Shown here: positions 1 to 64,000 of the stretch, piece after piece
Numbering within the stretch: the first letter of the stretch is position 1
How the letters are laid out: the number at the start of each line of letters is the position of its first letter
Assembly (NCBI GenBank): GCA_964057225.1
Contig: OZ059897.1
Location: 11,780,001 to 11,844,000, forward strand
Length of the DNA: 64,000 nucleotides
Reading direction: 5' to 3'
DNA from: Auanema rhodensis
Lineage: Eukaryota; Animalia; Nematoda
Made by a program: the position numbers and the translations under genes
Notes under the pieces: generated by a model
What the model was told of the DNA's origin: nothing
Seen by the model: only the letters and a program-made list of their open reading frames with translations
Databases searched by the model: none

Positions 1-482
1 AAAACTAGAACCACATGAACATCCCTTTTCCGCTACAGGGTTATTAACTATTCGGAAAGAAGCTTTCATCAAATCTTCAGCATAATCCAAGGTTGCACCT
101 TTTACATATCCTAGGGAAAGCTGTAAAAGTTTATTATGAACAAAAAAAAGTTATAATTAACCTCATCAATTACGACCTCCACTTGATCATCCTTCCAAAG
201 ATGATCATCGTCATTGATCTTACGATCCACCTTTATTTTGTATTCAAATCCAGAACAACCTCCACCATCAACTTCTACACGTAGTCGTTCTCCTGACTCA
301 AGACAATCCTAAACACCGAGATTGTTCTCCATGTTTATAAATTTTCAAACTTTTAATTGGATTTTCGCCCTCTGTGATACCATAAAATCGCTGGCGGATA
401 AAACTCTAGTGGTGGCAGAAGAACAGAAACTCGTTGACGGAATATGTACAAGCGCTCGAGTTAAGAAAAGACGTGAAAACAT
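1..482 (-). CDS. ISCA2: Iron-sulfur cluster assembly protein A-type (ISCA2/HesB), 3' end runs off the window
   Basis: Spliced minus-strand translation: [13 protein letters not shown] (mitochondrial leader-like), then [16 protein letters not shown] and GCSCGSSF, the conserved HesB/IscA cysteine motifs. Confidence 0.9.
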
Positions 483-891
483 CTTGAACCAATTGTAGAA
501 CAATTTATTTAGAAATTAAATACATTAATAGGCTTAAACCGTTAGATTTAGTTACTTTTAGACTCTGTAAAAGCCTTTATTAACATCTTATTTACACTCT
601 TAGCGAATTATGAAAGTAGCTGATTAAAGCCTATGACAAGAGATGGGGGCAATGTTGCACATTTTGTTTATTGCAGAAATGAAAAGATGAAACTGAATAA
701 TGAGTATATGAGTATACGAGTAAAAATATATGAAATTTGTAAAGCAAGTCCTGTATTAATTGAATCCTATAAGTTGGGGTAAATCAATGCATAAATGAAG
801 AAAAAAAAAAGTTAATTGTTATGAGAAATAAAGAATATACATAGCAGATGCAGGGAAGTAGAATAGATATTAATTATTTATACGAATTTTA

Positions 892-1854
892 TTACCTACG
901 AACAGGTGCGGAAGGACTGGGTTGGTTGACACGACGACGCTGCCGTTCAAATCGTCTTAAAATCAGTATAAGAACTATTGTTAGTACTTGACACTTACCT
1001 CTCCATTTCATCCAATAACCTTGGGGTATAACGAACAACCAACTTAACAGTACCTTGAGCAGACTTTAATAAATCAACAGCCTTCTCATGGCATTCTGTC
1101 TCAACGTTCTAAAAAGTTGTTTAAAATATATAACGAATATTAAACGAATATACCACTCCATTCACAGCAATAAGTTGATCTCCACGCTTTAAACCACCGT
1201 GTCTATCAGCAACACCTCCTGGTATAATTCTAAAGCTTTATCTTGAGATAGAGAAAACAGTAGAATATAAGTGAAAAAGAGAATAATGCACAAAAAATAT
1301 ATGATAAAAACTTAAATAATTTCATATATAAATGAACACGAATTGCAAAAAATATATAAATTTGCAAAAATAACGAAAGAGCGTTAGAAAAACATCGTAC
1401 CTTGATATATATATGGGAGAATTTTGCTCCTTCCCACCCATAACGTTAAAACCTAGTCCTTGATCCGTTTTCGGTAGTTCAACAACACGAGGATGAGCAT
1501 GCCCTTCAGCTGCGGCAAAAGCAGCAACTGTAGCTTTAGCTGTAGCAGATGCTCTAACCTATAATTTCAAGATTAGAAGTATATAGAAAAAAAATAAAAC
1601 CTCTGGAGATCCTTCTATATCTACTGTTTCATAAACACTCTCATAAACTTCACGAACGGTGTTAAAAAATTCGGATTGTAGTATTTTTTGTAGAGTAAGA
1701 AGTTTTGGAGACGAAACTTCTCCCGTTTTTTTGACGTGCTCAATTAACTCAAGAATTCGATGTATATCTGCAATATTAGCTTTAGATAATTACAAAAACC
1801 TGTTGAATTAATACCTCTTTCGAGATTAGGTTTCTCTTGAACAGGACGCTCCAT
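892..1854 (-). CDS. lin-7: LIN-7/Veli/MALS (L27 + PDZ)
   Basis: [21 protein letters not shown]...[68 protein letters not shown]...; ends PVRR-TAA. Confidence 0.97.
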
Positions 1855-2003
1855 GATTATATTAAATCTAAAAAATAAATACAATAATAACACATTTGAA
1901 ATTAATTAAAAAGTAATAAATAACGAAAAACGTCAAGTTTAACAAATAAAGATAAACATACTTTTAAACATTTACTATAAAAAAAATAACAAAAACAAAC
2001 TAT

Positions 2004-2473
2004 TCATATCTCAGCCTTTAACTCAAAAGTTTTGGACATAGGAAACGGAACAACATTAAAAGTTAACTTCCTAATATCAAAATCTTTTTTGTACTCATAT
2101 ATTGACATCTCCGGTATTGCCATATCAGGGTTGATGGTCTCTCTAGTTATTCTCACAACTCCGTCGCAAGTGGATTTTAATAGCTTCTCACCTCTATCAT
2201 TTTCATACACAACCTAGGAAAATAATAATAGTGGAAAACTCATCCAAAGCGCATACATTTAATCCTGGATGATAATTAAATGATCCTTGGCAAACCAATA
2301 ATTCATCTTTCCTCACAATATCACCCTCAGTTCTGTTTATTAACAATATACAAATATGTTTAAATGATAACAAACCTGTAAATTCCTCTATAAGGAATAT
2401 TCCTAGGTGGACGTAATAAATTTCTAACTTGTGTTATATTAGTAGGTTGCCGTAAAAAATTTAAGATATTCAT
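2004..2473 (-). CDS. MRPL27: Mitochondrial ribosomal protein L27 (bL27m)
   Basis: 3 exons: MNILNFLRQPTNITQVRN...EGDIVRKDELLVCQGSFNYHPGLNV...STCDGVVRITRE; resembles the bL27 GxxVxxGxILVRQxxxxxHPGxNV pattern. Confidence 0.8.
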
Positions 2474-2961
2474 CCTATAAATGACAAATAATTAAACTAA
2501 TAATTTCTCAAAAAGCTTGAAAAATATTATTTGCATGCTACATATCAATCATAAGCTGTAAAATTTGAGCGCCCTAAAGCTGCTCCAACGACAAAAAATG
2601 ACCCGTTCAATAATATTGAGCACCGTAGCCTACATATCATACCCATCTAAGCTTTCGAATTTTTGTGATCAAAACTATTTACATTTATTTATAAATTGCC
2701 TGTCGTATTGTATTTTGTTGCTAATCTTATCTATTAGTTTTAAAGGACAAGAGGAGAATGTTGCTCTGTTTCACGCTTTCGTCATTTTTCGAAAAAAAAC
2801 CGTTCTAGTATGTCGTTTTTTAGATGCATTTTCTTTACGTATCAAAACTAGTATTGAGTGGTTCTCCGTATTAACGCTCTTTGTTCGATTCTTTTTCTAT
2901 TGATTTTTGTAATAAACTACTTATTTTCGATTTTCTAGCTTAATTTCGTCTATTTCGTAAA

Positions 2962-3260
2962 ATGGGAAAGCGAAAGTCGAAGAGAAAGCCGCCGCCAAAA
3001 TCTAGAGCTGTAGAGCCCTTGGAAACTCAATTCAATTGCCCTTTTTGTAATCATGAACGAGTATGCGAAGTAAAAATGTAAGATTCTATAGGAAAATTAT
3101 AATTCTAAGTAATAATATGTTCAGGGATCGAGAAAAGAACGTAGGCAAAATTTTTTGCCGTGTTTGCTCTGAGGACTTTCAAACTAATATTAACTATTTG
3201 TCAGAGCCAATTGATGTATACTCTGATTGGATTGACGCATGCGAGCAAGCAAATGCCTAA
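2962..3260 (+). CDS. ELOF1: Transcription elongation factor 1 homolog (Elf1 zinc ribbon)
   Basis: [13 protein letters not shown]...FNCPFCNHE...[10 protein letters not shown]...[17 protein letters not shown]; 2 exons. Confidence 0.97.
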
Positions 3261-3547
3261 TTTGCTTTTTGTACGTTCTTCGTATCTTTATGTTTATAAA
3301 TTGATCTCGTTTACTCACATCTCGTCGATAAAGACGATTAATATTTAATTGTTTTCCTGTATACTTTGTTGCAAGTTTGTAAATATGTCATATGCTCACT
3401 CTAATGAATACGTACCGTTTGACTGTTTATTTTGAAGTGGCCTAATAAATATGTTCAACTATAAATTGTGGCTAAATCTCTCAAAGACTAGGTAATAATG
3501 GTATGGCAAGTAAAATAAGACTATTAAAAAAGATCACGAATAAATGC

Positions 3548-6500
3548 TTAAGATTCAAGCAAAACACAAACTTCTAACAAACATCCAATTGACCAAGCTT
3601 GTGTAGGACAACTATCATGACATTCTTCTCCATCTTTTTGAGTTAGTTCAGGAATGGAAGACCATGGTGAATTCTATATATACATCATTAAGTTATTGAA
3701 CTATTGAATTAATAAATATACCTGGATATGACGGTAATAAGCTCCTAATTTCTTTTGAACTTCAGAGCGTGCTTCATTTAGATATTCTCCTCCCAGCATT
3801 TTTCCTACTGTCAATCTTGCACGCAAATACATTGCTGCTACCCAAACCCATTCCTTTAAATCAAACAATAAGTAATAACAACATGTAAATAATAAAATTA
3901 CAGGTCCTTGATGATAATTCCATCCTTTAGCCGTTTGTTTGTTGGTACTATCATCGGAATTATGATAGAAGCCATTGTACTCCCAGTCACTAAATATGTT
4001 GTCAGTTATATAGAAAAAAACAATAAAATACCTAGGATCCAATGTTTTGAAACCTATTGGGCCTGACAAGTGTTTTCTTGCAGTGTTCAGAGCTTTCCAA
4101 GCCAAATGTAAATCAAGAATTGAGGGACACTACAGTGGTAAAATTTTAGACTAAATTTTAACTCATGGCACTTACAACAGCAATAGCGATAGGGAAGTTA
4201 CATCTTAATTGAAAGTCTGCATATCTAGCAGCAGATCCAAATGTATCTTTAATTATTTCCTTTTTATTGCATAATTCATCAGAGCAATCTTCTGATACAT
4301 AAAATTTGGAAGCAAAGTTTTGCTGAATACGCAACAGCCAATCATTCCAAGACCAATTATCATTTTCTATATTAATGTAATATACTAAATGATAAGACGG
4401 ATATCTTACGGTAAACAACTCCTTTGTACTCAATAAGGTTTTTCTCTGACCATGTTTTCAATTTTTCTAAGACAGCAGCAGCTAAACCTTGAATTTCAAC
4501 AGCAGCTCCATCACGAGGTGTTGCTGGTAGTCCCTTATTACCGGCCTCAAAAAGAATAATATGCTTTCTTTTCATATAATAATATACTTTAGCACTGCTT
4601 CCCATTTTGTCCATCCATGTTCCGCAATTTAGCCGATTTCCTCCATGTATAAAACCGGTATTTTTATCTACCCACACATTAATATTGAATCCTTGAAGTC
4701 ATATACAAACATGATAATTCCATAAAACTTTAACTACCTTCATCTTGCATTTGTTCATCAATAGAATGTCCTGCATTTCTCTCACGGTAACTTATGCCCG
4801 AAAAGTGGCGTTGAAGAGCTTCATACATAGTATTGATTAGAGGTTCTTCCTAAATAGAAGTTTTTTTTTTCCAATTACTATAAAGTCTTTACTTTGCTTT
4901 CTTTACCAAACTGTGTATCATCATGTGGATAAATTCTTAAAACAGTATCTTGAAGAATGGAAAGACCGTTCGGAACTATATCAATATATTTTGTAATAGA
5001 ATAGAGCCAGAACCATACAGCATCTCTACAGTTGTAACGGGAGCCTAGAATTTTTTTGTTCAAGTTACAAGGTATTTTAAAACCTTTTCCTTCTGCAAGA
5101 AGATTAGGGATTAATCCATGTCTTAAACATCCAGCGAAAGATAAAATAATTTTTCTAAAAAATGGATAAAAGCTGAGTTTTTATTATTTAAGAAATACCG
5201 TGCATCATCATAGCGTCCTGTACTTAATAAACAACCTGGAAGGGCAATAAAAGTATCTCTACCCCAATTTCGCCATATTCCTGCAGCAAAATGAGGAAGA
5301 CCAGCAGCTAATGAAGAAGCATTATCACCAAATTTAGATGGCAATGGTGCTAAGGTAGCATCTTTCACATAACCAATAAAGGAAACTGAGCTCAGCATGA
5401 GCATTTTGATCAAAGTCGAATTTGGGCTAAATATATACTTTTGTTGACGAGTAGAAGAATATATCGAACCAATTGAGTTTCTGGAGAAGTACGGTACGGA
5501 CAATATTATATACATGTGTAAGAAGACTTTCGAAGTAACTTGGTCGTAGGTAATACGGTATTACTTGAAGGGGTTTGAATATATTTTCCAATAAACAAGC
5601 AATCTGAAACAAAAAACACACCTATTTTTACTAATAAATTAACTACTTCTGGCAATCCCTCATATTTGTTTAGTCGATTAACGATGAAATCAGCGAGCCA
5701 GAGCCCTTCTCTTAAATTAGAACACAATGGATGACCCAAATCATTATTTTCTCTAATTTTTTTGAAAACTGTCACAATTCCTGTAAAAATATGTTATACG
5801 AGCATTTTCTATGAGATTTGCCTTGCAATCCTCCGAAAACAAATTTTCCAAAGTTGGGTACGTCATATGATTCAATTCCAATGTTAACTCGATCTTCTTC
5901 AGAACAGCAAAAAAGAATGCGGTTGAAATTTAATAAACTTGTTCTCTCCAAAGAATTTTTAAACTCTGAATTAGCAATATTATAATAATAAAAGATTGTT
6001 ACAACTATATACCGCTATCTACAGATCCTTGCAAAACATTTCGAATTTCCTTAATAGCAGAAAGTTGATTATCATCAAGACGAATCCTAGAGAATTGAAA
6101 TTAAATAATCTCCATGAAATTTATTTCTACTTTAATCCAACTACAGATCCACTTGGGAAGTTGACAAGTTCTAGATAATTACCGTGCTGACGAACCATAC
6201 AAGCTTGATCAATTGAAATATGTTCTCGGATTTCAGTCTGATAATCAGATAAGCCAACAATATATTCATCCGAGCCTTTAAAACTTTAAATAAAACATAT
6301 TATAAGTAATTGCTGAACCATTTGAAGATTTTGACTTATTTTCCATCACCTTCATTTCGAACAAAATTTCTTCCAAAACTCCTAAATTTTGTTGTGAGAT
6401 TTAAAAACTGATATTCTCCTACCACCAATCGGAATATGCTTTAAATGAACATCATTTTTAAAAGCATGTTTATCGAATAGTGTATGGCTTATAACAATAA

Positions 6501-9500
6501 CTGTTGAATGATCGACAGGATTGTGTCGTGTAATAGCAACAACCTCGGGATTCATTTGGTCAACAAATGTCTAAACTTATCGAATTTTCCTATATATATA
6601 TATATATATTGAGAAAATGAAATCTATACCTGAGAATAATTGTTTTTTGATAAAGAAACATGTAGATCGTTTAAAATTCTTCTAGCTTTGACGATTCCTA
6701 CTGTATCAAGGATATTCTTATCATATATAGAATACTTTCTAGTTTCATGAACAACATTTATCTAAATAAAAAAAATTACAATATTTCAAAAATAGCAAGC
6801 TTACTGCATAAGGAACGAGTTCGTCATAACCTCTTGTTGATCCGGAAGCACATGTTGCCATTGATACCATTGCAGCAGTTGGAAGAACATCATATACTGA
6901 TCTCACCTATTAAGCAACAAACGTATTTGATCACACCTATCTATTTACCTGTATGGGACTTGGATTGTCGTGAGTTTGATCAAAGAATAATCCATTAGCT
7001 ACAACAGATGGAGCTAACCGCACTGATTTTTGAATCATTGCACCAACACAATCTCCGGAATATCTGAAAGATGTATATATCAATGAGGTTTTCTTATTCT
7101 TTCATTTACCTGTAGACTAGACGTCCTTGTTCATGACTATCATGCGCAGATTCTGCCTCTGAAATAAATGGTTATGAGAAGTAAATAGGCTTACTAAACC
7201 TCTAATCAAAGATGTAATTCCAAGGCGATTTACAAACATATTATCCAAGTCTTCACTTCCCGTAAATAGTTCAGCGAAAACATATAAATCGGGTCTGACC
7301 ACGCGGCCAGCTTTCAGTAAATACTAAAAAACTATTGTTTCATTGAATTTTTCTCTGATAGAATTACCTCTGCAACGTGAATAGGAGTTCCATGAGCATT
7401 ATCTATACGAACACCATGAAAAATTCGAGCACATGCTTCTCTGAAACCACAAAAGATATATGGCACAATATTGAAATGCATACGTGTATTCTTTCATATA
7501 ATTCCATAAATATGGGCAATCTTCGGGTTTAAATCCATAATTCAACTTCACAGAATCTCCCCAGCAGACGAGTTGCCGGCGTAAATATACCTAATACAGT
7601 GGCTTTTAGTGAGAATAATTATCATTCGTTACCTGACTCGAAGGCAATGCAAAATTTTCTAAAACATTGCTAGACATAACCCATCCATTAAATGCCATTA
7701 AAAATTTGGCAGTATCAGAATTGAATGCCAATTTTTCATCATTTTCCCAAGATGTCTCCGGATATAAATGTAAAAAATAACTAAACATTATTATTACTTG
7801 ATTTAGGATCTGATAACCAACTCTGTAGTTAAAGGAGCGTCATCACATACTTTTCCTTTTCTAGGACCATGATCTGCACATCGCTCATAAGTAATATGGC
7901 CCATCACTGCGTTCAAGCCTTCAGATACAATGTTCCATCCTAACTGTTCAGCTAAAACAATTAGTTAATATATCTAAAGTATTAAAATAATAAATACCTT
8001 CTTCATTTAATCTATATAAACAATTTCTGAACTCTGAAGCACACTTCTCAATTCTTTCATTTTCCGAAGAACAATCATCCCTATAAAAAATTAGAAACAT
8101 ATTAAAAGCTATACAAAAAACCTCTGCTTATTATATGCGAGTAATGCAGCTTCCCAATCTATTGTGCAACCAAACCTGGCCCAGTTTGGATCCTGAATTC
8201 GAGCAACAACAGGATGATCTTGGCTGATAATTGGCCCACCTAAAATATTTAACTAGTTCTTTTTAAATATATTAGACTAACTAGAGCATTTCTTTTTGAA
8301 AATATCAACATGAGTATCAACGTTGATTTTGAAAAACTCATGTATGCGAAGTTTAGGTAAAACTTCAGAGCGCAAGACATATTCCAAAGCCTGCAAAAGC
8401 GAAACTTATGGTACCACAAAAAAATATTAAAACTAAACCTGAATATGGTTATGATTGTCAATAACAATTGGAATTCCTCTGTGTTCCCACTTGCCCTCGG
8501 AAACTTCTTTACTAAAGTAATGATAAGCTCTAAATATAAATATTAATAGCATGAACCAATAGTTAATAAACCTATCAACAACGTATGCTGGGCGCATGTG
8601 AGGGCTATTTTCACAGTTGTACGAACATTCTGGATGTTTCTATACTTACCAATGAGTGAATAATCAAAACGAATTTAATTGAACCTGTAGCCATTCAGCA
8701 TTCTTCGCAGCATGATTCCAAACAACGTCTTGAACAGTGAGTAAACCATATTGCTGCTCTAATTTTTTTACAGTGGCATTAACATCTTCTAGAGTATATT
8801 GTTTTCCATTCTTAATATACAACTTATTAATATATTGAGATTGTATTATGTTACGGAATGTATAGTTTGAATTAATTGATGATGATCAGCAATTGAGTAA
8901 CTACTGTTTGAGATACCCAATTTTTGTATTGGTGTAAGATGGATCATGTTATAGCCCGATTCAGCAGCAAAACTTAAACGCTGCTCCCATTCTGGCAGTT
9001 CGCCTAAATTATCTGTTTAATCAATGATTGTAATTTACATGCTACCTAAGAGTTTCGTTAGGTAAGTTTGACATACTACTCCTCCAATAGGCAAAGGATT
9101 CTTATTGATACTTAATGAAGGCATAACTAAGAAATAGCCATTTCCTTTAACATCCTTCCTTAAAATATATTTTGTGTCCGTGATACTTCTCAATAAATCA
9201 TATATCAAACTACTCACTCCTCATTAAGCTCAAAGAAGTACTCAAATGAACCAGCAGACTGGCAAACAACATCGATATAATTACTGGTTTGATCCAACCC
9301 TCCAATCCATTTCAAAGGTTCATTGCCTAACAGTATTAGATACTACATTGATCTTAACAGGAAAATTACCAGTCAAGCTAGTCCGCAAAGTCACTCTTGA
9401 ACCAAGCAAAGAAGATCCACAAACAAATCTCACAACCCATCCTATACATAAGTTAGTGATACCTTTGCTTAAAGTTACTCAAAATGAAGCCAACCTTTTT

Positions 9501-9567
9501 CATATCGTTTAACAACTTTATCAAAACAACCAATTTCCAAGACAATTACGCGCACTTCGTTAGCCAT
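3548..9567 (-). CDS. agl-1: Glycogen debranching enzyme (AGL)
   Basis: Motifs [105 protein letters not shown]; many short introns. Confidence 0.97.
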
Positions 9568-10030
9568 GATTAGAACGTCAAGATGAGGCAAGTATTTCAG
9601 AATAGGAAGCTTGAGGAGTATATCAGCCGTTTCTTATATTCGTTTCATATATCTAATAGATTGTCAATGTTTAAAGCATGTGGCCCAGTGTGTACGTGAT
9701 TTTCACAAACTCCCTTCTTGATCGCATTCTCTATCCTTGTCTTGTCCAAAGAACACAAGCTAAATGTTTTTATCGAGGTCTTACCACGATTTCTTTCAGA
9801 CCTTTATTATATGATTCAATCTTAATATTTTTAAAGTTATAATTTTTTCTAAAATTTAAGTATTTGATATATGCTAATAATCTTTTGAAAAATATAATTC
9901 GGCTGAGGACTTGAATATTTCAGTTCAGTAATAAATGAAAATGATCATCCATTAAAAATTAGTGGTTAAATTCTATATATTTTACAGATAACTCAAACAT
10001 ATTTAGACCTAGTTAAGGACATAACATCTA

Positions 10031-11228
10031 ATGGCAAACGCTAATATGTATGATTTTTTAAAGTTTTTTTAAAGTAAATATAAATGTTTTAGTTTGAGTT
10101 CCGCCCCAGAAGTTGGAAGTTGGGCTGAGGAAGTTCAGCAGAACAGTACGCTTTTGTGTTTTTTTGACTTTACTTTATTTTTGCTTTATTTAGCTCAATC
10201 CCAAGTTGATAAAGATGGTATAAGAACTGTCGTAGATTATGTTGTTGAAGATGAAACCCGTTACAAAGTAAGTGTTTTTTGGTCATTATGTTTGAATATT
10301 ATAACAATTGACAGATCGTAACTAAATTCCAAATTATCCACAAGAAAGTACCTAAAGTTGTAGCTGATAGAAAGAAATGGAAGAAGTTTGGGGAAAGCGA
10401 AGGAGATGCTCCAGGACCACAGGTAGTACTCTTATAATAACTCTTATATTTGTTTTCTAAAGGTTGCTACAACTTATGTTGCTGAAGAAGTTGAAATGCA
10501 ATTCACAAGAAATCGTGCCGGAGAACAGATTTTGGATGTACAAGAAGACAAGCAGATTGTACTCATTAATAATTACTTAATAATTTATTAATTTCTGCGT
10601 TTAGATCAAGGCTACTAATAGAGAACATTGTCGCTATTGTAAGGGTAACGATCATTGGTCGACTAGCTGTCCTTACAAGGTTTTTTTACTTGTTGTGTAC
10701 ATCATATTGTACCTTTTCACTGTAGGAGATGTATAATATGGAAGATGAAAATGAACTTGTCGAAGATAAGACTGGATTCGGAGGTAGAAATATACTAAAT
10801 GGCCGCGGGGATCTTCGTGGAGGAAACATGGACCGACGATCTGACGAAAACACATGCCGTGTCACAAATATGCCTCAAGAATTAGAAGAAGCTGAATTGC
10901 GTGAGATGTTCTCCGCCATTGGACGTGTTGCTGTAAGTTGGCAATTCTCTGAATGTTTTATATTATGATGTTGCAGCGTGTGTTTATTGCTCGTGACAAA
11001 ATTACAAATCAGCCTAAGGGATTCGCTTTCGTTACATACGAACATCGTCATGTAAGTATCTTCATGTAGGCTTTAATGGAATTATTTATTTTAAAGGAGG
11101 CTGAACGAGCTATTGCTGAATTGAATGGAAAGCCTAAGTATCACATGATCCTCAAGGTTGAATGGACAAGGTCAGTGATTAAAATTTAATATATTAAATA
11201 GTAATTGTTCTTTAGGCCAAATAGTTAA
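10031..11228 (+). CDS. eif-3.G: Eukaryotic translation initiation factor 3 subunit G
   Basis: VADRKKWKKFGES, CRYCKGNDHWSTSCPYK zinc knuckle, RRM (TCRVTNMPQ...KGFAFVTY); 10 exons. Confidence 0.96.
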
Positions 11229-11425
11229 TACAGGCTTAGCCACACTCTTCTTTGGGAAATGGGGAGACCGTTCGATTTTTGTTGACGTTTTATTATTTTT
11301 TTTTCGTATGTAAAACCAATAAATTGTTACGAATTTTAGTAAACTGTGCTTTAATAGGTAGTTTACCTATATTTGTAATTTTTAAAAATTAAGTTGTTAT
11401 TATGTTTTTTCTTTTTTTGAGGAAT

Positions 11426-12112
11426 ATGGGTTTATTAACAATTTTGCGAAAACAAAGGGAAAAGGAAAGAGAAATGAGAGTTCTCGTGTTGGGGCTAGAC
11501 AATGCTGGTAAAACTACAATAGTCAAAAAGTTTTTGGGAGAAGATTTGTCTACTATTGAGCCAACTTTAGGTAGTTCATGCTAAATTTTCTTCAAGTTAA
11601 TTTTTTGTATCAGGCTTTAATATAAAAACTGTTGACTTTCGCGGATTCACATTGAATTTATGGGACGTTGGAGGGCAGAAAAGTTTAAGATCATATTGGA
11701 GAAATTATTTCGAACAAACAGATGCTCTCATATGGGTTGTGGATTCGGGAGACAGAGGTCAAATAGTATACATAACATCTATTTATTATCTTTTCCTTTC
11801 AGATAGACTTTTATCTTGTGCAGCAGAGTTAAAAAAGTTGTTGACCGAGGAACGACTTTTCGGCGCCTCTCTTATAGTCTTAGCTAATAAACAAGATCTT
11901 CCAAACGCTATACGTGTTGCGGATATTGCTAAAGTAAACTTTATAATTATAACCTTTTTGTATGTTTATTCTCTTAGTTACTGGATCTGGATTCTATTCA
12001 AACCCATCACTGGCAGATATATAGTTGTAGTGCTATGACGGGTCAAAATCTACTGGAAGGTATGACGTGGTTGTGTAATGATGTGGCTAGCAGAGTTTTC
12101 ACATTGGAATAA
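11426..12112 (+). CDS. evl-20: ADP-ribosylation factor-like protein 2 (ARL2)
   Basis: [57 protein letters not shown]; 4 exons. Confidence 0.96.
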
Positions 12113-12197
12113 TGTGCTCCAGTTAGTATTTTATTGTTTTATTCGTTTTCTATTCAATTTTTTTCGGGTTTTTTGAACAGCTTTTTCAACTGGTTCA

Positions 12198-12582
12198 TAT
12201 TAGGTGCGCGCAAAAGTTTCTGGCCACCCACATTGAAATTTGAATAAATATTTAAAAATTAAAAATTAGCATAAACCAAATTTAAAATTATATTTAAAAG
12301 TGTTTTAATTTTAAATTACGTGAAAATTTTTCTTATTTCTACTTTAAATTTTGGTTTTGCTCTCGTTTTTTAAAATGGCTTTTGAAAAAGAACACATCCG
12401 TAATTGTCTTGTCTTTCTACCAAGGTTTAAATACTTTGAAAGCTTATGAAATTCTTCAATCCACTTATGGTGAAGATATACTTTCTTATAGTACCTATAA
12501 ATCATGGTACGTCAGATTTAAATCTACCAACTTGGATCTGGAAGACCGTCCAAGATCTGGAATTCCGCATCCGATCTCATAA
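12198..12582 (+). mobile_element. Truncated Tc1/mariner element (left TIR plus frameshifted transposase N-terminal HTH)
   Basis: TA followed by TTAGGTGCGCGCAAAAGTTTCTGGCCAC (mariner-type TIR start); ATG 12375 MAFEKEHIRNCLVF then a frameshift to YQGLNTLKAYEILQSTYGEDILSYSTYKSWYVRFKSTNLDLEDRPRSG (mariner HTH); no DDD domain or right TIR seen. Confidence 0.85.
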
Positions 12583-12928
12583 CATTTTTTGTTAACCAGG
12601 ACCATTAGTATCCAAGAATTCTGTAACAGTTTTTTTTCAAGATTTGAAAGAACCTTTCTTTATTACAAAATAATTTGTCATTTTTTGTAGCAATGATTGT
12701 TGTTTTTCATATTCATATGGTTTTGTTTTATTGATCTCATTTTTTTTATTTATACCGTTTTAGTCTCGTATTAATTCTGTACTTTTATACTTGTTGTCCA
12801 ATGCCCTATTATGTGCATGCATATTTATACTAATAAACAGCAAATTGTATTTTATTATATTGACACGTTGCATCAATATACTCTCCTCCTGTTGAGATGT
12901 CTCCATATTCGCAATTATGCAAATCAAT

Positions 12929-13062
12929 GGTTATTCTGCGGGCCGCCGCGCAATGGCCTGCGACGCGGCTGCGATCAGCTGACTGACAATCCTCAGTCTT
13001 CTGAATGGCAACCAACAGCAACGTACTACTTCTGACTTGGGATACGTTTCAGAGTTATAACC
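12929..13062 (+). ncRNA. Candidate structured non-coding RNA (about 134 nt, closing stem plus three hairpins), family unknown
   Basis: Ends pair (GGTTATTCTG / CAGAGTTATAACC); hairpins GGCCGC..GCGGCT, TCAG-GACTGA/TCAGTC-CTGA, AACGTA/TACGTT; GC-rich island in AT-rich DNA; T5 at 13076-13080. Confidence 0.45.
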
Positions 13063-13722
13063 TGCTTAGATGTCGTTTTTAAACTTTCTTGGCCTGTATG
13101 GGTTCAACTGTGTTTCGTTTTCACTTCTTCGAAAATATTTCTTTGACTTCAACTAATTTGGTATTGTCCTCATTTTCATTGATCTTTTCTGTTGGCAGGC
13201 TGCTGGTCTTGTGACTGCTGGTGTTTTCAGAAAACATTCCTGTCATTCATGCTTATATTTCAGAAAATTCGCTTTATCTTGAATGACATTCACAGATTTT
13301 CTCATTGTATCCGAGTTTTTCATATTACTTAGCCCTATGAATCTTAAACTGGCTTTAAAAATATATTAGAGAAATTTGAGATATTCCTGATTTGATCTGA
13401 TGGGATTTCTTATAACATTAGTATATTGTGATCAAAATTATGTTCGTGAGTCTCACCATCATAAAGTTCCAATTCTATGACTGAATGCTTAACATTTTAT
13501 TAATTATACGGGTTTTTCTCTTTCCGTCTTGAATTAAAAGTGAAACACCATAAGTAGGCAGAAACAAAATGTTGCAACCATACTATAGACTGAGAAAATC
13601 AGTGAGAAAAGAAGGGATAGAAGTAGACGACTAGGATGCCAAGAGAAGAACGCGAGAGATAGAGAAAGAAACGAAAAGAAAGACGCAAACTAGAGAATCA
13701 TATGGTCTCTCTCAAACGTAAA

Positions 13723-13732
13723 ATCACGTGAT
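13723..13732. promoter_or_regulatory. Palindromic E-box ATCACGTGAT (CLEAR-like, TFEB/HLH-30-type site)
   Basis: Exact TCACGTGA core about 100 nt before the first TTTTCAG acceptor (13830) upstream of the NBR1-like gene. Confidence 0.5.
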
Positions 13733-14970
13733 TGCCGCATGCGTCTGGGGCTAATTTCTAGTTGAATTGTTGAAACATCTTGGCTGTTTGTTTTCCTCAA
13801 AGATATCTTTTGATATGATAATATTTTCAGAACATTTAAAAGATTTCTCTTGCAGTTGTTAAGTTAGCTATTAAGTTTCAGTCCAAGAGCTTACGAAACG
13901 TTTCCTCTTCTGAACCCTAGATCAATATTTGGTGACCGCCTCCTACGTTCATCAGAATGCAGAACTTATACAACTGCTCGGTCGAATATTTGTATATTCT
14001 CTCCGTATTATTATACCTATTTTGATCAAAATAATCTATTAGTATACATTGTTTTTTGCCTTTGAATATATTTCAGCTTTTATCTTGATTTATACATTCA
14101 CTACTTCATATTTTTTCCATCTTGATGCTGAAATGTTCCAAATGCTGGTTCATCTAATTTGTTTTCGTGTTGTCATATGTGCACATAGACTATTCAGCTG
14201 ATGAGCAGCTGTTTCTACCAGAAGCCGCCTGCTCTACTCTCTGTTCTGTCAGCTATTAGAACCGAAAGGGCAAGTTTCTGTTCTCGATTTTGGTTTGTAC
14301 AACGCAGGGCGATCATCTGTGAATTTCTCATACTCTCTTATGTAGTTCCAATTCCGTTTTATTGCTTAGAATTCCGATTTATGATTTGCAAATTTGATGA
14401 GTTTAACCTTTGAGAAAGGGGAACGATGGTCTTTGTCCTGGGCATAGTATAACAAGAGAGAGATGGTAACTGATGTATTTATATCATAAAAGGAATAGAA
14501 GAAAGAAAGGTGAAAAAAAAGAGAGAAATACGAGCTAGCTGTGACGCCCGTAGGCAAAACTTTAATAATGCTCGTTATTATTCTCATGTAATTTGCCACA
14601 TTTAAAACCGGCTGCCGCAACAGGCTAGAATGTTTCTTTCTTTTCTTTATTTCAACATAAATATGAAAAAAAGAAGTTATTTATTGATACATCTAATTTT
14701 TCTCTCATTACCTTTATATTGTCATGTCTTCAGTATGCTTCGAGCTTTTTTTAGAATATTTTTTCATTTGTAACTTTGAAATTTAGTATAATTTTTACAG
14801 AGGGGTAGTTGAAACTAGCAGATTTCTTCTCAGTCTTCATATTCTTCTTGCAAATCCTGGTAAAACATCACAACCGAGCGCAATATTCATCTCTATATAT
14901 ATACTCCGAAGTCTGGAACAATATATTTCTAAATTATCTTCTACTGCTTCGTTGAAAACTTGTGGCCAAA

Positions 14971-17900
14971 ATGGTAGTTCTGAAGTTTTGCTCCGGTAAC
15001 TGGGAAGTTCTTACTCTTCTTATCGGTCATGAGCATAATGTTGTTCTGTCTTCTCGTTGGGTCGCTCGCAAAATCAAGTGAGTTTGTTTTGATGAGAGCA
15101 AATTCATTTAACAAATAGATATGATGACATACATACAACAGTTATTTACAATATTTTAATCATTCGTTGTTTTTATTTCAGCGAAGTAATTGCTTACTCG
15201 GAAACAACATATACTGTTGATAATGTGTTGGATATGGAAAGAAAATATTGCTCTTTAACTGAAGAAGGAATTTATGTGAGTATATATATATATAATCATA
15301 CAAATATAGTCATAAGCATTTGTTAATGCCATGTAATCAGTGAAAGACAAAATATTGATTGTGCTCAATATTCCTAATCGACATTGTTCTATTGATAGAG
15401 CTTCTTAAAAGCATGTGCTGTAGAGTGTTTATTTTCCGAATGATCGGCTTCTATTGCACACGATAACGTTAACTCAATATCTTTCACCAATGAAAAAATA
15501 ATGAATATTGAGAGCATTAATAACTATATATGAATAAATTAAGAAAACAAGTTATTGAGAAATAAATTTTAGCATCTTCTTCTGGATGCTCATATGTATC
15601 ACTATTCCCTGATCCGATTTTATTTGGACGATGTGGTATGTACGGCACCAAAAACCTTCATTTTTGGAGAGGTATTTTCATAGAAAGAAAATATATAGCG
15701 GTATATAAACTTATTATCTTGAAGAGTGAAGAAGATTTTCAACCTGACATTGGACTCAATACAACTCCTGAGTCTGAATCGATGACTGACATTGAGCTTA
15801 GACAATTCTTGACAATGCTTGAGAGTCGCCAGCATTCTATTATGGTGAGTGTTCTTAAAGATACGAATATCTAATGCTTTTGCATATATTTGCTTCTCAA
15901 ATCATAAACTATTGGAATGGATATATCTTCTTTTTTTTTCAGACAGCTGCTAGGATGACTCAAGAACAACAAGAACGTCTCTTGGCGTCATGTGAATCAA
16001 GCGTAAGTTTCAGGGCAAAGTCCTTTGTCTTCTATTTTACAAACTGCGGAATCGCAAGACGAGACACATAATGCACTTATACATGTTTTTTCAGGAGGAG
16101 AAGAACGTTTGGGACATAGACTTAGAAAGAGCTTTCATGCCAGACGTAAGTGATGGTTTATATATTTATGTTTTATCTATTCTATTGTTTTTTTTCATTT
16201 TACTTTGATACATAAGTTTAGATGCCAGCTCCTGATAATCAGGAAGAATATTTTGATCCCATCTGTTGTACTTCTGAGGCTACACGTGTTGATCATTTCG
16301 TGGACGCGCTTTTTGATTTCGCGAAAAAGGAAGAGCTTGATGGAGTCCCCTGTACATTATCGAATACGTTTGGAAAAGTTAGTTTAAATTAAGAAAAAAA
16401 GATAACGAAAAGAAATGCACTATAAACAATTTTCTTGATAGGATTTTTCTGATCATAAGGTAAACGCTAAGTACACTTGATTTCAGAAAACTGAGAACAT
16501 GTCTCTAAATACCTCATTGTCTAGTACAATGATATCTGAAAAAATAGTTAAACAAGATGAAGCTCAACAGACAACTTTAAATTCTGAGGAGGTTTTTAAT
16601 TTTATTATGAAGCTATTTGTTCAATTCTTGCTTTATTAGATTTTGAGCTCAAAGGCGTATCTTAATTTGCCTTACGACTATTTAATCCCGGATATTAGTG
16701 ACGAATCTAATGAAAATAGTTCTGATGATTTACCAGAGGAGTCTAGCAACTCCCTGTCTAAGAACAACTCTCAAGCATCGGTTGAATGTGATTATAAAGA
16801 GCGATTAGCTTTAGAATTAGAGAAATTTGTAAGTTCACGAAACAATTAAAGCTATATGTACCCATTTCTTTCAAGAAATCGTGGCCCGATGCTGGCTTTA
16901 AACAGGTGGATGTCAAATCTGCCGAAATTCAAACTAGTCAAACAGAAGGAGCTCTGTCAATGACTACAGCAACAAGTACCGATATTGAAGGCAAACTTAA
17001 TATGGTTCCTGTGCAAACTCAAACGGAATTGAAACTGTTACTGGAGTTAAAGAAGGTTAATCAATTAAAATTGAAAACAAATATTAAACAACATAAAACT
17101 TGTTTTTATTTTTTAAAATTATTTTTCTTGAGATAAGCCATTGATAACAAACTTGAAAGATTCTTTCATGTCTCATTTCTTTTATGTCTCATCAATTATC
17201 TATTATGTTATAAGAAATATTTTCATCATTAATCAATCAATTTTTTAATTTAATTTAATTTTAGATGAGTGATACCTATTGCTGCCCTCAATCAACTCGT
17301 ATTCGTTGTGGTGCTAAGGCTAAGGTTATTAAAAAGGTAAATTAATTTTCTTGAAGTGAAACTAGGTAATCTTTCTAGAAAAAGAGTCCTGTAAAAACTG
17401 ATAATGAGGTGTCTGCTTCATTCTCGGCCTCTGATTCTAAGGAAAAGACTGTTAAAAACTTCGCAGATGTATCACGTGAGCAAGCTACAGGAGTTGTGAA
17501 GAAAAGTATGAAGAAGGAGTCAAAAGAGAAAAAGGAGGCCAAGGAGAAGAAAGAAACTAAGGATAAGAAGGAAACTAGGGATAAAAAGGATGGAAAAGAG
17601 AAGAAGCGCAAGGCTTCTATTGTTCTTGCTCTTTCTTCAGCAAAATCTAATAAAGAAAAAGCAATTGTTCGTAAAGAACCGTGCCCAGTGTACCAGTCTT
17701 ACAAGAAAACTACCTATCATCAATATTTCCCTGAAGAGCCTGTTAGACCAAAAGCTGGAGAAATGCTTGTTCTTCACTCCTTTGACGAATTGCCCATTGA
17801 GCAAATGGAGGAACTCAATATTGTTCGTGTTGACGGAAAGAACTTCAAGGTATTTTTTTAAACTTTATTTTCATTAATTTTTATTATTTTTTTCTAGAAA

Positions 17901-18952
17901 GTCAAGACCCAACCAAAGTGTGTTATGCGACCTCTTCATCGTATGCCAATTTTGAACAGTATTGTTGCTCCTGAACCATGCTTAGTTTTCACTGAGGTTT
18001 GTTTGAAGCTCTAAGTTTTAAATTGGATTGCTTATTTACAGGAATCCGATTTTATTCCTACCGAAGGAAATGGACTTATAAAATATTTCCGCATAAAAAA
18101 TATTGGCAAAAAGATAGTTCATTGGCCTAATGTGAGTGATTAATTGATCTTTATTATTATTGAACGTTTTATTTCAGATTGTTGTCAGACATGTTTTCAA
18201 CTTAGATCTCTTAGATCTATCGGTACTTCCAATTTCTATTGATGTAGAAAAGGAAGTTGATATAGAAGTAGGAGTTGAAATCAAAGATACCTCTTTGGAA
18301 GGCGTTCTTATCATTCAAATTGTTGGAGATATTATTCTTTCAACTCCAACTGCCCTTATTGTGCCAAAAGTAATTAGACATGCAAAAAGTCTGAAACATT
18401 ATCTGAATAATTTCAGCTTCAAAATTCGATTGGTTCATTTGAAGAGAATCAAACTGCTGGAATTACTGGTCCAACAAAGTGCTTCATGATCGGAGATGGA
18501 TCGGACACTTCTTCAACATCGGTACTGCCATTAAATCACAATTCCCATAATATATTTATATCTTGTTTCAGTCTAACGACTGTGATCCAACATTCATTCC
18601 TGAGCTACCTCTGAGCTTTGAATCATCAACAAAAGAAGAAACAGTATCTTTGATTGGCTATTGTTCTTCATCATCTTCTCTATCAACAGCTAGAGAACCT
18701 GAACAAGATGTAATTTGTTTTGGTGCCTTTTTATTCTTATAGACTATTTTCTAGAACTTGGAAGAAGAGGAAGAAAACGTTGTTAGTGCTCCAGAAGTTG
18801 CTTTTGATTGTGATGCTGAGTATAACTCTGATAAAGCTGATGGGGAGAACGCAGAATACAGCGATGAAGATACATCTGATGAAGAGTTTGAATTTGTTGG
18901 AAGTGACGATCAACTTTCTAATTATGAATATAACGAATTATCTGAGGATTAA
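14971..18952 (+). CDS. Divergent NBR1-like protein (PB1-like, KE-rich coiled coil, FW/NBR1-like Ig domain, acidic tail with LIR); no ZZ or UBA seen
   Basis: 18 GT-AG exons join into one open frame from gccaaaATG 14971: MVVLKFCSGNWEVLTLLIG...VLDMERKYCSLTEEGIYHLLL; KKESKEKKEAKEKKETKDKK; LIKYFRIKNIGKKIVHWPN...DTSLEGVL; SDEEFEFV near the C-terminus. The gene model is solid; the family call is by eye. Confidence 0.6.
17519..17610 (+). repeat. Coding 18-nt imperfect tandem repeat (KKExKE/KKETKD units)
   Basis: aagaaagaaactaaggat aagaaggaaactagggat and related units within exon 12 of the NBR1-like gene. Confidence 0.7.
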
Positions 18953-19636
18953 TACTTTTACCTACCTCACAGATTCTTTAATCGAAAAGAACTCATGGAT
19001 TTTCAAAAATATTCAATATGATTAGTAACACTGTTTAAAAATGTCCTAACGTCTACTGTATAGCACTGTAAATATTTTGAGGAATTCAATATCCTTGTTT
19101 CATACTGCTTTAGCCAATACGCAACAGTGATACCGTAGTCTAGTTATTAACCGTTCAGCTAGTTTTTGTGGTCTTTCTTTGAGGAAGTATTTCCCTTGTA
19201 TATAAGTGTGATAAACAATTCTTTTTTAATTTTGTTTTAAATATATTCGTTATCTTTCAATTCTATTTCTCATTAAAACAAATCATTTGAAACGTGAAAG
19301 AAAAACATGTAGACATATCTTGTGACACTTTTAAATGGGTGAACCTCGTATTGATGAACAACAACACAAAGCTAAAACAAGTAGCCGGCGTAGTCGGAAT
19401 ATCGCAACGTTTTATTAGATTACATAATTACAAAGTATAATAAAAGAATCATATAATTCAAAAATTAAAAGAACTATTAAACTATTCTCGTTATGAAGTT
19501 ATATACCCATCATTTACTCCTGTTTTATCATATCTCAGTTTTCATTAAAGTACAATATATTTATATTAAATTTTAAATAAATTGCTTTCAGACCGTAAAT
19601 AAACAATACTATCTTTCATTAATTATTATCATAACA

Positions 19637-20087
19637 ATGACTGAGTATTTGCCTTATTCTATTTTAGCTGGTATATGTGGAGCCTTAGGAGGAGTTTTTA
19701 GCAAGTTAACTTTCAGTTTAGAAGAAAAGCTAACAAATTCTGTAAGCCAGCTTGAGTTTATACGCTCGTAAGACATTTATTTTAGATTTTTTGGATTTGT
19801 TTATTTTTTTTTGTATTATTTAATGTACTGATGTGGTGGAGCTATACAAGATCGTTAGCCAAATCATCGTCTACCATTACACCAATGATTGTGAATATGG
19901 GTATTAATTTTTCTGTAACGGTATTATACTCAAATTGTAACTCATATGGCTTAATCTTGATGTTTAGGGTGTTATCGGAATTTTTCTTTTTAAAGAATAT
20001 CATAGTTTTATGTGGTGGATTGGTTTAATCGTTGTAATTAGTGGTATATCCATGATGGGAACACAAGAAAAACAAAATAAAGAATAA
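19637..20087 (+). CDS. TMEM42: TMEM42-like small DMT/EamA membrane protein
   Basis: SILAGICGALGGVFSKL...NVLMWWSYTRSLAKSSSTI...NMGINFSVTGVIGIFLFKE..WWIGLIVVISG; 3 exons. Confidence 0.85.
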
Positions 20088-20194
20088 AGAAAAGTTATTA
20101 AAGTAAAAAAAAATAATAAATTGTGATACGTTTGACCAGAAATTGTATTGTAAATGTTTCATAATCACAGATCTCTTGTAGTATGTAAAACGAG

Positions 20195-23117
20195 CTATTT
20201 ATCTATCAGTCCTAACTCTCGAGCTTCCTTTTCAGCCCATTCTTGTAATTCTTTTTCATTTTCCATCGGAGAATCATCTCCACAGATGGCATCAATATAA
20301 AAGGATCCTTAAATGAAAAATTCAATAAGGTTATTTTTGATATTTCTTACGTTGAGCTGTTAAGGTTTCAAATTCATCGTCCGAATTGTCGCCGTCAGAT
20401 TCTTTAAATAAACTGTATTTCAAGATTGTACAATTTGACTTACCACTTCTAATTTTAAATTGTGAGGATTGGCTTGATGTAAGACTCATCATTGCCGAAT
20501 AATCACTAAAATCAACAATAACTCTACTACCGCGTACTGATAGTTTTGCTGAATCTACGGCTGTTCCACCAACTACTATTGTAACATTTCCCAAATTATT
20601 AGTTGGGAAACTCTTAATTAATGTTTGTACAGAATCACTTGTTATCTAAAATAAATTATATAAATTAATAATAGAACATTTATATATTACCAGCATGGAC
20701 CCACTTAAATCTACATGTTTCAAATTTTTACAATGAGATAATCCTTTAACTCCATCATCATTTAAATATGTACAATTTCGAACTTGGAGAACTTGTAGAC
20801 TACAGCAATGTGCTATTTCTAGCAAAATACCGGATCGTACAGCTCCAATTGATGATATATCAAGCTTAAATATTTCTAAATATATTCTGTTAGAATATAT
20901 TTTAATACCTGTTCTAAGCAAGTTAGTTTGGCAAGAGCGCTAAGTCCTTTATCGGATATAGATTGATCAGTACCAGCATTAGCCAAGCTGATAGTTCTCA
21001 TATTTTTGGTATGCTGAGAAAGAGCGATCAAAAAATTATCATCGACCAGCGGATTATAGTCTAGTGCTAATTCAGTTAAGTTCTTTAGCCTAGTTAGATG
21101 TGATAAGCCTTCAAAAGTTAAATGCGCAAATTTATCTCCACATAATGTGAAAACTTGTAAATCTTCCATTGTACGAGATATTATACTAAAAGCATAATGA
21201 ATATACTCATAAAATAGTAAAATATATACCTTAATATGCCATCAGTTATATTATAACATTCATTTACACGTAGTTCTTTAATAGTGCTGGATGCAGTGCA
21301 TAAATCCTCAAAAGCCATGGCATCGACGTTGGTACATCCATCAAAATATAACTAAAAAAACAGAATCACCTATATATACATATATATATATAATAAAAAT
21401 TACTTACAATTTCCAGTTGATTACTTAATAGCTTGGTAAATCTTCCATGTATTTTACTACAGCCTCGCAAGTCAAGAAAAACCAGATTTTTAGCAAAACC
21501 GCGTATCAAATACCAAATTGACTGCAATATTTGAAATTTTATATAATCTAGAAAAGTTTTTATTAACCTTGTCTCCTACTGTGGGCATATCTCTATAGGA
21601 CAAACGTGTAATGTTGGTTAAACTCTCAGAAAGTTCACCAAATGCTTCCCAATTAGCTCGAATACCCGATAGATCAATCTAAATATTGCAATATAATTTT
21701 TTTTTAATTTATAAAATACTTTACCTCTTCTAATGAAGAGCAACTTTGAGCAATAACTGTAAGCGCTTTTTCATCCATAAGATGGACAAGCCCTGATAAA
21801 TCTAATGATCTTAAATGAGCTCCAGCTCTTCGAAGAATTGCCTTAAAAAAACAATTTAAACATAATAATAATATCTTAAACCCACTCTTAAATGACTAGT
21901 CCGGAGAGGGTTATGTTTACCAAAAGTATATTCCTTAGCAAAACTCAACTTATTAATATGGGACCAAGACTAAATTTGAATTAAGCTGACATCATCTGTA
22001 TTAACATACCTTCACAGAAGCCTCCATAAATTTTTTATTAACTCGTTCTAGTCGAATAGTGTCCGAAATAGGCAAATAGCAAAATATTCTCTCCAGAATT
22101 TTAGAATTTAAATCAGCTAACGATACATTCTTAAAGCATTAAAATAAACTTCATTATAAATCACTATACTAACATCTCCGGATACAGTTTTTGATGTCGA
22201 ACACAAAGATTGACTTGAAGAAGCTCTTGATAATGAATCCTGCCCATCATCTTGAACAAAGTAAAACGTAACAATATTTTCCTCTTTCAATATTACCTTT
22301 CGAATGATCAGCAAGCACTAACCCTTTACAACCTTTTCGTTTGGATACAAACTAAAAGAAGCAACTTATTCAATCAAAACAATTTTTAAAATACCTTTGT
22401 GACCACCATAACATTATCATAAAACTTTAATTGCTCACTTGTAGCATTCAAAGCTTTTTCAGCATCTTCTTTCAATCTAAATTTCAATTTTGAAAATAAA
22501 TTACGAAAACAATGATACTTGAATGTAAGCACAGCATTCCCACTGTTTTTGGAGTTCTTGGATAATCCACCAAAAAAGGATCTTTTCTCATCTCCAGTTA
22601 ATGAACAATGAGTAACCTAAATATTAAAATTTAAAATTTAATTTATATAATACCAACTTTTCCAAATTGAGAAAAAAAGCTCTGTAATTGTGACTGTGTT
22701 ACTCGCTGAGATACATTGGTTACTGTAAGTTTTCTTTCATCCTTCGAGTTAGCATGGAATGCTAGCATTGAATCAAAATCTCAAGCAAAAGGTATTACAA
22801 AATTAAATTATAATAAAAAAATACCATCAGTTTCGATATTATCAAATTCTTGCCCATCGGCTAAAATCATTGGTAATAGTCTGCGATATTTCATAAACTC
22901 AACAGCAGAATGAGACCATGTCCTCCTACAAATGACCAATCAATTAACTAATATTCATATTATCATTTTTCAAAGTTAAAAAAATTATTATAAACCTCAA
23001 TTTTCCGACACTGAAAAAACGAGCACGCGTTACAAAACTTTGAAAAGCTTCACTCATATCATTCAGACCTCTGCTTTCAAGATTTTGACCATGCAGTCGT
23101 CTAAGCGCTTTAAACAT
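20195..23117 (-). CDS. RRM + F-box + LRR protein (EEED8.10-like putative RNA-binding protein)
   Basis: RRM ERKLTVTNVSQRVTQSQLQSFFSQFGKV; F-box LNSKILERIFCYLPISDTIRLERVNKK; multiple LxxLxLxxCxxIxD repeats; ATG 23117 follows a TTTAG acceptor. Confidence 0.85.
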
Positions 23118-23860
23118 AGACTAAATATTTTTATATTTATAATTAAAGATAATACAGCGTTTAAGCTACCGTTTTCTGCCCAATTCCAGTCGAATTACCC
23201 CGAAAACTATGGCGAAAATCCATCTTTCTAAATAAATTAAATATCACATTTCTTATATATTAAAATAAAAATTAGTAGAAAAGCATTTTTCATGTTTTAA
23301 ACAACAAAGCTAATGTTAACATAGACTAATTATGAATTCATGACCGGCTTGGCCAGAAGGAATTGTTAGGGGTCGAAGGGTACCAGCCCTCCAGAAAGAT
23401 CAATAAACGCTGTTCCATCGTATATACCAGTTTTACGCAAAACGCAAGTCTCTATATTTTATATTATTTTTTTTATATTTACTTGAATTTGTTTTTCATT
23501 TTTGAATACTAAGTTGTGTTTTATCAGTATTTTGAAAAAAAAATAATATGACATAGAAATATCATAGTATACAAACAAATTTTTAATTTTTACAATTGGC
23601 ATATTTAAGTATTAAAATTATAATTGAATCATAAAAATTTTAAAGCCTTTGTTTAGCAATGATTGTTTTCGAGACAAATTACTGAAATGAAATATCAAAG
23701 ATTATAATTGGTCCTGGCGCGGCTAGAGTTTATAATTTAAAGAAATATCTGAATTTATATTATGAAGCAGATTAGCAATGAAAATTGAAATGTGATGCAT
23801 GTACACAACTTATTTATGTCGATATAAAAATTACGCAAATCAAAATTTGTATATTTTAGA

Positions 23861-26768
23861 ATGGGTCGTACCTGCCCACATTGTGGATGTTCCGAAATAG
23901 ATGAAGATGCAGCTAGAGGTTTTTTATAAGTAGATATCTAGATTGCTTTATGGTAAATTTTTGAGGTGATGCTACATGTACAGGATGTGGTACAGTTCTG
24001 GAAGAATCTATTGTTGTTTCTGAAAACCAATTCCAAGAAAGGGCAGGTGGAAGTGGTCACACACTTGTCGGTAATAAGTTGAAACTTATAACTCAATAAA
24101 AAAAGACAATGTGAAGGTCAATTTGTATCTATGGATAGAGGTTCATCACATACACTACAAGGTGTTCCGGGGCTTAGTTCTCAGGAATCAAGAGAAGTAA
24201 CATTTCAAAAAGGCAGGAGATTAATTGAGGAGGTAGGTATCCTTGTCATTTAAGTTTTTAAAAATTAACTTAGATAGCAAGTCAATTGCGTATTAATCAG
24301 CATTGCATAGAAACTGCTTACAATTTTTTCAAAATGTGTGTTAGTAGGGGGCTTACAAGAGGGCGAATCAGGTATCTTCAATATTATAACTCTTAGCAAC
24401 AATGCTTTAAGGTCACATGTTGTAGCATCGTGTATGTATATGACATGCCGGTTAGAAAATACTTCACATCTCCTCTTAGATTTCAGCGATGTTACACAGG
24501 TGAGTTATTCTAAACTATGGCTATTTTTTATTTGTTTTACTTTGCAGGTTAATGTTTTTGATCTCGGTAGAACGCTTTCCTTCCTTAGTAGATCTCTTCG
24601 CATTAATTTGCCAACAACCGATCCTTGTTTATATATCATGCGCTTTGCTTGTATGTTAGAATTTGGAGATAAACAGAAAGAGGTATATAATTTTAAAGTT
24701 TTTTTTTATTGTATATGTGTTAGGTTGTGAACCTTGCTACACGTCTAGTTCAAAGAATGAAACGAGATTGGATGTCTACTGGTCGTAGACCGACAGGACT
24801 ATGTGGTGCTGCTTTACTGATTGCTGCTCGGTACAATATTTACTAACACATATATATATATATATTTGTTTTTCTTATTTCAGGGCTTTCAATTTTAATA
24901 GATCTATTCCTGATGTTGTTCGCATTGTTCATATTAGTGAATCTGTTGTTAGAAAACGTTTAGAAGAATTTAGCCAAACTCCCTCAGGTGCACTCACTAT
25001 TGATGAATTTACTACAGTTGACTTGGTAGTTGATTCTGCTTATTCGTAATATAATAATTTTAATTAAGGAGCATGATGAAGATCCTCCGGCCTATCGCGA
25101 TGCGAAAAAGAAAGCCCGCGAGCAACAATTAAAAAATGAAGCTCTACTTGCTGAAAGGGTCGAGAAAGATGTATATACTTCAAATTTGCATTTTTTGTAA
25201 TGTTGTGTTTTTCAGTTACAACCCGTAGAGGAAGAAATCGAAAAAGCTTTAGAAAAGAAACGTAGAGAAAAGTTTAAACATACTCCTTATGCAAAACTTG
25301 TTGCTGGTGGGCTTGGTTTGTTTGAAAATGTTTTTTTTTTGTAAATTTAAATTTGAATTTATAGACGATCCGGATGTTGGTAAAGCAGAAGAACGACTAG
25401 TTAGAAATGATATAATCGATTCTGTATTTGAAGCTGCTGACCAAATAACACCTATCAGGTTTGTGCATATTTTACGTTTCATTGTAGTTAGTTTGAATCA
25501 TTATAGTACGGTTTCTGAATATGCTCAATATCGTCCTACATTAGAATCATTGGGTATCAATTCAACATATCCTGATATAAAATGCAGAACTGAACCAAGT
25601 AGATGTGATATTCCAGAAGGAGAATTAGATCTTGATGGTATAATTATTTTCTTATATCATGTGTGAGAATATGCTTTCAAGATATTGATGACGATGAAAT
25701 AGATACTTATATTCTGAGTTCTGCCGAAGCTTCACTCAAAGAAAAATTTTGGATGAAATGTAATGGTGAGCATTTGAAAGAAATGGAAAGAAGGTAACGC
25801 TAGCTATAAAATTGCGTATTATCATCTTTCCTTAAGAAAGCGGGAACGAGAAGAGCAAGAAGGCAAGGATAAAGAGGGTGGAACGAAAAAACGGCGTCGA
25901 ACCGCTGCTGTTCGAAATCCTGGATTTTATACTCCTGCGAATACAGCAGTAGAAGCAATGGAAAAAATTATTCATGTAAATATTTCTAATTTTTTCAAAA
26001 TTACGTTTTTTTTTAGGAGAAAAAGTTGTCTAACAAAGTAAATTATGATATATTAAAAGAAATTGAGCATACTCCTTTGCCGGGAACAAGTCTTTGTGTT
26101 AAACCAGAGGTAATTCCTTTTTATATTAAAATATGTTTTGATGTATATGTTTCCTTATGTTTCTACTTGCCTGTGGTCAGCTAGAAAATTCTTTATATTA
26201 AAAACTATTGCACGATAAGAGTTATGATTTAAATTGTTTTATTTAGATAACAACTCCTACTCGACCAGCACAGAACAAAAATCCTAATGAGGTAAGAATT
26301 GTATTCAACTCTAATCAAATTATTTATTTTTAAATTTAGGATAATGAAAATATTTCTAAAATGGCAATACAAGGATCTTCGGTTTGTTGCTATAAACTTT
26401 CTCTTAAATTTTTTATTTCCAGAAAGATGCAAAAGATTTGACAAAACGAGAGAAAGAAATACGTAGGAAAAATTGTCAAAGTTCTTCCTTTGGTACCTTA
26501 GACATGGATAAAATTCTTAAAGTGGAGCCGCCTATTGTTCGTTTTTCTACATTGTTTCATCGACTATTAATATTTTTTTAGGAATCAGACACGGGTACTG
26601 AAAGTGAAGATAAGAAGCCTGTCCCCTCACTGACATCTAGGTAAGTGTTCCTTATATATGCGTTTAACGTAGAAATATAATAGGAGTCGATTTGGAAGAT
26701 CTCGGCGACTGGTAAAACCGTCCCCCAATCTTTGTAGAACTCAGTCCGACAAACAAGGACAAGGATAA
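23861..26768 (+). CDS. brf-1: TFIIIB 90 kDa subunit BRF1
   Basis: [34 protein letters not shown], cyclin folds ([28 protein letters not shown]), [25 protein letters not shown]; 20 exons. Confidence 0.97.
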
Positions 26769-26994
26769 TTAAAACTCAAGTATTCCGGAGACCTTAGTCA
26801 TTATGAAGAAGGAAGAATGATACACGAGTATAAGTACAACAATTTTATAATAACAGATAAAGATAATTTATAAAAAAAATCTTGGATATTTTAAAAATAT
26901 CTAATTAGTACTACAGAAATTTAAACACTTCTGGCACTAGTAATCTAAGAAATCTTTATAAACTTAACAATAAACAATATTGGCTATATAACTT

Positions 26995-28268
26995 CTACAT
27001 GTATTTATTTGCTAAGGCGAGAACTTTCGAAAATTGTACATTACTGCGCTTGTCCATAAGCTTCAAGGGAATTGGAGCAGTAATACGATTGCCCAAAGGA
27101 TTTCCTTAAAATTGGTAAATCTTGCTATTTTAACACCATTTTCATACCTTCTTCATCCAATAGAACTATATTATTAGAATCTGTTACTGGTACACCATGC
27201 TTTCTATAGTGAACGTGAGTATTAGCACCTACAACAAATGCTTTACGCATTTCTCCCCTGATTGCAACAAGAATCTAAAACAATGAATAATCTAAAATAG
27301 TTTGTCAAAAAAATCAACCTTATCTCCCAATGTAGCATGAGGTAGATGTCTTGAACGCATACCTTGTTTATACACATGAATACAATAAGCCAGTTTACCT
27401 GAAGAATAAATATTTTTGAACAAATTTGATTTCAAAACCTGAAGCATTTGCTTCTTTCCCCATTGCCGAATTATCTACAACCATGCATCTTGTTCTTCGG
27501 TGGATTCCCATTGATGGGGCTCTAGTCCGATGTTTAGATAATTCGTACCTTAATTAATGACGATAAACAAATTGAAAAAATTTAATATAATATCTATTTA
27601 TTACAAAATCTAGGAGAACAATTATACATAAAAAGCCCCATTCCAAGCTTTAGACTTTTTAACTTTCGCTGGCGCATTAACCATTTCATAAGGACAATGT
27701 CTACAACCATTCCCACAACATTTCCCTTTATGAAGATGATGAGAAATTGTAAAAACTGAATATTTAGTTTTGGGGTCGATATAAGTAAGTTTCCGTTCTT
27801 CAACGGCCTGCAGATGTTTCATATAAATATCACGTTCTTCACTGGTTAGTTGATTATAATCATCCCAGCACGCAGTTGACTTATTAATTGAATCCTCAAA
27901 CAACACATAATTCGCTATCTTTTCTCCATTTTTATGTTCCACTAGTGCATAAGGCTTCTTCCCAGACCCTTTCGGAGTATAATAAATAGGTAATTTCTCT
28001 TTAAATCGATCTAGTTGAGATTCTGCTGGAGCAGCAACAGCATTTTCACTAAGAGTTGAAACTTTGGTGCAATAGGTGGCAACCCTCCTGAAAACACCAT
28101 TCTCACAAGAAAGAGAAATGGCGCAATATGAAAAAAAGGAATAATCACTCACTCTGGTTGAGGATACCATCTTCCTGAAGCGTAACATTTGCTGATTTTC
28201 TCCAAACCATTTGAAACTTTTAACACATTTGGTGAAAGCGAACTTTTAGCCCAAGATAAAATATTCAT
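26995..28268 (-). CDS. mrpl-14: Mitochondrial ribosomal protein L14 (exon 1 at 28268-28153 spliced to the distal acceptor at 27549)
   Basis: MGIHRRTRCMVVDNSAMG...CIHVYK...LGDKILVAIRGEMRKAFVVG...DSNNIVLLDEEGNPLGNRITAPIP; phase-2 junction GA|G keeps frame. Confidence 0.93.
27622..28268 (-). CDS. C1orf53/DUF5522-like small zinc-binding protein (same exon 1 spliced to the proximal acceptor at 28088)
   Basis: HLQAVEERKLTYIDPKTKYSVFTISHHLHKGKCCGNGCRHCPY motif; in frame with exon 1; own stop (27622) and AATAAA (27602-27597). Confidence 0.85.
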
Positions 28269-28663
28269 ACTTCTGAAACAATATTTTATTAATTTCAATT
28301 AAATATTATGATAGTTTACTAAGTATAAGTATTTAGAATTGAGATTTCGGGGGAAAATGCTGAATACGCTAATAAGACGCAAATTCGGTGCAATGGAAAT
28401 AGCTGCTTAAATGTGGCATTTGTGTCAGCAATTATATTTTCTAAAAAATAGTGTTGAATTTTATCATAAGTATATGTATGGTTTTGAAGGCGAAAATGTG
28501 TTCGATGTTTTTTGTTTTTATTTTAATTAGAAAATGCTGACAGTTTTTTCTGAATGTCACGCACTAATGTTTTGAAAATGTATTGTTAACGATGAACAAT
28601 CTTTCTTTGACTTACGAACCGTTTTGTTTATTATTATTAACGTAACTTACAGGTGATTTAGCT

Positions 28664-29350
28664 ATGACCCTCAGCAAAATCGCTGTTGTGGCAAAATGCG
28701 GCAAGCCACTGCTTAATGCCAAGCAGTTTGTGATGCCTGCTATCCGCCAGTCTCATGCTCACCTCTTCCGTAAAAGACCTGGGCAGCTTATTGTTAACCG
28801 TATCAAGGTTTTTTTTTATTTTCCCTGTATAATTATACTGTGCGTTTCTCCCAGGACGTCTGTCATTTCTATTTCATTGGAATTGGCTTCTTACCTGTTC
28901 TTCTTTGCGTTGCTTATAACCATATTGTTCACGGACCTTGCGAGTTGAAGGATTACCCAGAAGATGTATGTTTTTGAAAAACCTGATAACTAATATTCAA
29001 TAACAGGGTACTGTACCCCATCATTGGCAATTCGAAAGAACACCTATCCGTCAGTGGTGGGCTAAGCATTTTGGAGTTTCTGACGTAGAGCATCACGAAA
29101 GAAACTTGGCATATTATGAGAAGCAAGCTACTCTTGCCCATTGGAGGTATAAATCATTAGAGCATCTATATTGATAATTTCTCTATTTTTTAGACAAATT
29201 GAACAACGAGTTAAGCATTTGGAAGGTGAGAGATGGGATTATAAGGCTTGGAGCTATCAGCCTGTTTCTTCTACTTGGGTAGATTATGGAAGATGGCACG
29301 CTCTTAGAATGAGAGATCAATATGAACAACACGGACACTACGCTCAATAA
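28664..29350 (+). CDS. NDUFB5: NADH dehydrogenase 1 beta subcomplex subunit 5
   Basis: Leader MTLSKIAVV..RQSHAH; HFYFIGIGFLPV TM; GPCELKDYPED..PHHWQFERTPIRQWWAK; ERWDYKAWSY. Confidence 0.9.
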
Positions 29351-29683
29351 ATATATAAGGTGTGATGCTAAATTTGTGTTTTTATCAAGTTTTAAATCTT
29401 TCAGATCCGTTGGTCGATATGATTTCAAATGTGTCTTAGGATTCGCCCACTTTTTATAGTCTTACTTAGATGTCTTGATTGAGCTATATTGTATTGAATA
29501 TAAACCATAGATGTGTTGAATGTTTCTATTATCTCGTTTTTTCGATTCTTATTCTTCACATTGTTGATAGTTACAATATTTTGTTAAAAATGAAATTTAG
29601 ATGTGTGCTGTGTTTTAAATTTGTTGATTAGTTATCAGGTGAGTAGATAAATAAAGTTTCCTTGTTATTCATCCTCTATAGAC

Positions 29684-32600
29684 ATGCTGGAGAACCTGGT
29701 TGCCTGGGTTTTGAACAATTATATTGGCGAATATCTGGAGAATCTTAACACGGATCAACTCTCCGTGGCATTTCTCTCAGGTATTAGAATATTATTTCTA
29801 ATAACGTAAAATATTATCTCAGGGCAAGTTGAATTAGAAAATGTTCCACTTAAGAAAACAGCCCTTCGGATGCTTGATTTACCGTTAGAGGTTAAATCGG
29901 GATTACTGGGGAAGCTAACTCTTACGGTTCCTATTACGCATATTAGAAGTGAACCGTGGACATTGAAGGTTTTAATTAATGACGTAAAGGAAAAAAACTT
30001 GAGTTTTAGTTGAGTGATGTGTTGATTGTTGTTGGACCATTACCGCCTAGCAGGAGGTACGATGTAGAAGTTGTTGAACAAGTTCAACAGCAAAAGAAGG
30101 AGCAAATGCTCGAAGAATTGGAAACGAGGCACAAGGTTTGGTTTATTTTTATTATCATTATTCAATTTCTAAACAGTCTGATCTACTGTCTGCTATGCGG
30201 AAAAGTTCCCCACCCTCCCAAGATTCTTGGTGGGGAGCTTCGTTAGTTTCTACCGTGCTCAATAACATTCAGGTTTAAATAAATCTTCAGCTATTCATAA
30301 TTTTCTCTTTAGTTAATTTTGAATAATGTACATATCAGATATGAAGATAATTTAACTTTATTGGGAAATAGATCCTTTTCTTGTGGTATCCGTATTCAGA
30401 AGATGACCATGCAAACAACCAACTCAAAATGGGTATATCATATTCTGTTATTGCTAATAAATATATTCAATCTTGTAGAAACCTGGATTCGTGGAACCAC
30501 AGGATGGTTTGAATGTGTTCAAAAAACTAGAACTAAGCGGGTTTAGCATATATTGGAATTCAGATGAAACGGTATCTGGTAAAGATTACACGCCTAAGGA
30601 GCTTAGAGTTAGTTTTAAAGTTTTGATCATTTTTAGGAAATCTATGTTTAGGATCTGTTAGCCCCAGAAACTCACTCGAACTCGTTTATTATTCATCCGT
30701 GTAGCTTAGAATTATTAATGGAAAGGAACACTAGTAAATTTCCTTTGAAAGGATCCCAGCCCAGGTTTAAATTTTTCTTGAGCCCGAACAAGCTTACCTG
30801 CGAATTAACAAGAAGGCAAATGTCGGAATTACGTGCATTAAATAGGTATTTTTCATTATCACACGAAACGAATAGAAAGTCTAAGCAATAAAACTCATTT
30901 AGAGAGTGGGCTAGGTTCGAACGGGCTCGACAACATAGAAAGTGGAGACCTCTTTCTACTGTTAGCCAAAGGTATTCATAAGTGAAAACATTAATAGAAT
31001 ATATTTTCTGTTTCCAGTACACGAGAATGGTGGTTATTTGCCTATGGGCGAGTTGTTGATGAAAGCAGGAAATCGCAATCTAGGAGAACTTGGCATTTCG
31101 CATTAACAAGAGCACGTCATCTTAATGCTTATTGTAGAGCATATCGTCGACGTTTACTCGGTTTAATACATAATCCTGATGCATCGTAAGAAATAATAGT
31201 TAACATGGTATTTCGAGCATTATTTAGCGATTCGGTGGCAGATCCTGGAGCTCACAGTTCGTCGACTACACCTGCAGGGGTTTCTCTAGAAGATAGAACA
31301 ATAATGAAACAAATTGAGCGGGACTCACAATATACGTATCATGTAACTGAAATAAAATTTACATTTATATAATATTATTCAATTAGGAACTTCAATTATT
31401 CCGTGAAACTGTTTTCCGTCGTCTTCAGAAGGAATTAGAAATGGAATACAGTACTGGATCAAACGAAGAACCATTTGAGACCTTAAATACTCCAGTTGAC
31501 GAAGTACTGAAGATGAAAATATTTAATTCAAAATTTTAATTTTTTTTCTAAGACACTTACAAATCCTGTAGAAACAATGAAAGATGAAGGAAAAGGATTA
31601 TACGGTTGGATAACGAGTTTTTTCTCCGCTGAAGATAGTAGTATGATTACTCCTCTGTGACTTGATATATTAACATTATTCAGACAACGTAAATGACGAT
31701 CGAATTCCAGATTTTGCAAAAATCGATTTGAGTGATCTCAAAAATTTGCCTAAATCATTTAGCTTGAAAGAAATGGAAGATGAAATTCTCGATGTTCTTC
31801 ATGAAACATGGGATGATTCTACATTGCTAAGACGAGATGGTTTATTAGCAGAAATCGCTCTACGATTAGATCAGATAACTTTACGATTTATTGACTCTAA
31901 CGTAATTATTTACAATTTTGTATTGGATAATAATTAGTTATTTAGACAATTCTTGGAGTGGAGCAAAGACGTGTTCTAGCAATGGATCTCACTAAAGTAT
32001 CATCTAGAGTTGAATTAAGTCCAAGACAATCATCGCTATCTGTACAATTGTCCGTTGGAGACATGAGTATACAAAGACTGAGAACGGGCCACGGACCTCC
32101 ATCAGTATTTTCTCGTATTGTTATTTATCACTGCTTATAGTTTCAGAGACGGTCAGATGGGGGAATTGACGAGACGTTGATGTATTCTCTTGCGGAAACA
32201 ACTAAGATCCTTTTAGCAATCGGAAGAAAAAATTCGGATGAATCGTTACAGAATGATCCAATTTTCAGGTTTGGCTTTTTCTATTATTATATTTATAATA
32301 TATTATAGAATGCATTACCGTCGGTCTTCACCACGCGTGATAGTACGACATGTAATAGAGGGTAGCTTTAAACCCATATCAGTTATGTATGAAGAAAATG
32401 CTATGGCTGGATTATCAACATTATTTGCGGATGATCAATTAATGTTCAAATCAGTGAGAATCGATTTTAAAACATAGAACTTAGTCTTTTGCTCAGGATG
32501 GTCATTGGGATGTAAACCAAGAAACATATTCAACTGAATCTCATATATTAGTTAATATTCTCATACCCGACGTTAGTTTTAATGCATTAGCAACTAAAAT

Positions 32601-35600
32601 GATATTTATTCAAGGTGACAATGGAACTTAGGCATAGTGGTTGGCTAAATAAAGGCCTACCTGAATGGGAAGTTGGAGAACCATTGGTTTGTATGAACAT
32701 TACTGATATTTTATTCGGAGTAAGCAGTAAAGAACTTCATATGAGTCAAGTTAGTTAACCTTTAGAAGCATTTAATGTTCCTTGATCTATGCGTTTTTTA
32801 ATTTTACATTTCTAGTTAAAAATAGATATTGGTCATTTCGAATGTAATGATTTGATGCACAAATCTTCATATCCTCTCATGGTCTCCGGAAAGACTCTTA
32901 AAAAACAATCTGTAACTCCTCTATATGTTATGTTATTCTTTATATAATTAATTAAAGGAACCGTTGTCCAGCTCTTGTCCAAACTTAGTTCAACTAGCTA
33001 AGACCGATTTAGGAACTACTTCGTCGTTGCCAACATCTACTTTTCTAGATAGTAATTTATTATATAATATGATATGAATATATTCTGGACCTTTTTAGAG
33101 TTACCAGGACTTGGTCACAATCGAAGAAAAATTAGCGCTATCGAGTCCCGTCATCGTGAAATTCAAGTATTATTAACTCTGGTTGATAGTCGGCATCGGC
33201 AATTTGAAACGAAATACAAAGTATGCATATTTCAATTTATATATTGAATTATTTTATTTAGACTAATTGCAATGTTGAAGTTATGATGAATGATCTCAGC
33301 ATGGGTATGAACAGAAGTACACTAACTGCTTTAATGGATCTTGCCGGCTTCTTAGGTTCCGAAGAGAGCAAGCAAAATAATTGCCCAGACGGTATAATAA
33401 TGTTTGTAATTATAGTAATTTGTGTTATAACATATTCAGAATTAACAGAACCGTCTCAACCATATACTATAGGATGTGGATTCAGATCTAAAGTTCTTAT
33501 AATGAATATGTGTTATCCAGATAATAATACTCAATTAGGCAATATTATTTTACAAAATCCAGAGTTTCTTACTATGGTATTACAGAATTGTTATCTGTGC
33601 TTGCTTATTAATACCATTATTAAGATAAAACTGAACGAGCCTCAAGAAACTATATCTGTCGATATAACTATGGAGGGTATGAAGATAGATGATCGTACTC
33701 CAGATTACAGTGAAATATATGAAGAACGGTTAATATTCCAAAGCCATCGACCAATACCTGATCTTATGGAAATTCACATTGTTAAGTATGAACTTCTGAA
33801 CATTTATTTTTCTTATAGCATTGATCTTCTAGATATCTTGGCGAAAATCCAAACAGAGAATGCGACGTTAATTTGAATTTTATCGTTCCTGAATCAATGA
33901 ACTTATTTTATGTTCATACTCATCGGTTTTTCTGTGGGTTAATGGACTTTTGGATGCAGTTCTTCGAGCTTCAAGATCAAGTAGCTAAAAGCAAAAAAGA
34001 GCGCGTTATTGAAGGTGGTCGATCTAAAGTTCTTCTCGATGTTCTTGTTAAATCACCTACTGTCATAATTCTGCCGATGAATCAGTGTAGTGATCAGGTA
34101 AATATACTTGTTCCATCGAATTTCATCCATTTGTATCAGGTTTTAATATTGGAGTCAACTGGAATTAATTTCAACAATACATTAAAAAGATTTCATACTT
34201 TAGAGGAAGTTTTCCAATCCAATTTTGTTGAAACTGATTATGGCTTTGGTTAGTTTTAATCATTTAAAAAAAATTTCAATCGTTACCAATTTTAGATAGC
34301 AGTGTTGACTGTTTATTAGACTGTGGTACTATTGTTTTGAAAAATTTGTCAGCTTTTGAAGGACTTCATCATGATCTATCAACCAAAAGGCCAGATACGG
34401 TAAACAAACTAAATATATATTGTAAAATAAAATTAATAATTTTGTTCCCATAGTAAATTTAGCAAGGATATTGTGAAAATAGTTTAATTTTGCTTTCAGA
34501 ATGCAAGAGTAATCGGTCAACATTTCTTTACTAAATGTGACTATTATGCTTCTTTTGAAAACGTTTTTGACAAAAAGTTTGATTTAACTTTTGATGTATA
34601 TCGGAATTTAGACGGAACGTTTTCTCATAATGGTATTTTTATTTTGATGAAATATCATATGTGAATACTACTATTACAGCTCCTGATTTAACTGTTATAA
34701 CAAGTATTACAAATTTAATTTGGAATATGACAACTGATTTTTATGTTTTGTTCAGAGGTATGCCTTAAGTTTTACGCTATGTTTTTCTATGTTTGCTAAT
34801 GCAGGCGTTCTGGAGAAGAATTTTGGTGATCCTTTAATAACAGTTCCGGAAACAGTTCCGATGGAAATCCTACAGAAACCTGAACATGGATGTGTATGTC
34901 TCATTCTTACCTCTACTATTACCGTTCTTCTTTAGGAACTGGGTTCTGATTTCAAATATGCTACTCTTTCGTTTAGGATGTTATTTAATAATGTGACGTT
35001 AGAATTGAAAGTAATCTACTTTTTTTACTTTACGAGACGAAATATATCATCTTAAGGTTCCGAATCCAGCTCGACCTACGGGACTTTTATTCGGCAAATG
35101 TTTCCGAGATTTCGGGAGAATGGAATTATGTAGTGCTCAAATATCTTTTGATGTTTTCATCGATGGGCAAAGCGAGCTTGATCTTATATGTGAAAGTACC
35201 AAACTTATTGACACACGAGCTGGTTATTCTTAATTAGTTATGTCTTGATTAAATTTTTTATTACAGTTCAACAAGGAAATGGAGAAAGAAACCTTTTTCC
35301 TGTTATTCTCCAGCCACGAGAAAACACTGGATGTTCCGGACAGTTAGTTCAGAATATGGATATTCTTTTACATTTTCACATTTTTAGAAAAGGATTAATG
35401 TCAGAAGCTCATTTAATGATGAAGAAAGATGAACCCCCTATTGTAACATTAGTATTAATGAATGCTAGAGTTCTTTTACTTTCTGATTGGCTTAATGATG
35501 CTAAAGACTTTGCTCTTTTGGCTTCTGATTTTGTTCCGAAATGTAATTTATGGAAAGAGATCTACATTAATCTTATGTTTTATAGATTACGACGATGCTT

Positions 35601-38600
35601 CAAAATACCACCCACATAAAAAAGGTGTAATTGGAAGAACTAAGCTTGAAGCTGCATTGTCAGGTCCTGATCAAACATTTTCAGTGAAAATCACTTTAAG
35701 GTGAAACTAGAACATGTACTTCGTTTTTTATTTGAATTATTTTCAGAGAATCAGACTTGTACCTTCTAGAAGTTCCATCAAAAAAAAATTGCTTAGCTTT
35801 GGTTGCTTCTACAACGGCTGTTCTGAATATGAATGATTCCGGAGGAGATATAGAAGCAAATTTGGAAATTCAAGTATGTATATACATTAGGTGTTGAAAC
35901 CAATTTTATTTATTAAAACGTATAGAGCGTTACGTTGGGATGGTGCTCCATGCAGCACGGAGATTCATCTTTAAATCTCTGTTCAAATGACTTTTCTGTT
36001 GGAATTGGGGTATCGGTGGAAAGATTAATGAAACCAAATAACGGACTTCCGCAGTTATCTGTTAAGAAACATTTTGCAGAGGTACCAAGATATTATTATA
36101 GCATTTCATTTATTTATTTTTCAAACTTCTATCAATTTTAGATTGATGTTCGTGGAGTCATAGGTCGGATGGCTTATAAAGACTACAGAGTGATTACAAC
36201 TGTTCTCGAAGGGTTCCAAAAGCATGTTTTGGAGAATTTTGGAAAAACCATGATACCTTCTATTGGTATAAAGAAGCCTGGCAATCGTAAGTATAACTTT
36301 ATTTTATACAGCTATAAATCAATATAATTGTAGCACTTCAATTGGATAAGATAATTTTCAAGACAGAGCATGCGGATATTTGGATTCTCGATGATTACCA
36401 AGGGAGCTCTATTCCATTTTTACGACTTTCTTTCTCGAGTAAGTTTAATTTTTTTGTTTCAAATTGTTTTTGAATGTATTTAGAAGTCGAAGTTGAGCAT
36501 CAAACTGAAAGATTAGTTGCTAATTTGATAATGAGTGCCGATTACTTCAATCAAAAAGTGTTCGGATGGGAGCCTTTCGTTGAAAAATGGAAAATAACAC
36601 GTTTTCTTCTGGATAAGAGGGAGAAATCTCAACGAATTGAACTCATAGCTGGTACTTTTTTCCGCATATTAATAAGAAATAACTTAATAATTTCAGAATC
36701 TAGAACTACTCTAGATATCAATGTTACTGAACAATTAGTTCAACAAGTCATGCAAATGTCAGCCCGATTGCCTGCAATTCAAGCTTCTTTAGAAAAGGAG
36801 GAATACAGGTTACCTTTTTTTTTATTTAGCAATATCTTAATTTTCATTTATTTCCAGAAATTCTTTTATGAAAACTCGGACGGACCATTTACCTTACTTG
36901 TTCAAAAACGAAACTGGATCAGACATCGTATTCACTACAGGTTGTTGTGTTTGTTTTCTTAGAATTAACAGTTTATTTGTAGCTGTTGATGATATTTTGA
37001 CTGCCCGCCATGAACAGAGAAAACCAAATGTGAAGTGGATTACAGTACAAAAGGGGAAAGAACAGACATTCGAATTTCCAACAAAATTGCTGCTCTATTC
37101 AGTACTCTTCGTTTTCCTTCTGGTTTTATTAGTTTTCCGATTTCAGCAAAATCAACGAGAGCCTCCTCGACAATTGATAATTAGGGTATCAGGGTGGGAT
37201 GAAATATCCCAAGTTAATGTTGATACGTGTGGTACTTATTTCAGAGTTGTAAAGGCTACCAAGGTAAATAATACATACATCATGAAATCAAAACTTCCTT
37301 TAAGACATCATTACCAAATGCTCGACTTGTTATTCGTGTGACCATGGAAAAAGATGGAAAAAAAGTTGTAGCTGTGAGATCCTCATTGGAAGTGTATAAT
37401 CAATTACCTCATCCAATTAATGTCTATTCTGAGAGTCACACTAAACGTATTTATATTTATCTTTTGGAAAAAAATTAAAGGGGTGTTTCAGCTATTTTAA
37501 CTGTCGGGATCGATGAATCTTTACCAATTCCTCTGGAACATGCTCATTCTTCATTTTCGATTGTGCCAGCTAGCGGCCAAGAACAAAAAGCGAGGGTAAT
37601 TAATATAACATATTTAGACAATTTCAAACGTGTGTTCAGGCTGAAATAACATGGAAATCGGTACGTATTGCCGGACAAGTTTTGAATACTACTCAACGTT
37701 TGGACGGAATGATGAAAGGCTCTTACTGGCTATGTACCATGGTGCGCAGAGAATATTATCCTGAGGATGAAAATCTTCCAGGCCATTCTGTCTATATTAT
37801 TCCTCCCTTAACAGTTCAGGTAGGGCGCACCCATGAACTTCATAAACCCATAATATCATTTAAGAATCTTCTTCCTATTGATGCTGAAATTAGAGTTGCT
37901 GATCAGGTTTTTGCTATTGGAGCTGGGAAACTACTCCAAATTACGACGGTAATATTGAAACATAATCCTTTTCATTATATTACTTTTACAGGTGGACATT
38001 ACTGCTGATATCAAATTTGTAATATGTACTGATCGAATGAGAGGATCTCACAGCATATCCATATCGAAATCCACAATAGGAGAAGGTCAGCAGTTGCACA
38101 TGAGGTATACAGTATATAGTAGAAGTTTGATAGTTTTTTTTTCAATATAGATTAAAAGATGGAAACGACCGATTTTTGGACATGTATGCAAATCTTAAAA
38201 TTGGTTTTGGAGGATCGGTGTCCATGTCACTCTGGGTCCCCTACTGGATTGTGAACAAATCTGGGATTCCACTTGTTATTAAGCAGGAAGCTGCGAATCA
38301 TGAGTCTGCTGGACAAGGGGATGAACATGAAAAGGCAAAAGACAAACATCCCTTAATGTTCAGCTTTTCGGATGATGGTTGTCCTCATCAGTATGTGTAT
38401 CGGGTGTATTTTATATGACAGATATTTATTTTAGATGTGTTGTTAGAGTTGGTGGAAGTTTCATTACCGAGCCTGGATATCAACCTATGTATGGCAAACG
38501 TTTTCCATTAACACCCGGAGTTCAAGCAATGAAGCTACGACTAATACATGATACTCTACCTACGTTGTAAGTACATTCTCTATATATTTTTTGAATTTTT

Positions 38601-41600
38601 TTTTAACATTTAGATATTATAATGTTGGAGTAGAAGTTCGTGCGGGAACTGGAAGATATAAAGATACACAAGTTGTTTTGCTCACTTCTCGATATGTTCT
38701 AAATAACCAGTCTTCATATAAAATATCTGTATGCCACTCTGGTGAAGGCATGATGGAAGTAAGAACTATTAAAAATAGTATGAATTCTTATATATTTTCA
38801 GCAAATGTCCAACTATGTCCACATAGCTGCTCAATGCAGCTTGGTATGGAATGAGAAAGTTGAAGGTGAACTAATCCGAGTAAGAAGATCAGATGTTCGT
38901 CATTGGAGTTGTCCTTTCCGTATAGATAGGATAGGTTCATTTCATATCACAATGCGGTAAGAATGTTTTTGGAAATGTATTTAATTTGATTATTTAGTGA
39001 TGGAGATGAAACACCTAGATTTATTAGGGTTGAAATTATTCTCAGTAGCGCTGCTTTCTGTGTTACTTTCACAGATGCTGAGTATTTTCCTCCACCAATT
39101 AGAATAGACAATCAATCTGATGTATGCTTACTTTTTGCTTTTTGATTTTTATATATTTGTTGGTGTATTAGGTTCCTGTTTTATATCAACAACATTCTGC
39201 TAACCTTGTTGGATCTCATCTACGCACAATCTGCAAAGCTAAAAGCCATGTTGATTACGCTTGGGATGATTTGTATGGAACAAAGTTGATAGTTCTACAG
39301 GTTATTCTTAGCATGTGTTAAATAATAAATACTTTTTTTTCAGGTTTATGAAAACAAATCCCATGAATACGATCCTGCTTGTCCTGGAATAGACAAGAAA
39401 ACACTGGTCTATGAAAATCATACATTCTTCCAATTAGTTTCTTCTTTCGAAAAGTACATTAGTTTTAAAGGATTGTAATGAAATGTCTTCTTTTCAGAGG
39501 CTATAATTCTAGAATGACTGAAGAATGTGAACTTGTTCTTGAAACGTTATTGAGAGGCAAAGTTACATTGAATAAGCAAAATAGAATTGATGGAAAGTAT
39601 GTTAATTCTATTATCTTATATTTGATTTTGATATTTTTTTGTTTCTTATTTTAGTTCTGGTAACCAATTATGGAAATTATGTTCGGATGGTTGTATCGAG
39701 AACATCGGAATATCTAATCGAATGAATGAACGAATGGTTTTAGATGTTCTTGATTCTAATGGTTATCAACTAATGATGGGTAAATATAATCCTTCTCGTG
39801 ATAAGTATCAGAAATGGACATTCATGCCCGTGAGTAATTTGGTTAAAACTCCTCGTATATAATGTTTTATAAAGAGTGGTCAATTATGTCTTCAAGCTCT
39901 ACCTCGTCTTTTTGTTACCGCTAGAAAAACTGAAGTTTGTCTCGAAGAAAATGATCCTAACAGCCCATTAAATGAAGATTGTGTTCCTGTCTCACAGGTA
40001 CTATTTTGTTTCTTTGGCAAATAACTTTCATTACAATAGGTGTGGAAGCTTAGTCGACAAAGAGCTGGAAGTGGAAAATTAGAAGTAGAATGTCTTCATA
40101 GTGGGCCAACTTTGGTAAATTTGATTCCAAGATTCAGTTTTTTACGAGTCATTTAGGTTGTTCGTATAACTGATAAGGAGAAAAAGCGGGCCCTCTCTCT
40201 ACCCTCTACTCAAATGCAAACACCGGGTGCTTGGGAAATAAGTGTTTCACTCCGCAGTGGAATTGGAATATCAGTTGTTAATGGATTGTACGAAGAGCTT
40301 CTCTACGCTAGATTATCTGGCATTGACGCAACTGCCAAGCGAATAAATGATAGCTATCGTTTGAACGCCAGTGTAGGATTCATTCAAGTGGATAATCAAC
40401 TTATTGGAGCTGAGAAAGTTCCTGTAATATTCTGTCAAGCTGAATATAGCTCTGAAGATGATCTTCTCAACGAAGTAATATTATTAGAATTTCAATGGAT
40501 AAAATTAAGATATCAATTATAGAATTTACCTACTGGAGTTCCCTATACAATAAATCCAGCATTGAGATTAGAGATGAACTGTACACCAATGAAGAATTAT
40601 GATGCATTTGATGTAAGTTTTTTCTAATTTTTACGTTTTTATTTAAAATACTTTCAGTGTTTCCGTTTGAAGTTATGTGATGTTAATTTTAATCTGAACG
40701 AGCTTATTATGTGGAAACTTGTTCAATTCGTACAAGCTTCTGACGTTGCATCAAGCGTTCAACAAAAAGCTCTCAGTTTGCCTCCTAATCTAGAGTATCA
40801 TTTGTTGAATTTAGCGAAAAGAAATTGTTTTCGTTTTAGAATTGATCGTCCCGATCCACTGCGTACGAGGCGTTGGTATTTTGGAACTTTAGAGCTTGTT
40901 ATGGGTCAGATAGCTTTGAGCGGTATTAAATATTTTGAAATGTAATAAGTATTAATTATTTAAGTTACAACTGTTCCGAAATCGAGCTTGCCAGTCGAAT
41001 GCAAAAACCTTAGACAGCAATTCAACGTGAAGCTAGTGTCGTTTGAAAATGCCACTGTTTCTCTTCCACCTTTCCGACAATCCCATTATTTTGAGACTTC
41101 AATGTTTTTAGTAGAGTCCTTGCAAAAGTTTTACTTTGGTTTGTTTAAAAATCTGATTCTGTCTAATTTTATATTTTTGTTTAGCTGAACTACAAAAACA
41201 GACTCTTAATATTGTTGTAACACTAGATGCTTTCGGAAATCCTCTCGGTCTTGTGACAGATCTGAAAGATTCTTTCCAAGGTCTTTTCATAGAAGGCGAT
41301 GTTCAACGCTTTGTAGCTGGTTTAGGCTACGGAGTTTCTAACAGTATCTCAAAGGTAAGTAATGAAGAATTGAAATACTCCAATCACTGATTTCAAGATG
41401 GCTTCTTCAATGGCCTCTGGTGTTGGATCTCTTACTTTTGATCAAGCTCATGAACTAAGAAGAAGGAACAACATGATAAGATCACAAAGGTATATATTCG
41501 TACTACATCTCGTATAATAGAAATTATTAATTATAGCTCATCGTCTACTCCTCTGACACATCTTTATTCGGGAGTTAAAGGCTTAGGTATGGGTGTTTTT

Positions 41601-42556
41601 GGCGGAGTAACTGCTATTCTCACTAATACTATAACTGAAAGTCGGAAAAGTGGAATTGTTTCGGTAAGCAGAAAATTAGCCGAACATTAATAAAAGTTGT
41701 GTCCTAGGGTACTTTAAGGGGACTTACTACAGGCGCTGTTGATACAGTCACAAAACCTGTACAAGGATTGTTCGATTTGGTTGAGGGTACTGCTTCAGCT
41801 ATGAAAGAGTTGGCGGGTCCAGCTGCATCTGGATCAAGGAGAGCTGTTATATACGAGTATATTTTTGAAATTTTTATATGCAATACTTCGAATTATTTAG
41901 ACGAATTCGTCCTCCGAGAGTTTGTCGAGATCTGTTTCATCTATTGCCACCGTATGACTTCAAGTTAGCAAATTGCCAACTGGAAATGCTTCGAATTAAT
42001 GGATATTCGATGAAAGAAAGGTATTGAGTGGTTGCATTTTATGAAGTAACTGTTCTTCTATAGATTATTGGATGTTGAAACATGTCTAGAGCAACTGGAA
42101 GGTGATCGTCGTGTTGTACGTCAATACGTCCTTATATCCACTAAACAGTCTTATGTTTGCAAACAGGTTATTTAATATCACCTTTTTATTTTAATATTTG
42201 ATTTATTCTTAAGGTTAATGGAGAATCATCTTCTGTTATCCAAAGAATTGCTTATAAATATCTGCGATCAGTCCAGCCAATTCCAGAGCTTAAGAATAGT
42301 TGTGCTGCTATCGGTTAGTCTCTTTATAAATGATAGTAAACTATATATACTTCGTTTAGATATTCGATCGGATAACAACCATGAACAAAAAATTTGGTGC
42401 AGCAGTGAATTAGTAAGCATAGAAGTCTCCTTTTAACTTGGCATAACTCTTTACTTTCAGGTTGCTCGAAGACTAGCTGATAAAATAACACGTGCTAAGC
42501 ATGAATACGATCATAGTAAACGAACTTTAAATGAGCATAATAACTATACCATATGA
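29684..42556 (+). CDS. VPS13D: VPS13D lipid transfer protein
   Basis: Chorein-[29 protein letters not shown]; GWEPFVEKW; VAB repeats ([22 protein letters not shown]); ricin-B-like QLW/QKW repeats; [11 protein letters not shown]; [10 protein letters not shown]; RIRPPR; about 73 introns by hand count. Confidence 0.95.
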
Positions 42557-43006
42557 TGAATAGTTGCCACTTAACGTAATTGAGCTTCAGGTACTTGTAG
42601 TTCTAGTTTCACTTTTGTTCATATCAAGTCGCAAAATTCCGGTGTGTAATTTTAGTCTAGTCATTTAATTCAGTTACTCACAATGATAATCGTAATACGA
42701 CGATAGCGAGATCTCTCACATATAGAAAGAAAAAAACTTTATTTTCCATTTTTCTCTTTTTTATCAATAATTACTATTACAAATATATAAATATATATAC
42801 ATATATATTATGTACTGTGTTAAATTGCCTTAATAACTATACGAGCTATTATTTTGAAGTCTGTGATATATAGCTATATTTATATATTTTATTCTAATAA
42901 AGATTTTATGGGATAACACATGTATTTTGTTCTTTGTTTTAGTTAAAGTTTTCTATTCTCATTACCTTTCCGGATAATCTGAATCATAATTTTGTTCTCT
43001 AGTCTT

Positions 43007-43302
43007 ATGGCGTATGGATTTCGAGTGTTTATTGGATCCTGTATATTCTCTGCGTCTTGTATAGGTAACCATGTGTTCTGAGGTGGTTCAAACAATTTTA
43101 CTTAAGGGTTTGTTCTCTGGGATGAGAGACGTCAAAAAACAAGAAGGCAAGAGGGTGTTAAATATCGCTTAAATTCCATACAGCAGCAACACGTTTGTTC
43201 TTTTTCTCTGAACCACTATATTCGTCAATTTTTCTACAGAACATGGAAGAGTATGAGTTACAAAAAAGAAAATATGAAGAATATAAAGCAGAACATGCTT
43301 AG
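43007..43302 (+). CDS. PET117: Cytochrome c oxidase assembly factor PET117-like
   Basis: MAYGFRVFIGSCIFSASCIGFVLWDERRQKTRRQEGVKYRLNSIQQQQNMEEYELQKRKYEEYKAEHA; single TM followed by RxxEGV coiled segment; 3 exons. Confidence 0.75.
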
Positions 43303-43474
43303 TTTATTAATTGTTATATAGATTAGTTTTTAAATATTGGGTTGTTACACTTAATAAAAAACATTTTTAGCATTCTCATGTTAGCATTACATTATAAAGG
43401 TTTATTATCCTTTGTCTGTTTCAATAATATATACCAATAATAGTTCAAATCCTTATTTACTCATTTATATATAG

Positions 43475-44619
43475 ATGATTCAAAGTCTTGTGCGTAGGGG
43501 CAACCTTTTTCAATTCCCAGTAGTTTTGAGCAGTCGGCAGCTTTCACTCACAGTTAACTTAAATCAGTAAGAAGTATATTTTATGTCACATTTTGTGTTT
43601 ATATTTTAAGATCTGAACTTAAGAAGGAAAATTGGAAGAAGAATATTGTCTACTTATACCAGGTCTTCATCTATATTCATCATTTGTATTATAAGCTTTT
43701 TTCAATTATAGTTTCCTAGGCCCGTATTGTTACCAAACTTTTCACCATTCTGTCTCAAAGTTGAAACTTTTCTCCGAGTTCACAACATAAAATATGAAGT
43801 TTGTTTTGATGATTTTCAGTATAATGTTTTTTTTCTTAAGGTTATTGGAAGCTACACTCAGCGCTCTCAAAATGGTTTACTACCTTTCATAGAGTTAAAT
43901 GGAAAGCAAATTGCGGATTCTCAAGTTATACTGTGGCAATTGCAGAAACATTTTAATGTCTCAGTATGTCTACTGATCAGTTTGGTTTCTAATTTTAGTT
44001 TAAAGGATAATGTGTCGAACACTGAACAACTTGGACTTGTACGATCAGTAGATCGTATGATCTCCTGCCATACCAATTAGTTTGTTTTGATTCCTTTTTT
44101 TTAAATTAAAGTGCTGCATATTTCAGTTTACTTATGAATGATGCTGTAGTTGAAAATTCAAAGATAATGCTATCGAGAAGAATAAGTGGCCTCATGCTTC
44201 CTGGTTTTATAACCGACTTGATGGGAAATAAATTTTCCAAGCTAGTTTGTTAGAAATGGTTCTTCTGTATACTACATTTGTATTAGGCGAAAAAAAGAAT
44301 GAATGGAGTTTTGGGAAATTTGTCAAGAGATGACCGACGTGAATCATTGCGGCGAGATGTTGAAGCATTGGATGCGATTTTAGGAGACAAAAAGTTTTTA
44401 TTTGGTGATAGAATGACAATTGTATTTTTTTTTATTATATTCTCAATTTTATTTTATTATGTATAGGCTGATTGCTCTGCGTTTGCCCATCTAGGAATTG
44501 CAGCTCATTTGCCCTATAGACAGCATATAACAGACTTATTGGAAGACGATTACCCTCGGATTCTTAATTATATCAAAAGAATCCGTACTCATTACTTTCA
44601 AGAATGGAAAGATGAATAG
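43475..44619 (+). CDS. Failed-axon-connections/metaxin-like GST-fold protein (CDR family)
   Basis: [68 protein letters not shown]; mitochondrial-leader-like N-terminus. Confidence 0.92.
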
Positions 44620-45042
44620 AAATTTAGAAGAGAATATGTGAATATATTTTGTAGTTGAGTTATTTATTGCTGACCTGTAGGTAGTTTTGTAGAGTTGTAA
44701 GAAGTACAGGTATGTAGATATTGCATAAATTCGTTTCATCGTCTTCGAGATAGCATCATAAATTCTAAATTCTTGTCCTGTTTATCCATTTGTTCAATCT
44801 CTTACTTCGTTTGAACACCTTGGAACATTATGTCGCTCATAATGTCCGTCTCGGCAGCCTCTTGCACATCAAGTGTGTTCTTTAATGACCCAAAAAGATT
44901 TCCTCGATGAATAATTAAAATCAACCATCCTTTCCTATCTAGACACTTCTTCACATATTTTGATCTAACTTCTACAGAATTTTATATTTATATATACAGA
45001 AATTTATATATTTATAATCTTCGACTATTATAATTCATCTAA

Positions 45043-46047
45043 ATGTTTCGTACTACTTTTATCTTTGTGATAATCACCGTTATATATGCTAGTCGTATAA
45101 AAAGGGATTTCATGTTTGTTACTGATTCTAATGGAACTGATACTGAATGCTTTGAAGTGGGAGTTCGTGAGAATTGAACAATTTGTTTTTATTTGTTTCT
45201 CAGGATTGTAATGATAAATATCGGCATGATTTCGAGTACAGCTTCAACTTAAATACAACGGATTTTTACGATTTCCCCTTTCATCCTATTGTTCTACGAT
45301 ATTCTTCCTTTCTTTTATTTTGTCGACTAGCTCAGCAACGAACTGAGTGTTATCAGAGTAAATGTGGAGATACGGTACGATTATCATAAGCATACTGTAA
45401 AATTAAAACTTTTTAAGATGGCTGATACTATGTTCTCACCTTCTAATTTTATTTGCAATTTTAAAAAAAATCAATTTACGGAGGTTTGAACGTTATCTTT
45501 TGAATATACATTTTTGGTAAAATTGTCTTTATTTGGTTTTTTTCTTAAGGTTCGTCCATGTTTATCTGAAGCTGAACCTAAATCATTTTTGAAGTGTGAT
45601 AAAGAATGCCATGACACTGTCATGAAGAAAAAAGAAAATTTAAATGATAATCAGAAAAAGGTTTTATTGATTCTTTATATAAAAAATATAAGATATTAAT
45701 TTAGATATATTCTATGACTGAAATGGAAGGATATGAAGTGGAACTTGATAAGCTTTGTACTTTTCAGTCATGTTATTTGACTTGTGTAGATCCTATTCTT
45801 GAAGAAGTAAAAAACAGGAATTTAAATGTTCATTCACAAATTGTATTTCTAGACATGTACACCCAGTCTTTATGGAAAAAGTTTAGATCTATTGAAGTCT
45901 TTAGTTGAATGGCATGCTGCTGATATATATGATTGGCATCTAATGAATGATCAGGAATCACAACTTCCTCGAAGCTGTCGTCAATTAGCAACTAGTCGTC
46001 ATTATGGAGGTGTTGATCCCATATTGCAATTGTTTGAAAGGTTTTAG
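45043..46047 (+). CDS. Secreted cysteine-rich CPG4-domain-like protein
   Basis: Signal peptide MFRTTFIFVIITVIYA, RIKR furin-like site, C-rich KCDKECH...LDKLCTFQSCYLTC...LPRSCRQL pattern. Confidence 0.75.
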
Positions 46048-46188
46048 AAGCATTAATGCAAATACTTTATTTCAAGTGCTGTTATTAGTAATGTTATTTG
46101 AAACAATTTGTTCCGTAATCCATGGATGTTATAATAAGTCATCAATCATCTATCAAACCCGTAATTTAAGCAAAATAATGTTATGTAC

Positions 46189-47885
46189 TTAGTGGGAACC
46201 ATATCGAATTTTATAGAAAGAGATATTGTATGTACGATCAAAAACTAGTTGATGTACACATTGAACAAAACCGAGGTCAAATTGTGGATCAGTTCGGATA
46301 AACAAATTTCGGGAATTTCTAAGATTTAAAAAATAATTTTTAGCTCAAAAATAGAAACTTACTCTGCATATTGATAATTTTCCATGCCTAAAACACAATT
46401 TCCTTGACGATCAAACAAGTTGCTCGTGCATAACGGGTATGTCGATTTCGACACAAATGTCTAAAGTAGTTGAATATAATAATTCACAATATATTGCAAA
46501 GAAACCTGGCATTTCGCAAGATGTTGACGACTCATTTTATTTTTAATAATATCAAAAAATACTTTATGAAATTCTGAAGATAATATTAATGTTTCACGTC
46601 GCCCACTCAGGTAGGAACAAATTGCTTTTTTCGCATAATCTAAAGCAAAATTATGTAGATATAAGCTTATATCTTTATAAAACATACCCAATTCGTGTTT
46701 CACAATATCACTGCTATTATCTTTTGTTTTAATGTCCTTTACTTGTTTTAAAATTCTTATTTGTTCTTCGCTGAAGTTATTTCTTCCTATTTTAGCTGCT
46801 TCACCTAGTCTTCGGGCATAATCAGCAATAAAATGAATGGACTGTAGAGGAATTTCGTTTTCCTATAAAATAAATTAAAGGAAATGGTAATTAAACCAAA
46901 TATTGCTTAAAGCATAAACAAGAAAGCATTCAAAACAAATATATTACCTGCATTATAAGCAAATGTTTCCATCCAAATTTATCCATTTTCTCTAAGCATG
47001 ATTCATAAGCAGCAAATTCCTGATGAGGATTTGAAACATCAAAAGTTTCATCCGGCACAATAACATTGATTATACATTTAGCCAGAAATCTCACCTTAAA
47101 AGATTATTTAACAGTTTTTATTCGAATAGCCAGATGCGTACTTTTCAAGTTTTTTACTTGTTCAGAACAAAACTCATTATTTTCAATCATCAATGAAAAC
47201 TTATTGTAACTAATTGAAACATAAAAATTTAATGAAAACAAAAAGTCAAGAGTTAACTCGAATGGATACATGGAAATTCATATTTCTCTACTAGTTACCT
47301 TTGTTTGGAATTGTTCTGTTGAGTTACTGCTCAATGGAAAACAGAAGAAATGAATTGGTGAATACAGCATAGACAAAGTTTCTTCAACAAATTCATAATC
47401 CTTTAATTAATTATATTATTAAATGAATAAGACGCCGGAATAACTTTGGAAACAAGCTTCGTGATATATAAGGGATGATGAACTTCCATACTATCCGGAA
47501 CCTCCATAGGCAGATACCATTTTTTCCGAATTGACCAACATCTGAGGAGTTTTTTTTTAAAAAGCCAAATTTTTAGAAGATTTGAAACACAGGAAAGCGA
47601 CAACGTAAAAATTCACAAACCCTCTTCCTGATAAATCAGTAATGTTGTGAACTCCAGATACTGTTCGATTTAAAATATATTCTTGCAACTGAATTTCATT
47701 TTTCATAGAATTGCAATCAATTGCAATTTTAGGAACAGGAACAATAAATAAATGATAACTGAAAAAATTAAAAAAAAAGGAAAATAAATAACAATTACTT
47801 TAAAAACTTACTTCCATAAAACAAAAACAATTAAAACTATGAATGATGTGAATATTATCGTAAATGGCAAGGCTAATAATATCAT
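46189..47885 (-). CDS. Divergent Core-2/I-branching glycosyltransferase-like protein (GT14)
   Basis: Type II TM anchor; DYEFVEETLSMLYSPIHFFCF..FQTKVRFLAKCIINV; AYESCLEKM..WKHLLIMQ; GNCVLGMENY; PQFDLGFVQCVHQLVFDRT. Confidence 0.8.
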
Positions 47886-50060
47886 TTTAGTTGATGTCAA
47901 TGATGTCATTATTAAGTGCTGCAACTTTTTTTTAACGAAATCTGATATATATGAAATGGATTTCAAATACGATTAAACAAAGAGTTTTTTCTCTGAAACT
48001 AGGAAAATGAAAATTGTAAAACATTACTGATAGGGCTCTTCCTACCAATATACCCTTAGCACAAAAAGGTAGCCGTTGTTTTATGTTGAAGATAGCTGGG
48101 AGAGTGGAGGGGGTCGTTCAAGAGAATAAAAAACCTGTATATCAGTCACGGTTCTTCTATCAATCAAATAAACACATAACATCATCATCTATTCAGACAT
48201 CCCCCCCTCTATATATAGTATTCCATACAAAGATTAAGGTTACAATTACAAAATATGAGCCTTATTCTAATAAGAAAGAGAAACTTTCGAAATTTTATAT
48301 TGCATATTTCTAATAGGCATTTGTTCCTGCTGGTTTCAAATTGTTCAAAAAGACGTTTTAGCTTAACATGTCCCTGCTTTCACTTATGACATCATCCATG
48401 CATGGTCGTATATCGTATCTATCGTAATACTCTGCTATACATGTTCTTAGCTTATCCTAACAGTAATATTCTTTCATGTTCTTCATTTAAGAAAAAGAAT
48501 ATATACAAGCCTACATAGTATCATGCGATTAAAAGGAAAAGAAAATATGCCAAAATAGAACTAATGAATGAAATTCAGTTTTAGTAGAGCAAGGTTTTAA
48601 AGCGACGAAGTTTAATTAAATAAACTTTTTCATTAAATTCCAAAATTTCAAATCTCTTCCAAGTGTATATCGAAACCGTCGTAAGTTGATTCAATTGTAA
48701 TTTCAATGATAAATAGCTCAAATGCCTCTATCGACTTGATTTCATTGTTGAGAAACTGCAATAAATGCTTTCAATGTTTGTGAAACATTTAATTGGTATT
48801 AAATGTATTTTTCATATTGTATCAACAATGACCGGTTGTGTTCTTTTGAGCGTTGCATAGAAAATTAAGCTAGAAAATCTAGTACTTATTGGATTTTTAT
48901 CACCTTTAAATTTGGTTTATTTTGAGTAAACTTTTCAAACAAATTGAATTAGACATATGTTGGTGAGATAGTTAATTAACGAAAAATTTTACATTTGAGA
49001 TCTTCTCTCAAACGTTTTTACCACACATTTCTACTATGCTCTTCTGCAAGCTATTTCTGTTTTCATTTTAAAGCATATTTTTTACAAATATTTCTTTGTT
49101 GATCAATATATTGAAAATGAAAGTCTTGTTGATTTTTCAAATAATACTTATATGAAGTATGTTTTTCATATACTTGCGAGTGAATGATTCATTTCTCTTT
49201 TTCCGGTTTCATCCGGATTCGTAATAAAGAATCATGATTATATCTATTACTTGTATACTGATACATAGAAATTAATTTATTTGTTTAATGAAAACGTAAC
49301 TACAGTTAAACTTCAACAGACTTTAACACACGTTAATCGAAATTCTTATGTATAACTTTGCGTAGAACTAATAGGATCTGAGACTGGTATGTAAATACAA
49401 TATGTAGATAATTCCTATTATATACGATCTTGTATGAGTCAAAATTCTAAAAATGGTAAACATTGCCCTACTGTGCTTAGCTAAAATTGTTCTTTCACAT
49501 TAAATTGTGAATAAGCTATATAAAACATAAATTAAACCAAATTAAGAAAGAAATACGAAGAAATGTTTTCATATCGGCACAGAATATTCAAAAAAATAAA
49601 AATGGATTAATATACGAGATTTCCAAGAAACAAAAACATAACTTCCCTCTTATCATCAAAAAGTTGCAAAACAAGCCATCAAGTATCTGGTAAAAAAAGC
49701 ATTTTAAACAGAAATGGAAAAATGCGTCGACAGTATATTTTTAAGCATTTAAAATAACATGTTATTCCAAACAAATATTGAAGTAGCTCTTAATTCTTAT
49801 CAAATATTTTATTTGTTTAAACTATACTCAATTCGTGCACAATGAAAAGTGATTGTCTTCTGAAATAAGGTTATCAATGACGTCTTGAAAATATTCTTTG
49901 ACATCAAGAATATTTCTCAAATTCACCAAAACTGTAATATATAGATACGCAATTACGTATTTTCATTTTTATTCAAATTTTGAATTTTCTTCGATGTACA
50001 AAAAATAAATATTGTTATATTCGAATATAATAAAGCATTTCTGATTTAGTTTTGATACAG

Positions 50061-53000
50061 ATGTGGTTTGAATTGCATCGATTGTTAGATTTTGTTCAAA
50101 ATTTCTCTAACATTGATGATGATCAATCAGTGGATGTATTACTTGTGGAGCTGGAAAAGCATAAGCTAAGATTGCAACAAATATGTAAAAATTCGCCCAA
50201 ATCGCCACAGGATCGAGCACTTCTTAAACCAGATACAGATATTAAAGTGAGCTATTGGGTTATTACAATTAGAGCGTTTTGATTTATAGGTTGATGGAAC
50301 AGCGATTTTAGTAGATGAGTCAATATGTGCAGAAACCAAAATTATTAGTGATATTTTCAATATCAATGAGCTTGAAGCTTTACAACTTGTTCTGTCAGGT
50401 TTGGAATAATGTAACATTTTAATAAATTTTCTGTTCTTTAAAGGTGAGTCTCAGCTTGCAAATTTCTCCGGTTTGAATCGTGGTCTGGTCGCTGTTATCT
50501 GCTATTATGATATGCATAGGTTTTTGTCAGAAGTTTTAAGAGTATGCAAATTTGAATGATAATTTCTAAAAAATGATGTATTGTTCAGATCGTTCTATCC
50601 TGGGATCGGTTTTCAATGACGGATAAATTAAAAACGTTTATAGAGAATAACTTGGCACAAGCTAATATTTTTAAGCATCTAATTGGTATTATCAGATAAT
50701 TGACATGAATGGTTTTACGGTTTTCTTTCAGAACTCCAAGGAAAATTTTCTGTACAATCTGAATTTTCATTATTATCACAACCGGATGTTAACGGATTAG
50801 GAGGTACACGACATCAACAAGTTGTATGTTCTTTTGTCTTGTTATTCGAGAGTACTGTTTTATGTTTAGCTACGTTCCCTCATTGAGGACATAAATGAAG
50901 CAACATCAGAAGCACTTTACTTCATTTGTGAATGGGCTGCAGATAAGAGTAAGGAATTAACAGCAGAACTTTATCCTATTCTAAAGGTATTTCTTTTCAA
51001 TGATTCTGTTACAAATGGATTTAGTCCGTTCCCGTTGCCGAAAGATTTTCTCCTTTTTTCTTATCGGTGTGGTGTTCATTGATTAAGCTAACATCTAGTG
51101 AAGTATTGAGTCAATGTATGTTTTAAAAACTTATCTTAATTATTTCCAAATTGCATCTAGCTTCCTCGGCATCCAGCACTATATCCGATATGATTGGCGA
51201 AATTCGTAATGAAACAACGTGGTCTGACCAATCCGTTTGCGGAACAGTGCAGTTGGCATGCGGCATTTCAATTCGAGCTATGGCTGTTAACACTGTTGAT
51301 CATCTAAGTATTCATTGAAATATTCTTTCGATATTATTTTTCGTGGATTTAGATATTGCTAATGTTGATATTGATGTGGATCGCCTTGTTGATAGAGCAG
51401 TACATAATCTAGCTCTAAAGTTCATAAGATATGGAATCTTAGCGTAATTTGTTTTTTCTTCTTCTTTGTTTTAATTGTGTTTTTAGTGCCGATTCTTTCA
51501 AGAATTGCCCTGCTCATTTGAAAATTGTTGACACCTTATTCAAACAGCTAATCTCTCATTTTCCTGCTAAGGTACTATTTTGTTTATTGAATTTTTTAAT
51601 AAGTATATATCAGCTGATGGAAATTGAAAGAAACAGTGAAGATGAGCTTAATTGGGTCGATCAAATGGCTGAAAAACAGCAACAGGTGAATTTATTTCTT
51701 AAAGTTTAACTTAAATAATTTATGTGTTTTTTAGGTGTCTCCTAACGGTCATTTTTCGACTATTTTGGGATGTATTGCCGATCTCTATAACATAGGAGAT
51801 TCTGCGAAGGTTTCAACTGCCGTTAAAAACATGGTTCATGATTTGAGCATTGGGTACAGTAGTATTGGATCGGTATAGTCTAATCGTTTTCTTTTTCAAA
51901 TTTTATTGTTTAGATGGAGCTATGTCGTTTTATGGAAAGGGCTCGAATTGCTTGCCATGCTGTCCACTCTGTTGCTTACTTAGAATTTCTTCGATCCGTT
52001 TGTAGAACTAAAGCAACAGCTGCTTTCCTTTTTGACATTTTTGCCAGAGTTCCTGCTTCACATGGTTAAATTATAATTGTAGGTGTTCTTATTTTTTTCA
52101 TTCAGAAACTATGTTTGGTTGGGAACAAGTTATGGGAGCTCTTCGCTCGTATGAACGTCTTTTCAGAGAGCACAAGCAAGTTGCTCCTCACTTCGGGTTT
52201 CAATCTAACTTTATAACTTTATCTATATCGCTCATTTTAAGGTCACAATTTCCAAATGCACCTAACATTCCTCCACAAGATTTAGCTGGTCTCATCTCTT
52301 GGATAAACGTAGCTAAATCAATAGCGCAATTGGTATTTAAGTGACTTTTCTTATTTAATGAAATCATGTTTTGTTAGGATAGTGAAGCAGCTACCATGTT
52401 TCTAGAAGATAGAAGTTGGTCATTAGTTGATGCCGCTATGGGAGTCATTGCTGCTCCTGTTCCTCTTGTTCTGAAAGGAGCTCTTTTTCATTTGTTAGCT
52501 GCTATTTCTCATAAAGAAGCAGCTGTTCAGAGGTTGTTCTCTACGCTTTGTCTTATAGTGTTTGTAATTTTTCAGAATATGGGCATCTTTACAATCATAC
52601 CAAATTTGCTCCTTCGCTGAAAATGGAGCGCTTTTGGGCTTACAACAAGAATTGGAAGAAAGAGAATGTGTTGAACGCCGTTTTGACACATCCGTAGGAT
52701 TTGTTCATCTGATGAATTCACTTTTGCAATTCAAGTAACTATTTTTTATTCTTTTAATTCGTTTATGAAAGTATAATAGTATTCCCGACATTGCTGCACC
52801 ATATCTTCAGTATCTTACAAAATCAATCGTTTCACAAATGGCTTCAAGATCGTACGAGAATGCTCAACAAATGGTATGAATAGTTTTATTTCAAAAATCA
52901 AACATGAAAATTCGATTTCTCTGTTCAAGTGATTTCGATTTTTTCTTCAAGCATCATAATGACACGCATTGTTATGGGGTGCGAACAACATATCAGTACG

Positions 53001-56000
53001 ATACAGCTCCTGAGTTTTTTCTTGGAAAAGTGATGTCATAGCATCGGCTCTTCCTTTAATAGTGGGCTCCTGTATCAATAACGGCTCTATCTGCGCTCTT
53101 CCGACACCTTCAGTAGTATTCATCAAAATCTGAGCTTCGCTGAACTGTTTTCCAGCTAACACAAAAAGTGGCTCACAAACTGCAAATGCATCCTCTAAAC
53201 TAGACGCGTACACCCCTCCAACCTGGAAAAGTATTATTATTTTAGTGTGCCAGAACTAATCAAACTTTGAAAATTCTTTCATTTTCTGGACCTGTTGGTG
53301 TGAAGTAAGCTAATGCGCTTATTTCCTCATTTTCCTCGAATTTACAGCAGCAATAGGTAAATGATAGCTCGAAAAATCTGAATATCATATTATATCCTTG
53401 AATGGTATATTTCTAATTAACCAACTTTTTCAAGAATTCTTTCCTATCTCTGCCAGTTACTAGCTTATCGAATTTGCAAATTCTACCGAACAGTTCACCT
53501 GTTGGTTCTTCAAAGATTTTTGTGTTGTGCACCTATATGAAAACATTGACAGATTTTACAGAATTTTTCTTTACCTTTGTTAAAAGCTTTTCTGCTATAT
53601 TCTTGAAACTTTTCCAAGGTCCCACAAATGCTCCTAAGGGTCCTCTTTCGTATGGGGTATCGTTGGCTTTATATCGAGGAGCCATCAATGGAACTATTAG
53701 TAAATAATAATCAAACTGCAATTAATGCTTTGTCTTACCTCCTCTTAGACCAAGCAATTTAGGGGTTGATTGAATACGCTCTAACGCTCTCTTCCACAAA
53801 ATTGATCCTATACCCTTTCCTCTAGTTTCTGGAGTTAACAAATAAAATCCAAGCCAAGCTAAGTTATCATATTCATTCCATACAACGGCACCGATGAATT
53901 GACCATCTGAATTCTCGCTTACTTTTAGAGCAGAATTATCTTCCAACAAACCTATTGTTTTAGCGAACACACTTCTTGTTGTTGGTAAATGTGGCACTAA
54001 GGTCAACACTGATTTATCATCCGAAAGCCATCTCTCACTTACAACTAATTGACTAAAAGTTTCCCAACAAGCGTCATCGCTGGGCAAGTTATCAACGATA
54101 ACGTAGTCAATCATCACCGAAAAACTGAATAAGAGAGTAGTGTCGGTAAAACAAAAAAGTTGAAATGAAAACTCATGAAAAAAAAAGGTTTATATATACG
54201 TGTATGATGCAAGAGCAATGCATTGTGACGAGAATGTGTATTGTACTTAGTCCAATCGATAAGTGATGCCTTCAGTGTAGTTATATCTTTTGTTTTATAC
54301 ACGTAGACTCAAGGTGCCAAGCTTTTAATCTTAATTTTTCTGTTTCAGTGGGAATTAGCTGAAGTCTCTTTGAGTGCTTTGCTTACCATACTGAAGAAGT
54401 CATATACTGATGCCAGGGCTGTTGCATTACGGGAACCACATGTGCAATTACTTGTTCAAATACTAAATGATACTCCTGTTTATAGAGCGGTATAGCTTTG
54501 TAAAATATATAATACTTTTTTGCAAATTTTAGATATGCACTGTATTAATGGAAGATTGTGATGTTTTCTTGAGTCCATCTCCCGGAGGTTACTCGCATCG
54601 ACCATCTCAGAGAGCTGCGCAAATCGCTATTGAGATTTTCTCACGTAAGAATTTATATAATCATTTTGTTTTTATTGTTGTATCAATTCTTCAAATATTA
54701 AAATTTTCAGTTGCATGCTCAAGATATAATGCTTTGAGATCATCAATTCGTGCGGCAAACTCTGATTTTCTTCTGGCTACTCTACAGGTTCTTATGCTAT
54801 CACCCTTAAGACAAACATCCGATAATGTTATTGATTTATGCTTTATCTATCTTGAACAGGTTTTTTTTTTTTAATTTTTTTTCAATCTTGAGAATTTATA
54901 GGCTGATGAGCTTCCTTGCCATGCCATGCATGCTGCCCAAATTATTCACGATCTCTGTTTAGTTCGACCTTCTCTTCAATCGGTTAATATTTATTTAGTA
55001 CGCTTCATTTATTTCTGTTCAGAAAATGGTTGAACAAATACGTCACAGAATGAGATCTACTGGAATACAGAGTCAAGTAAAGGCTATAAGATCTGTACTG
55101 AATTGCCAACAAGTGCAGTTTACCATTGAGGACCTTTTGAGTAAAGGTGTTTTTTTTACTTTTAATATCATATCATGTAATAAAATTCAGATTCTGAGGA
55201 AGTTGATCTTGTCTGGTGTCGTGGTGAAACCACACGATTAGTTCTTGAGTTTTTGGCAGATTCTGTTCAAGCTGATCCCAAAGGACAAAATATTTGTTAT
55301 CTTTTGTTTGGATTCCAACCTCCTAATAATGGACAATTATATGCTGATGGTGAATTATCAAATAATTATTTTGTTATAAATTGTTTTAAGATTCTCGGCG
55401 CACTGGTTTCCATGAGTTAATTCGAATTGTTGAACACTTTGAAAACGATCTTCCTCTCCAATTACCCTTCTCCGCTGTCATAGAACCTTCTTTCCGACTA
55501 TTGGTAAGTGAACTTCTTAGTTTTGCGTAATTTCTTTTATTTTAGCAACACCTTGTTTCTGTAGACAGCTCTTATGCAAACAATGTTCTAAGATATTTAA
55601 GATCTAGTGACTTGATAAAACGCCTGGTCTCGGCACCATCTTTAGTTGATTGCTTAAGCCGAGTTAGTTCATTTATAATGTATATACCTTTTTTTTAATA
55701 TTAGTATACGGCTTCTGATGAAACTTCAACAATGTTTTCATTGTCCCGAATGATAGCTGGATCAGTATTACATCTGTGTGCATTGGAAATATCTTATTTA
55801 TTGAAAAATGGTAGACTTATTATTCAAAATTTTATATGGTTGCAATCGTTTTAGGTCATTTCGAGAAACCTGCTGAGTTGTATCGTATTTTGCTTGACAG
55901 CAGAGACGAAGAGATTACTGACCCTGACTCTCCTAATCTGCTTTTCAGGTAAACCAATATATTTTGTTTTTATATTATCTTAAAAAATGTATTGATGTAG

Positions 56001-59000
56001 TATTCTTCAAAAAAGTCATATTACTGTGAATACCGAAATTGAGTTCCCGAAGCTTAATCATTTTAATTCTCAAAAACTTCATCAAGTGAGTTTGCATTTC
56101 TTATAATATACTATATTTCTTATTAAGTTGTTTGATGACTGTAAAACGAAAACAGTTTTTGGGATTATTCAAACTGATGTAGAATGCCTTCATTCTCTCC
56201 TAAGACGGGAAATACTAGCCACCCTTAATGAAGATGTGTCTTATGTTGAAAGAGTATTTTTCTTCACAATTTTATATATTGTACTATGATTTAAGGAAAT
56301 GACTGCGGTGTTAGAGTATTGTACAGATCTTAATAGCGAGTTACTTCAAAGAGGTTCAACATCAAGTTTGGTTTCTGGTTGTACTGCTCTGCTTAATATC
56401 ATTGCTGTATTTTCACCTGTACCTTTCCTTTCTACTGGTTTATTTCTTTCTAATAATAATTTTTATTTTATTCTTTTCAGTCAGCCAGCTTGATATTTTA
56501 ACAGACGCTTCTTTCATTCTTATGGAATTTGCTAGTTCGTGTCCTTCTGAACCTCTTGTGAATATTTGTGACACAATTCTTCGCGTATGTAAAGCTATTT
56601 GCATTATGTCAAAAGAAGTTCACACTGAGGTTAGTTGTTTTGATTCAAACCAATTACCAAATCGAAGTATAAATATTTATTGTAATTATTACACTTATTT
56701 TCCTGTTTGGTAGTTGTCGCTTCCTCCGTTGGTGGAAGAAGAACCGTCCTTGGCTCTCTGTGGGCATGGACAGTATTCGGCATCATGTCCTGGTCTTCCG
56801 ACTCCTCCTTCACCTCCTGGTGGCCCATCGAGTCCACGAGCTCCCTATTAAAAGTACATTAACATAGTCACATTACTATAATCTTACTGGTCCTCCTGGT
56901 CCTCCTGGAGCTCCTCCTGGTCCAGCGGCTCCAACTGGTCCGTCTTTGCCATTATCTCCTTGTGGTCCTTGTTCTCCTTGTGGTCCACGTTGTCCCTTTG
57001 GTCCTGGTCTTCCAATTGGTTTACGTCCGTCCATACCCTTTTCTCCTGGTGGTCCATCTGGTCCAATTCTTCCTGGTGGTCCTGGGGGTCCCATTTCTCC
57101 TGGACGTCCTGGGTTTCCATCACGACCTTCACGTCCCATGTTTCCATCAGCTCCCTTCATTCCGCGTGGTCCTGGTCTTCCTAATGGTCCTGGAGGTCCT
57201 GGAGGTCCTTGTGGACAGTGGAAGCACATGCCAATATCTTGAGCAGCTGGCTCAACATCTTGAGAATCAACTCCTGGTTTTCCGTCAATTCCTGGAATTC
57301 CATTTGGTCCTGGAGTTCCGGGAGATCCTAAAATGATAAGATAAGATTAATAACTTAAATATTTTTTTCAACCTTTTGGTCCAATTGGTCCTGGGTTGCA
57401 TTTGTTCTCGGCGTTGCAAGAGCATCCAGGAGATGGTTCTGGTCCAGCTGGAGGCATAGCGAATCCATGAGATGGAGCAGATGGTTGATTGACTCCTCCC
57501 TCATTGTATACGTTAGCTGAGTTGGCAGAGTAAGCATCACGTCTCTGACGTCTGGATCCAATAGTAATCATGTCCTTCCACATCTCATCAGTGTTAGCGC
57601 GGAAAGTAATCATTTCTCCATCTAACTCAGACCAGAAGTCCTGGACATTAGTGTAGATTTGTCCCATTGCCATAAGGCAACAGACTAATGCTATGCCACT
57701 CATAGAGCTGGCTACAAACGTAGCCGTATGGACTTGCATGTCTGTAAACATATATTTTATTAATAAAACTGTTTAATAAGAAAAATTTTCTAAGTTAAAA
57801 AACATTTCATCGAGAGTAATGGAAATCTAGACATTATTCGAGAAATTTGCGCTTAAATACTTATCCAAACGGATATCAAAACTAGTTAAGACTAAACGTT
57901 AGTAGTTAATGATAATCGGCCCAGTTTGTCTATCTTATAGCAATCTAGATATTTGGGTGTTCTATCATTTGTTCCCTTTTTCAGCTACCTGAGTTACGTA
58001 CTGTGATAGCTGACCTGTTTACACCTTTAATTGAGTTATTGGTTCAACCTGGAGAAAAACCATTGCAGGCTAAAGTAGGTTATTGAAAGCGCGTGGGTAC
58101 AATATCTTTTTCCAGTTCTCCTTATATGATGCTGCTCGTTTATATTTGAAAACTTGTTACAGCACAAAAGATATTGAGGTATTTTCCTATCAAAAAAAAA
58201 TATTTTTATTAAAATATTTCAGACAGTTCCAACTTCTGCTGAATGGCTTCTCGACGGAAATGGACCATCAGTAGCTTCTAGAGATCCTTTCCGGGTATCA
58301 ATCGATAAGTTTGCTTACGAAATAAGCCGACGTACGGCTACAGATATTGCCGATCTTCCAATACATTTAAAGGTATATAATTTTTTAAAAAAAGGCTAAA
58401 AATGTCTAACTAATACAACTCTTACATATTCCAGCTATTATTCATTTCCTCTTTAATTTTCAGATTGCCCCACTACTGTTTTTAAAAGATATTCTACATG
58501 AAGATGCGAATAATTCTAAGAGGGTATCAGCATGCAATGATTTATGATCTCTATTACTAGTTACAGGTTGCATCGTTTTTCTCGCAAACTGGTATGCCTC
58601 GATATATGACGGAGCTTTTGAATGAGATAGAGATAGATTGGGACCTGTTATCACGTAAAGATGCTGATCACACGCTAAGACATAAACTCTTCATTACATT
58701 ATTGGTTTGAACCTACTGGAGAAGATTGCTAATTATGTTTTACAGTTAACACTTATACGACTCTCACTCACTGAACCAGGATGGAATTCTTTGGCTGAGT
58801 TAGCTCTTCCTGAAGTACTTACTCATTTAACAGCCTTGAAAAACCCTCCTAAGCAGATCTTCATACAACCTGCTACTGTTAATTCGTAAGATTCTTATGT
58901 AATACAAAGGTTTATATATTTTCTCCAGAAAAGATACACCATCTTACCTTTTCGCCAATTCAGTTGATCTCGTTAGTCATTTATGTCTAGCTTTATGTGC

Positions 59001-59374
59001 TAAACCAAAATGGAAAAGAATCTCTTTAAAGGTAAAATTTTGGAATATTTAATTGATAGCTTAATTGAATGCTTGTAGATATTAGATGTGATACATTCGC
59101 ATGGAGAAATGCTGAGTCAATTGATGAGAGCTGAGATTTACTGTTCTGCTGTAGAAACAGCATCAAATCTTATCCAACAGATTTATGAAGATGGTATACT
59201 TACATATATACTTACATATATATTTATAATTTATTTTTAGACGAGGTCACTCGCACCGTTATTGATAGTGAAGCTGTTTTACGTCTTCTTAGACAAAGAA
59301 AAACTGGCGATTCCAAGCGTCAACCTTTGAAAGACAGTAATATATCATTTAATACACCTAATCGGCTTTTATAA
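50061..59374 (+). CDS. npp-3: Nucleoporin Nup205 (true start may lie in an upstream exon)
   Basis: [90 protein letters not shown]; two large introns host nested genes. Confidence 0.93.
52947..54114 (-). CDS. Nematode GNAT acetyltransferase (YitH/DUF1248-like) nested antisense in a Nup205 intron
   Basis: [23 protein letters not shown] (GNAT motif A), [31 protein letters not shown]; lies within intron 52874-54348. Confidence 0.85.
56695..57739 (-). CDS. Nematode cuticle collagen nested antisense in a Nup205 intron
   Basis: [11 protein letters not shown].. N-terminal cuticle-collagen domain, RRQRR cleavage site, [15 protein letters not shown], Gly-X-Y runs, [17 protein letters not shown]; lies within intron 56630-57984. 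Confidence 0.97.
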
Positions 59375-59608
59375 GTTATAAGTTGTTCTGTTCGAAATAA
59401 ATCTTTATACATCTCTGTTTTGTTTCTATACCTAACCCTCCCAAAGAAAATGCCGTATGTAGTAACTGTTTTAAGTCTGCTCCATGGCTAACTACTCGCC
59501 GCCCACATTTCCGTGAAGCAACTGCATACGTTCTAAATTGCGCGTACCATTTAATTTTAAACTATTTGTTTATTTGTTTATTATATATATTTTTTTATAT
59601 TTAAGAAA

Positions 59609-61150
59609 ATGGCCGATGATGAATTGTCCAGGTCTTCCGCAGGTGCTGATGATGATTATGAGGAAGTCGATGATAACGGAGAGGATTACGAAGGTAATTT
59701 TTAAAATACAAACTGAGCACAAGTTATCATATAGCGACTCTCGATGAAGAGGAGGGACTGGCGCAAGAAGATTATGCAAATGAACTTAGGGGTATTTTTT
59801 AATTTTTTTTTTACAAATATATTATAATATCTTATTTTATACTGCAAATCTAGAAACGAAATCCGGACCAAAATATATTTCTTGCTATATAAATATTACT
59901 ATTGGTTACTTATACATAATATATTATCTAATTTTATACAATACTTTATTACCTAATTTTTTATTATTTTATTTGAAAATATGTTATTCAGATTTGGAAG
60001 ATGAAGGAGAGATGTCTATTGAAGAACTTCGTAAGAAATATGGTGTCCCGGACCAATATGAAAATATTGAACCTGAGGTAATTTTTTAAATGTTTTGTTC
60101 TTATTTTTTTGTTTTTCGTCTTTAATCTTATTTTTTTATTTTTTTTTATTTTATTTTATTTTTTATTTCAGCCTCAGAGTTCAGAAGAAACGGAAGATTT
60201 TTTAGCAGTGGAAGATGAAACCGAAGGAGAAGATGATAATGATTATACCCCTCCCGACCCTTGGAGAAAAGAGGTTTGTGATACATTATATTAGTTACTC
60301 TTTTTTTTTTAGCCTAGAGTCGATGAAGTAGTTTATCAAGCTGTTATTCCGGATTTTGAGGGACCTTGCAATGATGCTGATCCAAGAGCAACCAAGCCGT
60401 TGTGGATGCCCTCCACAAGTATTAGTGACAATGAAATCAATAATTTTTTACAAGATGTGGTTCCTAATCGTACAGATTTGGACAATAGACGAGATTTGAA
60501 ATTGAATAAGGTTTGACTAGTATTTAATCGCTATTTAAATATTTTTGTTTAGTTACGGGACGAAGAAGATGCATTATATGCGCTAATGGAATGTAATTAT
60601 GATATAAATAAAGCCAAAGTAAGAATAATAATAAAAAGATAATATCTTAATAATTATTAAAGACTCTTTCGAAAACCGACGGTTTTACTAAAATCAATGC
60701 ACCTTCGAGGACGATAAACCCTAACTCTCCTAAGTGGACAGAAACTGAACAACAAATGTTCGTTGCTGCTTTAACTGATATAGGAAAGAATTTCTCAGAT
60801 ATTCAAAGAGATAGAGTTTGTTTGAAAAACTTATAGAAACTTACATGTACCTTTGTTTTAGATGTCTTACCGTCTTGTTGGTGAACTCGTAGACTTTTAT
60901 TACTCTTGGAAAAAGACCGAAAGGTTTGTTTATTTAATTTATTTTTATCTCATCATTTAAATGCAGTTATAAGAGTTATCGCGAACGACTCCGGCAAACT
61001 GAAGCCGAATATGCAGCTTTTACTAGCTCAATCGGAGATTGTGTCGTTCAGCCTGAAACTAATTCTCTGTTGGTTTCAAATACTGAGCATGAAAAAATTA
61101 ATTCTTGGGAAGCCACTAAAGAGAAAAGTGATCCCGAAACCCATGGATGA
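59609..61150 (+). CDS. MIER-like ELM2-SANT corepressor
   Basis: TLDEEE..ELRDLEDEGEMSIEELRKKYG, DNDYTPPDPWRKE, YQAVIP, RDEEDALYAL, WTETEQQMF..GKNFSDIQ..VGELVDFYYSWKKTER. Confidence 0.88.
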
Positions 61151-61856
61151 AAACTGTAAGCGTTTTGTCTTAACTCAAATTATATTTTGATGATTTTGTA
61201 TTTTTATGTTTGAGCTATTAATTCTGATCATCAAATGACAGATCATTTTAAATTGTCTACACCTAGTACCGATGTATGTATTTACCTATGTATTACGTTA
61301 CTTTCTTGCTTGATATCTTGTATAGAAATTTTTCTGGAATGGCACTTATTCCTGTTTCAAGCATGCTCTGTTATGTTTCAAAGTAAGTCATCGTCTCTAG
61401 TGGCAATGGTTTATAACCTCTCAAAATAATTGAATCTCATAACCTATCTGTTTTATGCTTATAACAACAATAAACTTGAAGACAAGTCTGTTTTGTTTGT
61501 AGTTTTTTATAAATGTGATCCGAAACATTTTTGGATAAGTTTATTATTTCGTTATGATTCATATGTTTACAATATGAAGCAAACTCACACAGTATGAAAG
61601 ATTTGAATGTAGTGATAGTTACTGATTAATATAACGATTGACATGACCTATTCAATTCATGATGATATTGACTCTTTATAAACATTTTATAAAAAATTTG
61701 ATTCTGTCAGAAAAAAATGACTAGTATATTGAGCATATTAGAGGAATGAATAGATACATACATTAAAGTGAAGCAACATGAGACCAATAATCAAAGTTAC
61801 ACAGCAATCACTTATAATGAATAAGTATTGTCTGAGTAACTTGATTTTCATTCAAA

Positions 61857-63893
61857 TCAAGATAAACCTATCAGAATTGATATAGCTACACCAGCACCAA
61901 TAGCTATAGCAATGAATAACAATATGATCAAGGTCTGAAGTCTTTGGATCTAAAAAGAAATTTAGATAAACATATTTTTGAATAATACAAACCTTAGGAT
62001 CAATGGTAACAGAGGAGGAGCGACCTCCTGAGCCACCCATTCTTACCATTTCCATTTCTGCTCCAACTCGGCCACGATTTGAGTACCAATCTAATACATA
62101 TAAGGATGTAAACATATTTCCAGAAACCTAACTTTTGATTTTTAAAACTTCAAGAACTATTAAGGTTACTCCTACGGCAGCTATAAATGCTATGTAAATT
62201 CCTAAGGCAGCTTTACGATTACTAAACATTCCATCAAAATGTACACAAGCAATCATAATAGCAGCAGCTAAAACAATTTATCAAAAAAAAATAATTAAAA
62301 ACCATGATGAATTACCTGCCATTAACCAAGCTCCAGCACCAAGAAAACGATGAATAATATTAAAGATGAAACGGGCCTTAGAATCTGGATTGCATCTGAA
62401 CCAAATAATAATTTTGATAAAAAAAACTGTAAACTATTAACCTGAAAATAGCATTTAAAGGTTGTGCCCATGCAACACAACATGCAAGAAGTCCCAAGAT
62501 TGCGTGAATTGATCCCCATCGCTGGTTCTAAAGTAACATATTAATAAAGTCTCAATGATGATTTCTAATTATTACCTGTTCTCTAGTTTGAGTAGCTTTC
62601 GGACCAGTCCAAACCCAGTCTTGGGCAACAAATATGCAAACAAATCCACAGATTGTGGCAGCAACACCAATTATATTTAAAGTACGGTGCAGCTAAAAAT
62701 AAATAAGATTATCTTCAGTTTGAGATGAAAAACTTACATTAAACCATAATTTTACACCTAAAATTATCGTGTCCGGACAATGATCACGGAAATGACGGGC
62801 AAAAAGAATACCAGTAGTAATGAATACTGACCAAGATAAAACCATTAAAATACCTTTAATTAATTAAGAAATTGAAGAATAACATTCAGATTTTACCATG
62901 AGCAATTTTTAATTTTTGGAATTTTGTTTTCGGTGGCTTAACACCAGAAATATCAAGAGCTGAAATTAGAGAATAATACTATTTCTTCATTAACTGCCTA
63001 CCTGCTTCATTTTGATCAATACCATTACTTGTGTAAACTCTTAGATTAGTTGGAGGAGCTACATACCGTCTATCTGAATGATATTGAAGAGCTGAAGAAA
63101 TATAAAAGTTAGTTTATACATATTGAAAATTTATTATACTTGTCATAGTTCCTTCCATTGTTAAAGGTCCAGCTGAAGACAAAATGTAGTAATTCTCATT
63201 CAAGTTTTTAATATTTTTAAAATTAGGAATAATTTTTTGCCTAAATTATTTCGTTAAACCCTATGTTACATCGTGTTTATTATACTAACTTGATGTTACA
63301 GTATGCACTGCCATCAATAGCTTGAGCTCGCACAACCTCTTGAATTCCAGCCTCATTCTTAATAATAGATGAGTAATACTAATAAAAACCAACACTTTCT
63401 TACAATAACTTGATTAGATTTTCCAGTGTTATAACCCAGACCAGAAACAGCTGCTCCATTAACTTGCCCACAGAAAACTACCGAATCGTTACCCTAACAG
63501 CAGATAGCATTAGTACAATTATTGTAAAAAAAATAAAATTTACCATCTGATTATCTTCTGAAAATCCAATAGCTACATAACCATTTCCTGGTGTAGCACC
63601 AAAAATTTCCATATTTAGATAATCACCATCTATCTATAAGAATTGATATGATGAATCATACATATCCAACGTTTGCTTACGAAGTAAGAGAAAGATATTT
63701 GACAGTTTCCATTATTCGGATCACAAGTACTTGGTTGGAATAAGCATCCTTTTCTTTCTCCACAAGTTGAAGAATCAAATTGAGCAGTTATAAGCTATAA
63801 AAAGAAAAAAATTAGAAAAATATGAAATTGTTTCACCTGTATTGATGTTAAAGCTAATATCGTTAAAATCGTATAAGGCATATCTGTCGGCAT
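61857..63893 (-). CDS. DOMON + cytochrome b561 ferric-chelate reductase-like protein
   Basis: CGERKGCLF, GYVAIGFSEDNQMGNDSVVFC (DOMON), KIAHGILMVLSW, WFNLHRTLN, HAILG, RCNPDSKARFIFNYIHRFLG. Confidence 0.92.
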
Positions 63894-64000
63894 TTCTAAA
63901 TATAAAATATTTCAGTAAGTCAACGGCGCTTAAAACAGAATCATAGTGATACTACAAAGAAAATTTCACAATTCAAAACTTTGAATTTTTTTTTGATTAC

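Follow-up and report, generated by a model that had tools for sequence, protein, structure and literature searches.

A spliced and expressed gene of 18 exons in the nematode Auanema rhodensis encodes a protein with a layout resembling that of NBR1 and Atg19, which we tentatively read as a modular adaptor working like a ubiquitin-independent soluble autophagy receptor, by a mechanism that we infer. The gene lies in the window, the 64,000-nucleotide stretch of contig OZ059897.1 analysed here. From the N-terminus, the protein would be formed by a ubiquitin-like/PB1-like module of ~100 aa, conserved helices, a near-invariant acidic-aromatic peptide followed by a helix, a K/E-rich linker, a conserved block, then an Ig-like beta-sandwich and, lastly, an acidic, phosphorylatable tail containing a conserved LIR-type core.

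Gene structure and expression

The 18 exons are joined as one gene by spliced RNA contigs from four runs (Table 1). Every intron is bounded by GT..AG, with acceptors mostly of the TTTCAG type, and the reading frame is uninterrupted through every exon junction, for 841 codons. Transcript contigs of ~2.9 kb with all the introns skipped were found in the four RNA runs. Introns 10 and 17 are absent among the listed joints, and their removal was deduced from contig arithmetic, since the portion of the contig within 14900-19100 (2745 nt) equals the sum of 71 nt of 5′UTR, 2526 nt of CDS and 148 nt of 3′UTR. The GT/AG sites, the open frame and the RNA contigs uphold the single-protein join of 18 exons proposed by the first-pass annotation, and the joint from exon 1 to 15182, which it had named as a check, is present in the RNA contigs. 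Its exon chain stood overall, except for the end of exon 3, placed at 15671 by the RNA and not at 15635; with the donor at 15671/15672 instead of 15635/15636, the protein has 841 rather than 829 aa, and the 12 residues thus added have counterparts in the alignment to the ortholog P0001.

Table 1. Features of the gene in the window (positions counted from the first nucleotide of the window; P0001, ortholog from Auanema sp. JU1783)
Feature	Position	Strand	Basis or identity to ortholog
CDS, 841 aa + stop	14971..18952	+	frame/splice check, 4 RNA runs, full-length alignment to P0001
Exons 1-6	14971-15077, 15182-15275, 15573-15671, 15725-15844, 15943-16002, 16095-16145	+	
Exons 7-12	16222-16377, 16487-16591, 16640-16828, 16876-17055, 17265-17336, 17379-17849	+	
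Exons 13-18	17898-17996, 18042-18131, 18178-18369, 18417-18521, 18572-18709, 18755-18952	+	
Exon 3, donor corrected to 15671/15672	15573..15671	+	joint 15669->15723 (cut +2) in 4/4 runs
Exon 1 to exon 2 splice	15077/15182	+	RNA contig joint
Other RNA joints, first set	15275/15573, 15844/15943, 16002/16095, 16145/16222, 16377/16487, 16591/16640	+	
Other RNA joints, second set	16828/16876, 17336/17379, 17849/17898, 17996/18042, 18131/18178, 18369/18417, 18521/18572	+	
N-terminal module, residues 1-100	14971..15671	+	65-70% identical
Acidic linker, then predicted long helix (exons 4-6)	15725..16145	+	AF2 secondary structure, alignment
Most conserved stretch	16222..16341	+	88% identical over 40 aa (alignment A5)
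Acidic-aromatic peptide EE[YF]FDPI	16243-16263	+	conserved [WFY]xx[LIV] core, acidic context
Ser/Thr-rich conserved block (exon 10)	16936..17031	+	57% identical inside poorly conserved region
Lys/Glu-rich charged stretch	17511..17612	+	sequence
Pre-Ig conserved block (end of exon 12, most of exon 13)	17733..17963, intron 17850-17897 excluded	+	62-72% identical
Ig-like beta-sandwich, ~105 aa (end of exon 13, exons 14 and 15)	17964..18369, introns excluded	+	low-confidence model
Ser/Thr/Asp/Glu-rich tail (exons 16-18)	18417..18949	+	20-30% identity, many gaps
LIR-type motif SDEEFEFV	18875..18898	+	motif scan on alignment
Second aromatic cluster YEYNEL, near C-terminus	18923..18940	+	alignment; ortholog YEYV

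In searches covering ~5.8 billion proteins, 1.84 billion representatives and the JGI metagenomes, the sole relative found was P0001, an unnamed protein of 911 aa from Auanema sp. JU1783. An exhaustive phmmer search of the 1.84 billion representatives with exon 12 gave this protein as its single match; word-indexed searches of the 5.8 billion proteins (with the whole ortholog, residues 1-235 or residues 548-742) recovered nothing but the query, and no relative was detected in the JGI metagenomes scanned with the best-conserved peptides. The two proteins begin with an identical MVVLKFCSGN and share the conserved blocks, but P0001 has 70 more residues, most of them within linkers, its beta domain is devoid of Trp, and its tail core is YELV where the window protein has FEFV. 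P0001 is unannotated and has no Pfam domain. It served, together with exon pieces, as a proxy for the spliced window protein in the Pfam, AF2 and homology searches. An eIF3g-Arl2 neighbourhood upstream of the gene is common to both species; a literature look-up of the C. elegans F22B5 genes beside the eif-3.G/evl-20 pair (which we take to be F22B5.2/F22B5.1) yielded no candidate ortholog. On the best reading, the gene is fast-evolving and lineage-restricted, and in public data it is confined to this genome and that of Auanema sp. JU1783.

The scarcity of database homologs is the sole point in favour of the exon chain being a chance artefact, or a pseudogene from which no protein is made. However, all 17 introns are spliced out in contigs from four runs, the length of which fits the model exactly, the 841-codon frame is open, and the ortholog, 47% identical from end to end, shows block-wise conservation as well as conserved gene neighbours. 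An artefact or pseudogene is thus extremely improbable, and is refuted at the RNA level: the gene is genuine, spliced and expressed.

The N-terminal module and the middle region

Residues 1-100 show, by eye, a beta-beta-alpha-beta-beta-alpha-beta pattern, the first strand of which contains Lys5. The closest ESM Atlas clusters by structure were PB1 domains, in most of the ten rows, with weak TM scores of 0.54-0.61 that span ~80 residues of an ESMFold model of overall pLDDT 0.40; by features, the nearest named clusters were other ubiquitin-like families (0.78-0.86). Pfam PB1 had no match at E<=10 in the exon pieces or the ortholog, and sequence and profile searches of the PDB found no PB1 chain. 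The AF2 model of the N-terminal 235 aa (pLDDT 39) was uninformative, and a Foldseek search with it came back empty. For the PB1 domain proposed at first pass there is a weak likeness in shape and no Pfam or PDB match; to call the module ubiquitin-like or PB1-like has the strength of a lead only.

In the segment encoded by exons 4-6, which is 45-60% identical between the two proteins, AF2 predicts a helix with low confidence (ortholog residues 129-178), a possible self-association segment. Within the most conserved stretch, the peptide EE[YF]FDPIC is kept in both Auanema proteins, and an amphipathic helix is predicted after it; the FDPI core of the peptide is LIR-type and also resembles the core of a FFAT motif. 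The FFAT core, EFFDAxE, binds MSP domains, and its position 5 is usually a small residue; the Auanema peptide fits the consensus at positions 1-4, with Pro at position 5 and Cys at position 7. Further downstream, the Lys/Glu-rich stretch may form a charged single helix or a linker, and is also NLS-like in sequence; the corresponding stretch of the ortholog matches it in composition, not in sequence. Exon 11 encodes the only Cys-rich piece of the protein. Its Cys residues were considered as a ZZ remnant, which was rejected as they are not conserved in the ortholog.

A search for the ZZ zinc finger and for UBA with Pfam (E<=10, exon pieces and ortholog) gave no match, for UBA also over ortholog residues 740-911, the protein ending in an acidic tail; all Pfam matches, on ten exon translations, the whole ortholog and eight ortholog cuts, were sub-threshold noise. 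The first-pass annotation, which had seen neither a ZZ nor a UBA, was correct in this respect.

The Ig-like domain and descent from NBR1

The region encoded by exons 13-15 is modelled, with low confidence, as an Ig-like sandwich of eight strands (our two structure models have pLDDT values of 45 and 39), and follows the best-conserved long block of the protein, in which AF2 is unconfident. The NBR1 FW domain has a signature of four Trp residues, against one in the Ig-like domain of the window protein and none in that of the ortholog. Pfam N_BRCA1_IG (FW, PF16158) gave no match at E<=10 with the exon pieces or with the ortholog, whole or cut, and phmmer and profile searches of the PDB found neither NBR1 nor ILRUN. 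Fold searches with the low-confidence model returned generic Ig/FN3-like domains; FW, ILRUN, Atg19 and Atg34 were absent from the best 50 of 48,161 PDB representatives and from the best 30 Swiss-Prot models. The residues on which an FW alignment had been proposed did not hold up either: the W of HWP and the LEG are unconserved, the ortholog having RFA and KEA.

Among the soluble receptors of autophagy, NBR1 is seen as the ancestral one, which nematodes, insects and crustaceans are held to have lost (PMC9582228). A true but highly diverged NBR1 ortholog (PB1-CC-FW-LIR, stripped of ZZ and UBA) surviving in this nematode lineage would agree with the module order, shared with NBR1/Atg19, and with PB1 domains being the shapes nearest to residues 1-100. 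In addition, the segment [LI]KYFR[IL]KNIGK and its spacing to the next NL resemble FW strands by eye, as a lead only, and Atg19 and Atg34 are a precedent for NBR1 homologs that have lost all sequence similarity. Against these points stand the Pfam results for PB1, FW, ZZ and UBA, the PDB searches, the missing four-Trp signature, the unconserved W and LEG, both lists of fold matches and the ASH/MSP-type neighbours of the Ig domain (see below). Furthermore, the family is found in two genomes only; survival of NBR1 therefore needs many independent losses among nematodes, or divergence beyond recognition. We consider such an ortholog unlikely, and the diverged-NBR1 identity given at first pass found no support from Pfam, the PDB searches or the four-Trp signature, nor a match in the top fold lists. 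It is likewise improbable that the protein is a nematode relic of NBR1 which, like Atg19/Atg34, moved past sequence recognition, shed ZZ and UBA and became a ubiquitin-independent receptor, with cargo bound directly by its Ig-like domain and LGG-1/LGG-2 by its C-terminal LIR. Membership of, or descent from, the NBR1 family is not established; deep homology is possible because Atg19 and Atg34, too, were recognised as NBR1 homologs by fold only (PMC9582228).

A scaffold outside autophagy

The named language-model clusters nearest to the Ig domain were NPHP4-Ig, MSP, HYDIN/CFAP65 and Cep192/ASH, with scores of 0.88-0.89, which fall short of the 0.9 that the tool sets for more than a lead; the ten best matches (10/10) all come from a single group of related families. 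With exon 15 alone, the ESM Atlas was uninformative. The domain also carries a hydrophobic-x-hydrophobic-x-N-x-G strand signature, typical of the ASH/MSP/PapD-like superfamily. Pfam Motile_Sperm, ASH and HYDIN-Ig had no match in the exon pieces or the ortholog, and no MSP or VAP structure was among the top matches of the fold searches. Thus, MSP or another Ig fold, the outcome that the first-pass annotation had set against its own assignment, appears among the language-model neighbours at lead strength only, and MSP does not appear among the Pfam matches or in the top fold lists.

A rival explanation, about as tentative as the autophagy adaptor, is that the Ig domain is of the ASH/MSP/PapD-like kind and the protein a lineage-specific scaffold acting outside autophagy in cilia, centrosomes or sperm, or at ER contacts via the FFAT-like EE[YF]FDPI; the acidic-aromatic motifs of the tail would then serve another interaction or represent CK2-type acidic clusters. 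Besides the language-model neighbours and the strand signature, the resemblance of the best-conserved peptide to the FFAT core is in line with such a scaffold, as are the K/E-rich and acidic regions, frequent in centrosomal and nuclear scaffolds. However, the scores lie under the 0.9 line, the Pfam and fold searches are negative, the FFAT-like peptide has Pro at position 5, and conservation of the LIR-type core in the tail is left unexplained.

The acidic tail and the proposed function

The tail encoded by exons 16-18 is probably disordered, and Pfam had no match in that of the ortholog. The motifs quoted in the first-pass annotation are all present, SDEEFEFV at exactly the position given there. 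Its core, F821-E-F-V824 (18887-18898), is preceded by six residues that are all acidic or Ser/Thr, and FEFV aligns with YELV (SSDEYELV) in the only ortholog. At the level of the motif, the proposed LIR is therefore retained, as a candidate core in an acidic tail that is kept as YELV in the ortholog. The second cluster, YEYNEL/YEYV, has a [Y]xx[LV] core in each protein, offset by two residues between them.

In the autophagy adaptor that we tentatively favour, the N-terminal module and the helices would serve in oligomerisation, or in docking to a further PB1 protein, for instance SQST-1. A partner or cargo would be contacted directly through the beta-sandwich, and Atg8-family proteins (LGG-1/LGG-2), perhaps along with the FIP200/EPG-7 scaffold, through the tail motif. 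Several points speak against this adaptor: a [WFY]xx[LIV] core by itself is frequent, with 15 occurrences in the window protein; the structure models are of low confidence and the PB1 TM scores are low; the ASH/MSP/HYDIN-type neighbours point to ciliary, centrosomal or trafficking proteins; and the K-rich stretch and acidic tail equally fit a nuclear or nucleolar protein.

Discussion

The putative order of modules in the window protein (a ubiquitin-like/PB1-like N-terminus, helices, an Ig-like sandwich and an acidic region, rich in Ser/Thr, that holds a LIR-type motif) is that of NBR1. However, the window protein has no PB1 or FW similarity detectable by sequence or profile, and lacks the four Trp, the ZZ, the UBA and the amphipathic helix of NBR1; moreover, its LIR-type motif is at the extreme C-terminus and its family is confined to two genomes. 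With Atg19 and Atg34 it shares the lack of both ZZ and UBA, a tentatively PB1-like N-terminus, helices, a predicted 8-strand Ig-like domain (the cargo domain in Atg19/Atg34) and a C-terminal motif, Atg8-binding in yeast and LIR-type here, placed after phosphorylatable acidic residues and with extra aromatic motifs nearby. Yet 2KZB and 2KZK have no fold match to the window protein in any top list, and the latter is animal and not fungal, twice as long, and contains additional conserved blocks as well as a K/E-rich linker.

The ASH/MSP/PapD-like Ig proteins (HYDIN, CFAP65, Cep192/SPD-2, NPHP4 and VAP) are likened to the window protein by the language-model clusters and the strand signature ending in N-x-G, but not by Pfam or by a top structural match to MSP/ASH entries, and in none of these families does the Ig domain occur together with both a PB1-like N-terminus and an acidic LIR tail. 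Nematodes have kept SQST-1/p62, a receptor of PB1-LIR-UBA type, whose N-terminal PB1 module, with its first-strand Lys, and acidic LIR have putative counterparts in the window protein; p62, however, has a ZZ and a UBA and no Ig-like domain, and no sequence similarity was detected.

If the tail motif does not bind Atg8, the gene would be an ordinary fast-evolving orphan scaffold. A nematode protein with PB1-like, Ig-like and LIR modules would otherwise be either a hidden survivor of NBR1 or an independent reinvention of the receptor design. Each would bear on the evolution of selective autophagy receptors, and would offer a new handle on cargo selection in Auanema, a genetically tractable, three-sexed group of nematodes.

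A transcribed 18-exon gene with a single ortholog

The gene at 14971-18952 consists of 18 open exon segments on the + strand, with GT..AG at every intron, nematode-type acceptors and exon boundaries that, the first excepted, fall between codons. In four RNA runs, all from a single 2019 study, one intron-skipping transcript contig of ~2.9 kb was found per run, which bears out the 18-exon join that the first-pass annotation had proposed from sequence. The joints listed for these contigs include 15077/15182, the splice from exon 1 that was critical to that proposal, and fourteen more that agree with the model. Two further junctions, 17055/17265 and 18709/18755, are absent from the listed joints and were deduced from contig arithmetic: 70 letters separate the piece that ends at 17055 from the one that begins at 17377, that is, exon 11 minus two ambiguous letters, and the 243 letters from 18369 to 18755 equal exons 16 and 17. 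The junction of intron 10 is missing from the listing because an AT-rich repeat was masked when the reads were placed. The contig letters within 14900-19100 (2745) correspond exactly to 71 nt of 5'UTR, 2526 nt of CDS and 148 nt of 3'UTR. An artefact is excluded as an explanation of the gene. The ortholog begins with an identical N-terminus, in support of the start codon at 14971.

Exon 3 ends with two in-frame GT donors 36 nt apart (GTATGT after 15635 and GTATTT after 15671). The sole error of the first-pass gene model was its choice of the former (15635/15636); the RNA uses 15671/15672 instead, adding 12 residues that are matched in the ortholog, and the protein therefore has 841 residues. 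Only the distal donor was seen in the contigs, which drop rare isoforms; the proximal donor may see minor use.

The protein lacks both an annotation and a named relative. With the largest exon as query, an exhaustive HMMER search of 1.84 billion representatives matched one protein, P0001, an unnamed 911-aa product of Auanema sp. JU1783 with 47% identity over an end-to-end alignment. When 5.8 billion proteins were searched by word index, with the complete ortholog, its first 235 residues or its residues 548-742 as queries, P0001 alone came back, and two scans of JGI metagenomes that used the most strongly conserved peptides gave no relative. Upstream of P0001 lie eIF3g and then an Arl2-type GTPase, the same pair as in the window at about 10.1-12.1 kb, the counterpart of the eif-3.G/evl-20 operon pair in C. 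elegans. The 18-exon gene is real and orthologous between the two genomes; having a single ortholog and no other relative in these searches, it is either lineage-restricted or evolving too fast for sequence tracing. Directly downstream in the window (20331-21527, - strand) are ORF pieces whose translations resemble an F-box/LRR-type leucine-rich-repeat protein, and downstream of the ortholog two short products of 75 and 131 aa are called (L001, the ortholog's locus, 14633-15858, - strand), neither with a Pfam match. As these downstream genes differ, synteny may end on the 3' side.

Features of the gene, its neighbours and its product (window coordinates unless residues or L001 are stated)
Feature	Position	Identity to ortholog	Remarks
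eIF3g-like gene (RRM)	about 10094-10968 (+)		ORF pieces
Arl2-type GTPase gene	about 11402-12040 (+)		ORF pieces, after eIF3g-like gene (pair: 10094-12100)
eIF3g/Arl2 pair upstream of ortholog	L001 5284-7433		Auanema sp. JU1783
Intron 10	17056-17264		209 nt; AT-rich short repeat around 17235-17271
N-terminal module	residues 1-80	65-70%	
Residues 153-229	residues 153-229	about 60%	40-aa core within, 88%
F188-D-P-I core			inside EE[YF]FDPI, near-invariant peptide
Ser/Thr-rich block	residues 341-376	57%	
Block preceding beta domain	residues 530-609	62-72%	
Beta domain	residues 610-689	43-45%	
Remaining residues, including most of acidic tail		12-30%, gapped	poorly conserved
SDEEFEFV motif	18875-18898		holds the core F821-E-F-V; ortholog SSDEYELV
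Tail end	last 27 residues	41%	

Conserved motifs and fold of the protein

The two proteins share seven [WFY]xx[LIV] cores at aligned positions; of these, only F188-D-P-I and F821-E-F-V have acidic surroundings that are probably unstructured. About 15 bare LIR cores are to be expected in a protein this long, and mere presence therefore means little. The tail motif named in the first-pass annotation is found exactly where it had been placed and aligns with an ortholog counterpart; the real evidence for this putative LIR-type core is its conservation within an otherwise free-drifting tail. A second aromatic cluster near the C-terminus reads YEYNEL in the window protein and YEYV in the ortholog.

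Pfam gave nothing above noise for any exon, the ortholog in full or eight cuts of it, and sequence and profile searches of the PDB returned no NBR1, ILRUN, PB1 or MSP chain. AlphaFold, given two sequences only, performed poorly: its model for ortholog residues 545-750 had a mean pLDDT of 45 and contained a single beta domain of eight strands at pLDDT 53-63, and the N-terminal model (pLDDT 39) was unusable. For residues 1-100, the feature neighbours were ubiquitin-like families (Kindlin F0, PI3K p85-binding, RA, TUG-UBL1, CIDE-N) and the shape neighbours in the ESM Atlas mostly PB1 domains (TM 0.54-0.61). By eye, the secondary structure here runs strand-strand-helix-strand-strand-helix-strand, and the first strand (VVLKF) contains a Lys, as in the PB1 basic-type pattern; as a lead, the N-terminus may belong to that type.

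Relation to NBR1 and possible function

An NBR1 homolog needs an FW domain at minimum, plus PB1 or ZZ; NBR1 is considered secondarily lost in nematodes, and Atg19 and Atg34 are counted as homologs by fold only (Rasmussen et al., 2022; PMC9582228). The FW-like region that the first-pass annotation had seen in exons 13-15 failed at the sequence level: there is no profile match, the four-Trp set is missing (one Trp in the window protein and none in the ortholog, versus four), and in place of the W and LEG taken as FW residues the ortholog has RFA and KEA. Both ZZ and UBA are missing, as had been noted. The models available for fold-level comparison with FW and PB1 are poor. Thus, the NBR1/Atg19-like layout stands, but membership is not established; the module order is similar, whereas parts that define such a system are either lacking or unproven here, and strict descent from NBR1 is improbable.

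Tentatively, we favor a receptor-like protein, in which the N-terminal beta-grasp module and helices would oligomerise the protein or dock it onto another PB1 protein, the beta-sandwich would bind a partner or cargo, and the conserved aromatic core of a phosphorylatable acidic tail would bind Atg8-family proteins. The sole directional hint for the beta domain is towards the ASH/MSP class: in the ESM Atlas language-model search it lay nearest to NPHP4-Ig, MSP, HYDIN/CFAP65 and Cep192/ASH clusters, at 0.88-0.89, under the tool's cut-off of 0.9. A scaffold that carries an ASH/MSP-type domain and acts outside autophagy has roughly the same likelihood as the receptor; under that reading, the near-invariant EE[YF]FDPI peptide might serve as an FFAT-like ligand. 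As yet, the 18-exon gene leaves standing the view that NBR1 is missing from nematodes, and its product merits structural and binding examination.

Follow-up and report, generated by a model that had tools for sequence, protein, structure and literature searches.

A single exon 1 donor in A. rhodensis is very probably spliced alternatively, either to an exon encoding a DUF5522 (C1orf53-like) protein or to the exons encoding the mitochondrial ribosomal protein uL14m, and the locus is the ortholog of C. elegans mrpl-14 (F45E12.5). It occupies positions 26995-28272 on the minus strand of the window, i.e., the whole 64,000-nt stretch of DNA that was analysed, to which all coordinates refer. In the model that we propose, one primary transcript would have a single exon at the start of its coding part, with one 5' splice site. 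Joining of this donor to the acceptor at 28088 would give a 193-aa DUF5522/C1orf53-like protein with its own stop codon, followed by AATAAA, at which the DUF5522 mRNA would end, while joining to the acceptor at 27549 would skip the DUF5522 exon whole and give the 180-aa uL14m. The choice would fall at the first splice: after proximal joining, no donor would remain for the distal acceptor, and holding of the donor until the far acceptor is transcribed would commit the transcript to uL14m.

Gene structure

The coding part of exon 1 (28268-28153) has 116 nt, comprising 38 codons plus GA, and therefore ends in phase 2; the ATG is at 28268, the donor is GA followed by GTGAGT, and the encoded peptide terminates in the conserved ASGRWYPQP. 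Exon 1 is taken to begin at 28272, since a TTTCAG acceptor (cag 28275-28273) sits directly upstream, leaving a 4-nt 5' untranslated region (UTR); this acceptor is a probable trans-splice site. The proximal acceptor, TTTTCAG, has its last base at 28088. The 466-nt DUF5522 exon that follows keeps the frame of exon 1: its translation opens with E-RVATYC, includes CCGNGCRHCPY, and closes with FYV before a TAA stop at 27624-27622. AATAAA occupies 27602-27597, 19 nt 3' of the stop. A second acceptor, the distal one (TTAATTAAG), has its last base at 27549, at a distance of 73 nt past the DUF5522 stop. From there uL14m exon 2 is also in frame with exon 1, reading E-YELSKHRTRAPSMGIHRR; it opens with the conserved YELSKHRTRAP, followed by an internal Met (ATG 27511-27509) that aligns with the start of bacterial L14. 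The acceptor into uL14m exon 5 is TTTTAAG, and translation of exon 1 with uL14m exons 2 to 5 accounts for all 180 aa, as that of exon 1 with the DUF5522 exon does for all 193 aa. All coordinates given in an earlier note on this DNA hold when read against the sequence.

Features of the A. rhodensis locus (window coordinates) and the evidence for each
Feature	Position	Strand	Evidence
Shared exon 1	28153-28272	-	Sequence; RNA contigs starting at 28272/28274 and ending at 28153
Intron 1A (65 nt), spliced out for the DUF5522 isoform	28088-28152	-	Contig joint 28086 to 28152 in X1
DUF5522/C1orf53-like coding exon, 154 codons plus stop	27622-28087	-	Pfam match, RNA contigs, purifying selection
DUF5522 3' UTR/73-nt spacer with distal acceptor	27549-27621	-	Sequence
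uL14m exon 2	27439-27548	-	Exon 1 to 27548 joint in X1 to X3
uL14m exon 3	27319-27398	-	RNA contig joints 27396 to 27437 and 27274 to 27319; translation
uL14m exon 4	27148-27274	-	RNA contig joints; translation
uL14m exon 5, stop TAG 26997-26995	26995-27104	-	RNA contig joint 27103 to 27147

Transcript evidence

The RNA evidence consists of Logan contigs, which are assembled sequences rather than reads and give rough depths, from three runs labelled as RNA (X1, X2, and X3) that contain 73% of the sampled words of the window. A fourth run contains 97% of the sampled words and is colinear with the window; it is probably DNA and may be the source of the assembly. The joint from exon 1 to 27548, which removes 604 nt with GT..AG ends on the minus strand, was found in all three RNA runs (depths of 45 in X1, 216 in X2, and 306 in X3), and all three internal uL14m introns were likewise spliced out with GT..AG ends. 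The joint from exon 1 to 28087 was found in one of the three (X1, depth of 19). The single donor at 28153 is thus joined to either downstream exon set, and both junctions for which the earlier note had proposed a search, 28153 to 28087 and 28153 to 27548, are present in the contigs. They place the DUF5522 exon as a same-strand exon within intron 1 of uL14m, as had been claimed and as is annotated in C. elegans.

Both forms draw on exon 1. In X1 its depth alone is 73.8, near the total obtained by adding the proximal contig (19.1) to the distal joint (45.4). The DUF5522 exon is covered in all three runs, at depths of 19, 26, and 35, and the uL14m body at 33, 103, and 114. By rough contig depth, the distal (uL14m) form is about 2 to 4 times deeper than the DUF5522 form, and the same rough depths leave little room for uL14m mRNA lacking exon 1.

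The depth table of the RNA contigs shows no coverage of intron 1A, and a DUF5522 contig (27519-28087) continues colinearly across the AATAAA region and covers a further 30 nt of the uL14m exon, with the distal acceptor unspliced. Proximally spliced RNAs that extend past the poly(A) signal therefore exist. The RNA contigs showed neither a poly(A) tail nor a 3' end of the DUF5522 form; nor did exon 1 or position 27548 carry a spliced leader in them, which such contigs would probably miss. On the adjoining plus-strand gene, a canonical SL1 is present at 28651, marking the DNA as that of a nematode.

Identity of the two proteins

The DUF5522 exon matches Pfam family PF17653 over the full profile (1-48 of 48), with E = 5.2e-22 and a score of 78.1 bits where the gathering cut-off is 25. 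Its part of the protein is 73% identical to an Auanema protein (P0001) and 56% identical to the NP_495528 isoform of C. elegans. No variation occurs among 26 family members at Y, C, C, G, C, R, H, and C of the core, which carries the motif CCGxGCRHC, and DUF5522/C1orf53 as a whole has four invariant cysteines and one histidine. A metal or iron-sulfur site might be guessed at from these cysteines. In the model of the C. elegans ortholog, the C-terminal 100 residues are confident (core pLDDT of 75 to 95), and the sole match to this model in AFDB Swiss-Prot was human C1orf53 (Q5VUE5; E = 1.2e-4; probability, 1.00). The low TM scores of this match (0.30/0.40) are attributable to disorder of the N-terminal halves. 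Sequence and profile searches of the PDB gave no match for DUF5522. A fold match in the PDB to a trypanosome mitoribosomal protein (E = 0.25 to 0.41; probability of ∼0.12; TM of 0.14 to 0.21) was not significant and was set aside.

The spliced uL14m of the window is 83% identical to that of C. elegans (P0097) over 155 aa, and its closest named proteins are nematode uL14m/39S L14, i.e., the mitochondrial type, in which an N-terminal extension precedes the L14 core. The L14 domain was assigned to the window protein through the Pfam matches of its orthologs: P0097 matches Ribosomal_L14 (PF00238; E = 8.9e-16; residues 53-178), and P0056 of Auanema sp. JU1783, which carries PF00238, is 97% identical to residues 52-180 of the window protein. 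The two isoforms belong to different Pfam families and align with each other only over the shared leader, so that their products, judged by sequence, are unrelated proteins.

In comparison with JU1783, the DUF5522 exon has a pN of 0.15 and a pS of 0.77 (pN/pS of ∼0.2) and uL14m exon 2 has a pN of 0.02, with synonymous sites saturated (pS of 0.77 to 0.79 across parts). Low pN against saturated pS indicates that both coding parts are under purifying selection.

Conservation across nematodes

A protein search found DUF5522 orthologs throughout Chromadorea, with N-terminal leaders that end in ASGRW[WY]PQP, and a uL14m search found nematode proteins of 170 to 180 aa with leaders identical in kind. 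The first 37 residues of the uL14m (P0097) and DUF5522 (P0110) proteins of C. elegans are identical. N-termini are likewise identical within C. brenneri (P0055 and P0009), C. briggsae (P0096 and P0106), and Parascaris (P0113 and P0031), and across filarial species Wuchereria P0073 and Loa P0037 share an N-terminus. The recurrence of the pattern in the proteins of so many other nematodes puts the dual use of exon 1 far beyond chance. The central claim of the earlier note, that one exon feeds two unrelated proteins, is borne out by both RNA junctions, by these shared N-termini, and by the common start base of the two C. elegans products.

Conservation continues across the distal splice junction. 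The 15 nematode uL14m sequences share an invariant G, R, W, P, Q, and P where exon 1 ends and an invariant E, S, H, R, R, and P where exon 2 begins, and the 13 codons before the internal Met are conserved. The Met itself is present in 4 of the 15, limited to part of Rhabditina, and the other 11 have P, T, F, Y, or Q in its place. The start codon of uL14m must therefore come from exon 1 in most nematodes, which excludes an ordinary operon as the general design.

In genomic loci of C. elegans, Auanema, Gnathostoma, and Cylicocyclus, the DUF5522 exon is nested in intron 1, and the gap to the distal acceptor is ∼115 nt in C. elegans, ∼70 nt in Auanema, and >1 kb in Gnathostoma and Cylicocyclus. 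In Bursaphelenchus xylophilus the leader exon and uL14m persist, and nothing is left of DUF5522 in the 372-nt intron 1 except a decayed relic that has in-frame stops and lacks the Cys motif. Neither a GRW[WY]PQP-type motif in the uL14m of Trichuris trichiura nor a DUF5522 sequence within 10 kb of it was found, and the motif is likewise absent in a tardigrade. The nested arrangement may date to the chromadorean ancestor.

Alternative explanations

The layout could be read as that of an ordinary operon, in which an upstream DUF5522 mRNA is polyadenylated near 27585 and uL14m is SL2 trans-spliced at 27548 and translated as a 129-aa protein from its internal Met, the cis junction being a minor by-product. 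The geometry is intercistronic-like (a stop-to-acceptor distance of 73 nt and an AATAAA lying 47 nt before the acceptor), the internal Met coincides with the bacterial L14 start, and automatic annotations of Auanema, C. remanei, and C. nigoni give the 129-aa protein. The supposed by-product, however, occurs in all three RNA runs at depths at least equal to those of the uL14m body, the conserved pre-Met codons include residues that are invariant, 11 of 15 nematodes do without the Met, and the RefSeq uL14m isoform of C. elegans starts in exon 1. A downstream gene with a conserved start codon of its own and SL trans-splicing is not what was found here, and we consider an ordinary operon, which the earlier note had named as a counter-case, to be extremely improbable. 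A mixture of the two modes is less improbable, if still rather unlikely: alternative splicing would be the main process, proximally spliced RNAs would be cut, and their orphan distal acceptor would be trans-spliced, so that some leaderless uL14 is made from the internal Met. In favour of such a model, contig 27519-28087 crosses the unspliced distal acceptor while intron 1A has no contig, trans-splicing in nematodes usually acts on acceptors that lack a donor upstream, and the internal Met is found in part of Rhabditina only. Set against these points, the contigs show no spliced-leader loose end at 27548, their depths leave scant room for a uL14m pool without exon 1, and leaderless uL14m may fail to be imported.

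The DUF5522 isoform could alternatively be splicing noise or a decaying passenger that yields no functional protein in A. rhodensis. Only X1 of the three runs shows the proximal joint, coverage of the DUF5522 exon is the lower of the two, and the stop-containing relic in intron 1 of B. xylophilus shows that this exon can decay. The open reading frame of the window is nevertheless intact, with a full DUF5522 match that includes the invariant CCGxGCRHC; pN is well below pS against JU1783 (0.15 versus 0.77), and the exon is covered in all three RNA runs at depths of 19 to 35. The absence of a functional protein is, on this evidence, very unlikely, and alternative splicing of the shared exon to two functional coding sets is the preferred explanation.

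Intron 1A and control of splice choice

The earlier note had proposed that a weak distal AAG acceptor sets the ratio of the two products. This is not supported: the distal form dominates in RNA, an AAG acceptor is also used by the last uL14m intron, and the distal acceptor of C. elegans is CAG. Intron 1A has an identity of 0.67 to that of JU1783, compared with 0.36 to 0.53 for the other introns, and its last 36 nt (28123-28088) are ∼85% identical. Intron 1A is open in frame with the DUF5522 exon both here and in JU1783, and a coding role in a retained-intron isoform was considered; this reading fails, as the frame of the conserved block differs between the two species and C. elegans has stops. 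For the same reasons, conservation of intron 1A is at the nucleotide level. In a comparison of two species, the 3' half of intron 1A is thus a better candidate for a control element than the distal AAG. At the position of the DUF5522 AATAAA of the window, JU1783 has GATAAA.

Leader peptide and mitochondrial import

The exon 1 leader of the window is Ser rich, with a charge of +5/−1, and exon 1 peptides of 16 nematodes are 26 to 40 aa long with 2 to 5 basic residues, 0 or 1 acidic residue, and many Ser, Thr, and Leu residues. Such a composition is that of mitochondrial matrix presequences. Exon 1 is therefore predicted, from composition, to encode a presequence that would take both products into mitochondria. 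Since uL14m has to enter the matrix, the simplest view of the leader is that it is the presequence of uL14m, lent to DUF5522. Processing would occur within the invariant GRW[WY]PQP, or both mature proteins would start there. The position of the Arg in this motif resembles that of the Arg in known MPP cleavage motifs, and so does that of a Lys or Arg found, in 12 of 17 species, three residues ahead of the Ala in ASGRW. A Heterodera ortholog is listed with the prediction “Mitochondrion” in a table in PMC10253548. Human C1orf53 was considered as a proven mitochondrial protein and was not accepted as such, since the MitoCoP paper lists an antibody and gives no result in its text.

uL14m is likely to have been the original owner of exon 1, with DUF5522 a captured guest, because the motif runs unbroken into uL14m exon 2 while DUF5522 has a variable linker; the evidence for the direction of capture is all internal to these sequences. 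An N-terminal stretch of copepod uL14m, “WPNYK..LTHRKH,” resembles the nematode “WPQPEYELSKHR” and would have made the leader ancestral to uL14m. Homology was not supported, as a hidden Markov model of the 22-residue nematode stretch scored no better on the copepod sequences than on their shuffles.

More speculatively, and with low confidence on our part, ASGRW[WY]PQP might survive as a common mature N-terminus or self-contained processing site, and DUF5522/C1orf53 might be a matrix factor tied to uL14m and the large mitoribosomal subunit. If true, such a functional tie between DUF5522 and uL14m would account for the retention of the nested layout throughout chromadorean nematodes.

Annotation and significance

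The gene structure is already known, in that it is annotated in the C. elegans reference: RefSeq holds a 197-aa DUF5522 isoform (NP_495528) and a 179-aa uL14m (NP_495527), the latter listed as F45E12.5b in a 2007 paper (PMC1950093). Full-text searches of the literature turned up no mention of DUF5522 and no discussion of the mrpl-14 isoforms or of C1orf53 in a mitochondrial role.

Because of the shared-exon arrangement, databases contain errors of naming, fusion, and truncation to 129 aa. The names “60S ribosomal protein L23” and “Mitochondrial Ribosomal Protein, Large” have been wrongly given to the DUF5522 isoform of C. elegans, and “uL14” to that of Parascaris; the label “Protein MRPL-14 b” has been copied to Aphelenchus. 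Models that fuse DUF5522 and L14 exist for Dictyocaulus, Panagrolaimus, Acrobeloides, Aphelenchoides, and a filarial-like sequence (P0006, P0040, P0074, P0116, and P0117), and an Atlas cluster has 50 nematode members with both domains. In the annotation of JU1783, DUF5522 (P0001) is read through intron 1A from an out-of-frame ATG and uL14m is started at the internal Met.

The arrangement gives the uncharacterised human C1orf53 family a lead, i.e., mitochondrial location and possible co-regulation with a mitoribosomal protein. The compactness of the locus (a 65-nt intron with a conserved block and a 73-nt spacer) also makes it a handy model of the choice between a near and a far acceptor.

Comparison with known systems

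The mechanism is of a known kind, and the gene is not a discovery of a new type. In C. elegans mrpl-14, both products start at base 4001 of the extracted locus, with the DUF5522 product ending at 4747 and uL14m at 5336. As in the window, there is a shared first exon with a phase-2 donor after CCA GA, the DUF5522 exon is nested in intron 1, and the gap from stop to distal acceptor is short (∼115 nt versus 73 nt). Isoforms a and b of this gene thus already display the arrangement that the earlier note had suggested looking for in other nematodes. The two loci differ in that C. elegans has CAG at both acceptors and an intron 1A of ∼150 nt, whereas the window has a distal AAG and an intron 1A of 65 nt. 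Downstream of the locus, BRF1 is the convergent neighbour in both C. elegans and Auanema JU1783.

The closest mechanistic parallel in nematodes is unc-60 (UNC-60A/B), in which a common first exon with one donor is joined to a proximal set with its own 3' end or to a distal set, only ∼90 nt separate the proximal poly(A) site from the distal acceptor downstream, and the first splice commits the transcript; the same commitment logic has been proposed for cha-1/unc-17 (PMC3875643). The shared exon of unc-60, however, contributes the start codon only and its products are paralogs, while that of the window encodes a 38-residue leader for unrelated products; the shared exon of cha-1/unc-17 is non-coding, while that of the window is coding. 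unc-60 is regulated by ASD-2 and SUP-12, and no comparable factors are known for mrpl-14. The pair lev-10/eat-18 was considered as a further shared-first-exon precedent and rejected, since its layout differs, with the first exon of eat-18 inside intron 1 of lev-10.

Nematode SL2 operons likewise have two same-strand units under one promoter, with a short spacer that carries a poly(A) signal before the acceptor. Unlike the downstream genes of such operons, uL14m is cis-spliced to exon 1 and in most species needs the start codon of exon 1.

In grasses, as summarised in PMC1543663 (citing Kubo et al. 1999 and Figueroa et al. 1999), two unrelated mitochondrial proteins encoded by sdh2/rps14 share a targeting exon by alternative splicing. 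As far as that summary goes, the likeness extends to one product being mitoribosomal and to the second gene lying inside an intron of the host, the targeting role of the window's exon being a prediction. The roles of the partners differ: the ribosomal gene of grasses, on the same account, is the guest and a recent transfer from the mitochondrial genome, whereas in mrpl-14, which belongs to an animal lineage, the ribosomal gene probably acts as host to a guest that is an old nuclear gene. Nematode mrpl-14 can be regarded as an animal counterpart of grass sdh2/rps14; its coding for two unrelated proteins with one leader is undescribed in the literature that we found.

Candidate element for splice choice in intron 1A

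The 3' half of intron 1A, the 65-nt intron removed for the DUF5522 isoform, holds a 36-nt block with the pattern CGCCATTTCTC...TGAGAATGG.G.TTTCAG, which is ∼85% identical between the window and Auanema sp. JU1783, compared with 36 to 53% for the other introns; synonymous sites are saturated between the two. The reading frame of the block differs between the two species, and conservation is therefore at the nucleotide level. From this comparison, the block is a candidate element for choosing between the DUF5522 and uL14m splices.

Two differences from the window were present in run X5, which is colinear, probably genomic, labeled with a different organism code, and of low depth (4.7): an A>T change within a uL14m intron (position 27308) and one base absent from a run of five T/A in the DUF5522 coding exon (position 27751). 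This absence most likely reflects a homopolymer error at low depth and not a real frameshift.

Features at the shared-exon locus, its neighbors, and related loci
Feature	Location	Strand	Details
Conserved 36-nt block, 3' half of intron 1A	window 28123-28088	minus	nucleotide comparison with Auanema JU1783
Start of divergent neighbor gene	window 28651 onward	plus	canonical SL1 as loose end
Convergent gene	window 26600-26939	plus	43-nt intron, joint 26637->26681
Locus of both products, Auanema sp. JU1783	L002:2346-3518		annotated proteins P0001 (DUF5522) and P0056 (uL14m)
Decayed DUF5522 exon relic, intron 1 of uL14m gene, Bursaphelenchus xylophilus	L003:3082-3452

The locus in other species

Both products are wrongly modeled in the public annotation of Auanema JU1783: the DUF5522 model starts at an out-of-frame ATG within exon 1 and then reads through intron 1A, and the 129-amino-acid uL14m model takes the internal Met as its start. 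Models fusing DUF5522 to L14 are found in Dictyocaulus (P0006), Panagrolaimus (P0040), Aphelenchoides (P0074), Acrobeloides (P0116), and a filarial-like sequence (P0117). The relic in B. xylophilus has a TTTTCAG acceptor and ∼60 codons resembling the N-terminal half of the DUF5522 family, but it lacks the CCGxGCRHC part and is interrupted by two in-frame stops; judged from its sequence, the DUF5522 isoform seems to have been lost at this locus.

Copepod uL14m proteins (P0281, P0289, P0306, and P0136) have their own conserved N-terminal extension ahead of the L14 core (W-R..., then WPNYK..[LY][TV]H[RH][RK]H), whose likeness to the nematode uL14m extension failed a shuffle test.

Neighboring genes

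The divergent gene, carried on contigs of >10 kb, bears the canonical SL1 (GGTTTAATTACCCAAGTTTG). Only ∼380 nt separates it from exon 1, and the two genes may therefore have a common two-way promoter region. On the other side, the 3' ends of uL14m and the convergent gene meet, and a single contig in RNA run X3 spans both, so that the two transcripts overlap or abut at ∼26920 to 26940. The convergent gene is probably a BRF1 homolog, as in Caenorhabditis elegans and Auanema JU1783.
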